A stretch of 64,000 bases of DNA from an uncultured delta proteobacterium (lineage in GTDB: Bacteria; Desulfobacterota; RBG-13-43-22): the NCBI GenBank assembly GCA_963802945.1, contig CAWDKY010000027.1, positions 64,001 to 128,000 of the forward strand. The letters run 5' to 3'. Below the pieces are notes generated by a model that ran no database searches, was not told where the DNA came from, and saw nothing but the letters and a program-made list of their open reading frames with translations. Positions within the stretch are counted from its first letter, which is position 1. Every line of letters begins with the position of its first letter. The position numbers and the translations under genes were made by a program. Positions 1 through 64,000 of this stretch are shown here, in pieces.

Positions 1-276
1 CTCTTATGAATCCATTTCACCACCGTCCACCGGGTCAACCCGAACAGTTCGGCAACAGCCGTGGATTTCCACCCGGCCAAGAGCAGAAGATAACCGGCGA
101 TCCGCATGCCGATCCAAGCTCCCGGAATTTCATCGGCCATTCGTAACAAGGTCTCTCGCGTCATCTTTGGGTGATCGAGGCTTAGAGCTTTCATGGCTTT
201 CCTCCCAATGTGATTTTATTGGGAGTCATTATAGCATGGAATGCACATAATGTCTACTTATTTATGGCGTTAACTA
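1..276 (-). mobile_element. IS630-family insertion sequence, left end and 5' part of transposase orfA (cut by window edge)
   Basis: Reverse complement matches the element at 24959 onward; the TIR ends ...GGCGTTAACTA followed by TA (277-278). Confidence 0.93.
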
Positions 277-659
277 TAAGTAGAGAAAAACTTAAGGAAA
301 TCTCAAGAATTATCTTCTGGAATCTGAACTTTTTTGTTGTATATGGTTTTATCTATAAAATTATTCACTCATTAGGTTCTGATAAATTAACAGAAATTGT
401 TAAAAAAGTATGTAATGAAATTAATACTCCGGCGTCTTTCATAGTGAAACATGGTATTTTAATGTGGTACAATAAAAATTTACAACTTGATGAACTTTTA
501 GCAAAAATTGAGGAAAAAGACCTTTCTATGATAACAGAAAGAGTTATAAATCGTTTTGTTGTTAATCATTGTGTTTTACATCCAATTAATTATAAAGACC
601 GACAAAGAATTGAAAACAAATTAGGGATTCGTACAACAAAACTTTTAAATAGAAGTTAA
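277..659 (+). pseudogene. 3' remnant of an AT-rich gene interrupted by IS630 (possibly the C-terminus of a STAND-type NTPase protein)
   Basis: The ORF 210..659 starts inside the IS, so the genuine coding part begins at the TA target. The HSLGSDKL...NTPASF..KHGILMWY segment recalls C-termini of STAND/metallophosphoesterase proteins (from memory). Confidence 0.6.
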
Positions 660-754
660 TAAGTCAGAACAAAATTGGGGTCATTATTGAAAGCAGAATG
701 AAAAGAAAATAGACCCCCGGCCTAATTAAAAAAAATGATTGTTTAAGGAACCAT

Positions 755-2221
755 ATGACAAGCTCCCGTCCTCATATACTTCTCGTTTCGCCCAAGCACC
801 CTCCAGAAAATTTGATGTGGGATTGTGCATCTATTCGCAAATTTTATGGCGACTCCCAAGGTCGATCTATCAGTTCCCCTTGTTATCCTCTTGCTCTCCC
901 TCTTATTGCAGCATTAATCAAGAGGGCACAGCCAGATATATCTTTAGACGTAGTAGATGAAGACGTAACACCCATCCCACGAGAAAAGAAATGGGATTTA
1001 GTTTGTATTTCAACCAATACATTGCAGGTCAAGAGAGCTTTTGAGTTATGCAGAGACTTTTCCAACACTGCAAAGGTCATCCTTGGAGGTTCGCATTTTT
1101 CGTTATACACAAAAATCACACTTGCGGAAGCTCAAGGTTATGCTAACAGTGTTGTCTTTGGCAAGACAGACAACATGTGGACCGGGATTCTCGATGATTT
1201 TTTAAACGGCAAACTCCAAACCGCTTACATGTCAGACCCAAATGACGCAGACGATTTTCGTAACCATGTCATTCCCGCCTTCGAGTATTTGAAAATGGAT
1301 TCATACCTTCATCGATTAATCGAAACGAGCAGAGGGTGTATAAGACGGTGTGATTTTTGCTGTGTGTCTGATAAATTACGATTTAAACCAATTGGAAATG
1401 TCATTGAAGAGATCAAGATCCTAAGGAATATTGAGCGGCAACATAATCTCCAGTTTGCATCCATCTTTTTCGCAGATAACTTACTTAATCCCACGGGAAT
1501 ACACTCTGAAAGATCAAGCCAATTGATGGAAGCCCTCATTAAGTATAAAGAGAGCCACTATTTAGGAGACAATCTGAAGTGGAGTGGCCAGGCTGACTTC
1601 TTGATTAAGGACGATGAACCTCTGATACGTCTTATGAGTAAAGCAGGAGCCCGCAGGTTGCTTATAGGCTTTGAGTCTTTTCATAATCATTTCGATAAAG
1701 GGTTGGGCCTAACTAATCCTCGTGAGCGTAAGCGTTTTTTTGCAGAGCTTATAGCAATGCTTCGTAAGCATGGAATAGAAGTAATAGCATCCTTTATTAT
1801 AGGCCATGACAACGACCCTGAAACAGTGTTTATCGAATTAAGTGAATTCATAGAAGACACTAACCTAACTTCAGTTCAAGTATTAGTATTGACGCCGTTT
1901 CCTGGAACAAAAGTCTTCAACGAGCTTTATTCGCAGGGTAGACTAATCTCTTCTGACAATGGTCACATCGATTGGACCAAATTTAATTCACTCACCTTTG
2001 TTTTCAAAACCAAAAAACTAGAAGCGAAATACAGTGAATACATAAAATTTTTGAGGAAAATTTACAACTATGAAAGAATTCTGAAGAGAGTGGATGCTAA
2101 GATGAACGAGTTTCCACTTCACGTTCGCGATGAAGTCAAGAAAAATGATTTGCTTTTTGGAAAACACTGCTCGCAGATTGCAATGACTATCGGAGGGGAA
2201 CAATATGTCGATGATTTTTGA
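755..2221 (+). CDS. B12-binding domain radical SAM protein
   Basis: N-terminal cobalamin-binding fold (PLALPLIAAL, VILGGSH), SRGCIRRCDFC CxxxCxxC motif, FFADN, IGFES, LTPFPGT. Confidence 0.9.
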   Translation: MTSSRPHILLVSPKHPPENLMWDCASIRKFYGDSQGRSISSPCYPLALPLIAALIKRAQPDISLDVVDEDVTPIPREKKWDLVCISTNTLQVKRAFELCRDFSNTAKVILGGSHFSLYTKITLAEAQGYANSVVFGKTDNMWTGILDDFLNGKLQTAYMSDPNDADDFRNHVIPAFEYLKMDSYLHRLIETSRGCIRRCDFCCVSDKLRFKPIGNVIEEIKILRNIERQHNLQFASIFFADNLLNPTGIHSERSSQLMEALIKYKESHYLGDNLKWSGQADFLIKDDEPLIRLMSKAGARRLLIGFESFHNHFDKGLGLTNPRERKRFFAELIAMLRKHGIEVIASFIIGHDNDPETVFIELSEFIEDTNLTSVQVLVLTPFPGTKVFNELYSQGRLISSDNGHIDWTKFNSLTFVFKTKKLEAKYSEYIKFLRKIYNYERILKRVDAKMNEFPLHVRDEVKKNDLLFGKHCSQIAMTIGGEQYVDDF

Positions 2222-3680
2222 CCCAAAAAAAATAGATAAAACCCAATTTAATTTATCCGTTAACATCATCAGAGATCATGAAAGTTCTCATCATGTTTGT
2301 TTTAACAAACTCTTCCCTGCCTGCCGGTACAAAAAAGACCAATTACAGGATTATAAGAGATTTCACGTGAGAGTCTACATACCGAAGAAAGCCCTCATGA
2401 ATATAAAAAAAGAAATCGAACGTGCGATAATAATGGTAAATGGCCTCGATGAAACCAAATATTTCACACTGTACGACCAACTTGGTCTCAAGTTGGCAGA
2501 ACATGGCATTGCCTCTGTTCTGATTCCTCTACCTGGCCACCTGAATAGGCATGCAGAATACCGAAATAAGGTCCCCGTATACGAAAAAAGACCAACAGCA
2601 GATTTGTTAGCGAACCCAGCAATTACAAGGCGTTTTTATTTCCAATTCATGGAAGAGTTGGATATTCTCTTAGATCACCTTACAGGGCAAGACTGTTGTG
2701 AAAGAAATGACAATTGTTTTTTCTTTAGAAGCCTTTTTGGTCCAGAAACGCGGGTTTCTATTTTGGGATACTCCATTGGCGCTTTGGCCGCTTTGGCCCA
2801 CTTCATCAAAAGAAAGGACAAATATAATTCATGCTTTGCACTAAACGGTGGCATCCAGATTAGCGATTTACGTTTCCCAGATAAATTCATAGAAAAAAGC
2901 GTATGGAAGGAGTTTACTCTCAAGCTGACAAGCTTTTGGGCGACACAGCACAAACCAACAGATTCACCAGATGAGATCATCGATGATACCCTTTTCTCTC
3001 AATTCTTTCTTGGATCTTATACGGGTCCCCTTAAGGAAATTCTTAAAGCATTATCACGTCGGATCTTGTTCGTTTTTGGAGGGAGCGACCAACTCATCCC
3101 TTTTCAGAGTCTGCAGAAGATTGAACCGGAGGAGCATGGTTTATCTATTTTAAAAATACCAGGCCTAGGCCACTTCCTCCCAAAGGAAAGAGAATGGAGT
3201 AATTGGATTGATACTCTTGTCAACCTAATTGCGAATTTTGAAGAAAATGCTGCCCATGAAATCCTTGGGTTTAAGGAACTCATCGAGACTCTTATAAAGT
3301 TGGATAGGAAACACGAATTTATTTCCAGGAACCCCGAATTTCCTTTCAATGGTGTTTTCTTTGGAACAAATATGGCCCTTGAAAAAATAGAGGACGCCAA
3401 TGTTTACCGCCTAGTACAAAAGCTGATTCAGTGTTCATCTGCATATATTTCTTCCGAGGACCTGTATTCTGAACTCAGCAGAGAAAAATCTAAGTACCTT
3501 CTCGGAAACTTGCTTGTCGAGAGCGGACATGTTCGGGAGGATCATGTTGCGGAATGCCTATTAGTCCAATCTAAATCGGGAACGGCGCTCGGTGAATTAC
3601 TTGTTTCTAAGAAGTATCTAGACGACGGAAGGCTAAACAAAGCTTTGCGGAAACAGGAGGCCTTCTACAAAGAGGGATGA
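2205..3680 (+). CDS. Alpha/beta hydrolase with C-terminal MshEN-like domain
   Basis: GYSIG nucleophile elbow, GGSDQ (Asp) and GLGH (His); tandem 24-aa LGxLLV..G..Q motifs at aa 432-484; overlaps the radical SAM gene end by 17 nt. Confidence 0.8.
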   Translation: MSMIFDPKKIDKTQFNLSVNIIRDHESSHHVCFNKLFPACRYKKDQLQDYKRFHVRVYIPKKALMNIKKEIERAIIMVNGLDETKYFTLYDQLGLKLAEHGIASVLIPLPGHLNRHAEYRNKVPVYEKRPTADLLANPAITRRFYFQFMEELDILLDHLTGQDCCERNDNCFFFRSLFGPETRVSILGYSIGALAALAHFIKRKDKYNSCFALNGGIQISDLRFPDKFIEKSVWKEFTLKLTSFWATQHKPTDSPDEIIDDTLFSQFFLGSYTGPLKEILKALSRRILFVFGGSDQLIPFQSLQKIEPEEHGLSILKIPGLGHFLPKEREWSNWIDTLVNLIANFEENAAHEILGFKELIETLIKLDRKHEFISRNPEFPFNGVFFGTNMALEKIEDANVYRLVQKLIQCSSAYISSEDLYSELSREKSKYLLGNLLVESGHVREDHVAECLLVQSKSGTALGELLVSKKYLDDGRLNKALRKQEAFYKEG

Positions 3681-3760
3681 ACTGGTCAGCTTTTCGAAGA
3701 GGGAAATAGTGAAGAAATGGGGGACGACCTTAAATAATTGATTCCTGAGAAATAAGTCCC

Positions 3761-3841
3761 GGGGTCGAGGGTCAGGTCTTTTATTTTGGCATAATGAATT
3801 AAAGCAGAACACCGGTAATGGATAGGGATTGGGGGCTTACC
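3761..3841 (+). repeat. GGGGTC-type dispersed repeat, copy 1 (modules A-B)
   Basis: Near-identical to 7726-7801 (GGGTCGAGGGTCAGGTCTTTTATTTTGG...AAAGCAGAAC..CGGTAATGGATAGGGATTGGGG.CTTACC). Confidence 0.9.
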
Positions 3842-4169
3842 TGATTTTAGGGTCAGGTCTTTTATCTTGGTGTTATTGTCAAAGGAGTCATGTCTACGTT
3901 TGACTTTTGAAACTATTTTAGATTAATTATTGATACTTCTCTTTTTCACATCAAGGATTGCGGGTTAAGATTAAAGAAATCTATAAGGGGCAAACCTTGC
4001 GCCCCGATTTACCACTTGATAAGCATTACAAATTACTCAATACGATGAGCAAATTTACTCAAAAACGACAGCAAACCTTAAGCCTTATTTTCGCCCTCCA
4101 GCTTCTATGGATTTGTAGTCAAATCTTGATCCTTGGAGGTATGGGGCTGGCCGACGTCGGTGATTCTGG

Positions 4170-4203
4170 TTGACAAAATTATAATGGTCAGTATAATGAC
4201 TAT
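4170..4203 (+). promoter_or_regulatory. Sigma70 promoter with overlapping palindromic operator of the TA operon
   Basis: TTGACA-N16-TATAAT; inverted repeat ATGGTCA-N6-TGACTAT spans the -10 box. Confidence 0.7.
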
Positions 4204-4500
4204 ATGGTAAAAAATAATGGGGGGTTAGATATGGAGATCATTCGGGAGTATATCCCAGTCACCAAGGCCAAAAGCGATCTGCTGAATTTGATTCGAAAGC
4301 TCGAAAATAGCGAAGATGCCGTTGCCATTACGAAAAACGGAACTCCAGAGGCCGTTCTGATCAGCATGAGAAAATTTAAAGGACTCCTGGAGACCATTGA
4401 TATCCTTTCCGATGAGCAGGCCATGAAAAGCATTAGAAAATCCATCCGGGAGGCCAATCGAGGAAAATGGGTTGAGTTCGATAAGGTTTTCGGGCCATGA
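4204..4500 (+). CDS. Phd/YefM family antitoxin (start possibly 4231)
   Basis: IPVTKAKSDLLNLIR...VAITKNGTPEAVLIS...LLETIDIL is the typical Phd pattern; ATGA overlap with the toxin. Confidence 0.92.
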   Translation: MVKNNGGLDMEIIREYIPVTKAKSDLLNLIRKLENSEDAVAITKNGTPEAVLISMRKFKGLLETIDILSDEQAMKSIRKSIREANRGKWVEFDKVFGP

Positions 4501-4787
4501 AGGAATATCATGTTCGTTTCACTCCTGAAGCAGTTCAATGTATCTCCCGGCTGCATCCCGATCACAAGAAGATCATACGAGACGCCTTAGACCAACTGCG
4601 TCGTGAACCCTTTACCGGTGATGACTTGCAGGAGGAACTCGCCGAATTCAAATCCTTTAAGCCCAGGAGATTTCGGATCATCTATACCATTGACCAAAAC
4701 AAACGGCTTATCCAAGTCTATTATGTCGGCCTTCGTAAGGACGTTTATGACCAATTCCGGCTTCTGCTGGACAAACTAAAATCATAG
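4497..4787 (+). CDS. RelE/ParE family toxin
   Basis: 96 aa; Y.V.FTPEA, EPFTG..L, RFRIIYTID, VGLRKDVY. Confidence 0.92.
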   Translation: MKEYHVRFTPEAVQCISRLHPDHKKIIRDALDQLRREPFTGDDLQEELAEFKSFKPRRFRIIYTIDQNKRLIQVYYVGLRKDVYDQFRLLLDKLKS

Positions 4788-4865
4788 CCGCACCTTATTT
4801 CAGAAAAAGGGAACTTTCCCGGATTAAAATAAAAAGTCTTGAATTGGGGTCGGACCGGACGAAGA

Positions 4866-4943
4866 GATTGGAGTCTTACCAGACGAAGAAACTGGATTCA
4901 TAGGGAATTGTATGAAAAACTGGGGTAAAAAAGGTCTTAAACC
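4866..4943 (+). repeat. Dispersed repeat, copy 2 (modules B-C)
   Basis: GATTGGAGTCTTACCAGACGAAGAAACTGGATTCATAGG... matches 7787-7864. Confidence 0.85.
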
Positions 4944-5055
4944 GACCTTCTTACCCCCCAAAATAAAGCTTTTGATGCCTGTATTTCCTGAGTTTATTCT
5001 GGCTTTATTTTCCGGGGCTGAACACAAGTCCGGAGAAACCGAGCCGGAAATCGGT

Positions 5056-7518
5056 TCAATGTTCGAGAGGACGGCTGCCCTGTTCATGATCCATAATGAT
5101 ATCCTTAGCCCGCAATTCGGCTATTTCCTTTGCGTCTAATCCCAACAGTTCTCCTAAGACATAGTCATTATGCTCTCCAAGGCGCGGAGCGCACACCGCC
5201 GGTATTTCCAGACCGTCAATTCTGAACGGAGGGCCGGGGAGTTCAAGTTTCCCTATTTCAGGATGGCGGATGGTCACAAAGGCTTTTCGTTTCCTAAGAT
5301 GACGATCGGCATACATATCTTCACCATCCCTGGAAGGTGCTGCGGCCAGACCCGCCTGGCAGAATTCATTGACCATCCAATCCCGATCCCGCTGACTTAT
5401 CCAATGGCCGATGATTTCATCCAATTCCTGCTCGTGTTTTTTTCGGGAACTCATATCTGCAAAACGCAAATCTTTCGACATCTCCGGTCGGCCGATTAAT
5501 TTAGCCAGAACGGCGAATTCTTCGTCGGAGTGTATCTCCAAGGCCAGCCAGCGATCCACCCCCCAGCATCGGTAGACGTTGTGCGGTGCGAAAAAAGGAT
5601 GAGCGTTCCCGATTCGTTCCGGTATTTTTCCCGTCATTTGAAAGGCCAACAGAAATTCACCGATCAGCGAAGTGACGGCCTCGCATTGGGAGATATCGAT
5701 GAATTGTCCCTGGCCGGTCTTCCGTCGATGATGGAGAGCGATGACGGCGCTGTAGGCGGCGACCATGCTGTTCATGATATCCGCATCGGCCGAGCCATGG
5801 GTGGGATGATCATCCGGATAACCCGAGACATAAGTAAGCCCGCCAATCGATTGATGGGTTGTGGCAAATCCGAGATAATCGCTTTCAGGACCGCCTAATC
5901 CCCGGCTGGAAAGGGCCACACAGATGATATCCGGCCGTGATTTTTTTAAATCTTCGTATCCCAGACCTAATTTAGCCATGACGCCCGGACGCATGTTATC
6001 CACGATCACATCGCTGATCAAGGCCAATCTTTTGGCCAGGGCCATCCCTTCCGGCTGGCCGAGGTCGAGGGTGAGACTTTTTTTATTTTGATTGATGGTA
6101 TTATAGGCCAGGCCCTGGTTGGGCGGAAGAAGGACGGGATTTGGTTCGGGTAGGGGCCAGATTACGCCCCGCCGCGTCATATCCGATCGCCGGTGACCTT
6201 CGATCTTGATGACCTCGGCCCCAAGCTGGCCGAGAAGCATGCAGGCGTAAGGTCCGGCATAGACCCAGTTAAAATCTAAAACTCGAATCCCTTCCAGCGG
6301 AAGCTTGTCAGGGCCATCCTGGCGGATAGATTCGGGAGAGGACTTAGGACCTTTGCTCGCCTTGGCTAATGCCTTGAGAATCTCATCATTATGCTGACCC
6401 AGCAAAGGGGCGGGTCGGCTGATTTCCGGCTTTATGGAGGTCATTTTGTAGGGCCAGCCAGGATATTGCAATCGGCCAGCGATCGGATGATCCACGGGCA
6501 CAAAATAGTTTCTGGCCGCGTACTGCCGATTTTCCATCACATCTTTGGCCGTATTGACCGGTCCGTTGGGAATGCCCACTTCATCGAACATTCGACCTAA
6601 TTCATCTTTCTTATACTGCCTCATCCAGGCTTCCATTTGAGGAACGATATCCATCATATGAAAACGGCGGTAAACACGATTGTCCCACTCGTCTCCGGCG
6701 ATCCAGTCGGGTTTTCCGGCCAGTTCCCTGAAGGCCCTGAAATGATGGTCGTCGGCAGGGGCGAAAATGATATAGCCGTCGCTGGTCTGCATTCTGCCGC
6801 TGGCCGGCGGCCGGTCCGGCACGCGGGACCAGGTCGTCCTATTGTAACGATTGCCCGTTATGTTTGGAGCAACCGTAGTCATGACCACTTCCTGAAGGGA
6901 GATGTCTACGAGTTTGCCTCCGCCGGTCTTCAATCGGTTCGAAACCACGGCCAGCGTAGCCAGCGCGGCGGCGATGGCCCCGTAATAAGCGACCTGAAAT
7001 CCCCCCAGCTTGACCGGTGGACGGTCAATGTTAGGGGAACGGGTCGGCAATAGATTGCCCAATCCGCCGGCGTGGATAAGGGTTAATTCGTCTCCTTTGA
7101 CCTTAGCCCGCGGGCCTGTACGTCCATAGGGGGTTATTACGGTATAAACCAGTTCCGGGTTTAATTGGTGAATGGTTTCCCAGCCCAGTCCAAAACTCTC
7201 CAGAACGGCAGGGGTATGGTTATCAATCAAAACATCGGCCCAGAGAATAAGCTTCTTGAAGGTCTCAAGGCCCTGGGGAGAGTTCAAGGAGAGTGTAATG
7301 CCCCGCTTGTTGGTATTATTGTACAAGTACAATCCGCTGCATTCCTGATGAGATCCGCTGGTCGGAAAAGGTCCGAAGGAGCGGGCCGGATCACCTTCTG
7401 TGGTTTCAATCTTGACCACATCGGCACCCATATCCGCCATAAGCTTTCCACAGTATGGTCCGGAGACCATGGAGGCAAATTCAATAATCTTGATGTCGTT
7501 CAGCACTTTTTCAGGCAT
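5056..7518 (-). CDS. Double-domain CaiB/BaiF (family III) CoA-transferase
   Basis: Two tandem repeats of GPY(C/A)...GA(D/E)V(V/I)KIE, N.NK.(G/S)(I/L)TL and AP.LG(Q/E)HND. Confidence 0.95.
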   Translation of the reverse strand: MPEKVLNDIKIIEFASMVSGPYCGKLMADMGADVVKIETTEGDPARSFGPFPTSGSHQECSGLYLYNNTNKRGITLSLNSPQGLETFKKLILWADVLIDNHTPAVLESFGLGWETIHQLNPELVYTVITPYGRTGPRAKVKGDELTLIHAGGLGNLLPTRSPNIDRPPVKLGGFQVAYYGAIAAALATLAVVSNRLKTGGGKLVDISLQEVVMTTVAPNITGNRYNRTTWSRVPDRPPASGRMQTSDGYIIFAPADDHHFRAFRELAGKPDWIAGDEWDNRVYRRFHMMDIVPQMEAWMRQYKKDELGRMFDEVGIPNGPVNTAKDVMENRQYAARNYFVPVDHPIAGRLQYPGWPYKMTSIKPEISRPAPLLGQHNDEILKALAKASKGPKSSPESIRQDGPDKLPLEGIRVLDFNWVYAGPYACMLLGQLGAEVIKIEGHRRSDMTRRGVIWPLPEPNPVLLPPNQGLAYNTINQNKKSLTLDLGQPEGMALAKRLALISDVIVDNMRPGVMAKLGLGYEDLKKSRPDIICVALSSRGLGGPESDYLGFATTHQSIGGLTYVSGYPDDHPTHGSADADIMNSMVAAYSAVIALHHRRKTGQGQFIDISQCEAVTSLIGEFLLAFQMTGKIPERIGNAHPFFAPHNVYRCWGVDRWLALEIHSDEEFAVLAKLIGRPEMSKDLRFADMSSRKKHEQELDEIIGHWISQRDRDWMVNEFCQAGLAAAPSRDGEDMYADRHLRKRKAFVTIRHPEIGKLELPGPPFRIDGLEIPAVCAPRLGEHNDYVLGELLGLDAKEIAELRAKDIIMDHEQGSRPLEH

Positions 7519-7725
7519 AGTTTTCCGTTCCTGTTTCGAATGAATTGCAAGCAGATCTCTTATCCGGAATAAGCTCTCTGGAAGGTAATCATCCCAAGGC
7601 TATTGGTTTGATAAAGCCGCTTTTTCGTGGGAAGAATATAAAATAAAGTCAAGAGAGGATCAAGGGGAAAAATTGAAGGGAAAACCAGGTGACCAAGGGG
7701 ATGGTAGGATTAAGATTGGGGTCGT

Positions 7726-7864
7726 GGGTCGAGGGTCAGGTCTTTTATTTTGGTATAATTAAAGCAGAACATCGGTAATGGATAGGGATTGGGGTCTTAC
7801 CAGACGAAAAAACTGGATTCATAGGAAATGGTTTGATAAATGCAGGGCAAAAATGGGCTTAAAC
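7726..7864 (+). repeat. Dispersed repeat, copy 3 (intact A-B-C)
   Basis: Contains both the 3761-3841 and the 4866-4943 sequences contiguously. Confidence 0.88.
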
Positions 7865-7894
7865 TTATTAACTTATTGGCCTGAAGACGGCCTG

Positions 7895-7924
7895 CGAAAA
7901 TAGGGACGGCTGTCCCTATTTTCG
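7895..7924. terminator. Perfect hairpin, likely intrinsic terminator of the gctAB-crotonase operon (or REP-like palindrome)
   Basis: CGAAAATAGGGAC-GGCT-GTCCCTATTTTCG, 16 nt downstream of the crotonase stop. Confidence 0.65.
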
Positions 7925-7940
7925 TTCTGACTCCGCCTTG

Positions 7941-8765
7941 TCATTTTCCCTTGAAAACAGGAGGACGTTTTTCCAAGAAGGCCTTCGATCCTTCAATATG
8001 ATCTTCTGTTTCCGCACAAACCATGAAGGCCTGGGCATGCCATTCCATATACTCGGGCATGGGCATATTCACTCCTCGGCGAACCCCCTCAATCGCTAAC
8101 TGAACAGATATGGGAGGTTTGCCGGCTATCTTATTGGCAAATTCCAGGGCTTCGCTCATCAACTGCTCATGGGGCACCACTTTGTTTACCAAACCGATCC
8201 GCTCCGCTTCCTTGGCATCGATGATGTCTGTCGTCAGGATCATTTCATAGGTCTTGGCCGTACCTATTAACCTGGGCAGCAGAATCATCGCCGCATCGGG
8301 AAGTAAGCCCACGCGCAGGAACACCTCCCCGAAACGCGCCTTTTCGGAGGCGATCCGCATATGGCACATAAGGCTCATGTCGCATCCGTAACCCACGGCC
8401 GCTCCGTTGACGGCGGCAATGGAAGGCTTATTGATTTCCACCAGGCGATGGGCGCCTCCCATGGAATGTCTTTTTCTTTGCAGGATTTGAAGGCGGGCTT
8501 GCTTTTCCCGCCGGAGGTTATCCTCCGGATCTAAAAATATGTCCCTGACATCATCTCCGGAGCAAAATCCCTTGCCCGCACCAGTCAGTACCACGACCCT
8601 GATGCGATCATCTTTCTCCACCAGGTCGATGGCCTGTTCCAGCTCTCTGTGGGTCAGTATGGTCAGGGCATTCATCCGATCAGGCCGGTTCAGGGTAATT
8701 ACGGCAACGGGCCCTTTCTCCTCGTAAAGGATCTCCTTAAATTCCATATTCTCCTCCTTATTCAT
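7941..8765 (-). CDS. Enoyl-CoA hydratase/isomerase (crotonase) family protein
   Basis: ITLNRPDRMNAL, GFCSGDDV, KPSIAAVNGAAVGYG, AFLEKRPPVFKGK. Confidence 0.95.
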   Translation of the reverse strand: MNKEENMEFKEILYEEKGPVAVITLNRPDRMNALTILTHRELEQAIDLVEKDDRIRVVVLTGAGKGFCSGDDVRDIFLDPEDNLRREKQARLQILQRKRHSMGGAHRLVEINKPSIAAVNGAAVGYGCDMSLMCHMRIASEKARFGEVFLRVGLLPDAAMILLPRLIGTAKTYEMILTTDIIDAKEAERIGLVNKVVPHEQLMSEALEFANKIAGKPPISVQLAIEGVRRGVNMPMPEYMEWHAQAFMVCAETEDHIEGSKAFLEKRPPVFKGK

Positions 8766-8896
8766 TCGAAGTATGGTTAAAAGTTATTTCTTCCTCCCCA
8801 TCAAAAAAGATAACGTTGGAATAGACCTCCTGCCTGAAGGTCCCCAGGGGATAAAGAGAACAAGACCATTTCATTTTGTTTGGCTTTGAAGCAAAA

Positions 8897-9703
8897 CTAT
8901 GAACGCGGGATCAACACCGCCCTGGGATCAATGACCTCTCTGATCAGCCTCAATTCCTCCGGGGTGGGTGCGGGCGTTTCCAAGACCTTCTTCGGTATCC
9001 AGTCATGGGTGAAACCGGTGTTGGCTTTCACCTCCTCCAAAGTCACCCCAGGGTGTATGGACCTCAGCCTGACCTGCTTGGTCTGGGGATCAAAATCGAA
9101 GATGCACTTATCCGTCAAAATCAGACAGGGCCCTCCCCTGGTCAGGCCCGCCTTTTCTCGGGCACCGGGACCGTCCAGATAACCCGCCCCGGATATGAAG
9201 TCCACTTTATCCACAAAATTTCTTTTCTCATGGTCAACGATGATGAACTCCCTTTTGAACAGGGAGAAATGTCCCGGCTGGTTTATGGGGCCGATGAGCC
9301 GGATCTTGGGCCGGTAGTAGTCCCCGATACAAACAATATTGCAGTTGCCGTATTGATCAACCTGGGCCGCCGAGCCGAATCCCACGTCACATTCCCCCCG
9401 GGCGGCCATATAGCCTGTTGCCCTGGATTCGCACCTCCAAAACTGAAGGTCTGTCCCGAATTCCGTTTCCAATTCAGTCGGGATTTCGCTGACGATGGGG
9501 TTCATCAGCCAGCCGCCCACGGCCATAAATGAATTGGGGGCATGGGTCAGTTGGGCCAGGCACATGCCCACTACGGGAACCCTGGAAAGAATCTGAATCG
9601 TGGCATCCCCGGTAGCCAGGCCGATGAACCAATTCTCGTTATCGTTCAGTTCATGGCTGATGGCCACGGCCATCGCTTCGTAAATAGTATAGGTTAAGCT
9701 CAT
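8897..9703 (-). CDS. Family I CoA-transferase beta subunit (GctB-like)
   Basis: AAQVDQYGNCN, FVDKVDFISGAG, SIHPGVTLEEV..NTGF; translationally coupled to the alpha subunit. Confidence 0.9.
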   Translation of the reverse strand: MSLTYTIYEAMAVAISHELNDNENWFIGLATGDATIQILSRVPVVGMCLAQLTHAPNSFMAVGGWLMNPIVSEIPTELETEFGTDLQFWRCESRATGYMAARGECDVGFGSAAQVDQYGNCNIVCIGDYYRPKIRLIGPINQPGHFSLFKREFIIVDHEKRNFVDKVDFISGAGYLDGPGAREKAGLTRGGPCLILTDKCIFDFDPQTKQVRLRSIHPGVTLEEVKANTGFTHDWIPKKVLETPAPTPEELRLIREVIDPRAVLIPRS

Positions 9704-10611
9704 AAGAGGGTCCCTCCCACTACTCGGCATTTCAGCAAGTTCTCAAGGCCGATGAGATTCAGGTATTCCAAGTGAGACTTTACACCATAGACATATTTGT
9801 CCAGGTATTCTTTAAATCCCTCCGGCGTTCGGGACATCCGGGCATACATCCCCATATGTTCTCTGTCCTGGTCATAAAGCTTGATACAGGAGGTAGGATG
9901 GCAACCATAAGGGGCCTCGACAATAGCAGTGGTCCTGAATCTGGGCAGGACATTGAGGTGCGACAGCCCCATGACCCGGTCCCGGCTTACAATCTGCTCC
10001 ACGGTTACAATGACATTGGCACAGCATTGCCCGGCCGTCTCATCCAGGCGTTCCGGTAACTGCCTCCGTTCAAAAAACAAAACATTGCCGTATTGATCAG
10101 CCATAGGGGCATGGAGAACAACCCATTCGGGGTCGGCTGCCGGAACCAGATGATATTTTTGCCCGTTATAGGGGCTGATCATTTCCTTGATCTTGGGGTT
10201 GTATTTGGGAAGGTCAGTGCCCAGCATCTCTTGGGTAGTAAAGAAGGACTGCCCCCGGGAACTGCAGGCAAATCTCTCGAAGGCGACAGGCTCACTGTAT
10301 TCTTCCAGCTCGATCCGGCCGCTCTCCACTGCCCGGCGAAAGTTGGGGGCCAGCCCATGCTCCTCCAGGCCGACATAAGAAATCTCGACCTTTTTGACAC
10401 AGCCCGCACCTACCAGGATATCCACCTCGCAGGTGCCGACATGGCCTACCAGGGTGAGGTCCTTGACGCCTCTTCGGATAAGCTCATAGACAAAGGCCAT
10501 GGGATGGTTATGGACTGAAAAGCCCCCGACATGGAGGCGGGTGCCGTCTTTGATGAGACCGGCCGCTTCTGAAAGGGTGCAGACTTTTTCCTTTAATTCA
10601 GGCATGGTCAC
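9700..10611 (-). CDS. Family I CoA-transferase alpha subunit (GctA-like)
   Basis: IKDG..LHVGGF...PMAF..ELIR, LAPNFRRAVE, ADQYGN, APYGCHPT. Confidence 0.9.
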   Translation of the reverse strand: MTMPELKEKVCTLSEAAGLIKDGTRLHVGGFSVHNHPMAFVYELIRRGVKDLTLVGHVGTCEVDILVGAGCVKKVEISYVGLEEHGLAPNFRRAVESGRIELEEYSEPVAFERFACSSRGQSFFTTQEMLGTDLPKYNPKIKEMISPYNGQKYHLVPAADPEWVVLHAPMADQYGNVLFFERRQLPERLDETAGQCCANVIVTVEQIVSRDRVMGLSHLNVLPRFRTTAIVEAPYGCHPTSCIKLYDQDREHMGMYARMSRTPEGFKEYLDKYVYGVKSHLEYLNLIGLENLLKCRVVGGTLL

Positions 10612-10776
10612 CTCTTGGTAAGGGCTTTGTGGATAATGGCAAAAGACTCTGGAAATATCTTAGGACAACTATTCTCTTTCCGTCAAGTCAAACCTTACAC
10701 TCGGCCTAAATCGGGGGACATCAAACTTATTTATTTTTCAAGTTAAGAATTATATATTGTGTTCCTAGATTTCAAA

Positions 10777-11602
10777 TTATTTCTCTGTCAGCTTTTTCCT
10801 TGGCCGTTTTGATGTGAGGCGATGGCGGAGGAGGACATAGGTTGCCCCGGAGCCGCCGTCGTAGGACTGGGCGCTGGTGAAGGCGATTACCCATTTTCGC
10901 CAGTGACTGCGCGTCAGCCACTCGCTTACCTTGTTTTTCAAAACCGGTTCACAGGGTGAAGAGATACCGCGTCCGTGGATGATCAGAACAGCCCGTTTAC
11001 CCGACATAATGGCCTCATTGAGGAAGTTTTCGAAGGCATCCTTGGCCTGCGCCGCACCCATACCATGAAGATCGATGTGAGCTTGTATGGAAAAATCACC
11101 CCGGTGCAATCTCTCAGCAAACTCCGGCGGGATATCGCGGCCTGTTCCTTCCATGTATTCGGGCGTTTTGGAGATAATAAATCCCTCACCATATTTTACC
11201 AGGTTATCCAGGTGTTGCATGACATCCTGTTCCGGTTCATTGACGGGTTATCCAGGACGGGATGATCCGGCGGGTTGGCCACATTGTTTTTCTTTGCATG
11301 ATGTTTATCCCTTACTATCGGCTTGACGCCTTCCATGGCTTCCCGAAAGGCGCTTTCTTCGTTAACCGATTGGGCACAGGCTTCAGCAGGCTCTGTATCC
11401 GTTGTACATCTGCGTCTTTCTGTGGACACCCTGGACATCCTGTTTTTCTGTGGACACATCCTGCTTTTTTGCGGCCACATCCGGTTTTGTTGTGGCCAAC
11501 CGTTTTTTGTGGGCACTTCGGACGCACCACTACCTTATCTTTAAGAAGTTTTTCCAATGTTGCGAAGGGGTTATATTTTAGGGGGCTATCAGAATCGTTC
11601 AT
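10777..11602 (-). CDS. Smr/MutS2 C-terminal domain protein, split over three frames
   Basis: IDLHG...VLIIHGRG...GGSGATYVLL in 10777..11220; AFREAMEGVKPI in 11196..11516; NPFATLEKLL start in 11315..11602. Confidence 0.85.
11418..11517 (-). repeat. Degenerate ~21-bp tandem repeat inside the Smr gene
   Basis: Units such as TGTGGACACATCCTGCTTTTT and TGCGGCCACATCCGGTTTTGT encode M(C/W)PQ(K/Q)(N/S)R. Confidence 0.75.
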
Positions 11603-12013
11603 AGACGGTTACTGTCAGGTTTATATTGTTAACCTTTCCTGGAATATTTTATCATAAATTTGTCCAATAATATAGACCTGACCCCAAGGCCCCGACTCCC
11701 TTCTTTGTTCTTTTCGCCCTTTGGCTTTTTCTCCGAACTTCGAACGTTCTTTCGCTTTTATTTTAAACATTGAACCTTGAACTTTGAACGTTTTGCCCCT
11801 TGGGACAAAAACCCCTTGACTTCCTTCCCTTTACCTTTTATTTTCTTTGCATTATCTGTTGGTTTTCTGCTTTAAACTATTGGGGTTATTTCCCCATCTA
11901 CGCCGAATCCCGCTTTGCGGGACTGAATTACTTTCTTGGCTCCTTTCAGACGGAAAATGGCACAACTGACTTTTTACGTTTTCATCAAAACCAATTTTTA
12001 AAAGGAGATGCAT

Positions 12014-12595
12014 ATGGATTACATGGAAGAAATGGCTAAATATTACACCACACAAAAACAGAAGGATTTTACCCCTGATTTTCTTGATGAAAAGCAGATC
12101 GATAAATATGAATTCTGGGATGAGATACAAATTGGTGAGGAGAGTGAAATACCCACCAAATTTGAAGTGAAAGCCGAAGACCTGAAAGCCTTTGCCGCCT
12201 CGGTCCCTGACGATAATCCCATTTTTTATGATGAGGAATATGCCAAACAATGCGGCCATGACGGGATCGTGGCCCATCCTCTCTTTGTTACTCAGATCAG
12301 ATTTTTTCTTTTAAAGGGAGGAGGACATGGCAGTTGGAATAGGACCCCAGGGGCCAGAAACCCGGGACAAATCATTGAGTATTATGACCCCATAAGGGTG
12401 GGAGATATACTGACCCTTAAATTGACCAGCTATGATAAATGGATCAAGAGAGGGAAATACTATATGAGAGCCTTGTCCCGGATCTATGATCAATATGGAA
12501 ACCTGAAAATGATATACTATAGTACTTTAATTTTGCCCAGGACCAAGGCCGACGTCCTGAGATTTTTAAAGGGAGAGCATGCTCTGGAAGCCTGA
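12014..12595 (+). CDS. MaoC/FAS1-like hotdog dehydratase
   Basis: FAASVPDDNPIFYDEEYA...GIVAHP; PIRVGDIL. Confidence 0.85.
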   Translation: MDYMEEMAKYYTTQKQKDFTPDFLDEKQIDKYEFWDEIQIGEESEIPTKFEVKAEDLKAFAASVPDDNPIFYDEEYAKQCGHDGIVAHPLFVTQIRFFLLKGGGHGSWNRTPGARNPGQIIEYYDPIRVGDILTLKLTSYDKWIKRGKYYMRALSRIYDQYGNLKMIYYSTLILPRTKADVLRFLKGEHALEA

Positions 12596-12646
12596 GCCAT
12601 AATGGGATTTTCTGCAAAACTCAATCATTCTGGAAGGATCAAAAAA

Positions 12647-13087
12647 ATGGAAAACAAACTTACTTTTGCATCAATAAAATGCGGGGATAAATTACCTACG
12701 GTCCAACAGCATTTGAGTCAGGAAGATATTTGGCACTTTGCGGTAGGTTCCCTCGATATGAATCCGGTTCATTGTTCGCCTGAATGGTGCCAAAAATCAC
12801 AGGTGTTTGGTATTCCTGAAACCGTGCAGCATGGACAAATGACGCTTTCCCTCTTGGCCAAGGTGATTACCAACTGGGCCTATTCTTCCGGCGGAACCAT
12901 GAAGACCTTTGAGGCCAAACTGATTAAGCCCGTACCGGTCAATTCAACTTGTACCTATGGCGGTGAAGTGTCCGAACTCCACCCGGTGAAGAAAGGAAAA
13001 GATTTTGTGGCTGTTGAATTGTGGGCCCATGATCAGGATGGAGATAAAGTAGCTGTGGGTAAAGCCCAGGTGATTATACCTCAATAA
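12647..13087 (+). CDS. MaoC family dehydratase
   Basis: FAVGSLDMNPVH...TVQHG hydratase-2 motif. Confidence 0.88.
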   Translation: MENKLTFASIKCGDKLPTVQQHLSQEDIWHFAVGSLDMNPVHCSPEWCQKSQVFGIPETVQHGQMTLSLLAKVITNWAYSSGGTMKTFEAKLIKPVPVNSTCTYGGEVSELHPVKKGKDFVAVELWAHDQDGDKVAVGKAQVIIPQ

Positions 13088-13200
13088 AATACTTTTTTTA
13101 TCCCCCAAAAGAGGCTTCTAAGCTGAAGGCTTAATTGTTTTCGGGAAGAAGAAATGGGCGCCCCAAAAGCTTTTCGAAATGAAATTAAAGGAGGTAGACT

Positions 13201-13515
13201 ATGAATAAGGATGAACAGATTTACTGGATGGAAAATCTGGCCGGAATATTTATCCGCTGTTTCTTTTACTCGGTGGCCTTATTGCTGATATCGATGATTT
13301 TTTATGCGCTGGCCGAAAATTGGGGTTATTATGTGAGTTATAACTGGTATAAGTACACGATGAGCAGGCATGAATATGATTTGCTCTTTTATTATGGTTT
13401 GGCTTTTATTAAAACCTGCGCCATCGTCTTCTTTCTGATTCCTTATGTGGCCATCAAGATGGTTTTGCGCCAACGGAAAAAAATGGGAATGCAGCCCAGT
13501 GAGACGAAATCGTAG
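13201..13515 (+). CDS. Small membrane protein (DUF6868-like)
   Basis: Two hydrophobic helices; Y.GLAF.K....VFFLIPY.A; strong RBS GGAGG. Confidence 0.7.
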   Translation: MNKDEQIYWMENLAGIFIRCFFYSVALLLISMIFYALAENWGYYVSYNWYKYTMSRHEYDLLFYYGLAFIKTCAIVFFLIPYVAIKMVLRQRKKMGMQPSETKS

Positions 13516-13586
13516 CCTAGACTTGGCCTCTTTCCCTTAATTCTATCCCCTGGCTCATATCCTTGTTGATCCAATCAGTAAATAAG

Positions 13587-13615
13587 TTGACAGGCAAGAA
13601 GCCCTTGTTTATCAT
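13587..13615 (+). promoter_or_regulatory. Sigma70 promoter of the hgd/bzd-like operon
   Basis: TTGACA-N17-TATCAT. Confidence 0.6.
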
Positions 13616-13656
13616 TCCGACATGAACGGTGAATAGGCATAAGGCAAAAAGGAGGC

Positions 13657-14802
13657 TTGGAGATGACTGCGCAGGCACAGATAGAAGAGCTGTACAACCA
13701 CAGAGGTATTCGCGCCAGGGAACTGCATGATTCAGGGAAAAAAATAATCGGCTATTTTTGTTGTTTTGTCCCGGATGAAATCATAACCGCCTTCGGGATG
13801 GTTCCCTTTCGTATCCAGGGCAGCCAGAGCGATCCGATCGATCAGGCGGATGCCTTTCTCGAACCGATGGCCTGTCCCTTTGCCCGAAGCTGTTTCAACC
13901 TGGCCCTCAAAGGGGAGTACGCCTTTCTGGACGGCTTCGTCGCTCCTCACAGTTGTGATACGATTGAACGCCTGTACCATATCTGGCATCACAACAAACC
14001 CTCGCCCTTCAACCATATGATCAATGTACCGCACATGATGGGGCCGAGCTCCATTGAATTCTTTCGAAAGGAATTGGGCTATTTTGTCAAGAGCCTGGAG
14101 CAATGGTCCGGTCGAAAACTGGATCCCGGCCAGCTCAAAGAGGCTGTTGTCCTGTATAACCAACGCCGGGCCCTCTTGAGAGAGTTTTATGACTTACGAA
14201 AATCCGATCCACCTCTGGTTTCCGGAACGGAGGTTGTCAAGGTCCTCGTGGCCGGCATGGGCATCCCGGCCACGGAACACATCGAACTGGTCAAAGCATA
14301 TATCGGCGAGGTGAAGCAAAGACAGCAGCCCAAAACGCAAAAATGGCCTCGGATCTTTATCTGGGGCAGCGAAATTGATGATATTGCCTTTATCCAGCTG
14401 GTGGAGGAATCCGGCGCCTGGGTGGTCATGGACGATCTGTGTACCGGTACCCGTTTTTTCTGGGATGATGTCCAGGAAACCCCAGATCCTCTTGACGGCC
14501 TGGCCGATCGTTATCTTCAGGTCCATTGCCCACGCAGTAATGTCCCCCAAACCCAAACCCGGGAGAAAGACCTTGAAAATCGTTTTGGATATATCCGCCG
14601 CTTCATCAAGGACTGGCAGGTGGACGGCGCCATTTTCTATATCGTCCGCTACTGTGATACCTGCGAATTGGAAGGGCCGGACCTTCGCGAGTATTTGAAC
14701 GGAATGAAGATACCCGTCCTCATGATCGAGGATGATTATTCCCAATCAACCATCGGACAACTCCGCACCAGGGTGCAGGCGTTTCTGGAAATGATCGGAT
14801 AA
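13657..14802 (+). CDS. 2-hydroxyacyl-CoA dehydratase / class I benzoyl-CoA reductase subunit (HgdB/BzdN-like)
   Basis: IIGYFCCFVPDEII, CPFARSC, HSCD, DDLCTG, YCDTC, GQLRTRVQAFLEM. Confidence 0.92.
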   Translation: MEMTAQAQIEELYNHRGIRARELHDSGKKIIGYFCCFVPDEIITAFGMVPFRIQGSQSDPIDQADAFLEPMACPFARSCFNLALKGEYAFLDGFVAPHSCDTIERLYHIWHHNKPSPFNHMINVPHMMGPSSIEFFRKELGYFVKSLEQWSGRKLDPGQLKEAVVLYNQRRALLREFYDLRKSDPPLVSGTEVVKVLVAGMGIPATEHIELVKAYIGEVKQRQQPKTQKWPRIFIWGSEIDDIAFIQLVEESGAWVVMDDLCTGTRFFWDDVQETPDPLDGLADRYLQVHCPRSNVPQTQTREKDLENRFGYIRRFIKDWQVDGAIFYIVRYCDTCELEGPDLREYLNGMKIPVLMIEDDYSQSTIGQLRTRVQAFLEMIG

Positions 14803-14811
14803 GGAGGAGCC

Positions 14812-16123
14812 TTGGAAGAAAAAGAACAGGTCAAAACGACAGCGATCAAGGGAACGGACATGGCCCGCAAAGTCAGGGGTCTGGTGAAAAATATCTATCA
14901 ATCCGCCCAGGAAGCCAAGGCCAGTGGTAAAAAAGTGGCCTATTTTATGGTGGCTTCTCAATACGATGAAATTGTCCGGGCCATGGACATCGTTCCCCTG
15001 CCCACGGAGAATTATGCCGGGTTGTGTGCGGCCAAACGGGACATGGACCGCTTTCTTTTGAAGGCCGAGGCGGACGGCTATTCCCAGGTGCTCTGCAGCT
15101 ATGCCCGGATCGGCCTCGGCTTCGACAGCTTGCGGAAAGAATTGGGTAGTATCCCGGAAAACGCCCCTGACGGCGGGATGCCTGTGCCGGATATGATGCT
15201 GGGAAGCAGCGCCGTTTGTGATCCCCGTTTTAAATGGTACCAGGCGGCCGGGCGTTACCTGCAGGTGCCCACCTACAGCATTGATTGCGTGGCGCCGCCG
15301 GTTGATGACGACCTGAACGAGGTGCGTGACTATTACATCAAATATCAAAAAGAGCAGTTTGAGGGATTGATCGCTTTTCTTGAAAGGCAGACCGGCAAAA
15401 AAATGGATCGGGAACGTCTCTGGGAGACCATCCGCCTGAGTGATGAAGCCTGGCGTCTGTGGTACGAGATCGATCGGCTGCGTGTGGCTATTCCCTGCCC
15501 GATGCCGACCCAGGACCATTTCAGCATCATGGTGCCCGGCCATTACTACTCTGGCACCCAGGTGGCCGTTGACTTCTATCAGGCGCTTTACGATGAAGTG
15601 AAAACCAAGGTGGAAAATAAGATGGGAGTTATTCCCGATGAGAAATATCGCCTTCTTTACGGCGGTGGTCTTCCGCCCTGGCATACCCTTTGGATTTTTA
15701 ATTATTTTGAAAGCTTCGGAGCAGTGTTCGTGATTGAAAATGTTTATCGCGGCTACGACCCGGTGGAAGTGCCAAGCAAAGTGAAGGACCCGGTGGAATA
15801 TCTGGCCTGGCGGGCCTTTCTTCGTTTTACCCAGCGTCATGAAGCGGCCCAGGCCCACAGCGGTAATCCGGTGGTGGAACGGCTGCTGGGAATACCTCAC
15901 CGACTATCAGATCGACGGCGTGGTCTTTCATGCCTGCCGTTCCTGTCGGGCAACGACTATAGGGCAGGTCCATCTCAAGAATCTCCTGGGCCAATATACG
16001 GACATTCCGATGATGCAGTTGGTTTCCGACATGGTCGATCTTCGGGATTATTCCGAGGCCCAGTGGAAGGCCCAGATCGGCGCTTTTATTGAAGCCCTGG
16101 CAGGACGAGCGGCCGGAAATTAA
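14812..16123 (+). CDS. 2-hydroxyacyl-CoA dehydratase / benzoyl-CoA reductase subunit (HgdA/BzdO-like), frameshift near 15890
   Basis: ENYAGLCAAK, LCSYAR, CDPRFKWYQ; C-terminus IDGVVFHACRSCR...DMVDLR continues in ORF 15839..16123. Confidence 0.9.
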
Positions 16124-16280
16124 CCAAGCGGTTATGTTTCTTGCAGACACCAACAACCCTTAAAATATTGAATGTCGAATATCGAATACTGAAAGCCGAA
16201 GGAAGAGGAAAACAATCCATTCAGGATTCAAAGTTCGATGTTCAAAGTTCGACATTCTTTTTGTAAACGAAAAGGTTTTT

Positions 16281-17111
16281 ATGCCTTTTGCCGGCATTGA
16301 TATAGGCTCCACCATGACCAAAGTGATCGCGATGGACCAGCAGGAAAAGATTCTCGCCTCCATCATCGGGCCTACTGGCGCCGAACATCGCCATCTGGCC
16401 TTGAAGGTCATGGATGAGGCCCTTCAGAAGGCAGGCCTAACTTTGGAGGAGATTGATTTCATCGTTGCCACGGGCTACGGCCGCATCAACGTGCCTTTTG
16501 CGGACAAGCAGATCACCGAGATCACCTGTCATGCCCGAGGGATCAAGGCCTTATTCCCCCAAGCACGGACCATCATCGATATCGGTGGCCAGGATTCCAA
16601 GGGGATCAAGCTGGATGAAGATGGCAAGGTGGCCAATTTTGTTATGAATGACAAATGTGCTGCCGGTACCGGACGCTTCCTGGAGGTCATTGCCGAAACC
16701 TTGGGCCTTAAGCTGGACCAGTTGGGGGCAATTTCCTTGAAGGCCGAGACCTATGTCAAGATTTCCAATACCTGCACCGTATTTGCAGAGCATGAGGTGA
16801 CCTCCAGACTTTCAGAAGGGGCTTCGATACCGGAAATTGTCGCCGGTCTTCATGAGTCTATTGCCGGTCGTATCGTCAACATGGTTCGCCAATTGGGGAT
16901 CGAGAAGGAGGTGGTGGTCACCGGAGGCGGGGCAAAAAACATCGGTCTGGTGAAGGCGGTTGAAGCAAAGGTGGGATTTCCCGTCTTGGTCCCTCCGGAG
17001 CCTTTACTGACCGGAGCCCTGGGGGCCGCCCTGGTCGGGCATGATTTTGTTAAACGCGGCATGAGGCCTGATCATGAGCGGAGAAGAGATAGAGTGACTT
17101 TCTTCAAATGA
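16281..17111 (+). CDS. ASKHA ATPase activase (HgdC/BzdQ-like)
   Basis: GIDIGSTMTK, ATGYGR, EITCHARG, DIGGQDSK, NDKCAAGTG, CTVFAE. Confidence 0.95.
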   Translation: MPFAGIDIGSTMTKVIAMDQQEKILASIIGPTGAEHRHLALKVMDEALQKAGLTLEEIDFIVATGYGRINVPFADKQITEITCHARGIKALFPQARTIIDIGGQDSKGIKLDEDGKVANFVMNDKCAAGTGRFLEVIAETLGLKLDQLGAISLKAETYVKISNTCTVFAEHEVTSRLSEGASIPEIVAGLHESIAGRIVNMVRQLGIEKEVVVTGGGAKNIGLVKAVEAKVGFPVLVPPEPLLTGALGAALVGHDFVKRGMRPDHERRRDRVTFFK

Positions 17112-17890
17112 ACGAGGACAGGAAATACTATGCCGGGGTAGATATCGGGTCTGTTTCCATCAAGGCGGCGCTGGTCAGCGAACGCCGGCTGATGGCCTAT
17201 GATCTGGTGCCCTCCGGGGGAAATTATAGAGATGCAGCCCGAAAGGTTCTGGACAGCGTTCTGGCCCAGACGGGTCTGAATCCGGAAAGGCTGGGCGGGA
17301 TCGTGGTAACGGGACTGGGCAACGATAGTCTCCCTTTCCCTGCCCGCCAGATTTCCGATATTTCCTGCCAGGCCATGGGCTGCCACTGCCTCTTTCCATC
17401 CGCCCGTACCATAATCGATATCGGGGGACAGTTTACCAAGGTAGGGAAGATAACTTCCCAGGGGAGAATCGCCGATTTCCTCATGAGTGAAAAGTGTGCC
17501 GCCGGATCAGGTCGTTTTTTACAAGTGATCGCTCGTATCCTCCAAGTCAAGCTGGAAGATATCGGCCCCCTTTCCCTGCAATCCCAAAAGCCGGTGGAAT
17601 TTTCCACCAATTGCGCTGTCTTTGCTGAATCGGAAACGGTTTCACGGATTGCCGAAGGCGCCCGAGCAGAAGATATCCTGGCCGGGGTACACCGGGCCAT
17701 GGCCGCCAAGGTGGCCATGCTGGTGAAAAGGGTAAAGATGGAACCTGATGTAGTCCTAACAGGTGGCGGCGGCGAAGATGCCGGTTTGGTCAAGGCCGTC
17801 GGCGAGGCCCTCGGCACTAAGATCCTCGTACCGGAACTGCCTCGTCTTTCAGCTGCCTATGGGGCCGCCTGTCTGGCAGAAATGGGTTAG
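17108..17890 (+). CDS. Second ASKHA activase (BzdP-like)
   Basis: GVDIGS, DIGGQ, EKCAAGSG, CAVFAESE; ATGA overlap with the first activase. Confidence 0.92.
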   Translation: MNEDRKYYAGVDIGSVSIKAALVSERRLMAYDLVPSGGNYRDAARKVLDSVLAQTGLNPERLGGIVVTGLGNDSLPFPARQISDISCQAMGCHCLFPSARTIIDIGGQFTKVGKITSQGRIADFLMSEKCAAGSGRFLQVIARILQVKLEDIGPLSLQSQKPVEFSTNCAVFAESETVSRIAEGARAEDILAGVHRAMAAKVAMLVKRVKMEPDVVLTGGGGEDAGLVKAVGEALGTKILVPELPRLSAAYGAACLAEMG

Positions 17891-18125
17891 GGGACGACAA
17901 TAATTAATTAAATAATTTCAGAAAAAATATGGCTTGATCCTTCCGAGGAATTTGAGAACTCGGGAAATAGGAAAAGCTGGCCCTCTTATTTTATAACTTA
18001 ACATCATCAATTCTCTAAAGTAAGTATTTTTATCTACCTTCACTTTGATTTATGCTAAGGTGCTAGCAAATCGATGACGGAGCAGGAAATCCGTCACTGA
18101 TCATGCGCAAAGGAGAGAATAATCC

Positions 18126-19124
18126 ATGAAGAAATTGAGGTATGGGCCGGAACATCCCGACATCACCTATATACCCCACAAGTATGACGAACACTTATTT
18201 GACACCGGCGATGCCGTACTTAATTATACCACCACCGGTTCACCCAACAAACCGGCCATTGTACTTATACCCGGGCAAACGGAATCCTGGTGGGGATATG
18301 AGAAGGCCATGGGGATACTGTCGGAGAACTTCCAAGTATTTGGGGTCGATCTGCGTGGGCAGGGTCGATCAAGTCGCACACCGGGACGCTATACATTCGA
18401 CAATTTCGGGAATGATCTCGTCAAGCTCATTACCTTTGTCGTCGCTCGACCGGTGGTGGTCAGCGGGTTGTCATCGGGAGGGGTCATTGCGGCCTGGCTG
18501 TCGGCCTATGCGCCCCCCGGCATGATCCGAGGTGCACATTATGAAGACCCTCCGCTGTTCGCCTGCGAATACACTCCGGCCTTCGGACCTTCGCTTCGGC
18601 AGGGTGTCGGCGCAACCTTTGAATTGTATAGTACCTACCTTGGGGATCAGTGGTGCATCGGCGACTGGGAGGGGATGCTAAAAGCCGCCCCTGATCTATT
18701 GCCGGCCCATCTCCTCCCGCTTTTCGAAGCCAGAATGTATCTAGCAACTGAACCACCTCAGAACCTCAAAGAGTATGATCCCGAATGGGCTAAAGCCTTT
18801 GTGACCGGCAGCGTGGGGGCGTCATGTGACCATGCTCAGATGCTTTCGCGAGTTAAATGCCCGGTGCTCTTCACCCATCACTTTTCGCAAGTAGATGAGA
18901 AGACCGGTAATCTGTTGGGGGCATCAACGGGCCGGCAGGTTGACCAAGTCGAGAGGTTGGTGAAGAAAGCAGGCCAACCTTTCACTCGTCTCTCTTTTCC
19001 TAATAAGGGGCACCAAATGCATGGTGAGGACCCCGAGCTATTCGTCCGCACCCTTGTCGATTGGGTCAAAACCCTGCCGAGTGAGGCCAGGACTCGGGAA
19101 AACGGTGTCTTCGCCAAAAAGTAA
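18126..19124 (+). CDS. Alpha/beta hydrolase, ZenA (zearalenone lactonase)-like
   Basis: IPGQTESWWGYE, DLRGQGRS, GLSSGG, LGDQW.IGDW, PQNLKEYDPEW, GHQMH. Confidence 0.85.
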   Translation: MKKLRYGPEHPDITYIPHKYDEHLFDTGDAVLNYTTTGSPNKPAIVLIPGQTESWWGYEKAMGILSENFQVFGVDLRGQGRSSRTPGRYTFDNFGNDLVKLITFVVARPVVVSGLSSGGVIAAWLSAYAPPGMIRGAHYEDPPLFACEYTPAFGPSLRQGVGATFELYSTYLGDQWCIGDWEGMLKAAPDLLPAHLLPLFEARMYLATEPPQNLKEYDPEWAKAFVTGSVGASCDHAQMLSRVKCPVLFTHHFSQVDEKTGNLLGASTGRQVDQVERLVKKAGQPFTRLSFPNKGHQMHGEDPELFVRTLVDWVKTLPSEARTRENGVFAKK

Positions 19125-19128
19125 CAGA

Positions 19129-19479
19129 TTACCATTTTCTTTGTCGATAGGCAGCGTAATTCCAAAGGACGGCATAAGTAGCACAGGCCTGGGCTGGCGA
19201 AAGGAAGGGCGCCGTTCCAGTTTTTCCCGCTATCCGGCTCATGGCATCCAAGATATTGCCCAGGTCGACCGGCATGATCGGGGTCATGACAATCGGTTTG
19301 GGATAACGGTCTCTGATCCGTATGACCTCATCGAAGGAGAGGGTGATATGATTCATGGCACTCTGGGCAAATTTTTCAGTCATCTCCTCTTTGTTTTGGC
19401 TGCCCTCCAAGAAACGCCATAAAGAAGGCATTCCGGCTACAACACTTACGGCGATAAGGCCATCGATGCTGGACCTCAA
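19129..19479 (-). pseudogene. Probable 3' fragment of an ADP-forming acyl-CoA ligase-like gene
   Basis: IDGLI.V...YPKPIV...P.QA...Y.VL..YA.Y resembles the ligase alpha-subunit C-terminus; no clear RBS or N-terminus. Confidence 0.4.
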
Positions 19480-19699
19480 TCAGCTCTTTAAATTCGCCTC
19501 TTACGCCGGCTATGGTGTCCACAGGGTTCCGGGGCGAACAGGTGTTTCAATCTCTCTTTGACTTGGCCGGACATGAACACTCCTTTTAGGTTTATTCGTT
19601 ACTGATCCAAAGAAAAGTTGGGCAACAGGAACTTTCATATTAATAATTGAAAGGCCGGGCAGTAACAACTCATTATTTTCGCTAATGCTCTTTCCTATC

Positions 19700-20815
19700 T
19701 TAGGCAAACCGGCACAGCGGTTGGCGGGTTCCTGTTTTGGTCATGACAATCTGCCATAACTGAATGTTCCGGGCACGGAAGGACCCGGCACACGACAGGA
19801 GGTAATATTCCCATATCCTTTTAAAAACCGGATCATATCTGCCGGAAAGGGCGTTCCAGGCTTTTTGAAAGCGGTCATTCCAAGCCAGGAGGGTTCTGTC
19901 ATAGTGAGGGCCGAGATTGTGGAGGTCCTCGATAGTGAAAAGATCCTCCGCTGCCTTGGCAATCTGAGTGATGCTGGGCAGCATTCCGTTGGGAAAGATA
20001 TAGCGGTTGATCCAGGGATCGCAGTTGATTTGGGAAACATTGCCGCCGATGGTATGGAGGAGAAAGATCCCTTCCTCTTTCAGACAGCGGTGGGCGATTT
20101 TCATAAACGTCCGGTAGTTCTTCTGTCCCACGTGTTCGAACATTCCGACGGATACGATCTTGTCGAAGCGCCCCTCGATCTGCCGGTAATCCTGACAGAG
20201 GATTTTCACCGGCAGATCCTTACAGGACTCGCGGGCGTGCCGGATCTGCTCCTCGGAAATATTGACGGCCGTAACTTGGCAGCCGTAATGTTCGGCGGCA
20301 TAGCGGGCAAAACCGCCCCAGCCGCAGCCAATGTCCAGAATGTGATCCTTGGGGTGCAGGTCGATTTTTTGGCAAATGAGATCGAGTTTTTTCTCCTGGG
20401 CTTTTATCAGATCGTTTGTTCCCTGGAAGTAGGCGCAGCTGTACTGATTGTAGGGGTCTAAAAAGGAAAAGAAAAGATCGTTTCCAAGATCGTAGTGCCT
20501 ATGGGCGACGATCTTGGCCCGGCCTAATGACTGGCGGTTGAAAACCCAAGCCGAGAGGTAAGCCAAAAGCAGTCTGAGATTCCCGCGGACTTTCTCTTCC
20601 AGATTTCCTTTGAGAACCCGCCAGATAAATTCATCTATCCGGGCACAGTCCCACCAGCCCGCCATGTAGGATTCCCCAAGCCCGAGGTTGCCGTCCTTAA
20701 GCACGCGGGCATAAAATCGCTCATCCCGCACCTGAATGTCCCAGGGATCAGGACCGTTGATCCGGACGCCGGCTTCGGAAATCAATTGCTCGACTATTTT
20801 TTTGCTGCCATTCAT
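19700..20815 (-). CDS. cfa: Cyclopropane fatty acyl phospholipid synthase
   Basis: LGLGESYM.GWW, HYDLGNDLF, LDIGCGWGG, IVSVGMFEHVG, YIFPNGMLPS, WEYYLLSCAG. Confidence 0.96.
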   Translation of the reverse strand: MNGSKKIVEQLISEAGVRINGPDPWDIQVRDERFYARVLKDGNLGLGESYMAGWWDCARIDEFIWRVLKGNLEEKVRGNLRLLLAYLSAWVFNRQSLGRAKIVAHRHYDLGNDLFFSFLDPYNQYSCAYFQGTNDLIKAQEKKLDLICQKIDLHPKDHILDIGCGWGGFARYAAEHYGCQVTAVNISEEQIRHARESCKDLPVKILCQDYRQIEGRFDKIVSVGMFEHVGQKNYRTFMKIAHRCLKEEGIFLLHTIGGNVSQINCDPWINRYIFPNGMLPSITQIAKAAEDLFTIEDLHNLGPHYDRTLLAWNDRFQKAWNALSGRYDPVFKRIWEYYLLSCAGSFRARNIQLWQIVMTKTGTRQPLCRFA

Positions 20816-20969
20816 GGCTCGCCTCCCTGTCCTTATCCCTTTTGAAGAGGATGACCTTGCCACCTTGCCAGGCCCCACCCGGCGCCCTGAATCTGCGGCA
20901 GCTTCGTCTCTGGCAGTATCGACCTTCAAGCTTATACTACCCGGCTAATCGGGAATAGATGGACAGAAA

Positions 20970-21476
20970 TTAAATCCCTGCCTCCCTATACTTTTCAAAA
21001 AACGCCAAATAGGATTGATTCCCGGCTTCAAGCCGCTTCATGACACCTGATTTAACTTCACCCTGGATCTTGCCGGGGACGCCCACCACAAAGGAGCGGT
21101 CCGGGATCTTCATGCCTGGGCTGACCACACAGCCTGCGCCGATGACGCAATAATCACCAATCTCGCTGTTATCGAGTATGGTAGCGTTACTGCCGATCAG
21201 GGTATTATTCCCGATCCTTTTCCCATGAAGAACGACGCTGTGCCCGATAATGACCTGATTCCCGATCTCCATGGGCTGGCCGCAATGGACCACGCAATTG
21301 TCTTCAATGATGGTCCGGCAACCAATTTTGATGGAGGCGAAATCTCCTCTGATGACCACTCCGGGCCAGATCCCGGATTGTTGCCCTATTTCTACATCTC
21401 CGATAATATAGGCAGTCTGGCAAATATAGGCCGATTCGGAAATCTTGGGTTCCTTACCGTTAAAAGTCTTGATCAT
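20970..21476 (-). CDS. Gamma carbonic anhydrase family protein
   Basis: IGDVEIG...IWPGVVIRGD, DNCVVH, IGHSVVLHG hexapeptide repeats. Confidence 0.93.
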   Translation of the reverse strand: MIKTFNGKEPKISESAYICQTAYIIGDVEIGQQSGIWPGVVIRGDFASIKIGCRTIIEDNCVVHCGQPMEIGNQVIIGHSVVLHGKRIGNNTLIGSNATILDNSEIGDYCVIGAGCVVSPGMKIPDRSFVVGVPGKIQGEVKSGVMKRLEAGNQSYLAFFEKYREAGI

Positions 21477-21498
21477 GATATTTTCCTGTTCATAGATT

Positions 21499-21652
21499 AA
21501 CAGGTTGCTGAAAAAAATCTATTTACTGCGTTGCCCTCATCCCTCGTCATTGAGACGTACTCCTTTGTACGACTCATTCCTCGGGATTTCGGGCGCCTTA
21601 TATCTGGACTCTTTTGAGTAACCTGTAAAAATAAGTTTTTCCGCATCCTGTT
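21499..21652. mobile_element. MITE-like element
   Basis: Terminal inverted repeats AACAGGTTGCTGAAAAA / TTTTTCCGCATCCTGTT around a 154-bp non-coding, internally palindromic body. Confidence 0.7.
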
Positions 21653-21662
21653 GATTTGAGAT

Positions 21663-21950
21663 TCATCCTCCGGCAAGAATAGCCAGGATGCGAATCTCAT
21701 CGTCAAGCTTGAGAGCCCTATCCAGAAGGCCTTTGGTGTTTAAGTTCAAGATCACTTCATTGTTGATGCCGATTAAAACCCGGAGCAGATCATTCGGATC
21801 AAATAACCAACTTCGAATCTCGGGGTATTGCCGGATAAGATCATCCAGGCCTTCTCCGATGGTTTTCCCGTAAACTTCCACTGTTTCGGGAATCTGCAAA
21901 TGTTCTTGTAAAACCGGGGCTATTTTAACCAGGGTAGTCATTTTTTCCAT
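21663..21950 (-). CDS. MoaD/ThiS family sulfur carrier protein
   Basis: Beta-grasp size (95 aa), G.TIGE.LDDL..QYP, C-terminal ILAGG. Confidence 0.88.
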   Translation of the reverse strand: MEKMTTLVKIAPVLQEHLQIPETVEVYGKTIGEGLDDLIRQYPEIRSWLFDPNDLLRVLIGINNEVILNLNTKGLLDRALKLDDEIRILAILAGG

Positions 21951-22017
21951 GACGATATTTAAGCGCGAAAAAAAAGAATCCAGAATAAAGGCTCTTGATT
22001 CCTTGATTCAAAATTTT

Positions 22018-22066
22018 ATTTTCATGCTTCGTGGTGCCCCGCCCCTGGCAGGAGTAGGACGGTTTA
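22018..22066 (-). repeat. Short dispersed repeat (...CACCACGAAGCATGAAAAT family)
   Basis: Related copies at 47884-47926 and 58286-58332. Confidence 0.65.
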
Positions 22067-22083
22067 TGGTTTAATCTTGAACC

Positions 22084-24339
22084 TTAATCCTGGTTTTTCT
22101 TTTGTTGCTTAATGCCTTTTAACACTACCTCAGGAGTCAGGGGTAATTCCTTAAACCTTACTCCTGTGGCAGCATAAACGGCGTTGGCCACAGCCGCCAG
22201 GACCGGGATCATGGGCGGCTCACCGGCGTGCCTCAAGCCGTAAACCCCTTTTGAAGAGCCGACCTCGACGATCAAGGTCTCTATCATGGGGACGTCGGTG
22301 GCGGTAGGCATTTTATAATCCAGCAGGGTTGCGTTTTGCATCACCCCTTTTTCAAAAATATAATTCTCCATCAAAGCCCAGCCGATACCCTGGGTGACCG
22401 CACCCTGTATCTGTCCCTCAATGGACAGAGGATTAATGGCCAAACCCACATCCTGGGCCACGGCATAGGCCAGTATCCTGACCTTCCCGGTTTCTTGGTC
22501 TACCTCTACATCGGCAGCCTGAACCGATAAGGTAGGTGCAGGGGGAAGCCCATTTGCAGCGCCTCTGCCCAATACAGGCCCTTGGCCAAAGATCACTGCC
22601 GTTGATCTGGCAAGTTCCGCAAAGGAAATTGATTTCCCGGTATTTCCTTTTACCTGAAAAAGTCCTTGGGCGAATTTAATTTCGGAAGGGTTCACGCCGA
22701 ATCTTTTTGCGGCCAGAGCGCTCATCTGGACCTTAACATCCTGGCAGGCCCGAACCACAGCGGTACTCAAGGAATAAACCGTCAAACTGCCGACCGACAT
22801 GGTCGCCCAGGGAGCAGTCTCCGTATCACCAATGACCACCTTGACTTTATTAATGGGGAGGTTGAGCTCTTCGGCGGCGATCTGGGCAATACTGGTGCGG
22901 CTGCCGGAGATATCGGTCAGGCCAAGCACCAGGTTGATTGACCCGTCGCTGTTGACCTGGATATTAGCTCCGAAACCTGCCGAGGCCCCGCGCCAGAAAC
23001 CGCAGGCAATGCCCCGTCCTCGATTTCTGCCTTCCAAGGGCCCTTTTCTTTCTAAATACCCGGCCATCCTTTCCAGAGTTTCTTTAAAACCGACCCGGGG
23101 CAACACTTCGCCAATAGGCAGCCTATCCCCCTCCTTGGCTGCATTCAGAATACGCAATTGTAATGGGTCCATCTTCAGCTGCTCGGCCATGATATCCAGA
23201 TGGGATTCTATGGCAAAGTGGGCCTGAGGAATGGCCGGTGCGCGGTAAAAGGCCGAGGGTACTTTGTTGGTAAGCACATCTTTGGTATCGATGCACACAT
23301 TGGGGATATGATACTGGCAAAATACGTTGCCGCCGGTGAACATGGCATGGGACATCTCCGGAAAAGCACCGCCATCATAAATGATCTCGGCTGAGGCGGC
23401 TGTAATGAGGCCTTTTTTAGTCAGGCCCATCTTGATGGTGATGATGGAATCGGGAGCCGGACGACTGTCTTTCAGCACTTCCTCCCTGGTCATCTCCATC
23501 CTGACCGGGCGGCCGGATTTCATGGCCAGCAAGGCACAAAGAGGGGCCAGCGGCTGATAGGTTTTTCCTCCAAAGGCGCCGCCGATTTCCACCGGAACGA
23601 TTTTAACCTGACTTCGCGGTACTCCCAAAAAATAGGCGATCATCTGCCGGGCCATAAAGACGCCCTGACTTTGGGTCCATATCGTCACCTGGCCGCTGAC
23701 CGAGACGGCAGCAACGGCGGCAAAAGGTTCAATAAATCCATGGTGGACCTTTTGGGTACGGTAGGTGTTTTCCAGAATAAGGTCCGCTTTCTTGAATCCG
23801 GCCTTTAAATCACCCTTATCTATCTTCGTGTGATAGGCAATATTACTGGGTTTGTCTCTTTTGCCGGGTGTGGGATTAGTGATGACATTGGTATAGAGTT
23901 CGGGATGAATCAAGGGCGAAGAGGGTTGCATGGCCTCCAAAATATCGAGCACTGCTGGCATTGGCTCATAGTCTACCTCGATTAGGTCCAGGGCCTTTTC
24001 CGTTATCTCCAGGCTTAGGGCCGCCACTACGGCCACGGGCTGTCCCGCATAGACGACCTTGCCTTTGGCCAGGTGCGGCAATTCGTTAAAGGTCAGTTCG
24101 TTTCCTTTTTTATAGCCAGGTACGTCCGAAGCGGTAATCACGGCCATGACCCCATCCAAGTCTTGAGCCTTGCGAACATTTAAACGCCGGATAACGGCAT
24201 GGGGCAGAGGGCTCCTGAGCACCTGGCCGTGAAGCATATTGGGCAAAGCAATATCCCCGCTGAAAACGGCCTCTCCGGTAACTTTGCTGATGGCGTCCAC
24301 CCGGGGTAGGCGCTGGCCGACAACAGAATATTTTGCCAT
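22084..24339 (-). CDS. Xanthine dehydrogenase family molybdopterin-binding subunit
   Basis: RVDA..KVTG.A, IGGAFGGK, YRAPA.PQ, GQIQG...QGIG.AL, AGEPP. Confidence 0.95.
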   Translation of the reverse strand: MAKYSVVGQRLPRVDAISKVTGEAVFSGDIALPNMLHGQVLRSPLPHAVIRRLNVRKAQDLDGVMAVITASDVPGYKKGNELTFNELPHLAKGKVVYAGQPVAVVAALSLEITEKALDLIEVDYEPMPAVLDILEAMQPSSPLIHPELYTNVITNPTPGKRDKPSNIAYHTKIDKGDLKAGFKKADLILENTYRTQKVHHGFIEPFAAVAAVSVSGQVTIWTQSQGVFMARQMIAYFLGVPRSQVKIVPVEIGGAFGGKTYQPLAPLCALLAMKSGRPVRMEMTREEVLKDSRPAPDSIITIKMGLTKKGLITAASAEIIYDGGAFPEMSHAMFTGGNVFCQYHIPNVCIDTKDVLTNKVPSAFYRAPAIPQAHFAIESHLDIMAEQLKMDPLQLRILNAAKEGDRLPIGEVLPRVGFKETLERMAGYLERKGPLEGRNRGRGIACGFWRGASAGFGANIQVNSDGSINLVLGLTDISGSRTSIAQIAAEELNLPINKVKVVIGDTETAPWATMSVGSLTVYSLSTAVVRACQDVKVQMSALAAKRFGVNPSEIKFAQGLFQVKGNTGKSISFAELARSTAVIFGQGPVLGRGAANGLPPAPTLSVQAADVEVDQETGKVRILAYAVAQDVGLAINPLSIEGQIQGAVTQGIGWALMENYIFEKGVMQNATLLDYKMPTATDVPMIETLIVEVGSSKGVYGLRHAGEPPMIPVLAAVANAVYAATGVRFKELPLTPEVVLKGIKQQKKNQD

Positions 24340-24806
24340 CAGGCCCTCCCTTTATCCGTGGTCCGAGCAACACTCATGATGGCCCGGATGATTTTATCGT
24401 AGCCGGTGCATCGGCAGAGGTTACCAGCTATGGCCTCTCTGATTTGGGTTTCGGAAGGCATCGGATTTGAATCCAGGAAGGCTTTGGCCGTAAGAATCAT
24501 ACCCGGTGTACAGAATCCGCATTGTACCGCACCTTCATCCATGAAGGCCTGCTGGAGAGGATGGAGTTTACCCTCCTGGGCCAATCCTTCGATGGTGGTG
24601 ATTTCTTTCCCTTTGGCCTCAGCGATAAAGACCAGGCAGGCGTTAACTGCTTGGCCGTCCATCAGAACCGTGCAGGAACCGCAACTCCCGGTGCCGCAGC
24701 CTTCTTTGGTCCCGGTGAATCCCAGTTCATACCGAAGCACCTCTAATAAGGTGCGCCAAGGCTTGGCTGCAATTTTATAGTCTCGGCCATTGACTTTTAT
24801 TTTCAT
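24339..24806 (-). CDS. Xanthine dehydrogenase family 2Fe-2S subunit
   Basis: GTKEGCGTGSCGSCTV, QCGFCTPG, GNLCRCTGY. Confidence 0.96.
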   Translation of the reverse strand: MKIKVNGRDYKIAAKPWRTLLEVLRYELGFTGTKEGCGTGSCGSCTVLMDGQAVNACLVFIAEAKGKEITTIEGLAQEGKLHPLQQAFMDEGAVQCGFCTPGMILTAKAFLDSNPMPSETQIREAIAGNLCRCTGYDKIIRAIMSVARTTDKGRA

Positions 24807-24958
24807 GGTATTTTTGCTCTTAAAAAATTACCAAGGCTATTTGTGAAAATTTTCACTTCAGTCTTACCCGTCGGAGATGAAAGGCTGATTAGGTCCCATT
24901 TAAAGATGCTGGATACTGGATGCTGAATACTGCATTTAGGGTTTTTATCAAGTATCTA

Positions 24959-26093
24959 TAGTTAACGCCATAAATAAGTAGACATTATGTGCATTCCATG
25001 CTATAATGACTCCCAATAAAATCACATTGGGAGGAAAGCCATGAAAGCTCTAAGCCTCGATCACCCAAAGATGACGCGAGAGACCTTGTTACGAATGGCC
25101 GATGAAATTCCGGGAGCTTGGATCGGCATGCGGATCGCCGGTTATCTTCTGCTCTTGGCCGGGTGGAAATCCACGGCTGTTGCCGAACTGTTCGGGTTGA
25201 CCCGGTGGACGGTGGTGAAATGGATTCATAAGAGCAACGAGGAGGGAATTGGGGCTGTCCGCGATCGATTTCGCCCTGGCCGGCCTTCCCACTTGGATGA
25301 TCGCTTGAAGAGGGAACTGGACGTGGTCTTGTCCAAGTCTCCGAAAGACTATGGCATTGCCCGGGTCCGGTGGGATGGGGTGGTCTTGACGGAATATTTG
25401 AAGCGTTTTCATCGCATAACCATCCATGTCCGCCATGCCCAACGGTGGATACGTCAGTTGGGGTATTCCCTGAGGCAGCCGATGTACCGGTTTGTTCAGG
25501 CTTCCCAGGAAGGGGTAGAGGCATTTCAGAGGGAATTAAAAAAAACTCCGCCAGGCCGAAAAGAGCGAAGGAAGAAGAATCATTCTGTTTGAGGACGAAA
25601 GCGGGTTTAGTCTTCATCCGAGGCTGGGTCGTGTCTGGGTAAAGAAAGGAACGCAACCGTACGTCTCCACCCGGAGCCAACATCAGAAGCGGCTTAATCT
25701 CTTTGGATGGGTCGCTCCCGTTGATGGGCTGCATGGCATGATGAAATGGAGGAAGGGCAATACCGAGGGCTTTATGCGGCTTCTCAAAAGCATCATGATA
25801 CGTTTCAAAGATAAGAGTATCGATCTTTGGATAGATCGAGCCCCATGGCACAGGGGAGAGATGGTGGAGCACTTTCGGAGTCAACACCGTCGAGTGCATC
25901 TTCACTATCTTCCGCCCTACCATCCGGAGCTGAATTATCAAGAAACTCTTTGGCGAACCATGCGCTATGAGGAAACAACGAATGCCTTTTTTGAGACTCT
26001 TGAAACCCTGGAGGTCTCTGTCTTTAAAAGGTCGCAACGATGGAAACCTCAAAAGATAAAATCTTTATGTCCACTTATTTAAGACGTTCACTA
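24959..26093 (+). mobile_element. Complete IS630-family insertion sequence (~1.13 kb)
   Basis: Imperfect TIRs TAGTTAACGCCATAAATAAGTAGACA / TGTCCACTTATTTAAGACGTTCACTA with flanking TA duplication. Confidence 0.95.
25041..26082 (+). CDS. IS630 transposase (HTH orfA + DDE orfB joined by a frameshift at an A8 run near 25538-25545)
   Basis: orfA has an HTH and RPGRPS; the downstream frame reads LFEDESGF...WIDRAPWH...LPPYHPELNYQE. Confidence 0.93.
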
Positions 26094-26208
26094 TAGTATC
26101 GGTCTTTGGTTTTATCCAGTATCTTTCCTTAAGAACTGTTGACTCCGAGACGATAAAATCTTAAAATTAACTTCTTAGATTTAAAATGTAAGAATCTAAT
26201 CTTTTTTC

Positions 26209-27105
26209 CTAAACCTCAATCCCTAGTTCTTTACAGGCTGTTCTCAGTGTCCTTTGAACCAGCACTCTCACTAATTCCCGTCGATATTCCGCAGAACCGC
26301 GTACATCCGAAATCGGGCCGGCCTCTTTGGCAGCCTGCTCCGCGGCCCGTTCAACCAACACCGGCGTCATCTTTTTGCCGACCAGGACGGCTTCGGCTCT
26401 AAGGGCCCTTAGGGGTGTGGGGGCAACGGCCCCCAGGGCGATTCGAGCCGTTTTCAATCGCCCATTTTCTGTTGCTGAAATTAAAAAAGAAGCCACTCCG
26501 GCCACGGCGATATCCATTTCTTCCCGGGTGGTATGCCTCAGGTAGCAACCGGCTGAATGCGCGGGAGGCGTGGGGATTACTATTTCCACCAGGAGTTCGT
26601 CATCGGCTAAAGCGGTTTTTCCCGGGGCCAGGAAAAAACCATTTAAAGCCATGGTGCGGCTGCCCCTGCTGGAAGCCAAGACGACCTTGGCTCCAAGACA
26701 GAGCAAGGGAGGTGCCGAATCGGCTGAAGGGGCGGCATTACAAATATTTCCCCCAATGGTTCCCCGATTTTTTATTGGTATTGACCCAATAAGGAAGCAA
26801 GCCTGCCAGAGGATACCGAATTCTTGAGGCAGCCCGTTGAAGGCCAGCAGCCGACTTAAGGGGACCGCAGCACCGAGCCGCAGTCCCTTCTGTGCGCTCC
26901 ATTCCAATCTATTCAGTTCAGGGACTTGCTTCACATCAACGACAATGGAAGGACAAACCAGCCCCTGCTTCATGAGTAACATCAGGTCCGTGCCTCCGGC
27001 CAGAATTTTAACAATGCGGTCCTTGGTCTCCAGGATCTTTAACACCTCAGGCAATGTATTCGGGGCTCGGTATTGAAATTTACCGATTGAGCGAAAATGG
27101 GTCAT
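26209..27105 (-). CDS. Xanthine dehydrogenase family FAD-binding subunit (CoxM-like)
   Basis: LAGGTDL, IKNRGTIGGNICNAAPSAD, PISDVRGSAEYR. Confidence 0.95.
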   Translation of the reverse strand: MTHFRSIGKFQYRAPNTLPEVLKILETKDRIVKILAGGTDLMLLMKQGLVCPSIVVDVKQVPELNRLEWSAQKGLRLGAAVPLSRLLAFNGLPQEFGILWQACFLIGSIPIKNRGTIGGNICNAAPSADSAPPLLCLGAKVVLASSRGSRTMALNGFFLAPGKTALADDELLVEIVIPTPPAHSAGCYLRHTTREEMDIAVAGVASFLISATENGRLKTARIALGAVAPTPLRALRAEAVLVGKKMTPVLVERAAEQAAKEAGPISDVRGSAEYRRELVRVLVQRTLRTACKELGIEV

Positions 27106-27171
27106 AAAACTTCACTATATTTTTTCTTTATCCTGTTAATGAGTGTATAATAAAAAACTCATAAATAGATA

Positions 27172-27367
27172 GGTTCAATGATGCTTTTTCTGGAGGGATT
27201 GGCGGAAGGGCGCTGCCCTTTCCTGACTTATCAGTGGGGAAAACCGCAGCCCACCTGCATGCTTTTCGCAGGTGGGAATGCGGAGGGGGAAAGGATCCCC
27301 CATGGATAAGTCGGAGAAAAGACCAGCCCGAGAGCCACCACACGGAAGAAAATGCATCTTTGAACCG
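27172..27367. other. ~196-nt rod-like imperfect hairpin (structured ncRNA or repeat element)
   Basis: Nested pairs GGTTCAA/TTGAACC, GATGC/GCATC, GACTTATC/GATAAGTC, CCGCA/TGCGG, CCCACCTGC/GCAGGTGGG. Confidence 0.7.
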
Positions 27368-27405
27368 TCCAGACTATTTTTCTCTTATTGGTAAGTCACC
27401 TTAGG

Positions 27406-29506
27406 TTATTTCAAAATGATCGAGGCGTCAACGGCTATGGGCTTGCCGTCTACGACCAATAGGGGATTGACGTCGATTTCCTGGATCTGATCAAAGGATA
27501 AAGCCATCTCCCCCAAACGGATCAGCCATTGAGCCAGGAGGTCCATGTCCACCGGTTTTGAGCCTCGAAATCCTTTAAACAAGACCTGCCCTTTCAGTTT
27601 GGATACCATCCGATAAACATCCGCCGGGTTTAAAGGGACCAGTCGGAAAACCACATCTTTATAAATCTCGGCCCGGACCCCGCCCAGTCCCAGCATGACA
27701 GCCGGTCCAAACTGGGGGTCTCGAATGATCCCGGCGATCAGCTCCAGGCCTCCCTTAAGCATAGGTTGAACTAAAAACGATGCGGGTCGGCTCCCTTCGA
27801 CCTCCATCTGCCGACAGGCAGAGACTACCTGCTCAGGTGTATTCAAATTCAATTTGACCAGCCCGGCCTCGGTTTTATGGATTAGGCCTTCCTGAAGGCC
27901 TTTGAGAACCACCGGATAGCCTAATTCCTGGGCAGCCGACAAGACTTCCTCCAACCGGCCGGCTGATTTTTTCTTCGACCACGATCAATCCGGCATCCTT
28001 CAGCCACTTTTTGGACTCCTGTTCATCAAGGATCCTGGGACCGGTCTTGGCCCTGTTTTGTATTTCTTCTTTCAAAGCAACGGGAATTTCGGGAAGGGCC
28101 GGCAAAGCGGAAACGGTTATTTTTTGCCGGCCTTCAAAAAGATCGGCCATGATTTTGCTTAGGCGGTGGATTTCAAAATAGACCGGATAACCTAATTCTT
28201 CAAGGGTCAAACGGGTATTTTCATAGCCTTCACCCGATCCGAATACCCAGAAGATTATTGGTTTTTGAGGACCGGAAGCTGGGATTCTCGAAAGCATCTC
28301 GGCCAGTTTCGTGGTCTTGCTTCCTGCCGGGGGGAACATATGAACGATAATCCCGTCCACTTCCGGGGCCTCATGAAGGATAGCGATTCCGGCCTGGTAA
28401 GCCTTCCGCTGGCCCATCTGTTCCATGGTCGGATAAAAGTCCACCGGATTTTTTATCGGCATCCAGGGAGGAGATATTTCTTCCAGACGCCTAAGGGTTT
28501 GGGGTGACAGCTCGGCCAAGGCCAGACCGTATTTCTCCAGATAGTCCGAATTAACGATTCCAGCCGCTCCACTGTAAGTCAAGACGGCAATTTGTGCCTT
28601 TCTCTCCAGGGAGTGCGGAAGGGGGAAGCCCTTATCCAAACAGCGGGCCATATCGACCATTTCAAAAAAATCATCGGACTGGTATACGGCGGCTTGTTCC
28701 AGAGCACCGCGAGCCACTTCATAATTACCGGCCAGGGAGCCGGTGTGACTGGCTGAGGCTCTGGCCCCCGAGGGCATTTTCCCACCCTTAAGAACCACGA
28801 TCGGTTTTTGAGATAAGCGGGCCATCTCGAAAAACCGTTTTCCATTGGGAATGGATTCCAGGTACATGGCTATGACCTTGGTGGCCGGGTCTTTTAAAAA
28901 ATACTCCAACAACTCGGTTTCTTCCACATCACACTTATTGCCGATGGAGCAGGCTTTGGCCAGACCAAGGCTTTTATTGGCCATGAGGGTGGTGATAAAT
29001 CCACCGGACAGGAGTCCGCTCTGAACGATTAGTGATACCCCTCCGGGATTGAAGGTCCCTTCCCAGGATTCAGGCTGGATAAAAGAGAAGACGTATTTTT
29101 TAGAGAGATCGATGAGCCCCATACAATTGGGTCCCCAGAGGCGTAATCCCCCTTTCTGGGCAATTGACAGACAGTGATCCTGAAGGGCCTTCCCTTCGTG
29201 TCCAATCTCGGCAAAACCGCTGCATTCGAGAATGGCCCCTCGAACACCTCGAGCGATGCATTGCTCCAGCACGGCCGGAACGGCCCGGGCCGGGATAAAG
29301 ACCAGGGCCAGGTCAATGGGATCCGGCACATCTAAAATAGAGGGGTAACATTTCTTGTCGAAAAGTTCATCATATTTGGGGTTGATCGGATAGATGGGAC
29401 CGTCATATCCCAGGCAGAGATTGATTAATAGATTACGTCCTCCGCCAAAACGATCAGGTGTAGCGCCGATCACCGCCACCCCCTTGGGCTCGAAGAAAAA
29501 ATCCAT
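27406..29506 (-). CDS. ADP-forming acyl-CoA synthetase (acetate-CoA ligase family), frameshift near 27966-27972
   Basis: FFEPKGVAVIGA, GPNCMG, QSG, IGNKCDV, ASHTGSLAG; ATP-grasp C-terminus GYPVVLK..HKTEAG..DPQFGP..DVNPL in the next frame. Confidence 0.92.
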
Positions 29507-29880
29507 GGCATCCTTTTCCGGGTCGAATCTCGACCTTTTGATATGTGAACACTTATTGTAAAATAGGTTTTACTTTGATCTTCAAAGGGTGGTGGCTATT
29601 CTAAAAAAGCCTCGATAGGGTGTCAAGAGATTTCGGAAACCTGTTCGCTTCCTCCCTGCCTAACATCAGGTTTCAAGGATATCGATCATAGTCCTGTTTT
29701 GCAACTTTTGTTTAATTCATCTTCGGGGTATAAAATTCAGTGATAATAGGGTCCGAGGATTCCAGGATCGAGAGTTTAATCCCGCCAAAGGCGGGACGTG
29801 GCCCCTTAAATCCTTAGAATAATTTCCAAGCTTCTCGTTGCCCTCCTCGAATGACAATTCTAAAATGGAAGTAGCGTCTG

Positions 29881-30975
29881 TTAAGTTTCCATTTGTTTTT
29901 TTAAGTATTCAATCACCTTTTGATCGGCTCTAGGAAAAGGGAAGCGGTCGAGCTCGTCCAGATATACCCAGCGATAATCCTTGACACCGATGGGAGTAAT
30001 TCGACCCTTCAGCTTGCGGCAGAAAAAGCAATGCAGGGTGATTCGAAAATGGGTGTAAGCATGGCGCACCTGGATAAAACGTTCTCCCACCTTGATTTCA
30101 ATATTCAATTCTTCCTTGATTTCCCGTTTTAAACAGTGCTTCAGGGATTCCTGAAGCTCTTTTTTCCCTCCGGGAAATTCCCATAGACCGCCCAATAGAC
30201 CCTTTTCCGGTCGCTGGGTTATAAGGATTTTTTTCTGGTTTTGTATTACCGCCGCCGTAACATCAAAATGGGGAATCCGTTTCCTGGGCTTTTTGACAGG
30301 AAGCGAAGCCTGCCGGCCTGAATGAAATCCCCGACATCCTTTTTTAAGGGGGCAGAGGGTACAATCCGGATCTTTCGGGCGGCAGAGCAAGGCCCCCAAT
30401 TCCATCAAGGCCTCATTGAACAGGCCGGCATTTCTCTGGGGAATGATGTGTTGGGAAATATTCCAGAGCTGATTAATAGTATCCGTTTTTTGAAGATCCT
30501 TGGTGATATAAAAAAAACGTATCAATACCCTGCGGATATTTCCATCCAAGACGGGAAAGGGTTGGCCGTAAGCCAGACTGAGGATAGCTCCGGCCGTTGA
30601 CCGGCCTATGCCGGGCAGTGTGAGGAGTTCTTGAAAATCGGCGGGAATCTTTCCTTTGAATCGACTGACCATGAGTTTGGCCGCTTGATGGAGATTTCCG
30701 GCCCGGCGATAATAGCCCATTCCCTCCCAGGCCTTAAGTACATCTTGGCTTGAAGCCTTGGCCAGGGATTTTATGGACGGGAACCGGTTTATGAATCGGC
30801 GAAAGTAAGGCTCGACTTGTTGAACCTGGGTCTGCTGAAGCATCATCTCCGAGATCCAGGTGGAATATGGGGTACGACGAATGCGCCAGGGCAGGTCCCT
30901 TTGATGTTTTTGAAACCAAGAAAGGAGTTTTTTTTGAGGAAAAGATTCCATGAGGGGAGGGAAGTGATTAATCAA
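29881..30975 (-). CDS. mutY: A/G-specific adenine glycosylase with C-terminal NUDIX-like domain
   Basis: RDLPWR, SEMMLQQTQV, WEGMGYYRRA, LPGIGRSTAGAI, Fe-S motif C..KDPDC..CPL...C, GLWEFPGGK. Confidence 0.96.
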   Translation of the reverse strand: MINHFPPLMESFPQKKLLSWFQKHQRDLPWRIRRTPYSTWISEMMLQQTQVQQVEPYFRRFINRFPSIKSLAKASSQDVLKAWEGMGYYRRAGNLHQAAKLMVSRFKGKIPADFQELLTLPGIGRSTAGAILSLAYGQPFPVLDGNIRRVLIRFFYITKDLQKTDTINQLWNISQHIIPQRNAGLFNEALMELGALLCRPKDPDCTLCPLKKGCRGFHSGRQASLPVKKPRKRIPHFDVTAAVIQNQKKILITQRPEKGLLGGLWEFPGGKKELQESLKHCLKREIKEELNIEIKVGERFIQVRHAYTHFRITLHCFFCRKLKGRITPIGVKDYRWVYLDELDRFPFPRADQKVIEYLKKQMET

Positions 30976-31104
30976 AGAACATTATCTTTTTTGAATCCAG
31001 AATCCAGGAGACAGAATTAAGCATAGAGATGAAGTAGTAAAAAGATTTTTGATTTTTTTCCGGCTTCGAACTTCTGTATTCTGCGCATTACAAATGGAAA
31101 ATAA

Positions 31105-32278
31105 CTATTCCTCGATGAGACTCCCGGGTTGAATGGCTTGATCTCCATATTTATCCTGAATCGTATCCAGGGCACGGTTGAGCCGGCCCCCCTTATTTGA
31201 ACCATCGGTTTGATTAAATAATAACAACTGACCTTCTCCGGGTTTGGTTAAATGGGAAAGATAAATTCCCAGGAGCCGGACAGGTCTCTTTTTGGTCTCA
31301 GTTTTTTCAAGGAGGTCCAGGGCAAGCCGGTAAATGGTTCTTCCATCATCCGTGGCTTCAGGCAGGGTCAGCGCCCTGGTGATCTGGGTAAAATCATGAT
31401 AAGTCACCTTAAGGGTAATAGTCCGGCCGACTTTGCCGTGCCTCCTTAACCGCTTGGCCACCCGTTGACTTAAAATCAAAATCTCTTTTTCGGCTTTTTC
31501 CTTTTCCCGAATGTCTTCCAAAAAAGTTTCTTCCCGTCCCAAAGATTTAATTGTTCTTTCCGGTTGAACCTCCCGGTCGTCGATCCCCTTGGAAAGAAAA
31601 TACAATTGAAGCCCCTGCTGGCCGAATCTCCGTGCGTAATAGATCTTTGGGCAGGCGGCTCAAATCTCCGATGGTTTTTACATTCAACAAGGCCAGGTCC
31701 TTTTGAGTCACCTTTCCAACCCCCCAGAGTTTTTCAATGGGCAGGGGATCCATAAATTCTCGAACTTTCCCTTCGGGTACAATGGTCAAGCCATCCGGTT
31801 TGTTTACATCAGAGGCAATCTTGGCCACTAATTTCGAAGGGGCGACGCCGGCTGAAATCGTCAGGCCGATATCTTCCCGAATCAGGTCTTTAATCTGTTT
31901 GGCGATCTCTTCCGCTGGCCCAAAAAGTTTTACAGAAGCGGTGACATCCAGAAAGGCCTCATCGATGGACAGAGGCTCCACCAGAGGGGTGAATCGAAGA
32001 AAGACCTCGAAGATCTGATCGGAGATCTCCTTGTAACGGGGCAGGCGCACCGGTAAAAAAACGCCCTGGGGACACAGGCGCATAGCAGCGGACATGGGCA
32101 GGGCCGAATGAATCCCGAATTTTCGCGCCTCATAGGAAGCAGCCGAGACCACGCCTCTATGTTTAGGGCCGCCGACAATAACCGGTTTGCCCCTGAAAGC
32201 CGGATTGTCCAGCATTTCTACCGAGGCATAAAAGGCATCCATGTCCAGATGGATGATCTGTTTAACGTGGGTTGCCAT
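31105..32278 (-). CDS. dinB: DNA polymerase IV, frameshift near 31635
   Basis: HLDMDAFYASVE, SYEARKFG, SIDEAFLD, KPDG; little-finger domain KSLGREETF...VRLLGI in ORF 31105..31605. Confidence 0.93.
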
Positions 32279-32416
32279 TAATAATAAAATAAAGTTCGAG
32301 AGAGTCGTAAACCCTTTTTTGAGTTCGGAGTTTATAAATTAGGAAGCTGAGGAAATAGTATTTTCTTTTGAACTCCTAACTCATTTCTCAAAACTAAACT
32401 GGCTCTGGGCTGATGT

Positions 32417-33070
32417 CTATTTTTTTTCACCAAGGGTTTGTAGTCTAAAATCTGAATTCCAAAACAGATCTTTTAGGGTCTTATCCAGGAGATTATTCAA
32501 AATTTCCTGGCTTTGGGAAGAGAAATTGTCTGGCGTAAAAGGTATCCGCACCTCCCGATGGCCGATTTTTTTACTCCAGATAATATCTCCGGAAGGAGGC
32601 CGTACCAGGTAAGCTTCTATTTCCACCTCGGCGATAAATCGGGCCTTTTGCTGAACGAAAAAGTGAGAAATAGCCCCTCCGACAAGAAAATCCGTTTGAA
32701 TGTGGGGGACTCTTTTGAGCAAGGTTTTGATATCCTGTTTGTTGATTTGAATGGTATAGATTTCGTCGGAGCTGAGTTGATAGCCGTATGACGCCATCTC
32801 TTTTTTCACTCCCTGGGTGACGATATAGGACAGACTGGTTGGGCTAAATAACCTCGTTCCGTAAAGGGGGGCCTGTCCTATCCAGTAAGGATTTTCCTGG
32901 CCGTTCCAAGTGACGTTCTCAAAGGGTATGACCGCTAACTTGACTTGGCCTGTTGCGGACGGGGGAGTTTTGCTTGGCGAATATTGCAAGTCCAGGGTCT
33001 TGGTAGTTACACAGCCCCAAAAAAACAAAGGGAAGACGCCTATAAGGATAATCCTGAAACAATTCCTCAT
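32417..33070 (-). CDS. Putative lipoprotein
   Basis: Hydrophobic signal peptide ending in lipobox FWGC. Confidence 0.75.
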   Translation of the reverse strand: MRNCFRIILIGVFPLFFWGCVTTKTLDLQYSPSKTPPSATGQVKLAVIPFENVTWNGQENPYWIGQAPLYGTRLFSPTSLSYIVTQGVKKEMASYGYQLSSDEIYTIQINKQDIKTLLKRVPHIQTDFLVGGAISHFFVQQKARFIAEVEIEAYLVRPPSGDIIWSKKIGHREVRIPFTPDNFSSQSQEILNNLLDKTLKDLFWNSDFRLQTLGEKK

Positions 33071-33156
33071 TTAGACCTCCTTGTCCTGACCTAATTTTTA
33101 TTAAGTTTAAGTTATTCATTTTTTTTTTGCAATACTATTTAATATAACTTAAGATA

Positions 33157-33185
33157 TTGACAAGGTTTGGTCTTTCGTCTATGTT
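33157..33185 (+). promoter_or_regulatory. Sigma70 promoter upstream of dapA
   Basis: TTGACA-N17-TATGTT. Confidence 0.5.
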
Positions 33186-33304
33186 TTAATCAAGGTGAAA
33201 AAAGGGCCGTGGCTGGTGACCCCACCATGTGTCTTATGACTATCCCAAGTATTCCATATTGTTATCGTGATCCTTGATTCCATTATCCATTTAGGAGGTT
33301 TCTC

Positions 33305-34210
33305 ATGGCGATAAAAGATTTTTCCGGGTGCCATATTCCGTTGGTCACCCCATTTAAAGACGATTTCTCTTTAGATGAAGACGGCCTTCGCCGCCTGATC
33401 AATTACCTGATTGAAGAAGAAAAGGTTAATGGCTTGGTCCCTTGTGGAACCACCGGCGAATCCCCAACCCTTAACCACGATGAGCACAATAAGGTCATTG
33501 AAATTACCGTCAAAGAAGCTCGGGGCAGGGTTCCGGTGATTGCCGGGACCGGTTCCAACAGTACACAGGAAGCCATTATGATGACCCAACATGCCGAAGA
33601 GGTCGGGGCCGATGCTACCTTGCAGGTGGGACCTTATTATAATAAGCCGACTATGGATGGAATGCTGGCCCATTTTGAAGCCATTGCCAAAAAGACCAAG
33701 CTGCCTATCCTTATCTATAACATCCCGGGGCGAACGGGGCGGAACATTGATCCTCAAACCCTGATCAAACTTTCGGAAATAGATAATATTGTCGGGCTTA
33801 AAGATGCCTGCGGAGACCTAGCCCAGACCATGGAAGTTATCGCCGGAATCAAAAGGAAGGGGAAGACTTTTTTTGTCCTTTCCGGGGAGGATTCTTTGAC
33901 CTATCCCTTAATGGCCCTGGGAGGAGACGGGGTTATCTGTGCCGTAGGTAATGTCATCGGCCGGGAATATACTTTGCTGTGCAAGCTGATGAAAGAAGGC
34001 AAGTGGCTCGAGGCCAGGGAGATTCACTATAAAACCCTCCCTCTGGTCAATACGCTATTTATTGAAACCAATCCTGTTCCGGTGAAAGAAGCCCTGCAGA
34101 TGATGGGGCTTCCGGCAGGACCGCTGCGACTCCCTCTGGTTCCCCTGCGCCCGGCCAATAGGGAACGGCTACGAAAAGAACTCATTGCCGTTGGACGGTT
34201 AAAAAAATAG
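33305..34210 (+). CDS. dapA: 4-hydroxy-tetrahydrodipicolinate synthase
   Basis: GTTGES, GTGSNST, PYYNKP, YNIPGRTG, LKDA, ETNPVPVK. Confidence 0.97.
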   Translation: MAIKDFSGCHIPLVTPFKDDFSLDEDGLRRLINYLIEEEKVNGLVPCGTTGESPTLNHDEHNKVIEITVKEARGRVPVIAGTGSNSTQEAIMMTQHAEEVGADATLQVGPYYNKPTMDGMLAHFEAIAKKTKLPILIYNIPGRTGRNIDPQTLIKLSEIDNIVGLKDACGDLAQTMEVIAGIKRKGKTFFVLSGEDSLTYPLMALGGDGVICAVGNVIGREYTLLCKLMKEGKWLEAREIHYKTLPLVNTLFIETNPVPVKEALQMMGLPAGPLRLPLVPLRPANRERLRKELIAVGRLKK

Positions 34211-34395
34211 GCAATAGCTATAAAGTTCAAGGTTGGCTGAATGGGGACCAAGAAAAACCTTGAACCGTAGTCCTTACACCCTCAATATGGTGTGTAACCA
34301 AATCCTTTAAACATCCTGCCTGCTATCTCGAAAATCTCCAATGGCCGAGAGAGAAGGTTGGAAATAGATATTAAATCGGGAGAATAAAGAGGCTT

Positions 34396-35319
34396 ATGGA
34401 AAAAGAAAAAAAAATCTGGTTTGACGGGAAATTTGTTCCCTGGGAAAAAGCTCAAGTTCATATCCTGACCCACACCCTTCATTACGGTCTGGGGGTCTTT
34501 GAAGGCATTCGCTGTTATCAGTGTACAGACGGACGATCGGCTATCTTCAGGCTTCAGGAACACGTGAAAAGGCTTTTCAACTCGGCCCATGCCATGGAAA
34601 TCACTATTCCGTTCTCTCAAAAAGAAGTTGAGGAGGCTTGTTGCCGGATTTTGAAAGTTAATGGGATGAAGGATGGGTATATCCGGCCCTTGGTTTTTAT
34701 AGGGGAAGGGGTTATGGGGGTCCATCCCAAGGATAACCCGATAAGGTTATCGATCATCGCCTGGAAATGGGGGGCTTACCTTGGAGACGAAGGGCTTCAA
34801 AAAGGGATCCGGGTCAAGGTGTCTTCCTATACCCGGCATCATGTTAATGTCATGATGACTAAAACCAAAACCTGCGGGAATTATGTCAATTCCATCCTGG
34901 CCAAAAGAGAGGTGACTCGGGATGGGTATGACGAAGCGATCATGCTGGATACCGAGGGATATGTTTCCGAAGCCAGCGGAGAAAATATTTTTCTGATCAA
35001 AAAGGGGCATATCCAAACCCCACCACTGACCTCGGTCCTGCCCGGGATTACCCGCGATTCAGTTCTGACCATCGCCCGGGATCAGGGTGTGAAGGTGATC
35101 GAAGAACGATTCACCCGGGATGAATTATATCAGGCTGACGAGGCCTTCTTTTCCGGCACTGCAGCCGAGATCACTCCCATTCGGGAAGTGGACAATCGCC
35201 GAATCGGCAAGGGCCGTCGAGGACCTGTTACCAAAAAAATACAAGATACTTTTTTCAAGGCGGTTAAAGGGGAAGATGACCGTTACCGGTCCTGGTTAAC
35301 CTACCTGAATCGATCTTAA
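34396..35319 (+). CDS. ilvE: Branched-chain amino acid aminotransferase
   Basis: LHYGLGVFEG, YIRP, KTCGNY, SEASGENIF, LPGITR, GTAAEITPI. Confidence 0.97.
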   Translation: MEKEKKIWFDGKFVPWEKAQVHILTHTLHYGLGVFEGIRCYQCTDGRSAIFRLQEHVKRLFNSAHAMEITIPFSQKEVEEACCRILKVNGMKDGYIRPLVFIGEGVMGVHPKDNPIRLSIIAWKWGAYLGDEGLQKGIRVKVSSYTRHHVNVMMTKTKTCGNYVNSILAKREVTRDGYDEAIMLDTEGYVSEASGENIFLIKKGHIQTPPLTSVLPGITRDSVLTIARDQGVKVIEERFTRDELYQADEAFFSGTAAEITPIREVDNRRIGKGRRGPVTKKIQDTFFKAVKGEDDRYRSWLTYLNRS

Positions 35320-35489
35320 AGGATTTAAAGGAAGCCACAGACCGGTTTAATTCGGAGTAATTAGTTCGGAGTGTGGAGCAAAATCATATTACTCCGAACT
35401 CTGAACTCTAAGCTTGAGTTACAACACCCTCGAATCTTTGAATCCTAAAAGCTCCGGATCCTTATATTAAATAAAACGAGATTACCTCA

Positions 35490-36881
35490 ATGGATAGTGC
35501 GGTCAAACGAACCGTCTTAATTATCGCTTGTCTGAGTGCCTTTATCGTTCCTTTTATCGGCTCGTCGGTCAATATTGCCCTTCCGACAATCGAAAAAGAA
35601 TTTAAAATAGATGCAGTTACCTTGGGTTGGGTCCCCACCTCCTATCTTCTGGCCTCGGCCATGTTTCTTCTACCCTTCGGCCGGATTGCAGATATTTACG
35701 GCAGAAAGAAGATCTTTTTGGCAGGTACCGTCATATACACCCTCGGTTCTCTGTTCTCCGCCCTCTCCCTCTCCGCCCTGATGCTGATTGCCTGCTGTGT
35801 GATCCAAGGGATCGGCAGTGCCATGACCTTCGGAACCTCCATGGCCATTCTGACCTCTGTATTTCCCATTGAGGAACGAGGAAGGGCCATCGGAATAACC
35901 ACGGCCTCGGTTTACTCCGGTCTTTCTCTTGGACCTTTCCTGGGTGGCTTTTTAACTCAGCATTTAGGCTGGCGAAGCGTTTTTTATTTTAATATTCCCT
36001 TTGGGTTGATGGTCATCGTTCTCGTTTTATGGCAGCTCAAAGGAGAATGGGCTGAAGCCAGAGGCGAGCGTGTTGATTTGCCAGGATCCATCGTCTATGC
36101 CTTAACGCTTCTTCTGGTCATGTATGGTTTATCTCTCCTGCCCGCAGGATCAGGGATCGGATTGATCGGAGTTGGCGGAATAGGTGTCATTGGTTTTTTC
36201 TTTTTTGAAGCCCGCAACGGCAGCCCTATCTTGAATATTCAGATTTTCAGACACAACCCGGTGTTTACCTTCTCCAACCTGGCGGCCTTCATCCACTACA
36301 GCGCAACCTATGCCGTCACTTTTTTGATGAGCCTCTATCTGCAATATATCAAGGGGCTCAACGCTCAAAGTGCCGGGATGATTTTAATATCCCAACCCCT
36401 AATGATGGCCGCCTTTTCCCCCCTGGCCGGGCGGCTTTCAGACCGGATCGAGCCAAAGGTGATCGCTTCCCTCGGCATGGCCTGTACCTGTGCAGCTATA
36501 TTCCTGCTTTCGTTCATTGAAAATAAGACCGGCTTGCCTTATATTATTTTCACCCTCCTTTCCCTTGGTTTCGGTTTCGCCCTTTTCTCTTCGCCCAACA
36601 CGAATGCGGTCATGAGTTCGGTAAAAAAGCACGATTACGGGGTGGCCTCCGGAACTATAGGGACCATGCGACTGATCGGTCAAATGTTCAGCATGGGTAT
36701 GGCCATGATGATATTTTCCATGGTCATCGGAAAAGTCAGCATCACACCTTTTCTATATCCCCTTTTCCTTAGAAGTATGAAAATTGCTTTAGTCATCAAT
36801 GGATCGCTTTGTTTTCTCGGCATATTTTTGTCTTTGGCCAGAGGCAAGATTCAGCATCAGGATTTGGATAATCCATCCTGA
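35490..36881 (+). CDS. MFS transporter (EmrB/QacA-like)
   Basis: SSVNIALP, FGRIADIYGRKK motif A, ERGRAIG, about 14 TM helices. Confidence 0.93.
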   Translation: MDSAVKRTVLIIACLSAFIVPFIGSSVNIALPTIEKEFKIDAVTLGWVPTSYLLASAMFLLPFGRIADIYGRKKIFLAGTVIYTLGSLFSALSLSALMLIACCVIQGIGSAMTFGTSMAILTSVFPIEERGRAIGITTASVYSGLSLGPFLGGFLTQHLGWRSVFYFNIPFGLMVIVLVLWQLKGEWAEARGERVDLPGSIVYALTLLLVMYGLSLLPAGSGIGLIGVGGIGVIGFFFFEARNGSPILNIQIFRHNPVFTFSNLAAFIHYSATYAVTFLMSLYLQYIKGLNAQSAGMILISQPLMMAAFSPLAGRLSDRIEPKVIASLGMACTCAAIFLLSFIENKTGLPYIIFTLLSLGFGFALFSSPNTNAVMSSVKKHDYGVASGTIGTMRLIGQMFSMGMAMMIFSMVIGKVSITPFLYPLFLRSMKIALVINGSLCFLGIFLSLARGKIQHQDLDNPS

Positions 36882-37175
36882 AGTCCATCGACCTCGCCCT
36901 GGCAATACCACCCGGAAGAAGAGGTATCTGACTGATGAAACGTCCTTTTTCGACCTGAAGGTTGAGACCCCTTTGTCATCTTCAACGGATAAACACCGGC
37001 CCAGTAAGGGTGAGGTATGTATATCTAATTGAAAATAGTATGTATTTTATGTCATTCGATCAGAGAATAAGAAGACCGTCGCCTGTCCTTAAAAACCCAT
37101 CTGAAAAAAATCAACCAAAATCCTTTTGATTAAAAGGAGTTAGGAGTTAGCACTCTCTGCCTTTTATTTTTTTCC

Positions 37176-37227
37176 TTGACATACCATATATTGTATCTTA
37201 CCCTTTCCGACATACAAGATAAAGGAT
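37176..37227 (+). promoter_or_regulatory. nrdD promoter with tandem NrdR boxes
   Basis: TTGACA followed by ATACCATATATTGTAT (37181) and a weaker ATACAAGATAAAGGAT (37212), 31 bp apart. Confidence 0.7.
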
Positions 37228-37249
37228 CATAAAGGGAGGGGCAGAGATC

Positions 37250-39406
37250 ATGGGGAGTATTGTTGAGTTTCATCAGAACCAGAGTGCAGTGGAAGTCCAC
37301 GAAACCACAGATCTAGCCCTTTTTGTTCGAACTTCTAATGAAGACTTGGTCACCTGGAACCGTCAAAGGATCATTGATGCCCTGGTTCGTGAAACTTTTG
37401 TAGACCCAGATACCGCTGAGGCCATCAGCAAAGAAGTGGAGGAGTTCATCTTTTCCACCAAGATCTCCATGGTCACTGCGCCTTTAATCCGGGAACTGGT
37501 AGACTCCAAACTGATTGAACGCGGTTTGGAGAAGGCCAGGATAATGCATACCCGTCTGGGGGTGCCTCTTTATGATGTGGACCAGATGATCGTCCATCCC
37601 AACAAAGAAAATGCCAACGTACCCCACGGGCCGGAGGCCACCAACTTGACCCTGGCCGAAGGAATCAAAAAGGAATACGCCCTACTTAGTGTTTTCTCTC
37701 CACAGGTCGGTGATGCACACATGAGAGGGGATATCCATCTCCACGATCTGGGTTTTATTGACCGGCCCTACTGCTCCGGACAATCACTGGAATACATTAA
37801 AAAATTTGGCTTAAATATGCCCAATGCCCTGTCTATGGCCAAACCGGCCAAACACCCAGAGGTCTTGCTGGCCCATATGGTCAAGTTTGCAGCGGCCCTT
37901 CAAAGCCATTTTGCCGGGGCTATCGGCTGGGATGCGGTCAATCTCTTTTTCGCCCCTTATCTGGAAGGCTTGTCGGACCGGGAGATCAAACAACTGGCCC
38001 AGATGATGATATTTGAGTTCTCTCAACAGGCCGTGGCCAGGGGAGGGCAAGCCATTTTTACAGACATCAATCTTTACTGGGAAGTCCCACAACATTTTGA
38101 AGGGGTGCAGGCCATCGGCCCTGGCGGGGAATATACGGGTAAAACCTATCTGGATTATTTGCCCTTGGCCCAAAAATTTGTCTGGCTTTTATTTGAAGTC
38201 TACAAAGAGGGGGATGGGGCCGACCGACCCTTCTTTTTCCCCAAACCCTTGGTTCACATAACTGAGAAATTTTTCAGGACCCCCGGCCACCAAGAATTTT
38301 TAGATCATATCTGCGAAGTGGCCAGCCTGAAAGGGAACACCTATTTTGTTTTTGATCGGGGGCAGACTGCCAAGATTTCCGAATGTTGCCGCTTAAGCTT
38401 TAAACTCGAGGCTCAGGATTTACTTGACGCCCATGAGCCTTGGAAAATGCGTTATTGTGCCCTGCAAAATGTGACTATCAATTTCCCTCGTCTGGCTTAC
38501 CAGGCCGAGGGAAATGATAGCGCCCTTTTTTCCAAATTAGCGGAAAGTGTGGAGCTGGCCGTGGAAGCCCATTTGCAGAAAAGTGCCTTTATCCTCAAAC
38601 TTCTCTCCCTCGGAGAAAAGGGCCCATTGTCTTTACTGACCATGGACCGGGATGGTTCGCCCTATTTGCGCCTGGAGCGGGCAACTTATTTGATCGGTAT
38701 GGTGGGATTAAATGAGCTGGTTCAGTATCATACAGGAGAAGAACTCCATCAATCTCAAAAAGCAACAAAATTCGGACTCAAGGTTATTGCCTATATGAAA
38801 CTTTTAGCCGACCGGTTCGGCCAAAAATACGGCATGCGTTTTGTCCTGGAACAGACTCCGGCTGAAAGCACGGCTTATCGTTTCGCCAAACTGGATCTTC
38901 AAAAATATCCAGAGCAGGCGGAAAAGGTAGTTAAGGGAAATAAGGCCCACGGAGAAGTCTATTATACCAATTCAACCCTTTTTAATGTTTCGATTCCAAT
39001 GAACCCGGCTGATCGGGTTCATCAGGAAGGTCTGTTCCATCCTTTAATTGAAGCTGGAGCCCTGACCCACATCTGGATCGGGGAATCCAAGCCCCACAAG
39101 GAATCTTTGACTAATTTTATTATTAAGACCTTCAAGCTGACCAAAAACGACCAGATCGCCTTTTCCCCGGAATTTACCACCTGCCGGGCCTGTGGTCAGA
39201 CCTCACGTGGTTTGTTGGAAAAATGTCCTTATTGTAAGTCCGCTGATGTCGATGGGATCACCCGTATCACCGGATATTTCACCAAAATCTCCAGTTGGAA
39301 TAAAGGAAAAATCGGTGAACTCAGAGACCGCTATCGAAACAGTTCATATTTCCCAGGACCAGGAGCAGACGCTTCGATCAAGGAAAAATCAACCAGCGAG
39401 ATTTGA
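37250..39406 (+). CDS. nrdD: Anaerobic (class III) ribonucleoside-triphosphate reductase with ATP cone
   Basis: KENAN, IHLHDL, SECCRL, EQTPAEST, YYTNS, Zn ribbon, RITGYF glycyl-radical motif. Confidence 0.97.
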   Translation: MGSIVEFHQNQSAVEVHETTDLALFVRTSNEDLVTWNRQRIIDALVRETFVDPDTAEAISKEVEEFIFSTKISMVTAPLIRELVDSKLIERGLEKARIMHTRLGVPLYDVDQMIVHPNKENANVPHGPEATNLTLAEGIKKEYALLSVFSPQVGDAHMRGDIHLHDLGFIDRPYCSGQSLEYIKKFGLNMPNALSMAKPAKHPEVLLAHMVKFAAALQSHFAGAIGWDAVNLFFAPYLEGLSDREIKQLAQMMIFEFSQQAVARGGQAIFTDINLYWEVPQHFEGVQAIGPGGEYTGKTYLDYLPLAQKFVWLLFEVYKEGDGADRPFFFPKPLVHITEKFFRTPGHQEFLDHICEVASLKGNTYFVFDRGQTAKISECCRLSFKLEAQDLLDAHEPWKMRYCALQNVTINFPRLAYQAEGNDSALFSKLAESVELAVEAHLQKSAFILKLLSLGEKGPLSLLTMDRDGSPYLRLERATYLIGMVGLNELVQYHTGEELHQSQKATKFGLKVIAYMKLLADRFGQKYGMRFVLEQTPAESTAYRFAKLDLQKYPEQAEKVVKGNKAHGEVYYTNSTLFNVSIPMNPADRVHQEGLFHPLIEAGALTHIWIGESKPHKESLTNFIIKTFKLTKNDQIAFSPEFTTCRACGQTSRGLLEKCPYCKSADVDGITRITGYFTKISSWNKGKIGELRDRYRNSSYFPGPGADASIKEKSTSEI

Positions 39407-39515
39407 AATTCTGAAATCCAGGAGCCCTTATCCCAGGTAACCCAGGCGCAATGGATGCATCCTGATGCATTTAACCAATAAAATGGAAAAATTTCACATT
39501 TAGGGGAGGTTAGCC

Positions 39516-39764
39516 ATGACTTTGTTTACCAAAGCGGATTGTCAGAAATGTCATTACATCAAAGACCATTTTAATCTTCCTTCCCTTGGAATTCAGGAGG
39601 AGGTCCTGGGAGAAGATAATCCCGAGGCCCTGGCCCATTTGGCCTGGCACGAGTTGATCGAAACGGCCCAAAAAGAATTACCTATCTTAATCCTGGATGA
39701 TAGCACGGCCGTTATTGGGGCCATTCCAATAAGAAGATATTTAAGCCATCAATATGGAAATTAA
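39516..39764 (+). CDS. Glutaredoxin/NrdH-like redoxin
   Basis: LFTKADCQKC CxxC and LPILIL cis-Pro loop; lies between nrdD and nrdG. Confidence 0.8.
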   Translation: MTLFTKADCQKCHYIKDHFNLPSLGIQEEVLGEDNPEALAHLAWHELIETAQKELPILILDDSTAVIGAIPIRRYLSHQYGN

Positions 39765-40371
39765 AGGTTTTATTGAAACCTCTTTTCTGGATTGGCCGGG
39801 GAAAATTTGTGCTGTCCTTTTCCTCCCTTCATGCAATCTGCGCTGTCCTTATTGTCATAACCAGGAGCTGGTTCTTCATCCGGAACGGTTATCCAACTAT
39901 CCCTGGGGATATGTCCAGCAAAGGCTAACGGCCTTACGAAGCTGGTTGGACGGGGTCTGCATCACCGGAGGCGAACCGACCCTCCATGCCGATTTGCCAG
40001 AACTGCTGGATCGGATCCATCATTTGGGATTGGGCATTAAATTAGATACCAATGGGACCCGTCCGGAGATGCTGGAATTTTTGATTTCCCAAAAATTGCT
40101 TGATTATCTGGCCATGGATATCAAAGGCCCATTAGATCAGGAATCCTACGGACGGTGTGCCGGTGTTCGGATTTCAATTCCCGAGATTAAAAAATCTATG
40201 GATTTCATTTTTTCCGGCCGGGTAGCTGGAGAATTCAGAACCACGGTCGTGCCCCAGTGGCATACCCCGCCGGTCCTGGCCCAAATGGCCCTGGAATTAA
40301 AACAGGCCCCGAAATGGACCCATCAGGAATTTAATCCGGCCCAGACGTTAAACCCCACTTTTTCTAATTAA
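39754..40371 (+). CDS. nrdG: Class III RNR activating radical SAM enzyme
   Basis: [37 protein letters not shown]. Confidence 0.94.
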
Positions 40372-42430
40372 AGTTATTTCCTTTTTCGATCTTAATCTTA
40401 TCTTTTTTTAAAAGGGCCAAGGCCTTTTCCACCACCTGGTCGGCCGTCAATCCGAATTTTTCAAATAAGACCTTGCCGGGGGCAGAGGCCCCGAAGTGAT
40501 CAAAACCGATAACTGCTCCCTGGTCTCCTACATAGGAATGCCATCCTATTGGGCTTCCGGCTTCTATGGCCAGCCGGGCCTTGATTTCCGGAGGTAATAC
40601 TTGGTCGCGATATTCCTTGGGTTGCCGCTTAAATAATTCCCAACTGGGCATACTGACCACCCACGAATGGATTCCCCTGGCTTTTAATTGTTCCATGGCC
40701 TCAAGGGCGATTGAAACCTCTGATCCCGTGGCTATTAAAATAAGCTCCTGCTTTGGACCTTCGCTTTTTTTCAATACGTAAGCCCCGTAGGACAGATGGT
40801 CGGCCGGGGCCATTTGGCTGCGATCTAGGGTGGGCAGATTTTGTCTGGTCAAGACAAGGGCCACAGGACTGCCTTTGATTGTCAAGGCCAAGCGCCAGGC
40901 CTCGGCCGTTTCATTGGCATCGGCTGGCCGGATGACGATCAAATTGGGTATGGCCCGCAGAGCGGCCAACTGCTCAATGGGTTGGTGGGTAGGGCCGTCT
41001 TCCCCCAGGCCGATGCTGTCGTGAGTAAAGACATAAATTACCTTTAAGCCCATCATGGCCGCCAGTCGAATCGGAGGCCGCATGTAATCGGAGAAAATCA
41101 GGAACGTCCCACCGTAAGGAATGATCCCGCCGTGTAAGGCCATACCGTTCATAATGGAACCCAGGCCGTGTTCACGGACACCGAATCGAATATTCCGTTG
41201 ATCGTAGGTCCCGGCTTGAAAATCTTTGGAGCCTTTGATTTCGGTTTTATTGGAAGGGGCTAGATCCGCAGAGCCGCCGATTAGATTCTGCACCTTGGCG
41301 GCCAGGGCATTGAGCACCGTTCCCGAGGCCGCCCGAGTGGCCGTCCCTTTGAGATCGACTGGAAAGACGGGGATTCCCTGGTCCCATCCCTCTGGCAGAT
41401 CTCCGGCTATGATCCGTTTATAGTCTTCAGCCAACTCAGGATAGGCTTTTTGGTAAAATGACAGTAAGGCCTCCCATTGCTTTTCTCTTTTTCCTCCGAC
41501 CTTAATGGCCTTCCGAAATAAATCCAGGGTCTTTGGGGGTACATAGAAGGCAGGCTCCAACGGCCAGCTTAAGTTTTCCTTGGTCAGTCTGACTTCTTCC
41601 GGTCCCAATGGTTCACCATGGGCACTGGCCTTGTTTTCTTTATTGGGGCTTCCACAGCCGATGCAGGTGCGAACAGCGATCAAGGAGGGACATTCGGTCT
41701 CGGCCTGGGCCTTGCGGATTGCTCTCTTAATGGCCTTAAGATCATTCCCATCCTCAATTTGTTGAACATGCCAGCCATAAGCCTTGAACCGGCCTATCCG
41801 GTTTTCCGTAAAGGTAATATCCGTACTGCCCTCGATGGAGATATGATTATCATCATATAAGTAAATCAACTTGCCCAGTTTCAGATGCCCGGCCAGGGAA
41901 GCGGCCTCGTGAGAAACTCCTTCCATCAGGTCCCCGTCGCTGACAATGGCATAGGTAAAATGATCCACGATGGGAAAATTCGGGCGATTAAACCGGGAGG
42001 CCAAAAACCGTTCGGCCATGGCCAGGCCCACTCCATTGGCAAACCCCTGACCAAGAGGTCCGGTGGTGGTTTCCACTCCGGGGGTATGGCCATATTCCGG
42101 ATGGCCCGGGGTTTTACTTCCCCACTGTCTGAAGGCCTTAAGGTCGTCCAGGGAAAGGTCATAACCGGTGAGATGAAGCAAACTGTAAAGCAGCATGGAG
42201 CCGTGACCGGCGGACAGGACAAACCGATCCCGATCAGGCCAAAGAGGATTTTTAGGGTTGTGTTTCAAAAACCGGGTCCAAAGGACATAAGCCATAGGGG
42301 CCGCGCCCATAGGCATGCCCGGATGACCGGAATTGGCTTTCTGGACCGCATCCACAGCGATCATGCGGATGGTGTTGATACACAAATCATCCAATGGATT
42401 GGATTGGGTGTGAGTCATTTCTTTCATCAA
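40364..42430 (-). CDS. tkt: Transketolase
   Basis: [46 protein letters not shown]. Confidence 0.98.
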
Positions 42431-42525
42431 GTCATCTCCAACTCATTAATGGGGAATAGTTATTAAAGCCAGCCCAATCTATTCCAAGAATGTTGGGTTG
42501 TAAACTAGTTTTTACACCACAATGT

Positions 42526-43110
42526 TTAGACATCTAAATTCCGGACCGCCGTAACACCTAAATCGAAGGCTTCTTTCAGGGCGGTAGGATGATTGGTAAT
42601 GGTCCCTTTCCCTTCTACGGCCCGATAGAAAAGTCCACCTTCATAACTTTTGTCCAGGGCATCGAAAAAATATCTGGCGGTGAGTTGAGCCCCTTCAAAC
42701 AGGTTCTTACCTTTGGTGGCTCCCACGGCAATCAGGTATCCCCGCCCATGGTCATACCTTCTGCTCTGTTTAGGGGGTTTTTTCAGCCTTCTTTTAGACC
42801 ACATGGCCTGGGAGCGATCAACCAGCATCTTGGCCTGGGCAGGCAGCCCGTAAAAAAATATCGGAGAAGATAAAAATATAATTTGGGAGTCCCAAAGAGA
42901 CGGGTAGATTTTGTCCATCTCATCCTGAATCACACATTCCCCGGTCTTATCACAGCCGCCGCATTCACGGCAGCCGGATATTTTCAGGTCCCGAACATAA
43001 ACCTTCCTGATTTTCGCCCCGGCCGCATTGGCCCCTTCCAGCACCTTGTCCAGAAGGAGATCGCTGTTTCCGTTTTTTCTCGGACTGCCGTAAATGCCCA
43101 GGACTTTCAT
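42526..43110 (-). CDS. Iron-sulfur flavoprotein / NADPH-dependent FMN reductase family
   Basis: GSPRKNGNS, CRECGGC-x5-C, SPIFFY. Confidence 0.92.
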   Translation of the reverse strand: MKVLGIYGSPRKNGNSDLLLDKVLEGANAAGAKIRKVYVRDLKISGCRECGGCDKTGECVIQDEMDKIYPSLWDSQIIFLSSPIFFYGLPAQAKMLVDRSQAMWSKRRLKKPPKQSRRYDHGRGYLIAVGATKGKNLFEGAQLTARYFFDALDKSYEGGLFYRAVEGKGTITNHPTALKEAFDLGVTAVRNLDV

Positions 43111-43141
43111 CGGAGAGCCTCTTCTTACACCAAATGAGTTT

Positions 43142-43303
43142 TTATTTTAATCTTTGGTCAATTCCTTCGGACTCACACTCAGGAATGTAACAGGTCACAT
43201 TGACGAATTCACATTTTTGATTACAGGACGGACATTGGTCCGGGGGCGTTTCCGTTTTCAGGGAATATCCACAGTTACTGCATTTCCATTCGTTCTCGGC
43301 CAT
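43142..43303 (-). CDS. Small rubredoxin-like protein (53 aa; not in ORF track)
   Basis: Manual translation MAENEWKCSNCGYSLKTETPPDQCPSCNQKCEFVNVTCYIPECESEGIDQRLK; AAGGAG RBS upstream. Confidence 0.85.
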   Translation of the reverse strand: MAENEWKCSNCGYSLKTETPPDQCPSCNQKCEFVNVTCYIPECESEGIDQRLK

Positions 43304-43356
43304 TGGTTTCATCTCCTTTAAATATGTTGGATTGAATCAAGGGGAAAAACCCCAAC

Positions 43357-43518
43357 CTATTCCTCCGGGGTAAATTGATCCTTGCCTACACCGCATAATG
43401 GACACAACCAGTCATCCGGAAGATCTTCAAAAGCCGTACCGGGAGCAATGCCATTATCCGGATCCCCTTCAGCCGGATCATAAACATATTCGCAAACATC
43501 ACAGACATATTTCTTCAC
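43357..43518 (-). CDS. rd: Rubredoxin (53 aa; not in ORF track)
   Basis: Manual translation (GTG start) [53 protein letters not shown]. Confidence 0.95.
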
Positions 43519-43551
43519 GGTCTGCCGCCGTTCTTTTTAAACTATTTTTCC

Positions 43552-44403
43552 TCAGACATAGTCTTCCAGGATTTTGTTCATTCTCTCTTGATCCACGCCT
43601 TGCCCGATCAAGGGGCCTTGTTGCAACACCTTGAAATGATCTTCAAAGGTCGGCCTCTGGTTTTGATAAATGACACCCACGGGAATCCTTTCCCCCCATT
43701 CGATGGCTGTTTTCATGGCCTTTTCCCAATCAGCAGGATCATGGTCTTTTGGTAATTCATAACAGCGCTTCTTGTACCAGGCGAAGGTATTCACCTTATT
43801 AAAAGAGACACACGGTTGCAGGATATCCACCAAAGAAAAACCTTTATGGGTTATGGCTTGCCGAATCAGGGCCGTCAAATGATCGGTCATTCCTGAAAAA
43901 CCTCGGGCCACAAAACCGGCCTGCATGGCCACGGCTACGGCTATCGGATTAAAAGGGATCGAAGGCACACCCTGGGGTTGGGCCTTGGTAATCAGGCCTT
44001 CATCTGTGGTCGGGCTGGCCTGTCCCTTGGTCAGGCCATAGATCTGGTTATTATGAACCAGCAGGGTCAGATTGATATTCCGGCGGATGGCGGCCAGAAA
44101 ATGATTGCCTCCTTCCCCATAGTTGCACCCGTCACCGCTTTCAACAAGGACCGTTAAATCCGGGTTGGCCAATTTCGCCCCGGTGGCCACGGGCAGGGAT
44201 CGGCCATGAAGGCCATTGAAGACATTGGCCTTGAGATAATGGGGGGCCTTAGCGGCCTGGCCGATACCGGAAACGAAAAGGACTTCCCGGGGTTTCAGCC
44301 CCAGGCCGACCAAGGCCTGTTTGACGGCCTGGAGTATGGAAAAATTTCCACATCCCGGGCACCAGGCGGTTTCAAAAGTTCCGTAATCTTCCAAAGTGAC
44401 CAT
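43552..44403 (-). CDS. 2-oxoacid:ferredoxin oxidoreductase beta subunit
   Basis: WCPGCG, SGIG, LHGR, GDG...NNQIYGLTKGQASPT, QPCVSFN. Confidence 0.95.
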   Translation of the reverse strand: MVTLEDYGTFETAWCPGCGNFSILQAVKQALVGLGLKPREVLFVSGIGQAAKAPHYLKANVFNGLHGRSLPVATGAKLANPDLTVLVESGDGCNYGEGGNHFLAAIRRNINLTLLVHNNQIYGLTKGQASPTTDEGLITKAQPQGVPSIPFNPIAVAVAMQAGFVARGFSGMTDHLTALIRQAITHKGFSLVDILQPCVSFNKVNTFAWYKKRCYELPKDHDPADWEKAMKTAIEWGERIPVGVIYQNQRPTFEDHFKVLQQGPLIGQGVDQERMNKILEDYV

Positions 44404-44528
44404 AAATAAATTCCGCTTATCTGAACTTTTATAAAACTGATGGACCTTGGAGTTGAAGCCTCGATAGACGTTTTTGTTCGCCCCACTTCTCGGCTCACAC
44501 CCACTCCTTCAGGGTGGCTCCCGTTTCA

Positions 44529-46214
44529 TCAGCCTGCCAAATGTTTTAAAATATATTCCGGTGTTATTGGCAGTCCATCATAGCGCAGCACCTGTTTGGC
44601 AATTTGAAAACCAGTTTCTCTGCGGATCAGGCGGGAAAATTGTCCCAGGGCATTCCCCTCCAACGCAATCACTTTTTTAGCTTCTTTCAAAAAAGGGATA
44701 AATTGATCCGGCACCATTGGCCACACCTGGGAAAAACAAAGGGTTCCCACCCGTTTTCCCTGTAATCTCAGTTTGGCGGCGGCTTCCAGGACAGATCCCC
44801 TGGTGGATCCCCAGGTAACCAGCAACAGATCCGGCTTTTGATCACCGGTGAACTGGGGGGGCACTACCTTGAGGGCCAGGGCTTTCATCTTTTTGAGCCG
44901 CTTTTCCACCATCTGTTTTCTCACCGATAAATCTTCGGTCAGATGGCCGTCTTCCGTATGTTCATCACTATCGGCTATGACCAGGTTCTCCGTCTTTCCT
45001 GGAATCAAACGCGGCGAGATACCGTCTTCGGTTATGGCATATCGAAGATAAGGCCGGGAAGGAGGAGAACCATCGGAACCCGGGGGAATCCAGGAAAGGG
45101 CCTTTAGATCAAAAGGCTCCACCGCCCGATAGGCGTCGGCTAAAAATTGATCGGTTAAAAGAAAAATCGGGGTTTGGAGAGACTGGGCCAGTTCAAAGGC
45201 TTTTCGGATCAGGTGGAAGCATTCTTCAACGTTGCCGGGAACAAAGACAGCTCTGGGAAATTCACCGTGTCCGGCGTGTAAAATGAATTCCAGATCGGCC
45301 TGTTCGGTTCTGGTAGGCAGTCCGGTGGCCGGTGCGGGACGCTGGGCTACAACGATGACCAGCGGAGTCTCGGTCATTCCGGCCAGGCTGATCCCTTCCA
45401 CCATCAGGGCAAAGCCCCCGCCTGAGGTGGCCACCATACTGGGGGCCCCTGCAAAGGAGGCCCCGATAGCCATATTGACAGCCGCAATTTCATCTTCGGC
45501 CTGTTCGACAATCAGTCCCATAGCCTCGGCCTGGGCGGCCAGAGCAAGACCAATGGATGTGGACGGGGTCATAGGATAGAACGAAAAAAATTTTAATCCG
45601 GAGGATAAGGCCCCCAAGGCAATGGCCTCGTTTCCGTTGATCATCAAACGCCTGGATGGATTGGGAATAGGTGGTAGTTTTGGAAAGGGTACTGTCTGGC
45701 CCTCGGTCCATTGATAAGCAGTTTTAAGGGCCTTTTGGTTTTCTTGGATTGCAGAAAGGTCTTTAGGACCAAAAAATTCCTTTATGGCCGAACCGAGGCC
45801 ATCCTGCGGGAGCCCTAACAAGGCGCCGACCACGCCCAAGGCCACTGTATTGGAATATCGATTTGAGGCCAATTTTTTGAATGGGACTTGTAAACAGGCC
45901 GGTCCTTTGACTTCCCAAGCGCTATCAACTACCATCAGGCCTGCGGGGAAAAGCTCTGCTCTATGAAGAGTTATGGTCTGTTCATCCAGGGCGATCAGCA
46001 AATCAATCGTTTCCTGAGGGGCCAAAATTTCCTCAATGCCGGTTCGTATGGAAAAGGTGTTGTGCCCTCCTCGAACCCGTGATTGATAACTCTGAGTGAC
46101 CCCGATAAAGTAACCGTTTCGAGTCAGAGCTTTGGCCAGCAACTGACCGATGGTGACCAGCCCTTGCCCCGCTTCACCGCCGATAACCATATTGATAGAG
46201 GTGAAGGCCATCAT
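44529..46214 (-). CDS. 2-oxoacid:ferredoxin oxidoreductase alpha subunit
   Basis: GGEAGQG, SRVRGGH, YPMTPST, QAEDEIAA, TSGGG, TGLPTRTEQAD. Confidence 0.95.
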   Translation of the reverse strand: MMAFTSINMVIGGEAGQGLVTIGQLLAKALTRNGYFIGVTQSYQSRVRGGHNTFSIRTGIEEILAPQETIDLLIALDEQTITLHRAELFPAGLMVVDSAWEVKGPACLQVPFKKLASNRYSNTVALGVVGALLGLPQDGLGSAIKEFFGPKDLSAIQENQKALKTAYQWTEGQTVPFPKLPPIPNPSRRLMINGNEAIALGALSSGLKFFSFYPMTPSTSIGLALAAQAEAMGLIVEQAEDEIAAVNMAIGASFAGAPSMVATSGGGFALMVEGISLAGMTETPLVIVVAQRPAPATGLPTRTEQADLEFILHAGHGEFPRAVFVPGNVEECFHLIRKAFELAQSLQTPIFLLTDQFLADAYRAVEPFDLKALSWIPPGSDGSPPSRPYLRYAITEDGISPRLIPGKTENLVIADSDEHTEDGHLTEDLSVRKQMVEKRLKKMKALALKVVPPQFTGDQKPDLLLVTWGSTRGSVLEAAAKLRLQGKRVGTLCFSQVWPMVPDQFIPFLKEAKKVIALEGNALGQFSRLIRRETGFQIAKQVLRYDGLPITPEYILKHLAG

Positions 46215-46744
46215 ACCCCATCTAAGCCGGCTCGTTCTTTTTCCATAAACCACCCCTGGGGATCAGTCAGATAATAACGGGTATCCTTCAAGGCCTTCCA
46301 GTGTCCCTTTTCTTCCAGGATCATCTGGTCCAGGAAGGCCGCCTCAATAGGATCAATGGCCTTGGTCCGGTGTTCCTGGTAAAATTTTATACTGGCCGAT
46401 TCAAGATCCAATCCGATATCAACGGCCTCCAAATCCGTGGTCTCGGCCTTTATTTTTTTCCTTTCCTTAGGTGCCAGATTTTGAAAAAGCATTTCCAGAT
46501 CATGGGAAGGAGCCTTGATGGATTCCCAATCTCTGGTCCAGCATCTTTGGGAGGTCAGGGTATTATGGATTTGTTTTATCCGCCCGGTGTGAATGACTTC
46601 ATCCTTCATCAGGGCGGAAAAGATTTCCATACACTGAGGATTCCGGCAGGTCGTCGCGGCCTTTTTATAGAACGCTTTCCCTTTTTCTTCCATGTCCAAG
46701 GCTGCGGAAAGCATGTCCATCGAACACTGGTTTTGATCAACCAT
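46211..46744 (-). CDS. Ferritin-like (rubrerythrin family) diiron protein
   Basis: ALDMEEKG..FY, DEVIH, LESASIKFY, EEKGH. Confidence 0.9.
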   Translation of the reverse strand: MVDQNQCSMDMLSAALDMEEKGKAFYKKAATTCRNPQCMEIFSALMKDEVIHTGRIKQIHNTLTSQRCWTRDWESIKAPSHDLEMLFQNLAPKERKKIKAETTDLEAVDIGLDLESASIKFYQEHRTKAIDPIEAAFLDQMILEEKGHWKALKDTRYYLTDPQGWFMEKERAGLDGV

Positions 46745-46748
46745 TTTT

Positions 46749-47123
46749 TCAGGCCTTCCACAAGCCATGCAGGTTACAATATTCCCGAGCCGTAATCTGG
46801 GCGGCCTGAATATCAAATTGGGCCTCCGGGACCTCTCCCGGTTTAAGGAACTGGCGATAGGCCTTCCCGTCGGCAATTACTTCTATCCATTCAATATAAT
46901 GTTTCTCTTCCATGGGATGGGCCACGCTTCCCACTTTGACTTTGAAGCCGGTGGCGGTTTTTTCTATGACCGGTACATGCTTTTCCTTGGAAGCGTCAAC
47001 GGTATTGGCAACGAATAACTTCATGGGTTGTCCGCAGCAAACCAGTTCTCCTTTGCCATCATGAAGAACCTCTACTATGTTTCCACAAACTTCACATTTG
47101 TAAATCTGTAATCTTTCAGTCAT
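46749..47123 (-). CDS. dfx: Desulfoferrodoxin (superoxide reductase)
   Basis: [23 protein letters not shown]...[14 protein letters not shown]. Confidence 0.97.
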
Positions 47124-47205
47124 TGGAATTTCTCCTTTCGCAAATACTGGGGTTTAAGGGTTCGAGATATAAATAAAATATTTTCGCCCATTGCCTGGCT
47201 TTAAA

Positions 47206-47778
47206 CTACCAATTTTCCGCCAACAACTCATAATAATCCCTGGGGTGGGCACAAGCCGGGCACTGTTCCGGAGCTTCCGCACCTTCATGAAGATAGCCGC
47301 AATTCAAGCATCGCCAAACTACCGGCCGATCCTTTTTAAAAACCTTACCGGCCTGAATATTAGCCAAAAGCCCCAAATATCTTTTTTCATGCTGCTTCTC
47401 AGCCACAGAAATGTAATCAAAAATTTTGGCGATGTCGTTAAAATCTTCTTCCCGGGCGATTTTGGCAAAACCAGGATACATTTCAGTCCACTCATAATGC
47501 TCGCCACCGGCGCTGGCTGCCAAATTCTCGGCGGTGGAACCGATCACCCCCGCCGGAAAGGCTGCCTGGATTTGTGCTTCACCTCCCTGGAGCAGCTTAA
47601 ACAGCCTTTTGGCATGTTCTTTTTCTTGATTGGCCGTCTCTTCAAAGATAAGCGAAATCTGAATCAATCCTTCTGTCTTGGCCTGACTGGCAAAGTAGGT
47701 GTATCGATTTCGCGCCTGGGATTCGCCGGCAAAAGCGGTGAGGATATTTTTTTCGGTCTTGGATCCTTTTAGATTCAT
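47206..47778 (-). CDS. rbr: Rubrerythrin
   Basis: AFAGESQARNRY, EKEHA, GEHYE, EKQHE, C-terminal WRCLNCG...CPACAHP. Confidence 0.97.
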   Translation of the reverse strand: MNLKGSKTEKNILTAFAGESQARNRYTYFASQAKTEGLIQISLIFEETANQEKEHAKRLFKLLQGGEAQIQAAFPAGVIGSTAENLAASAGGEHYEWTEMYPGFAKIAREEDFNDIAKIFDYISVAEKQHEKRYLGLLANIQAGKVFKKDRPVVWRCLNCGYLHEGAEAPEQCPACAHPRDYYELLAENW

Positions 47779-48000
47779 GATGCCTTCTCCTTTCTCTAAT
47801 TTCTGAATGATTTGTGGTTGATTTTCTGTATTACCGGTTTGCCTTTGTTTGTTAGTGTTAAGGTTTATAAGCCAGTTGTTATAAAACCTCATGCCCTCTT
47901 GGGTGGGGAATTCGAAACATGAAAATGATTCTAAGGAATCAAGGATTCAAGTGAAAGGCTTTGGAAGTTAAAACCCTTGAACCTTATTTTCTTTAAAAAT

Positions 48001-48045
48001 TAATAGTAATAATTATTACGATAAAAACTTTTTTCGCGATGTCAA
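48001..48045 (-). promoter_or_regulatory. PerR/Fur-like box overlapping the rbr operon promoter
   Basis: AT-rich palindrome TAATAGTAATAATTATTACG next to a minus-strand TTGACA (48040-48045). Confidence 0.6.
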
Positions 48046-48151
48046 GGGGTTTAAGGAAAAAATGACGCTTCTTCTGATTTTATTTATATTGAACATGAGC
48101 AGTCCGCCCCGAACCTGGGACAGATCCAAGCATTTTATTAAGGTAATTTGT

Positions 48152-48718
48152 TTAGCGGGGGAGGATGATCAGAGTGTCTCCTGCTCGAACCGGTTTATTT
48201 TTACTCCGTTTATTCCATTGTAGCAGCTCATTCGTGGAAACCTTGTACTTGATGGCGATACTACGCAGCGTTTCCCCCTTTTTCACTTTATATTGAATTT
48301 TTTCATTCTTCGATGAAGTTGGAATCGGCTTCTTCTCCTCTATTCTTTTTTGTTCCATTCTTCCAAGTTTAACCAATAAATTCTGGTTGGCGGCCTCTAG
48401 GGCCTTTAACCTGGATTCCAAATGATTCTGATAATCTTGATTCGCTTTAATTGTCTGGTCGAGTTTTTCACCTTGTTCCTTGAAACTGGTCTCCAAAATT
48501 TTTATTTTCTTTTCCATTTTTGAAGCTGTTCCCGAACTTTCCTGGAAGAAAATAATATATCCGATATAAACTAAACCTAAAACGATCAGACTGCCGAAAA
48601 TAATTTCTAAAGACGAGAGTGCAAAACGTTGTTTTAAATGAGACGAGTTTTGGGGATTCCGGGAGGTTGGGGTTTCCGAATTTGATTGATTTTCCATTTG
48701 ATTTTCCAAAAAGAGCAA
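48152..48718 (-). CDS. Membrane-anchored coiled-coil protein with LysM domain
   Basis: One TM helix, coiled coil, YKVKKGETLRSIA.KY.VS..EL..WN. Confidence 0.88.
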   Translation of the reverse strand: MLFLENQMENQSNSETPTSRNPQNSSHLKQRFALSSLEIIFGSLIVLGLVYIGYIIFFQESSGTASKMEKKIKILETSFKEQGEKLDQTIKANQDYQNHLESRLKALEAANQNLLVKLGRMEQKRIEEKKPIPTSSKNEKIQYKVKKGETLRSIAIKYKVSTNELLQWNKRSKNKPVRAGDTLIILPR

Positions 48719-48855
48719 TTTGTTAGGTTAAAAAGTATTGACCTTTAAGATTACATTTTATTTACCTTATCAAATATCGACTTGATTTGTCAATTGAGGT
48801 CTGAAATTCCTTTTCTTCGGTTCGGTCGTGAGTCACCTCCATAAGCTGGTTCATT

Positions 48856-49344
48856 TTGCCACACTTTTCACTGGGGGAGGTTCAAGATGTAAATACTTTA
48901 GGAACACAAAAAAACCAAGGACTTAGTTCATTCCTTTCTATCTTAAACCTCTTGGATGTCAATGCTGATGAGAAGATAGATACCAATGAATTGAAATTTG
49001 GTGCTGGTTTTATGATCAACAGTCTGATCCATGTCCAAGACCAGAATAACGATCATTTACTTAGTGCCGAAGAATTAGGGGTCTCCCCAAACATTGTTTC
49101 TCAATTGGATACCGATTCTGATGGAAAGTTGAGTGCCAAAGAAATGATATTGGCAACCGAGAAGCTCATTGACGGGTTAGTACCGATTCTGGACACTAAC
49201 GGCGACGGCGCCTTGAGTCGAGATGAATTGGCTGTTCTTCAATTACTTTTTGCCGGGCAGAAAGCCACTGGAGCTTATCAGCCTGCGGGTTCGGGAACAG
49301 AGAACTCTTTTGGCCTCCAAAAGCTTTTTAGTCTGAAGGTTTAA
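48856..49344 (+). CDS. EF-hand repeat protein (start uncertain)
   Basis: Four DxD/NxDG-like loops: DVNADEKIDTNE, DQNNDHLLSAEE, DTDSDGKLSAKE, DTNGDGALSRDE. Confidence 0.8.
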   Translation: MPHFSLGEVQDVNTLGTQKNQGLSSFLSILNLLDVNADEKIDTNELKFGAGFMINSLIHVQDQNNDHLLSAEELGVSPNIVSQLDTDSDGKLSAKEMILATEKLIDGLVPILDTNGDGALSRDELAVLQLLFAGQKATGAYQPAGSGTENSFGLQKLFSLKV

Positions 49345-49372
49345 GAAATTTCAGTGTTAACCCAAGCCGGAA

Positions 49373-49418
49373 AAGGGTAATGACCAAACCAAGGGGGGTT
49401 GGTCATTACCCTTCTTTC
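49373..49418 (+). terminator. Intrinsic terminator
   Basis: AAGGGTAATGACCAA...TTGGTCATTACCCTT stem followed by CTTTC. Confidence 0.7.
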
Positions 49419-49564
49419 CTACTTAAGCCGGTTTCTCCAATGCAACTTTTAAATCCTTATAAAAAAATGCTTGCTATACTCCCCAACAATTCTTATCATT
49501 GCTCCGAATGACAGCCTCGTAAAAACCTCCTTAACCGTCATTCCCGCGAACCTGAAATTAATTT

Positions 49565-49720
49565 AGGGGGTCGCCGGGGTGAGGTCCCTGCCCGGGCGGG
49601 ATTGAACATGGAAAGCCAGCCCCCCGACAAGCTCTGGGCCTTGAGCTGGTCGAAAAAGCCTATTTCCAGTCACACCTGTGGGTCTGTCCCGAAGATGGCG
49701 GGAATAGAGCGCGTGCTTCC
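49565..49720 (+). other. GC-rich multi-stem non-coding element
   Basis: Hairpins TCCCTGCC/GGCGGGGA, TGGAAA/TTTCCA, CGACAAGCTC/GAGCTGGTCG, TCTGTCCCG/CGGGAATAGA. Confidence 0.5.
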
Positions 49721-49763
49721 TTATTAAGATTAACTAACGACATCTGTAAAGAAGGGATTATAA

Positions 49764-50558
49764 ATGGCTGATAAAACAGAAGCGGGAAAAAAGATGGGTT
49801 ATGTAGAAATGCAGGATTTTTTTGAAAGGACCCTAAAATTGGAGACTCCGCCCGTGGCCGTCAGATTTGTCCGCCAAGGCGAGGGAAAACCAAAAGGCGT
49901 AAGCACCAACATCAAACCCATCTCCTTTTGCCAAGCGGTCACTGTGGCCAGGCAGGGGAATTATTCCGTCTATTTAACCAGAGAGAACCTGAGCTGCCCC
50001 AATGCCCGACTGGCCTTTGGCCTGGGCAACGAAGAGGAAATCAAAAGGGATCGGGAAAACCAGATTTCGAAATACCATAACTATGCCCCGAATAAAGAAG
50101 TCTGGGAAAAAATGGTGGATAAGAAATTTGCTATTCCTCCTGGAGAGGTAACGGGGGTAGCCGTTGCTCCCCTGGCCAGGGCCAAATTTATCCCCGATGC
50201 CTTGATTTTTACCGTGGTGCCCTGGCAGGCTTACTTCCTGATGAACGGCTATTTTTTTATGACCGGTGATATGCCGCTTAATTTCACCATGGCTACCAAT
50301 TCTCTGGTCTGCGGTTATGCGGCCGGCATTGCCGGCTGGGATAAAAAAATCAACCTGGCTACAGCCTGTTCAGGCGGACGAAGTTACGCAGGAACGGAAA
50401 GTATTCATATCTATTTTGCCATTCCTTGGGAATTGGTTGATATTGAGATCGAGGGACTTAAGCAACGATCCAAAGTGGCCCCTTATCCCGGTCTGATCAC
50501 CGTTCCCTTGGGGGTACCCAAACCGGGAAAACACTTCTTCAAAAGCGAAGAGGACTAA
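49764..50558 (+). CDS. DUF169 family protein
   Basis: LKLETPPVAV, FCQAV..AR, LSCPNARLAFG, APL....PD, C...CSGGR. Confidence 0.88.
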   Translation: MADKTEAGKKMGYVEMQDFFERTLKLETPPVAVRFVRQGEGKPKGVSTNIKPISFCQAVTVARQGNYSVYLTRENLSCPNARLAFGLGNEEEIKRDRENQISKYHNYAPNKEVWEKMVDKKFAIPPGEVTGVAVAPLARAKFIPDALIFTVVPWQAYFLMNGYFFMTGDMPLNFTMATNSLVCGYAAGIAGWDKKINLATACSGGRSYAGTESIHIYFAIPWELVDIEIEGLKQRSKVAPYPGLITVPLGVPKPGKHFFKSEED

Positions 50559-50563
50559 TAGCC

Positions 50564-52006
50564 ATGAGTACAAAAATCGGAATCATCGGGGCCGGGCCAG
50601 GGGGCTATGTCGCCGCCTTTCGGGCCGCCCAATTGGGTGCCCAAGTGATTGTTATTGAGCAGGAGGCTGTCGGCGGCACCTGCCTGAACTGGGGCTGCAT
50701 CCCCACCAAGACCATCAAAACCACCGCTGAAGCGATTGAAAAAATTCAACGAGCCAAAGAACTCGGCCTAGATCTGGAAGGGGGCTTCCGACCCAATATG
50801 GAACGGATCATGGCCCGGAAAAATGAGGTTATATCGATCCTGGCCCAGGGGATAAAAAAAAGTTTTGAGAGCTATAAGATTCAATATCTGGAGGGGACGG
50901 CCTTCATTCAAGACCCTAAAAAAATATTGGTTAAGGGGCATGACGACCACGAGCAGGCGATCGAAGTGGATGACATCATCATCGCCTCAGGCTCAAGGCC
51001 CATGAGCTTCCCGGCCTTTCCCTTTGACGGCAGACATGTCCTCTCCAGCAGTGATGCCCTGTTATTAAAGGAAATCCCCGAATCCATTTTAATCGTTGGC
51101 GGAGGGGTGATCGGCTGTGAGTTTGCCTTTATCTTCAGTTTACTGGGCAGTCAGGTCTCGGTGGTGGAGGCCCTTCCTCGAGTCCTCGGTCTCCCTTCCA
51201 TTGATCTAGATTGTTCGACCATCATCCAGCGGGAGATGAAAAAGCGAAAAATCAAGGTCCTGCTCGATAAAACCGTTGAGAAGACCGAGATCCAAAACGA
51301 CTGGATCAAGCTGACTATCGGCCCTTCTCCTTTTCTCAAAGAGGTTAAAGAAAAAGACCGCCAACCTATGGAGGTGGAAGTACAGAAGGTTCTGGTTTCT
51401 ATTGGACGGGAATCCAATACCGAGGCTTTAGGATTGAAACGGTTGGGGATGGAATTGGATTCCAACCTTTGGATCAAGGCCAACGAGAGGATGGAAACCA
51501 ATTGCACCGGTATTTATGCCGTTGGTGATGCCCTGGGGCCTTCTAAAATCATGTTGGCTCACGTGGCTTCAACCGAAGGAATCGTTGCTGCTGAAAACAT
51601 CATGGGCCATAAACGGGCCATGAATTATGAGGTGGTGCCTTCAGTTATCTTCACCTTTCCAGAGGTAGCCGATGTGGGGCTGACCGAACCGCAGGCCCTG
51701 GAAAGAGGTCATGAAGTCCAGTCCGACAGCTTTCAGTTCCGTTCCCTGGGCAAACCTCAGGCTTTGGGTGAGATCGTCGGTCAGGTCAAGATCATTTCCG
51801 ACAGTCGAAATGAAAAAATTTTGGGAGTCCACATCGTCGGCCCTCAGGCCACGAACCTCATCGCTGAAGGGACCCTGGCTATTCAGATGGGGGCCACGGT
51901 CGAAGACCTAGCCCGTACCATCCATGCCCATCCGACACTTTCCGAAGCCCTGATGGAAGCGGCCCAGAAGGCTATGGGAGCAGGTCTGCACAGGTTGAAA
52001 GAATAA
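50564..52006 (+). CDS. lpdA: Dihydrolipoyl dehydrogenase
   Basis: GAGPGGY, GGTCLNWGCIPTK, GGGVIGCE, HAHPTLSE. Confidence 0.96.
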   Translation: MSTKIGIIGAGPGGYVAAFRAAQLGAQVIVIEQEAVGGTCLNWGCIPTKTIKTTAEAIEKIQRAKELGLDLEGGFRPNMERIMARKNEVISILAQGIKKSFESYKIQYLEGTAFIQDPKKILVKGHDDHEQAIEVDDIIIASGSRPMSFPAFPFDGRHVLSSSDALLLKEIPESILIVGGGVIGCEFAFIFSLLGSQVSVVEALPRVLGLPSIDLDCSTIIQREMKKRKIKVLLDKTVEKTEIQNDWIKLTIGPSPFLKEVKEKDRQPMEVEVQKVLVSIGRESNTEALGLKRLGMELDSNLWIKANERMETNCTGIYAVGDALGPSKIMLAHVASTEGIVAAENIMGHKRAMNYEVVPSVIFTFPEVADVGLTEPQALERGHEVQSDSFQFRSLGKPQALGEIVGQVKIISDSRNEKILGVHIVGPQATNLIAEGTLAIQMGATVEDLARTIHAHPTLSEALMEAAQKAMGAGLHRLKE

Positions 52007-52027
52007 CCAAAGATACTTAAGATTTTG

Positions 52028-52243
52028 GTGTTTGGGGGTCTTGTTTCTTGAAGTTGTCCACCTCAAAGCCATAAGCTTCTTTGCCGGGTCAAAAAAATGA
52101 AAATACGTAAAAGAGCAGGCCTACAATAAAGTCCAAGATCCGGCTGGGTGAATGCCCTGGTTCCAATCAACGTAAAAATTCGGGCCGGTATGGAGCAGTG
52201 GGTTACCTTTTGGATAACTTCAAGAAACAAGACCCCCAAACAC
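52028..52243. mobile_element. MITE/REP-doublet with 33-bp terminal inverted repeats
   Basis: GTGTTTGGGGGTCTTGTTTCTTGAAGTTGTCCA ... TGGATAACTTCAAGAAACAAGACCCCCAAACAC (one mismatch). Confidence 0.8.
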
Positions 52244-52313
52244 ATGAAATAAGGTTAGAGACAAATTCTCAAACTTCAAGGAGTAAGCATCTAAAGGAAG
52301 GGAGGTATGACCG

Positions 52314-52547
52314 ATGCCCCATGTGATTGTAAAACTTTATCCGGGTAGATCAGAAGATCAAAAAAAACGACTATCTGAAGCCATTACCAAAGACGTCGTA
52401 ACCATCGCTAAATGTGAAGAGAAATCTGTTTCGGTAGCTATCGAACAAGTAGACCCAAGCCAGTGGGCTGAAAAGGTGTATCGGCCTGATATACTGGATA
52501 ACGAAGCCAACCTCTATAAAAAACCGGGCTATAATCCCTTTGGATAA
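52314..52547 (+). CDS. 4-oxalocrotonate tautomerase family protein (PptA-like)
   Basis: N-terminal catalytic Pro (MPHVIVKLYPGRS), SVSVAIE, LYKKPGY. Confidence 0.92.
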   Translation: MPHVIVKLYPGRSEDQKKRLSEAITKDVVTIAKCEEKSVSVAIEQVDPSQWAEKVYRPDILDNEANLYKKPGYNPFG

Positions 52548-52855
52548 GTCCAAAGAAAAGACCAGCCCAAAAGACAGGGACGGGAACTTTTCTTTCACCC
52601 GCCCAGGCTTGTGCCGTTTATGAAGCACTGTGGAAGTACGCTTCCTATCGTCAAAGAAATTCGTAATCGGTTAATTCCTGACAAAGAAACCGTTCCGGCG
52701 CGTTTCGGTCTCGATTCGTCTAAATCGATAACGCCCCGGCTTTAGGTCTGTCATTATTGAAATTTGCCCCTCTTCCCATTCACAATTTCTTAGTAATTCA
52801 ATCTCTTCTCCTCGTCCGCCCTTGACAGCAAATTTTAAGGCAGCCAAGATGAGCT

Positions 52856-53725
52856 TTATCGGTCAGGCTCCGGCACCTTCCGGGCCTCATGTCTTTTTTG
52901 TCCTTTTTCGAAGAGCCTTTCTCCTTCCTCGGTGGTGATGAGAAGGGGAGGAATGGTTATCGGTTTCCCGCTTTGATCCAGGGCCACATAGATGAAATAA
53001 GCGGTCAGGGCCTTATGCCGCTCTTCCGTAACGAGATTTTCAGCTTCAACTTCTACACGGATTTCTATAGAGGTGCTACCCACAAAGACGGGTCTGGCGT
53101 GGGCGAAAACCAGTTCGCCGATGTGCACCGGCCTTAGGAATTTCAATTCCTCCACTTTGGCCGTCACCACATTAGAATGGGCATGGCGGGCAGCGACTAC
53201 CCCGGCGGCCGTATCCATCATTTTCATGATCTCTCCTCCATGCACATTTCCAGCCGGGTTGCCTTGATCCGGAAGCATCACCTGAACCAGAGTTATGGAG
53301 GAATGTCCTGTGGTCCTTTCTTTCGGCGTAGATCGTTCCTTTAAGTGCTTGATGAGATTTTTTATTATTTTTTCATGCCTGGATTCCATTTCGGCCATTC
53401 GTTCAAAATATTCCCCGATTTCCGGGAACCCTTCCTCTCGGGCGGTTCTGGCAAAGTCGGGATAAATCGTATTATATTCGTATGCCTCTCCGTGGACCGC
53501 CGTCTCCAGGTTGGTCAGGGTATCCCGGATCTTTCCTAAAAGCTCAAAGTGGCCTCGGGCATGCTCTTCTTCATTTTTGGCAATTTCCAGAAATGCATCG
53601 GAGATAAAGGTGAGCCTCTCTTTCTCAGCAGCGGCAGCATAGTAGTTGTAGGCGTTTCTGGCCTTTGATTCCGCCGCGAAGGCGGCCTCCAGGTTTTTTT
53701 CGGTTTGACTTCCTTCTAAATTCAT
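52856..53725 (-). CDS. Fusion of rubrerythrin diiron domain and hotdog acyl-CoA thioesterase
   Basis: AFAAESKA, EEEHA, GEAYE, ESRHE; then LPDQGNPAGNVHGGEIMKMMD...FLRPV.IG...YVALD. Confidence 0.9.
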   Translation of the reverse strand: MNLEGSQTEKNLEAAFAAESKARNAYNYYAAAAEKERLTFISDAFLEIAKNEEEHARGHFELLGKIRDTLTNLETAVHGEAYEYNTIYPDFARTAREEGFPEIGEYFERMAEMESRHEKIIKNLIKHLKERSTPKERTTGHSSITLVQVMLPDQGNPAGNVHGGEIMKMMDTAAGVVAARHAHSNVVTAKVEELKFLRPVHIGELVFAHARPVFVGSTSIEIRVEVEAENLVTEERHKALTAYFIYVALDQSGKPITIPPLLITTEEGERLFEKGQKRHEARKVPEPDR

Positions 53726-53960
53726 CTCGTCCTCCCTTTGGTTTTCTCGGCCTCCTTTATGAAATTCACCTATCTAACCCCTTTACAAACAATCCCGGGT
53801 CGTGAAGTTAGTTCAATTTTTTTATTTCTTCGACGATTTTCAGTAAGATTTCGCCGGTTTTGCCCTGAATAAGGTAGTTGGAAATACCCTTCTGGGTATG
53901 TGGTGTCGGTTCGGCGTTTACTTCAATGCCCTATTGCAGGAACTGACTCAAGCCTTCACT

Positions 53961-55313
53961 CTATGGCTTCGCAAAAGGCCAGACCTGCTTGAAAGCCAAT
54001 TTGGGGAAAAAGCAATAAGGACATTCTTCCGGTGGTTCCGGGCCATAATGGATATAGCCGCACATGCGGCAGCGCCAAGCGATTTGACCGTCCTTTTCCT
54101 TATTATTAGCATCTGCCAAATCCCATTCCCTTAGAATGGGAAGATCTTCCAACGCAGGCATAACCGGCTTATAGGAAAAAAGGGCATGGTTTGAAACAAT
54201 GATGCGCTGTATCTCGCTGGTCCCTTCATAGATACTGAACAGTCGGGTATCGCGAAGGAGTTTTTCAACCGGGAACATCTTGGTATATCCATAGCCTCCG
54301 AAAATCTGCAAGGCGTCGTTCACCACTTCCAGGGCTTTTTCCGAAGAATAAAATTTGGCCATAGAGGCAGACACCGTGGGATTCATCCCCTGATCCGTCT
54401 CCCAGGCCGCTTTCCAGACTAAAAGGCGTGCGGTATCTACCTTTTGATACATGTCGGCGATTTTAAACTGTAGAGTCTGGTAATTGGAAAGGGCTGCCCC
54501 GAAGGTTTGTCGCTTCTTGGCATAATCGATGGCATATTCCATGGCTGCTCGAGCAGCCCCTACGGCGAAAGCACCAATAATAGGCCGCGTCCTGGAGAAA
54601 GTATGCATGGCTAGAACAAACCCTTTCCCAGGAGGGGCCAGGATATTTTCTTTGGGTACACGCACATCCTTTAAATGGATTCCTGCCGTATTGGAACAAC
54701 GTTGCCCCAGCTTAGGGATGGATTTGCCGATCGAAACCCCTTCCCATTTCCGATCGACGAGAAAGGCACAAAGGCCTTGATGCTGGGAAGCCGGATTAAT
54801 TGTGGCGAAGATCACTAAGTAATCGGCTATCCCTGCATTGGTGACCCAGTATTTGGTGCCGTTTAAAATATAGTCCTCTCCATCCTGGGAAGCATTACAG
54901 CGTATTCCTGCTACATCCGATCCCATGGTCGGCTCGGAAGTAGCGAAGCAAATAAGTTTAAATTCTTTGGCTATTTCAGGAAGGATTTTATCCTTGAGTC
55001 TCTCATTATCGGAAAGGATGAGAGGTTCCATGCCAAGAGAATTGTCAAAAATAGAAGTGGCGATCCCCGGACAAGCAGCGGCAATTTCCTCGGTAATCAG
55101 GGCGGCCTCGATCAGTCCAAAACCTTGGCCGCCAAATTTTTTGGGAATGTCGGTGTTCATGATACCGGCCTCAAAAGCTTTTTTCAGGATGAAAAGAGGT
55201 GCTTCATCTTTTTCATCGTAGTACCAAGAAGCCGGCAACACTTCCTTCAAAGCAAATTCCCTGGCCCTGTTTTGAATTTCCAATTGTTCGGGAGTAATAT
55301 TAAAATTTAACAT
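53961..55313 (-). CDS. Acyl-CoA dehydrogenase with C-terminal rubredoxin-like domain
   Basis: SEPTMGSD, GTKYWVTN, RQTFG, QIFGGYGY, IYEGTSEIQR; tail WRCRMCGYIH...CPYC. Confidence 0.93.
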   Translation of the reverse strand: MLNFNITPEQLEIQNRAREFALKEVLPASWYYDEKDEAPLFILKKAFEAGIMNTDIPKKFGGQGFGLIEAALITEEIAAACPGIATSIFDNSLGMEPLILSDNERLKDKILPEIAKEFKLICFATSEPTMGSDVAGIRCNASQDGEDYILNGTKYWVTNAGIADYLVIFATINPASQHQGLCAFLVDRKWEGVSIGKSIPKLGQRCSNTAGIHLKDVRVPKENILAPPGKGFVLAMHTFSRTRPIIGAFAVGAARAAMEYAIDYAKKRQTFGAALSNYQTLQFKIADMYQKVDTARLLVWKAAWETDQGMNPTVSASMAKFYSSEKALEVVNDALQIFGGYGYTKMFPVEKLLRDTRLFSIYEGTSEIQRIIVSNHALFSYKPVMPALEDLPILREWDLADANNKEKDGQIAWRCRMCGYIHYGPEPPEECPYCFFPKLAFKQVWPFAKP

Positions 55314-55601
55314 AAACAGTCCTTTCGTTGGCTGAAGAATAACCCCCATTCTATTTTCCGGAACGGCCTTTTAGGCCATATCGGGCTTGTTTCTCTTTGA
55401 GATCAAAGCCGATTTTTTGCTTAGGGGGTGGCAGGCGCGGCTGGTCGAATCACCTCTTGTTCACTAAAAAGATTATTTCATCGATAATTCTGCAGCCTTC
55501 CTTTTCGTTGAAAGGGTTGACAGGAATTCCAATGATTGCGAACCAAAATTGGCGGGGCGAGAGCCTGCCCCTTGATGTTGAAAGGATAAGGACAAAGAGT
55601 G

Positions 55602-56075
55602 TTACCTTTTCTGAGTCGTCAGTTCCTTGCTCAAAAGGCGGAGATGACCCATTTCCTCTTTAATCACATCATCCAGACGGCTGCGTCCTTGTTTTTCGGG
55701 AACCGCCTCCCGCATCCCTAGATAAAAAACAATGGAATCCTTTTCGGCAGTTATGGCCTCCTTTAAAATCGCCTCCATAGAAGAGGTGTCTATTTTCTTT
55801 TCGAAAAAAACGCGGGTATCGGCCAGGGCCTTCAAATAGCCCGCTGCCTCCCCCTCGGGATCAAAGACCGTAGCGGTTTTTTCCGATGCGGTTAACTGGG
55901 AATGCATTTGGGTGAAGATTTTTAGATGGTCATCTTCCATGGCCTCCAAACGGAGTAATAACTCGCGGACATTGTCGTCTTTCGCGGCTTTAGCTGCAAT
56001 GCGGTAGAATTCGGCGCCGTTACGTTCCAACTGTTTCGCTATTTCAAAGATGTCATTGGCATTAAAATCGTACAT
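55602..56075 (-). CDS. Ferritin-like (rubrerythrin family) protein
   Basis: IAKQLERNG..FY, MEDDH, AEKDSIVFY, EEMGH. Confidence 0.9.
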   Translation of the reverse strand: MYDFNANDIFEIAKQLERNGAEFYRIAAKAAKDDNVRELLLRLEAMEDDHLKIFTQMHSQLTASEKTATVFDPEGEAAGYLKALADTRVFFEKKIDTSSMEAILKEAITAEKDSIVFYLGMREAVPEKQGRSRLDDVIKEEMGHLRLLSKELTTQKR

Positions 56076-56235
56076 TATGACTGTCGACTTCCTTTCTTGC
56101 TTTCCTGGATTTCTTTTGACGTAACGGATTATAAAATAAGGAAAAGATAGGGGTCAAGAAAATAAAATGAAATCCTCTACAAAGGAGTATGAAAAACGAG
56201 TATCCCAACAAGTCACTGATAGTTTGTCTTGCTTT

Positions 56236-57928
56236 TTACCCGGTCTTTTTCTTTTCTTCCTCTACCAGTATCCTGCGCAGGACCTTGCCTATCATGGTTT
56301 TGGGCAGTTCGTTGCGGAACTCGATGGACTTGGGCACTTTGTAGGCCACGAGTTTCTCTCGGCACCAGGCCTGTATTTCCTCGGCGGTGGCTGATTTGCC
56401 CGTTTTAAGCACGACCCAGGCCTTGACGGACTCGCCCTGCTTGGCATCAGGAATACCGGCCACGCTGGCCTCGGCCACGGCCGGGTGAGCACTGATCACC
56501 TCTTCCACCTCGCGCGGCCAAACCTGGAAGCCGCTAGGCTTAATCAGGTCCTTTTTACGCGAGGTGATGAAGAGATAGCCGTCCTCATCCATATAGCCCA
56601 CATCGCCCGTGTACAGCCAGTTGTCGCGCAGCATCTCTTTGGTCTCTTCCGGTTTTTGCCAGTAGCCTATCATCAAGTTCGGTGCGCTGAAAATGATCTC
56701 GCCCTCTTGACCCGGCGGCAGCTCCCCTTTACCGGTATTGATATCGCCGATCCGCACTACCACGTCGGGCAGAGGCAGGCCTACTGAGCCTTCCTTGTAT
56801 TGGCCCATATAAGGACCGACGCAGGCGGCCATGGTGGTCTCCGTCAGGGCATAGCCTTCCAGGATGCGCCCCCCCGTCAGGTCTTCAAAGCGCTTCTTGG
56901 TCTCGGCCAGCAGCGGAGCGGCACCTGAGCAACAGGTCTTCATGGATCTGAAATCGACCTTGCCTGCCTTGACCTTGGGATGTTCCATAAGGTTAATGAA
57001 GAGTGCCGGCACAGCTACGAAGAAGGCCGGCTTGGTGTACTGAATGGTGCCAATCACGTCATCTCGGTCGCGGGGATTGGGCACCAAAGCCAGCGGCATA
57101 TAGGTGACGATCGAGGTGCACATAACAGCGTAGGTTCCAAATGAATGAAAAAGCGGGAGCACAGCGATCACGACGTCTTTATAGGACTCGACATATTTTT
57201 TTAACCCAGGCCTGGAATTGCAGGCCGGTGGCGACCTGGGAGAAATGCGAGCCGACCACGCCCTTGGGTAAGCCGGTAGTGCCTCCGCTGAACAGGATCA
57301 GTGCCGGGTCTTCCGGCTTCACGACCACGTCAGGCCGCTTGGCGCCAGCCTGCTTTCTCATCAAATCCTGCAGCCACAGGTCCTCCTTTTCAATGACAAG
57401 GTGATGGCCTTCTTTCTTTTCCTTCAACAGGGTGAAGAGTACCTTTAACACGGGCGGCAGGTATTCCTTGACGTTGGTGGCAATGATGTTTTTCACCGCT
57501 GTCTTGCTCTGCAGCTTCTTGATTCCCTGGTAGAACGGTGTCAGCACCACTACCGTTTCGGCGCCGCAGTCCTTCAAGGCGTGTTCCATCTCCGCCTCGG
57601 TATAGACGGGGTTCAGGTGAACCAGGATGGCGCCGACTTTCCAGGAACCCCAGCGGCAGATGATGGCTTGCGGGCAATTGGGCATGACCAGGGCCACACG
57701 GTCGCCTTTTTCCACACCCAGCGTAACCAGTGCCGCGGCAAACTCGTCACTCAGCTTATCCACTTCCGCATAGGACATATGCCGTTTTTTAAAGATAAGC
57801 ATATCGGCCTGGGGATTTTCCTTGACCGCCTTATCCACATAATCGACCAGCGTCATTTCAGGATAAGGTTTCAGGGAGTGCGGAACTCCTTCATCATAGC
57901 TTTTCAGCCACCTTTTTTCATCAGCCAA
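56236..57928 (-). CDS. Long-chain fatty acid-CoA ligase, frameshift at an A7 run near 57196-57202
   Basis: FSGGTTGLPKG, LPLFH, EGYALTE, TGDVG, RKKDLI, GKVLRR; removing one A gives WVKKYVESYKDVVIAVLPLFH. Confidence 0.93.
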
Positions 57929-58354
57929 TGGAATTCTCCTTTTGATAGAACTTGCCTTTTGCTGGAAAGAGTATAGGGCAAAAAAAAGACAGCATCAAGG
58001 AGAAAATAAGGCTTTAGGTTTGGGTTGAGACCCTTGGTTTTTTCCCAACGGTTTAATCTCCCACCGACTTTATATCGATTACGTTGGTACTCTTCTGATT
58101 TTCTCAAAATCAAATTTTGAGGATTTCAGGAAGAAGTTACCATCAAACTTGACAATGCCTGTATCGTTAAATCCTGGCTTTCACACTTAAATACTTTCAC
58201 TTTATGCCTGTCTGTGTGAGATGCACAGGCAGGGCGTTTTCTTTTTCTCCTTGATCCGCCCTGTTACCTGTTTTATACTTTCTCTAAACCCTCATGCCCC
58301 GCTAGGGGCGTGACACCACGAAGGATGAAAATACTGACTTCCTAGAGAATAGTG

Positions 58355-58433
58355 TGTCATTCCGGCGAAAGCCGGAATCCAAGTAAATTAATGCGTCAAA
58401 TAACCTGGATGCCGGATCAAGTCTGGCATGACG
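58355..58433. repeat. REP-like doublet
   Basis: GTCATTCCGGCGAAAGCCGGAATCCA ... TGGATGCCGGATCAAGTCTGGCATGAC. Confidence 0.8.
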
Positions 58434-58497
58434 GGGAACAAGTCACTCAACAGGTAAATTTGGAGTTATTTTCGTATTAAATATTAAAGGAGATTTT

Positions 58498-61245
58498 ATG
58501 ACCAATCATTCTCAATAATTCCGATTCGTGTTGGCCTCTCGGTACACCCCCGCTTATCGGCACAAAGATACCCGAGAGCATGCAGGCCCTGACCATTCAC
58601 CGAAACGATTACGGCCCGCCCAAAAAGGTGATCCGGCTGGAAACGGTTCCAACCCCCAAGTTGAGGGAAAACGATGCCGGTCGTGTTCTGGCGGCGGTTC
58701 TGGCTTCGGGACCCAATTATAATACCAATTTCGCCGCCCTGGGACTTCCGGTCCCAGTTTTCGGCCGAGGAGATTCGGCAACCATCCATATCCCCGGCAG
58801 TGATGCCCTGGGGATCGTGGTGGATGCCGGTTCCGCAGTCACCCGGGTCAAGGTCGGCCAGGCTGTTATCCTGGACTCCTGGACCGGCCGGAACATTCGC
58901 GGCTATGAAACCCATGACGGATTTAACGCCCAATTCACCGTAGTCGATGAGGAGCGAGCCATCCCCATCCCGGAAACCTTGCGTGAGCATTCCCCAGAGA
59001 GCCTGGCAGCTATGCTCCTGACCTATGCGACGGCTTATCGGGCCATCATTGAACGCCTAAGAGTCAGACCGGGCGATTCGGTCCTAATTATGGGCGGCGG
59101 GAAGGGAACGAGTTTCGCCGGCAGCCCAATTGGCCAAGGCCCAAGGGGCCCGTGTAATTCTCATGGGCAGCAATCCCACCCTGGTCAGCCATTTGATTTC
59201 CCGCGGCCTGGCTGACGCCTTCGTGGACCGCCGGGCCTTTGACCCGGCCGTGTTTGGGGTCATCGAACAGAAACTCTCCCGGTCGAAATGGGAGCGACAG
59301 ACCGAATCGTTTCGCCGGGCCATTCGTAAGGCTAATAACGGCCGCTTGGTGGATAAGGTATTCGAACATACCGGAGGAGAAAATTTTCCCTTACTGATCT
59401 CCGCCCTGGCCCCCGGCGGCACACTGGCCTTCTTCGGGGCTACCGGCAAGGGGCTGAAAGGCGAATACAAGGAAACCTTCTTTTATGAAGGCCGCCGTTT
59501 CGTCATGGATGCGCGCTGGGTCTGGATGCGTCAGAAACAGGTCCTATTTCCGCCGCGGTTCGGCGGAGCGAATTTTAGAAGCAGCGGGTTTGCTTCCGGG
59601 CCGGCGTGTGCTGGTCTGGGGAGCCGACCCATACGCCCGGGCATTTATCCGGGCGGCCTTGAACCGATCGGCCAAAGTGGCGGTCATCGCCTCCCAAACC
59701 AGAGAAAAAAAAGGAATCGCCCAAGTGATCCGAATGGGCATCCATTCCGATCACATCCTGGACCGAGATGGTTTCCTGCTGCCCGAAGACATGCCCGACC
59801 CGCTGACTGAAAAGGGTGAACCCAATCCGGTGTATGGTTCGGAATATATGAAGCATGCCCAGGCGCTCGGCAAGTCCCTATGGACTATATTCGGACCTCG
59901 CCAAAACCCGGACCTGGTTGTGGAGAGGACCGATCAAAGCACCCTGCACTTCAGCACCTTTGTGGCCCGCGACTTCGATGAGAAAGATGTGATGCCTTGC
60001 GGCATTGTGGTGGCCCGAGGCGAGTCCGACCTTTCGATCCGCGGATCGCATATGTTTTCCTCCGCGCAAACTGCCGATGTGGTACGCCTGCTCTCCTCAG
60101 GTACCTTGGTGATGGAACAGGAGGACCTGGAGATAACCGATCTGCCGGGGCTTGCCGGTCTTCAACAGAGAATGTTGGACGGGGTCATGAAAAAGCCTAA
60201 GGGAGTGGCCCTGGTCCAGGCCGATCGCTCAGGCCGCACCATAGCTGACTATGAATCGGCCTTCCGGGGTGAAGCGGTTATGAAGGCCGATCCGGCTGAA
60301 AACCGGTTGATCGACGTCCGGTTGATAAAGGAAGTAGCCCTGGTGACGCTTTGCCGGCCAGAGGCACTGAACGCCTTAAACGATGCCCTGGTCTCCCAGT
60401 TAAGGGATCTGGTCCAGGAGGTCGCGGCTAAGAAGGCCATTTCAAACAGGCCAGTCAAAGCCATCATTATCACCGGGGCCGGGCGGTCTTTTGTGGCCGG
60501 GGCGGACGTGAATGCCTTTCGCGGCAGTCCGGATACCATTGGGGGCTTTGCCCGTAAAAACATCGGCGTCTTTTCGGATTTGGAAAAGCTGACCATACCC
60601 GTGATCGCATTGATTGACGGCTTCGGGCTGGGCGGTGGAAACGAATTGGCCATGAGCACGGATTATCGGATCGTCACCGAGAACGCCCAACTGGGACAGC
60701 CGGAAGTTAAACTGGGTATCATCCCAGGCTATGGAGGCTTACAGCGCCTGCCCCGGCTTATCGGCCCGACCAAGGCAGCCGAGATGTGCATCAATGGCGA
60801 GCCGATCAATAGTTTTGAGGCCGTGGAGATTGGGCTAGCCGATGAATTCGTCCCATCGTCAACTGCTTTGCCGCGGGCCTTTGACATAGCCCGCGAGTTT
60901 ATTGAGGGGCAGCGGCCCATACCGCCTAAAGATTGGGATGTCCGCGGGGCCAAACAGCAGGACGAGTTGAAGGCCCTTTTATCCCGGCCTGTTGTCTGCG
61001 AGTTAATGGCTGCTCCTACACCAACCCTAAGCGAGGCCGGGAATCTGCGGGCCGCACGGATGGCTTCGGCCAGGGATACGCTTACGGCCATACAGTACGG
61101 GTACGAGCACGGGTTTGAGCAAGGTCTTGGTAACGACGCCATACTTTTCGGACGGATCGCCGCCTCGCCCGGCGGTCAGGAGTGGATCGACCGCTTCCTG
61201 GCCAAGGACCCCCTTCAGGGCTCGTTTTTGACCCTGTTGCCATAG
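58498..61245 (+). CDS. Ccr/Pcs-like enoyl-CoA reductase fused to C-terminal crotonase (frameshifts near 58510, 59123, 59550)
   Basis: GPNYN, PGSD..G.V, GYET, MLLTYATAYR, VFEHTG, WMRQK, RGSH; then RPEALNAL, FVAGADV, GLGGGNELAM, GQPEVKLGIIPGYGG. Confidence 0.85.
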
Positions 61246-61270
61246 GCTGGTTTTCTAGAGTTCTAAACTT

Positions 61271-61366
61271 GAGACCTTTGAAAAAGGAATACGTTTAGTA
61301 TTTTGAGGATTAAAATTTGAGTCTGACGAAGAGATTGGGCAAAAGGGGACGTTTTTCAAAGGTCTC
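61271..61366. mobile_element. 96-bp MITE with TIRs and 5-bp target duplication
   Basis: GAGACCTTTGAAAAA ... TTTTTCAAAGGTCTC flanked by AACTT on both sides. Confidence 0.85.
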
Positions 61367-61408
61367 AACTTGACCCTTAGATACAAGTATTAAGCAGGAG
61401 GCTTTTTT

Positions 61409-62962
61409 ATGGTTTGGAAACCGGAAATTGATGAGCTAAAACGTCGACATCGACTTGCCGAGCAAATGGGAGGTCCGGAAGCGGTTGCCCGTCACCATGC
61501 CCGCGGCAAACTAACCGTGCGGGAGCGAGTTGCTGCCTTAGCCGATCCGGGCTCCTTCCAGGAAATAGGGGCCCTGGCCGGCAGCGCTGTTTATGATGGC
61601 GATAAATTGGTGGACTTTACACCAGCCAATGCAGTAGTGGGTTTTTGCAGTTTGGACGGAAGAAAGGTGGTTGTCAGCGGTGGAGACTTTACTGTCCGGG
61701 GCGGTGCAGCAGATGCATCCGTGGGGCGAAAACAGTATTTTGCCCAGAAGATAGCCTATGAATGGCGGTTGCCTTATATTCGTCTTCTTGACGCCACCGG
61801 AGGCAGTGTGCGCACCTTCGAGCAGTTGGGTCGTACCTATATTCCCGATAACCCCGGAACGTTGACCGCCCAACGCCTGCTCAGCACAGTACCGGTGGTC
61901 TCGGCCGTTTTGGGTTCTGTGGCCGGACTGCCGGCAGTAGAGGCCTGTCTGGCCCATTTCAACTTGATGGTCAAAGGGACCACCCAGGTTTTTGCCGGTG
62001 GACCTCCGGTAGTCAAGGCCGCACTGAATTATGATATCACCAAAGAAGAGCTGGGGGATGAGCGGACACAAGTATATCAGAGCGGGGTTATTGACAACCT
62101 GGCAAAAGATGAAAAAGAGGCCTTCCAGATGATTCGGCGCTTTCTCAGTTACCTGCCCGAAAGTGTTTGGGAGATGCCGCCGCGAACCGAACCTCCCGAC
62201 GACCCCAACCGCCGTGAGGAAAAGCTCCTTTCAGCCATACCTAGAGAAACTAAAAAACCGTACAACCCCTACAAGATTCTGAAATATATCTTGGATAAAG
62301 ATTCGTTTTTTGAGATTGCCCCCTTGTATGGGCGGGCGCGCATTATCGGCCTGGCCAGAGTGAATGGCTATCCGGTGGGGGTTATGATCAACAACCCCAT
62401 GTTTCTGGGCGGTTCGATGGATGTGGCCGCCGGAGATAAGGTTAGCCGCTTCATGCAACTATGTAATACCTTCCATCTGCCCATGATCTATTTTGCCGAC
62501 GAGCCCGGATTTATGGTCGGTCTGGATGCCCAAAAACAAGGCATTGTGCGGGCCGGGGCCAGGATTGTTTGCGTTCTTTGCGAAACGCAGATGCCCTGGA
62601 TAACCTTCGTCATCCGCCAGCTTTATGGTGTAGCCGGTGGATTGCATCTGCGATTCGGAGGCATGTATTGCCGCTATGCCTGGCCTTCCGCCAACTGGGG
62701 TTCCATGCATATTGAAGGAGGGGCTACGGCCGCCTACCGTCGGGAGATTCAGGCCGCAGCCGACCCCGAAGCCAAGCGTGATGAGATTGAAGCCCGTCTT
62801 AAGGCCATTGCTTCTCCCTTCAGGACCGCCGAGGCCTTTAATATCGAGGACATTATTGACCCGCGGGATACCCGCTCGTTACTATGCGATTTTGTCGAGA
62901 TGGCCCAAAAAGAAATAAAGAGGCAACTCGGGCCGGTGCCCGGTTACAGCTACCGTCCCTAA
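61409..62962 (+). CDS. Acyl-CoA carboxylase carboxyltransferase subunit
   Basis: GKLTVRER..L.DPGSF.E, DFTVRGG, GGPPVVK, DEPGFMVG, DIIDPRDTR. Confidence 0.93.
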   Translation: MVWKPEIDELKRRHRLAEQMGGPEAVARHHARGKLTVRERVAALADPGSFQEIGALAGSAVYDGDKLVDFTPANAVVGFCSLDGRKVVVSGGDFTVRGGAADASVGRKQYFAQKIAYEWRLPYIRLLDATGGSVRTFEQLGRTYIPDNPGTLTAQRLLSTVPVVSAVLGSVAGLPAVEACLAHFNLMVKGTTQVFAGGPPVVKAALNYDITKEELGDERTQVYQSGVIDNLAKDEKEAFQMIRRFLSYLPESVWEMPPRTEPPDDPNRREEKLLSAIPRETKKPYNPYKILKYILDKDSFFEIAPLYGRARIIGLARVNGYPVGVMINNPMFLGGSMDVAAGDKVSRFMQLCNTFHLPMIYFADEPGFMVGLDAQKQGIVRAGARIVCVLCETQMPWITFVIRQLYGVAGGLHLRFGGMYCRYAWPSANWGSMHIEGGATAAYRREIQAAADPEAKRDEIEARLKAIASPFRTAEAFNIEDIIDPRDTRSLLCDFVEMAQKEIKRQLGPVPGYSYRP

Positions 62963-62983
62963 AAAATTTTCCAAGGGGGTATA

Positions 62984-63658
62984 TTGGGCCAAAAGAAAAT
63001 CACCGGGATGGATATCGATCGGGCCAAAAAGATTCAAAATAGGCTCAGACAAAAACTGAGAATAATTCCACTTGGGAAAAAAATTAGAACTATTGCCGGG
63101 GTGGATGCGGCCTTTGGAGAAGATCGGATTATCGGGACCGCCTGTTTGTTTAGTTTTCCAGATTTGAAATTCCTCGAAGAAGCCTGGGCCATAAAAAAAA
63201 TTTCTTTCCCATATATACCCGGATATTTGTCTTTTCGGGAGGTCCCCGTTGTACTGGCGGCCCTAAAAAAATTGACCGTCAAACCGGATCTGATCCTGGT
63301 TGACGGGCAGGGAATCGCCCATCCAAGAAGAATGGGAATTGCCTCTCACTTGGGGGTGCTTTGGAATGTACCGACGATAGGCTGTGCCAAGTCAAGATTG
63401 GTTGGGACCTACCAAGAACCGGGGATGAAAAAAGGAGACTGGTCTCCTCTAAAACTGGATCAGGAAGTGGTCGGAGCGGTTTTAAGAACCCGAGAAAGGG
63501 TGAGTCCCTTATTTATCTCTCCCGGCCATAAGATCGAACTTCCCGAATCCATAAGCATCGTATTGAAGTCCACCACGGTTTTTCGCATATCCGAACCGCT
63601 ACGAAGGGCAGATCAACTTTCAAACATTATCAAACGGGACTTAAAGACAAAGAAATAA
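62984..63658 (+). CDS. nfi: Endonuclease V
   Basis: AGVD, FPYIPGYLSFRE, DGQGIAHPRRMGIASHLG, PTIGCAKS, SPGH. Confidence 0.96.
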   Translation: MGQKKITGMDIDRAKKIQNRLRQKLRIIPLGKKIRTIAGVDAAFGEDRIIGTACLFSFPDLKFLEEAWAIKKISFPYIPGYLSFREVPVVLAALKKLTVKPDLILVDGQGIAHPRRMGIASHLGVLWNVPTIGCAKSRLVGTYQEPGMKKGDWSPLKLDQEVVGAVLRTRERVSPLFISPGHKIELPESISIVLKSTTVFRISEPLRRADQLSNIIKRDLKTKK

Positions 63659-63845
63659 GGTCTGCCCTTGTTTTCTATTTTAAATCGACGCCATCTCATA
63701 AAAAAATGTAATCTTCGTGAGTGTGTTTTTTTACCATCCTTCTGGGGCATCGGAGTTCCAAGAAATGGCCAAGTGGGAGTCCCCGCCTTCCCAAAGATCA
63801 GGGTGGGTCGGCTACGATAACTAACTTCGCCGCCGTCGTCAAATA

Positions 63846-64000
63846 CTATCTGTGAACCTTCTCTTTATCACTCACCCCGGCCGAGCCAAAGGTGGCCATC
63901 TCGTTGTAGATCTTGACCGCTGCCTCAATAATGGTCATGGCCAGGGCCGCACCAGTGCCTTCTCCCAGGCGCATCTTTAGGTCCAGAATGGGTTCTACGT
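63846..64000 (-). CDS. cobT: Nicotinate-nucleotide-dimethylbenzimidazole phosphoribosyltransferase, 3' end (partial)
   Basis: Manual translation [42 protein letters not shown]. Confidence 0.92.

Follow-up and report, generated by a model that had tools for sequence, protein, structure and literature searches.

MshEN domains are among the highest-affinity receptors for c-di-GMP. In the texts available, the outputs characterised for them comprise ATPases of pili and secretion systems as well as the glycosyltransferase NfrB of E. coli, which, according to the available text of PMC10118264, is allosterically activated by c-di-GMP via a C-terminal MshEN domain. MshE from Vibrio cholerae and PilF from Thermus thermophilus have such domains at the N-terminus, where they control pilus ATPases and are extended by a further C-terminal subdomain. 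A second set of described systems bears on the enzyme considered here: caspase-associated alpha/beta-hydrolases have been presented as conflict effectors (Kaur et al. 2020, PMC7159879, as far as the available text goes), and LcHydrolase is reported to be a death effector activated by a protease and having two conserved Arg-Gly cleavage sites, the substrate of the caspase-associated hydrolase effector being still given as open in the accessible part of the preprint (bioRxiv 10.1101/2025.11.14.688446).

The window, by which we mean the whole stretch of 64,000 nucleotides analysed, holds near its start a cassette of two genes, the second of which encodes a hydrolase with an MshEN-type receptor tail, a domain combination of which we found no description. 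As in NfrB, an MshEN-type module here ends an enzyme, and the tail matched the NfrB model at C-terminal positions 652-710 of 723 (E 2e-4). The two proteins differ in that the output of NfrB is a membrane glycosyltransferase whereas that of the window protein is a soluble serine alpha/beta-hydrolase, in that the NfrB partners NfrA and DgcJ are not present at the cassette, and in that the leading arginine is replaced in both window motifs. With MshE and PilF the tail shares two 24-residue motifs separated by a 5-residue spacer, but here they form a 53-residue module at the C-terminus of a hydrolase, compared with about 145 aa for a full MshEN/GSPII domain. The features of the cassette and of its immediate surroundings are as follows.

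3..194, minus strand: N-terminal part of an IS630-family transposase that splits an anti-phage gene (HTH_23, HTH_29; NF033545 transpos_IS630 on the full ORFs at locus L012)
210..659, plus strand: C-terminal fragment of the IS-split TIR-STAND anti-phage gene (NF053861 DS8_antiphage positions 877-994 of 994, E 1.7e-18; PADLOC PDC-S60); context, outside the cassette
755..2221, plus strand: radical SAM enzyme of predicted B12-binding (class B) type, 488 aa (Pfam Radical_SAM, B12-binding, DUF4070)
1337..1360, plus strand: CxxxCxxC radical SAM cluster motif (Cys195, Cys199, Cys202), unchanged in all 9 sequences of subfamily alignment A3
2205..3680, plus strand: alpha/beta serine hydrolase with a C-terminal MshEN-type module, 491 aa, an ORF whose first 17 nt lie within the radical SAM gene
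2526..2549, plus strand: family signature PLPGHLNR (residues 108-115), four of its residues kept in at least 90% of 91 relatives
2772..2774, plus strand: nucleophile Ser190 in GYSIG, invariant in alignment A1
3087-3089 and 3171-3173, plus strand: Asp295 and His323 of the hydrolase triad, invariant in A1
3498..3656, plus strand: MshEN-type 24-5-24 module (residues 432-484), putative c-di-GMP site (NF053729; PDB sequence matches; predicted model)
3768..3870, plus strand: two 22-nt direct repeats (3768-3789, 3849-3870), the second overlapped by a terminator-like hairpin at 3839-3858
4204..4787, plus strand: Phd/YefM antitoxin and ParE toxin pair (Phd 4204-4500, ParE 4497-4787; Pfam); context

The GC content along the window is 0.36-0.43 over positions 750-4250 and 0.50-0.56 from about 5000 onward, and this composition, together with the reading frames and the Pfam and NCBIfam matches, bears out the initial annotation of two overlapping AT-rich genes lying between an IS-disrupted gene and a toxin-antitoxin pair. 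The remainder of the disrupted gene, encoding TIR and a STAND NTPase, is found immediately upstream of the window, the IS630-family transposase being what separates the two parts. On the other side, the cassette transcript is likely to end in the repeat and hairpin region 3768-3870, and the Phd/ParE pair has a promoter-like site of its own at 4170-4197, with 12 of 12 sigma-70 consensus positions matched. The hydrolase gene was recovered from 0 of 40 relatives and, in a sample of 400 genomes from the phylum, from none; horizontal acquisition, as proposed initially, agrees with these counts and with the low GC, and from its composition and distribution the cassette region indeed looks horizontally acquired. 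The cassette appears to be a rare, mobile two-gene unit, and the public sequencing runs that contain cassette words amount to three DNA runs from one study, at small shares, with no RNA run listed.

The AF2 model of the hydrolase (pLDDT 82.1, pTM 0.75) resembles many alpha/beta hydrolases at a Foldseek probability of 1.00, among them esterase D, YjfP and monoglyceride lipase. As to a specific enzyme family, Foldseek gave nothing narrower than generic alpha/beta hydrolases (TM to target <=0.69, 11-17% identity), the Protein Atlas search just generic or ABHD18-like hydrolase clusters (0.91-0.92), and every Pfam match stays under its gathering score. At the start of the protein Met1-Ser2 are invariant among relatives. 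The Ser-Asp-His set noticed at the outset is conserved: Ser190, Asp295 and His323 are all invariant in an 8-sequence family alignment, and across 91 wider relatives Ser190 and Asp295 remain invariant while His323 is present in at least 90%. By this conserved triad the hydrolase is predicted to be catalytically competent. Pro108, Pro110, His112 and Arg115 of the family signature are likewise retained by at least 90% of these 91 proteins, most of the fused ones listed being among those that keep them. The N-terminal extension, likewise singled out as unusual, comprises about 50 residues with two additional beta-strands in the AF2 model; it is conserved in close relatives, and the alignments of many distant homologs begin only at about profile position 51-58.

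The C-terminal tandem consists of motif I (residues 432-455), a 5-residue spacer and motif II (461-484), exactly at the coordinates first assigned to it. The model NF053729 ('c-di-GMP_motif, MshE-related') matches residues 433-484 with 40.0 bits and E 2.4e-10, and since it passes the curated cutoff of 38 the tandem is more than chance, although the margin of 2 bits counts against the assignment; in a six-frame search of the genome the same tail scored 43.4 bits. Searched alone against PDB sequences, the tail finds PilF and MshE chains at 5e-6 to 7e-4, and a 15-sequence family profile finds PilF (6.4e-10), PilB (5.5e-4) and MshE (5.4e-3). The predicted model of residues 395-491 (pLDDT 89.2) superposes on c-di-GMP-bound MshE and PilF GSPII-B with an rmsd of 0.8-0.9 A and 35-38% identity over the 53-residue module, the match to 5htl being 0.8 A over 54 columns. 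By VIA the Z scores to MshE and PilF GSPII-B are 10.2 and 9.8, with unrelated folds at <=5.9, the match at Z 10.2 having an rmsd of 1.5 over 58 residues. The four-helix fold of the 53-residue module is thus matched in a predicted model, for which the predictor may lean on solved MshEN structures that it has seen. Sequence and predicted fold agree in making the C-terminus MshEN-like, as first thought, and the structure prediction then recommended as a check gives a tail that folds as MshEN. The GSPII C-terminal subdomain is absent, the hydrolase ending 7 residues past motif II, and this counts against the assignment.

The two motifs do not depart equally from the extended MshEN consensus, which accepts Arg, Lys or Leu at position 1 (PMC11731258, in the text available). 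Motif I agrees at 10 of 11 key positions and motif II at 8 of 11; the positions Leu2, Gly3, hydrophobic 17 and 21, and Gln24 read L, G, V17, L21, Q24 in motif I and L, G, L17, L21, Q24 in motif II, and Gly10 is retained in motif I and is Lys in motif II. The deviations, which count against the assignment, are Ala1, Lys10 for Gly and Tyr11 in motif II, and His11 and Val17 in motif I. The leading arginine is replaced in both repeats, as originally read, by Leu432, which fits the extended consensus, and by Ala461, which fits neither this nor the original consensus, where position 1 is Arg. The further suggestion that this loss may alter the ligand or abolish binding is not supported by PilF, since GSPII-B is likewise without Arg at position 1, having Lys and Leu at its motif-leading positions, and is reported to bind c-di-GMP with an affinity of 6 nM, and its K167L variant at 2 nM (PMC11731258, available portion). 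Because of these data a Leu at position 1 is compatible with nanomolar binding, and by this analogy the absent arginine would be weak evidence against c-di-GMP binding. As for the host, 9 GGDEF genes in its genome score above cutoff, and so do two MshEN-motif proteins besides the hydrolase.

The interpretation that we favour, with moderate confidence, is that of an effector hydrolase gated by c-di-GMP and assisted, in one clade, by a radical SAM helper. A cytoplasmic serine alpha/beta-hydrolase would be the core, gated by a nucleotide messenger: binding of c-di-GMP to the MshEN tail would switch the hydrolase allosterically, and the hydrolase may be no housekeeping enzyme but an effector, or output, whose substrate is an ester, a lipid or a peptide. 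The radical SAM enzyme would make or tailor the substrate of the hydrolase, or modify the hydrolase itself. That the hydrolase is an effector is suggested by the fusions seen elsewhere in its family. In a wider profile search (135 representatives at E <= 1e-30; 91 wider relatives were used for conservation, PADLOC and NF053729, and 152 representatives for the tail alignment), the family also contains proteins in which the hydrolase is joined to a caspase, TIR or Ser/Thr kinase domain, in the forms caspase-hydrolase, TIR-hydrolase and TIR-caspase-hydrolase and with kinase domains that are PD-T4-6-like; their hydrolase domains match at E-values of 2e-57 to 1e-32 and they share the signature PLPxHxxR. 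The role would most likely be in conflict or cell fate, as an effector that follows c-di-GMP levels. Against this count that the hydrolase domain matches no PADLOC model, that of 12 loci examined just the window and L009 have clear defence neighbours, and that c-di-GMP is, to our knowledge, not established as a defence signal.

LcHydrolase and the window hydrolase are both alpha/beta hydrolases with lipase/esterase-like fold matches, a likeness drawn from the description in the available part of the preprint. They differ in that effectors of the LcHydrolase type have an adjacent or fused caspase-like protease, whereas no protease is found among the neighbours of the cassette and no Arg-Gly dipeptide in the 491-aa hydrolase translation; regulation of the window hydrolase would be by ligand rather than by cleavage. 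A bolder version of the favoured interpretation, which we hold to be unlikely, is a new class of messenger-gated cell-death or defence effector: a toxic hydrolase of the caspase/TIR-associated family would be released not by proteolysis but when its MshEN tail binds c-di-GMP or a related cyclic dinucleotide, and the B12 radical SAM enzyme, reserved for it, would supply or prime the target.

One alternative, in our judgement unlikely, is an anti-phage or abortive-infection effector in which the MshEN-like tail would sense an infection-specific cyclic nucleotide, not housekeeping c-di-GMP, and then unleash a toxic hydrolase, on the model of CBASS, where cGAMP activates the patatin lipase CapV. 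The low-GC island speaks for this alternative, as it adjoins the PADLOC candidates PDC-S01 and PDC-S05 beside the PDC-S60/DS8 TIR-STAND gene and the toxin-antitoxin pair, and so do the caspase, TIR and PD-T4-6-like kinase fusions of the family, its sporadic distribution, the replaced arginines and the standing of caspase-associated alpha/beta-hydrolases as conflict effectors (PMC7159879; bioRxiv 10.1101/2025.11.14.688446, as available). However, no cyclase or other signal generator was found within about 6 kb of the cassette, where the neighbours are otherwise accounted for, and most of the other loci have housekeeping neighbours. The hydrolase gave 0 matches to PADLOC 2.0 at E <= 0.1, and the matches of the 91 family members come from the fused caspase and kinase domains, with no hydrolase-component model among the families listed. 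Moreover, 29 pattern matches in viral contigs include none that encodes a hydrolase relative, and the arginine replacements are compatible with c-di-GMP binding (PMC11731258, available text). Of the defence module proposed in the initial annotation the defence-like neighbourhood stands (DS8, PADLOC candidates), but neither protein is a PADLOC component, the PADLOC comparison advised there having returned for the cassette a single weak match of the radical SAM protein, to PDC-M51A at 18.5 bits.

It is also conceivable, and we consider it rather improbable, that the tail is a degenerate MshEN relic which has lost nucleotide binding and whose helices now mediate dimerisation or docking, the pair being an unregulated module for lipid or small-molecule tailoring. 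The deviations at motif positions 1, 10 and 11 and the score barely over the cutoff fit such a relic, and close relatives have a degenerate motif I and a variable spacer of 6-11 residues, versus 5 in the window copy, which counts against a receptor. Only 9 of the 91 wider relatives match NF053729 at E <= 0.01, which also counts against it. An aligned tail is present in 41 of 152 family representatives, many of which start with the canonical Arg or Lys, and this speaks for a receptor, these counts being by profile alignment, as strict MshEN regular expressions missed most degenerate copies. On the enzymatic side, the radical SAM protein shows weak NCBIfam similarity to lipid and cofactor enzymes such as HpnJ, BchE and a ladderane-type lipid enzyme, which would suit a tailoring module. 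In contrast, the key positions of motif II, including Gly3 and mostly Gln24, are retained across very divergent members, a sign that the ligand site is under selection; the window copy has the best score of the family copies compared, and no further biosynthetic genes are conserved beside the pair.

The radical SAM gene, the proposed helper of the c-di-GMP-gated hydrolase, matches PF04055 Radical_SAM with 41.6 bits (cutoff 29.5, 2e-10) and DUF4070 with 23.4 bits (cutoff 22). PF02310 B12-binding, at 28.6 bits and 1.3e-6, falls below its gathering score of 32.1, and the domain is present in the precomputed Pfam annotation of the same protein and of its homologs. With HpnJ, BchE and the PhpK-type P-methyltransferases the enzyme shares a CxxxCxxC core preceded by a putative B12-binding-like domain and followed by DUF4070; from the named B12 radical SAM families the window enzyme differs in scoring far below cutoff, for example 56.9 bits versus 577.6 for HpnJ. 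In fact, all 18 NCBIfam matches are far under their cutoffs, none of the named class B methyltransferase families lies above its equivalog cutoff, and the two PDB sequence matches are weak and uninformative. The methylation first ascribed to the enzyme from its class is not supported, as the best named matches, all sub-cutoff, include the non-methylases BchE and HpnJ.

Just 7 close homologs of this enzyme were found (E 5e-122 to 7e-88), the next relative falling to 33% identity, and this small subfamily is seen solely upstream of one hydrolase clade, which includes the window copy. The linkage holds at 4 of the 4 loci with visible context, and the radical SAM-linked hydrolases form one clade with 98/99 support, which together rule out chance adjacency. 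Spacing too speaks for a real operon, the pair having a 14-nt overlap at L013 and a 25-nt gap at L008, compared with the 17-nt overlap of the window; at L002 what is left of the C-terminal end of the radical SAM gene directly adjoins the start of the hydrolase. A RiPP-like system was rejected, as no Pfam-recognisable ORF flanks the L013 pair, bar an integrase fragment, or sits between the genes of L002. The hydrolase, found without the radical SAM gene at 8 of 10 genome loci, is the core unit; the two genes are a pair, as first claimed, within that one clade but not in the family at large. That the radical SAM enzyme modifies the hydrolase post-translationally, by methylation or a crosslink that matures or licenses it, is very unlikely: the exclusive adjacency to one clade, the overlapping frames, which suggest 1:1 co-production, and the existence of B12 radical SAM enzymes that modify proteins, such as the methyl-coenzyme M reductase glutamine methyltransferase family (a further weak NCBIfam match), are set against the majority of family members, which function without the gene, the L002 locus where it is interrupted and the hydrolase intact, and the lack of an identified clade-specific target residue.

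Taken as a whole, the initial picture of a horizontally acquired, nucleotide-regulated pair keeps its horizontal origin, its nucleotide-receptor-like tail and its defence-like context, and loses general linkage, methylation and the reading of the arginine loss. Since the radical SAM subfamily is strictly co-inherited, this orphan enzyme has a known partner, and its substrate can be sought in a smaller field. With a serine hydrolase as output, c-di-GMP would control a kind of chemistry new to it and, if the bolder version of the favoured interpretation is true, biofilm-type second-messenger signalling would be linked directly to conflict systems. If this hydrolase and the caspase-associated hydrolase effector share one family, a ligand-gated version could provide a convenient handle to find the target that is attacked.

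The cassette consists of two ORFs that overlap by 17 nt, and the genes on which the analysis bears are the following:

755-2221, + strand: radical SAM gene, ORF of 488 aa
2205-3680, + strand: hydrolase gene, ORF of 491 aa
L012 (the window's own upstream side) 8973-12659 plus window 1-659: TIR-STAND anti-phage gene (NCBIfam NF053861 DS8_antiphage / PADLOC PDC-S60) together with the IS630-family transposase that splits it
Upstream of the window: AAA_14/DUF4143 ATPase (PADLOC candidate PDC-S01)
Upstream of the window: ORF6N protein (PADLOC candidate PDC-S05)

Within the first of these proteins, Pfam recognizes a Radical_SAM domain and a DUF4070 tail, while the N-terminus is B12-binding-like, scoring slightly below the gathering score; the CxxxCxxC cysteines are invariant in the subfamily alignment. 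The alpha/beta-hydrolase matches of the second protein are all sub-threshold in Pfam, and Ser190 (GYSIG), Asp295 and His323 are invariant in a set of eight hydrolase sequences. As far as sequence can tell, the latter is a catalytically intact serine hydrolase, whose operon partner is a dedicated radical SAM enzyme of the B12 type. Invariant basic residues of the hydrolase include Lys35, Arg56, Arg115 and Arg120, and since several such residues are conserved one may speculate that the substrate is anionic. Two 22-nt direct repeats (3768-3789 and 3849-3870, 81 nt apart) are found downstream of the hydrolase, each located at a terminator-like hairpin.

The C-terminal tail of the hydrolase, whose 24-5-24 tandem lies exactly where the initial annotation had put it, was analyzed at the level of both sequence and predicted structure. 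Residues 433-484 pass the curated NCBIfam model 'c-di-GMP_motif, MshE-related' (40 bits, the cutoff being 38) and also align with the C-terminus of the NCBIfam NfrB model. In sequence searches the last 73 residues alone match PDB chains of PilF and MshE, as does a 15-sequence family profile (best E 6.4e-10). Two independent structure searches with a predicted model of residues 395-491 (pLDDT 89.2) returned c-di-GMP-bound MshE and PilF GSPII-B as top matches, one with rmsd of 0.8-0.9 Å over 54 columns at 35-38% identity, the other with Z of 10.2 and 9.8, whereas unrelated folds reach at most 5.9; this fold is predicted, and the model may owe something to the very structures it matches. The expectation that the C-terminus folds as MshEN is thus borne out by the model, and by sequence and predicted fold the tail is of the MshEN type.

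Replacement of the leading Arg in both repeats had been taken as a sign that the ligand might differ or binding be lost. According to a study of PilF (PMC11731258), this Arg merely stacks on guanine, and PilF GSPII-B has Lys and Leu at the leading position with a KD of 6 nM, the K167L variant having 2 nM. Because nanomolar binding is compatible with Lys or Leu, the concern is weak for Leu432, which opens motif I, and going by that description the consensus should rather be written (R/K/L)LGxx...; Ala461, at the start of motif II, nevertheless stays a deviation, along with Lys470 (replacing Gly) and Tyr471. As the host genome encodes nine GGDEF genes and two further MshEN-motif proteins above cutoff, c-di-GMP is, on gene content, available as a ligand.

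We have also examined how far the two genes travel together. A word-indexed search yielded only seven close relatives of the hydrolase and one distant one, and the MshE-related motif was matched in 7 of 8 hydrolases at E <= 0.1, the eighth being a truncated sequence. Ten hydrolase loci emerged from a search of one genome per species, with a radical SAM homolog upstream in only two, L002 and L008. The radical SAM enzyme has just seven close homologs, after which identity falls to 33%; its subfamily gave 51 loci in metagenome contigs, only one of them a close relative (L013), where the hydrolase lies directly downstream with a 14-nt overlap. At L002, which among genomes is the nearest relative, a stretch of ~870 nt (6909-7781) containing two small ORFs without Pfam matches breaks up the radical SAM gene, whose C-terminal remnant still abuts the start of an intact hydrolase. 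In a maximum-likelihood tree of 17 hydrolases, all four radical-SAM-linked members fall in one clade of seven (support 98/99); the tree left out P0004, a relative taken as the same protein as that of L008 on identical motif strings, L010, whose gene is cut by the contig end, and L011, a split ORF. The pairing proposed in the initial annotation therefore recurs within one clade (L002, L008, L013) but not in the other eight of the ten loci, which lack a radical SAM gene and whose neighbourhoods have nothing in common. We read the hydrolase as ancestral and self-sufficient, with the radical SAM enzyme as an accessory that is clade-specific and co-inherited.

Some individual loci deserve mention. 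In the L006 member (769-2178), which lies on a long branch, the nucleophile Ser is replaced by Ala, and both the catalytic His and the MshEN-like motifs have been lost; this protein is probably a pseudoenzyme. At L011 (8001-9484) the homolog consists of two overlapping ORFs, likely due to a frameshift, with a phage-type integrase ~1.7 kb downstream. A GGDEF diguanylate cyclase (L005 4240-5544) lies 2.3 kb upstream of a stand-alone homolog and is not kept in the closely related loci L004 and L007.

For the wider family, an exhaustive profile search gave 1722 representatives at E <= 1e-3, of which 363 reach E <= 1e-10 and 135 reach E <= 1e-30. Aligning 152 sequences to the profile showed a C-terminal MshEN-like module in 41, and in these motif II usually retains 8-11 of 11 key positions, frequently starting with Arg or Lys; the stricter NCBIfam model is matched by 9 of 91 members at E <= 0.01. 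Among these 91, fusions to caspase (4), TIR (2) and Ser/Thr kinase (2) domains occur, and scans of 29 long members gave the orders caspase-hydrolase, TIR-caspase-hydrolase, TIR-hydrolase and kinase-hydrolase. Most of the fused and stand-alone members listed share NGLxE, PLPxHxxR, GxSxGG, GGxD and the catalytic His, and the family looks effector-like. In P0242 and P0244 an N-terminal Ser/Thr kinase (PADLOC PD-T4-6 models, best E 2e-64) is joined to the same hydrolase domain. Caspase and alpha/beta-hydrolase are described as a known pairing in conflict systems (PMC7159879), and one caspase-associated hydrolase, LcHydrolase, is reported to be a death effector that a protease activates and whose substrate is not known (bioRxiv 10.1101/2025.11.14.688446). 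Set against the published description of LcHydrolase, the window hydrolase differs in that no protease gene lies beside it and its sequence contains no Arg-Gly site.

Regarding the genomic setting, cassette GC (0.36-0.43, against 0.50-0.56 in the metabolic genes from ~5000 on) agrees with the AT-rich pair first noted, and the IS-disrupted gene and TA pair named as its flanks proved to be an IS630-split TIR-STAND gene upstream and a Phd/ParE pair downstream, where a promoter-like site matches 12/12 sigma-70 consensus positions. The IS630-family transposase, which reads in two frames, cuts the TIR-STAND gene near profile position 875, window ORF 210-659 being its final 149 codons; since both halves remain open, the insertion seems recent. 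Differences in GC among the TIR-STAND gene (~0.29), the cassette (~0.40) and the IS (~0.52) suggest separate arrivals. Given PDC-S01, PDC-S05 and TIR-STAND on one side and Phd/ParE on the other, the setting is, by its gene content, a mobile, defence-rich island. A same-genus genome has two flanking gene segments at 93-94% nucleotide identity to the window, and no cassette counterpart on its 34-kb contig; the hydrolase was found in none of 40 relatives (E <= 1e-10) and the family profile in none of 400 genomes sampled from the phylum (E <= 1e-30).

Beyond the Phd/ParE pair lies a CoA-transferase gene of host-like GC. Its 820-aa product (5056-7518, - strand) comprises two family III halves; several paralogs in same-genus genomes have one in-frame TAA, perhaps between the halves, which may be two adjacent genes there and fused in the window. 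Short stretches of 60-130 nt on either side of this gene (4843-4974 and 7788-7865) look like a dispersed intergenic repeat, given that a same-genus contig has several sites matching them at 80-91% identity.

Among the papers searched, none was found on MshEN with esterases, and those listed for MshEN and hydrolases mention no serine-hydrolase fusion in titles or opening abstract lines; the original MshEN paper speaks of fusions to 'ATPase, glycosyltransferase and other domains', and its supplementary tables might list one. From its sequence, we rate the cassette as a probable variation on a known theme, the regulation of an enzyme by MshEN, in which the output domain is new and the radical SAM partner is an orphan. 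By analogy with NfrB, described as a precedent for c-di-GMP switching through MshEN (PMC10118264), binding of c-di-GMP to the tail would switch the hydrolase, the radical SAM enzyme would prepare either the substrate or the hydrolase itself, and the cassette may serve as a conflict or cell-fate effector.
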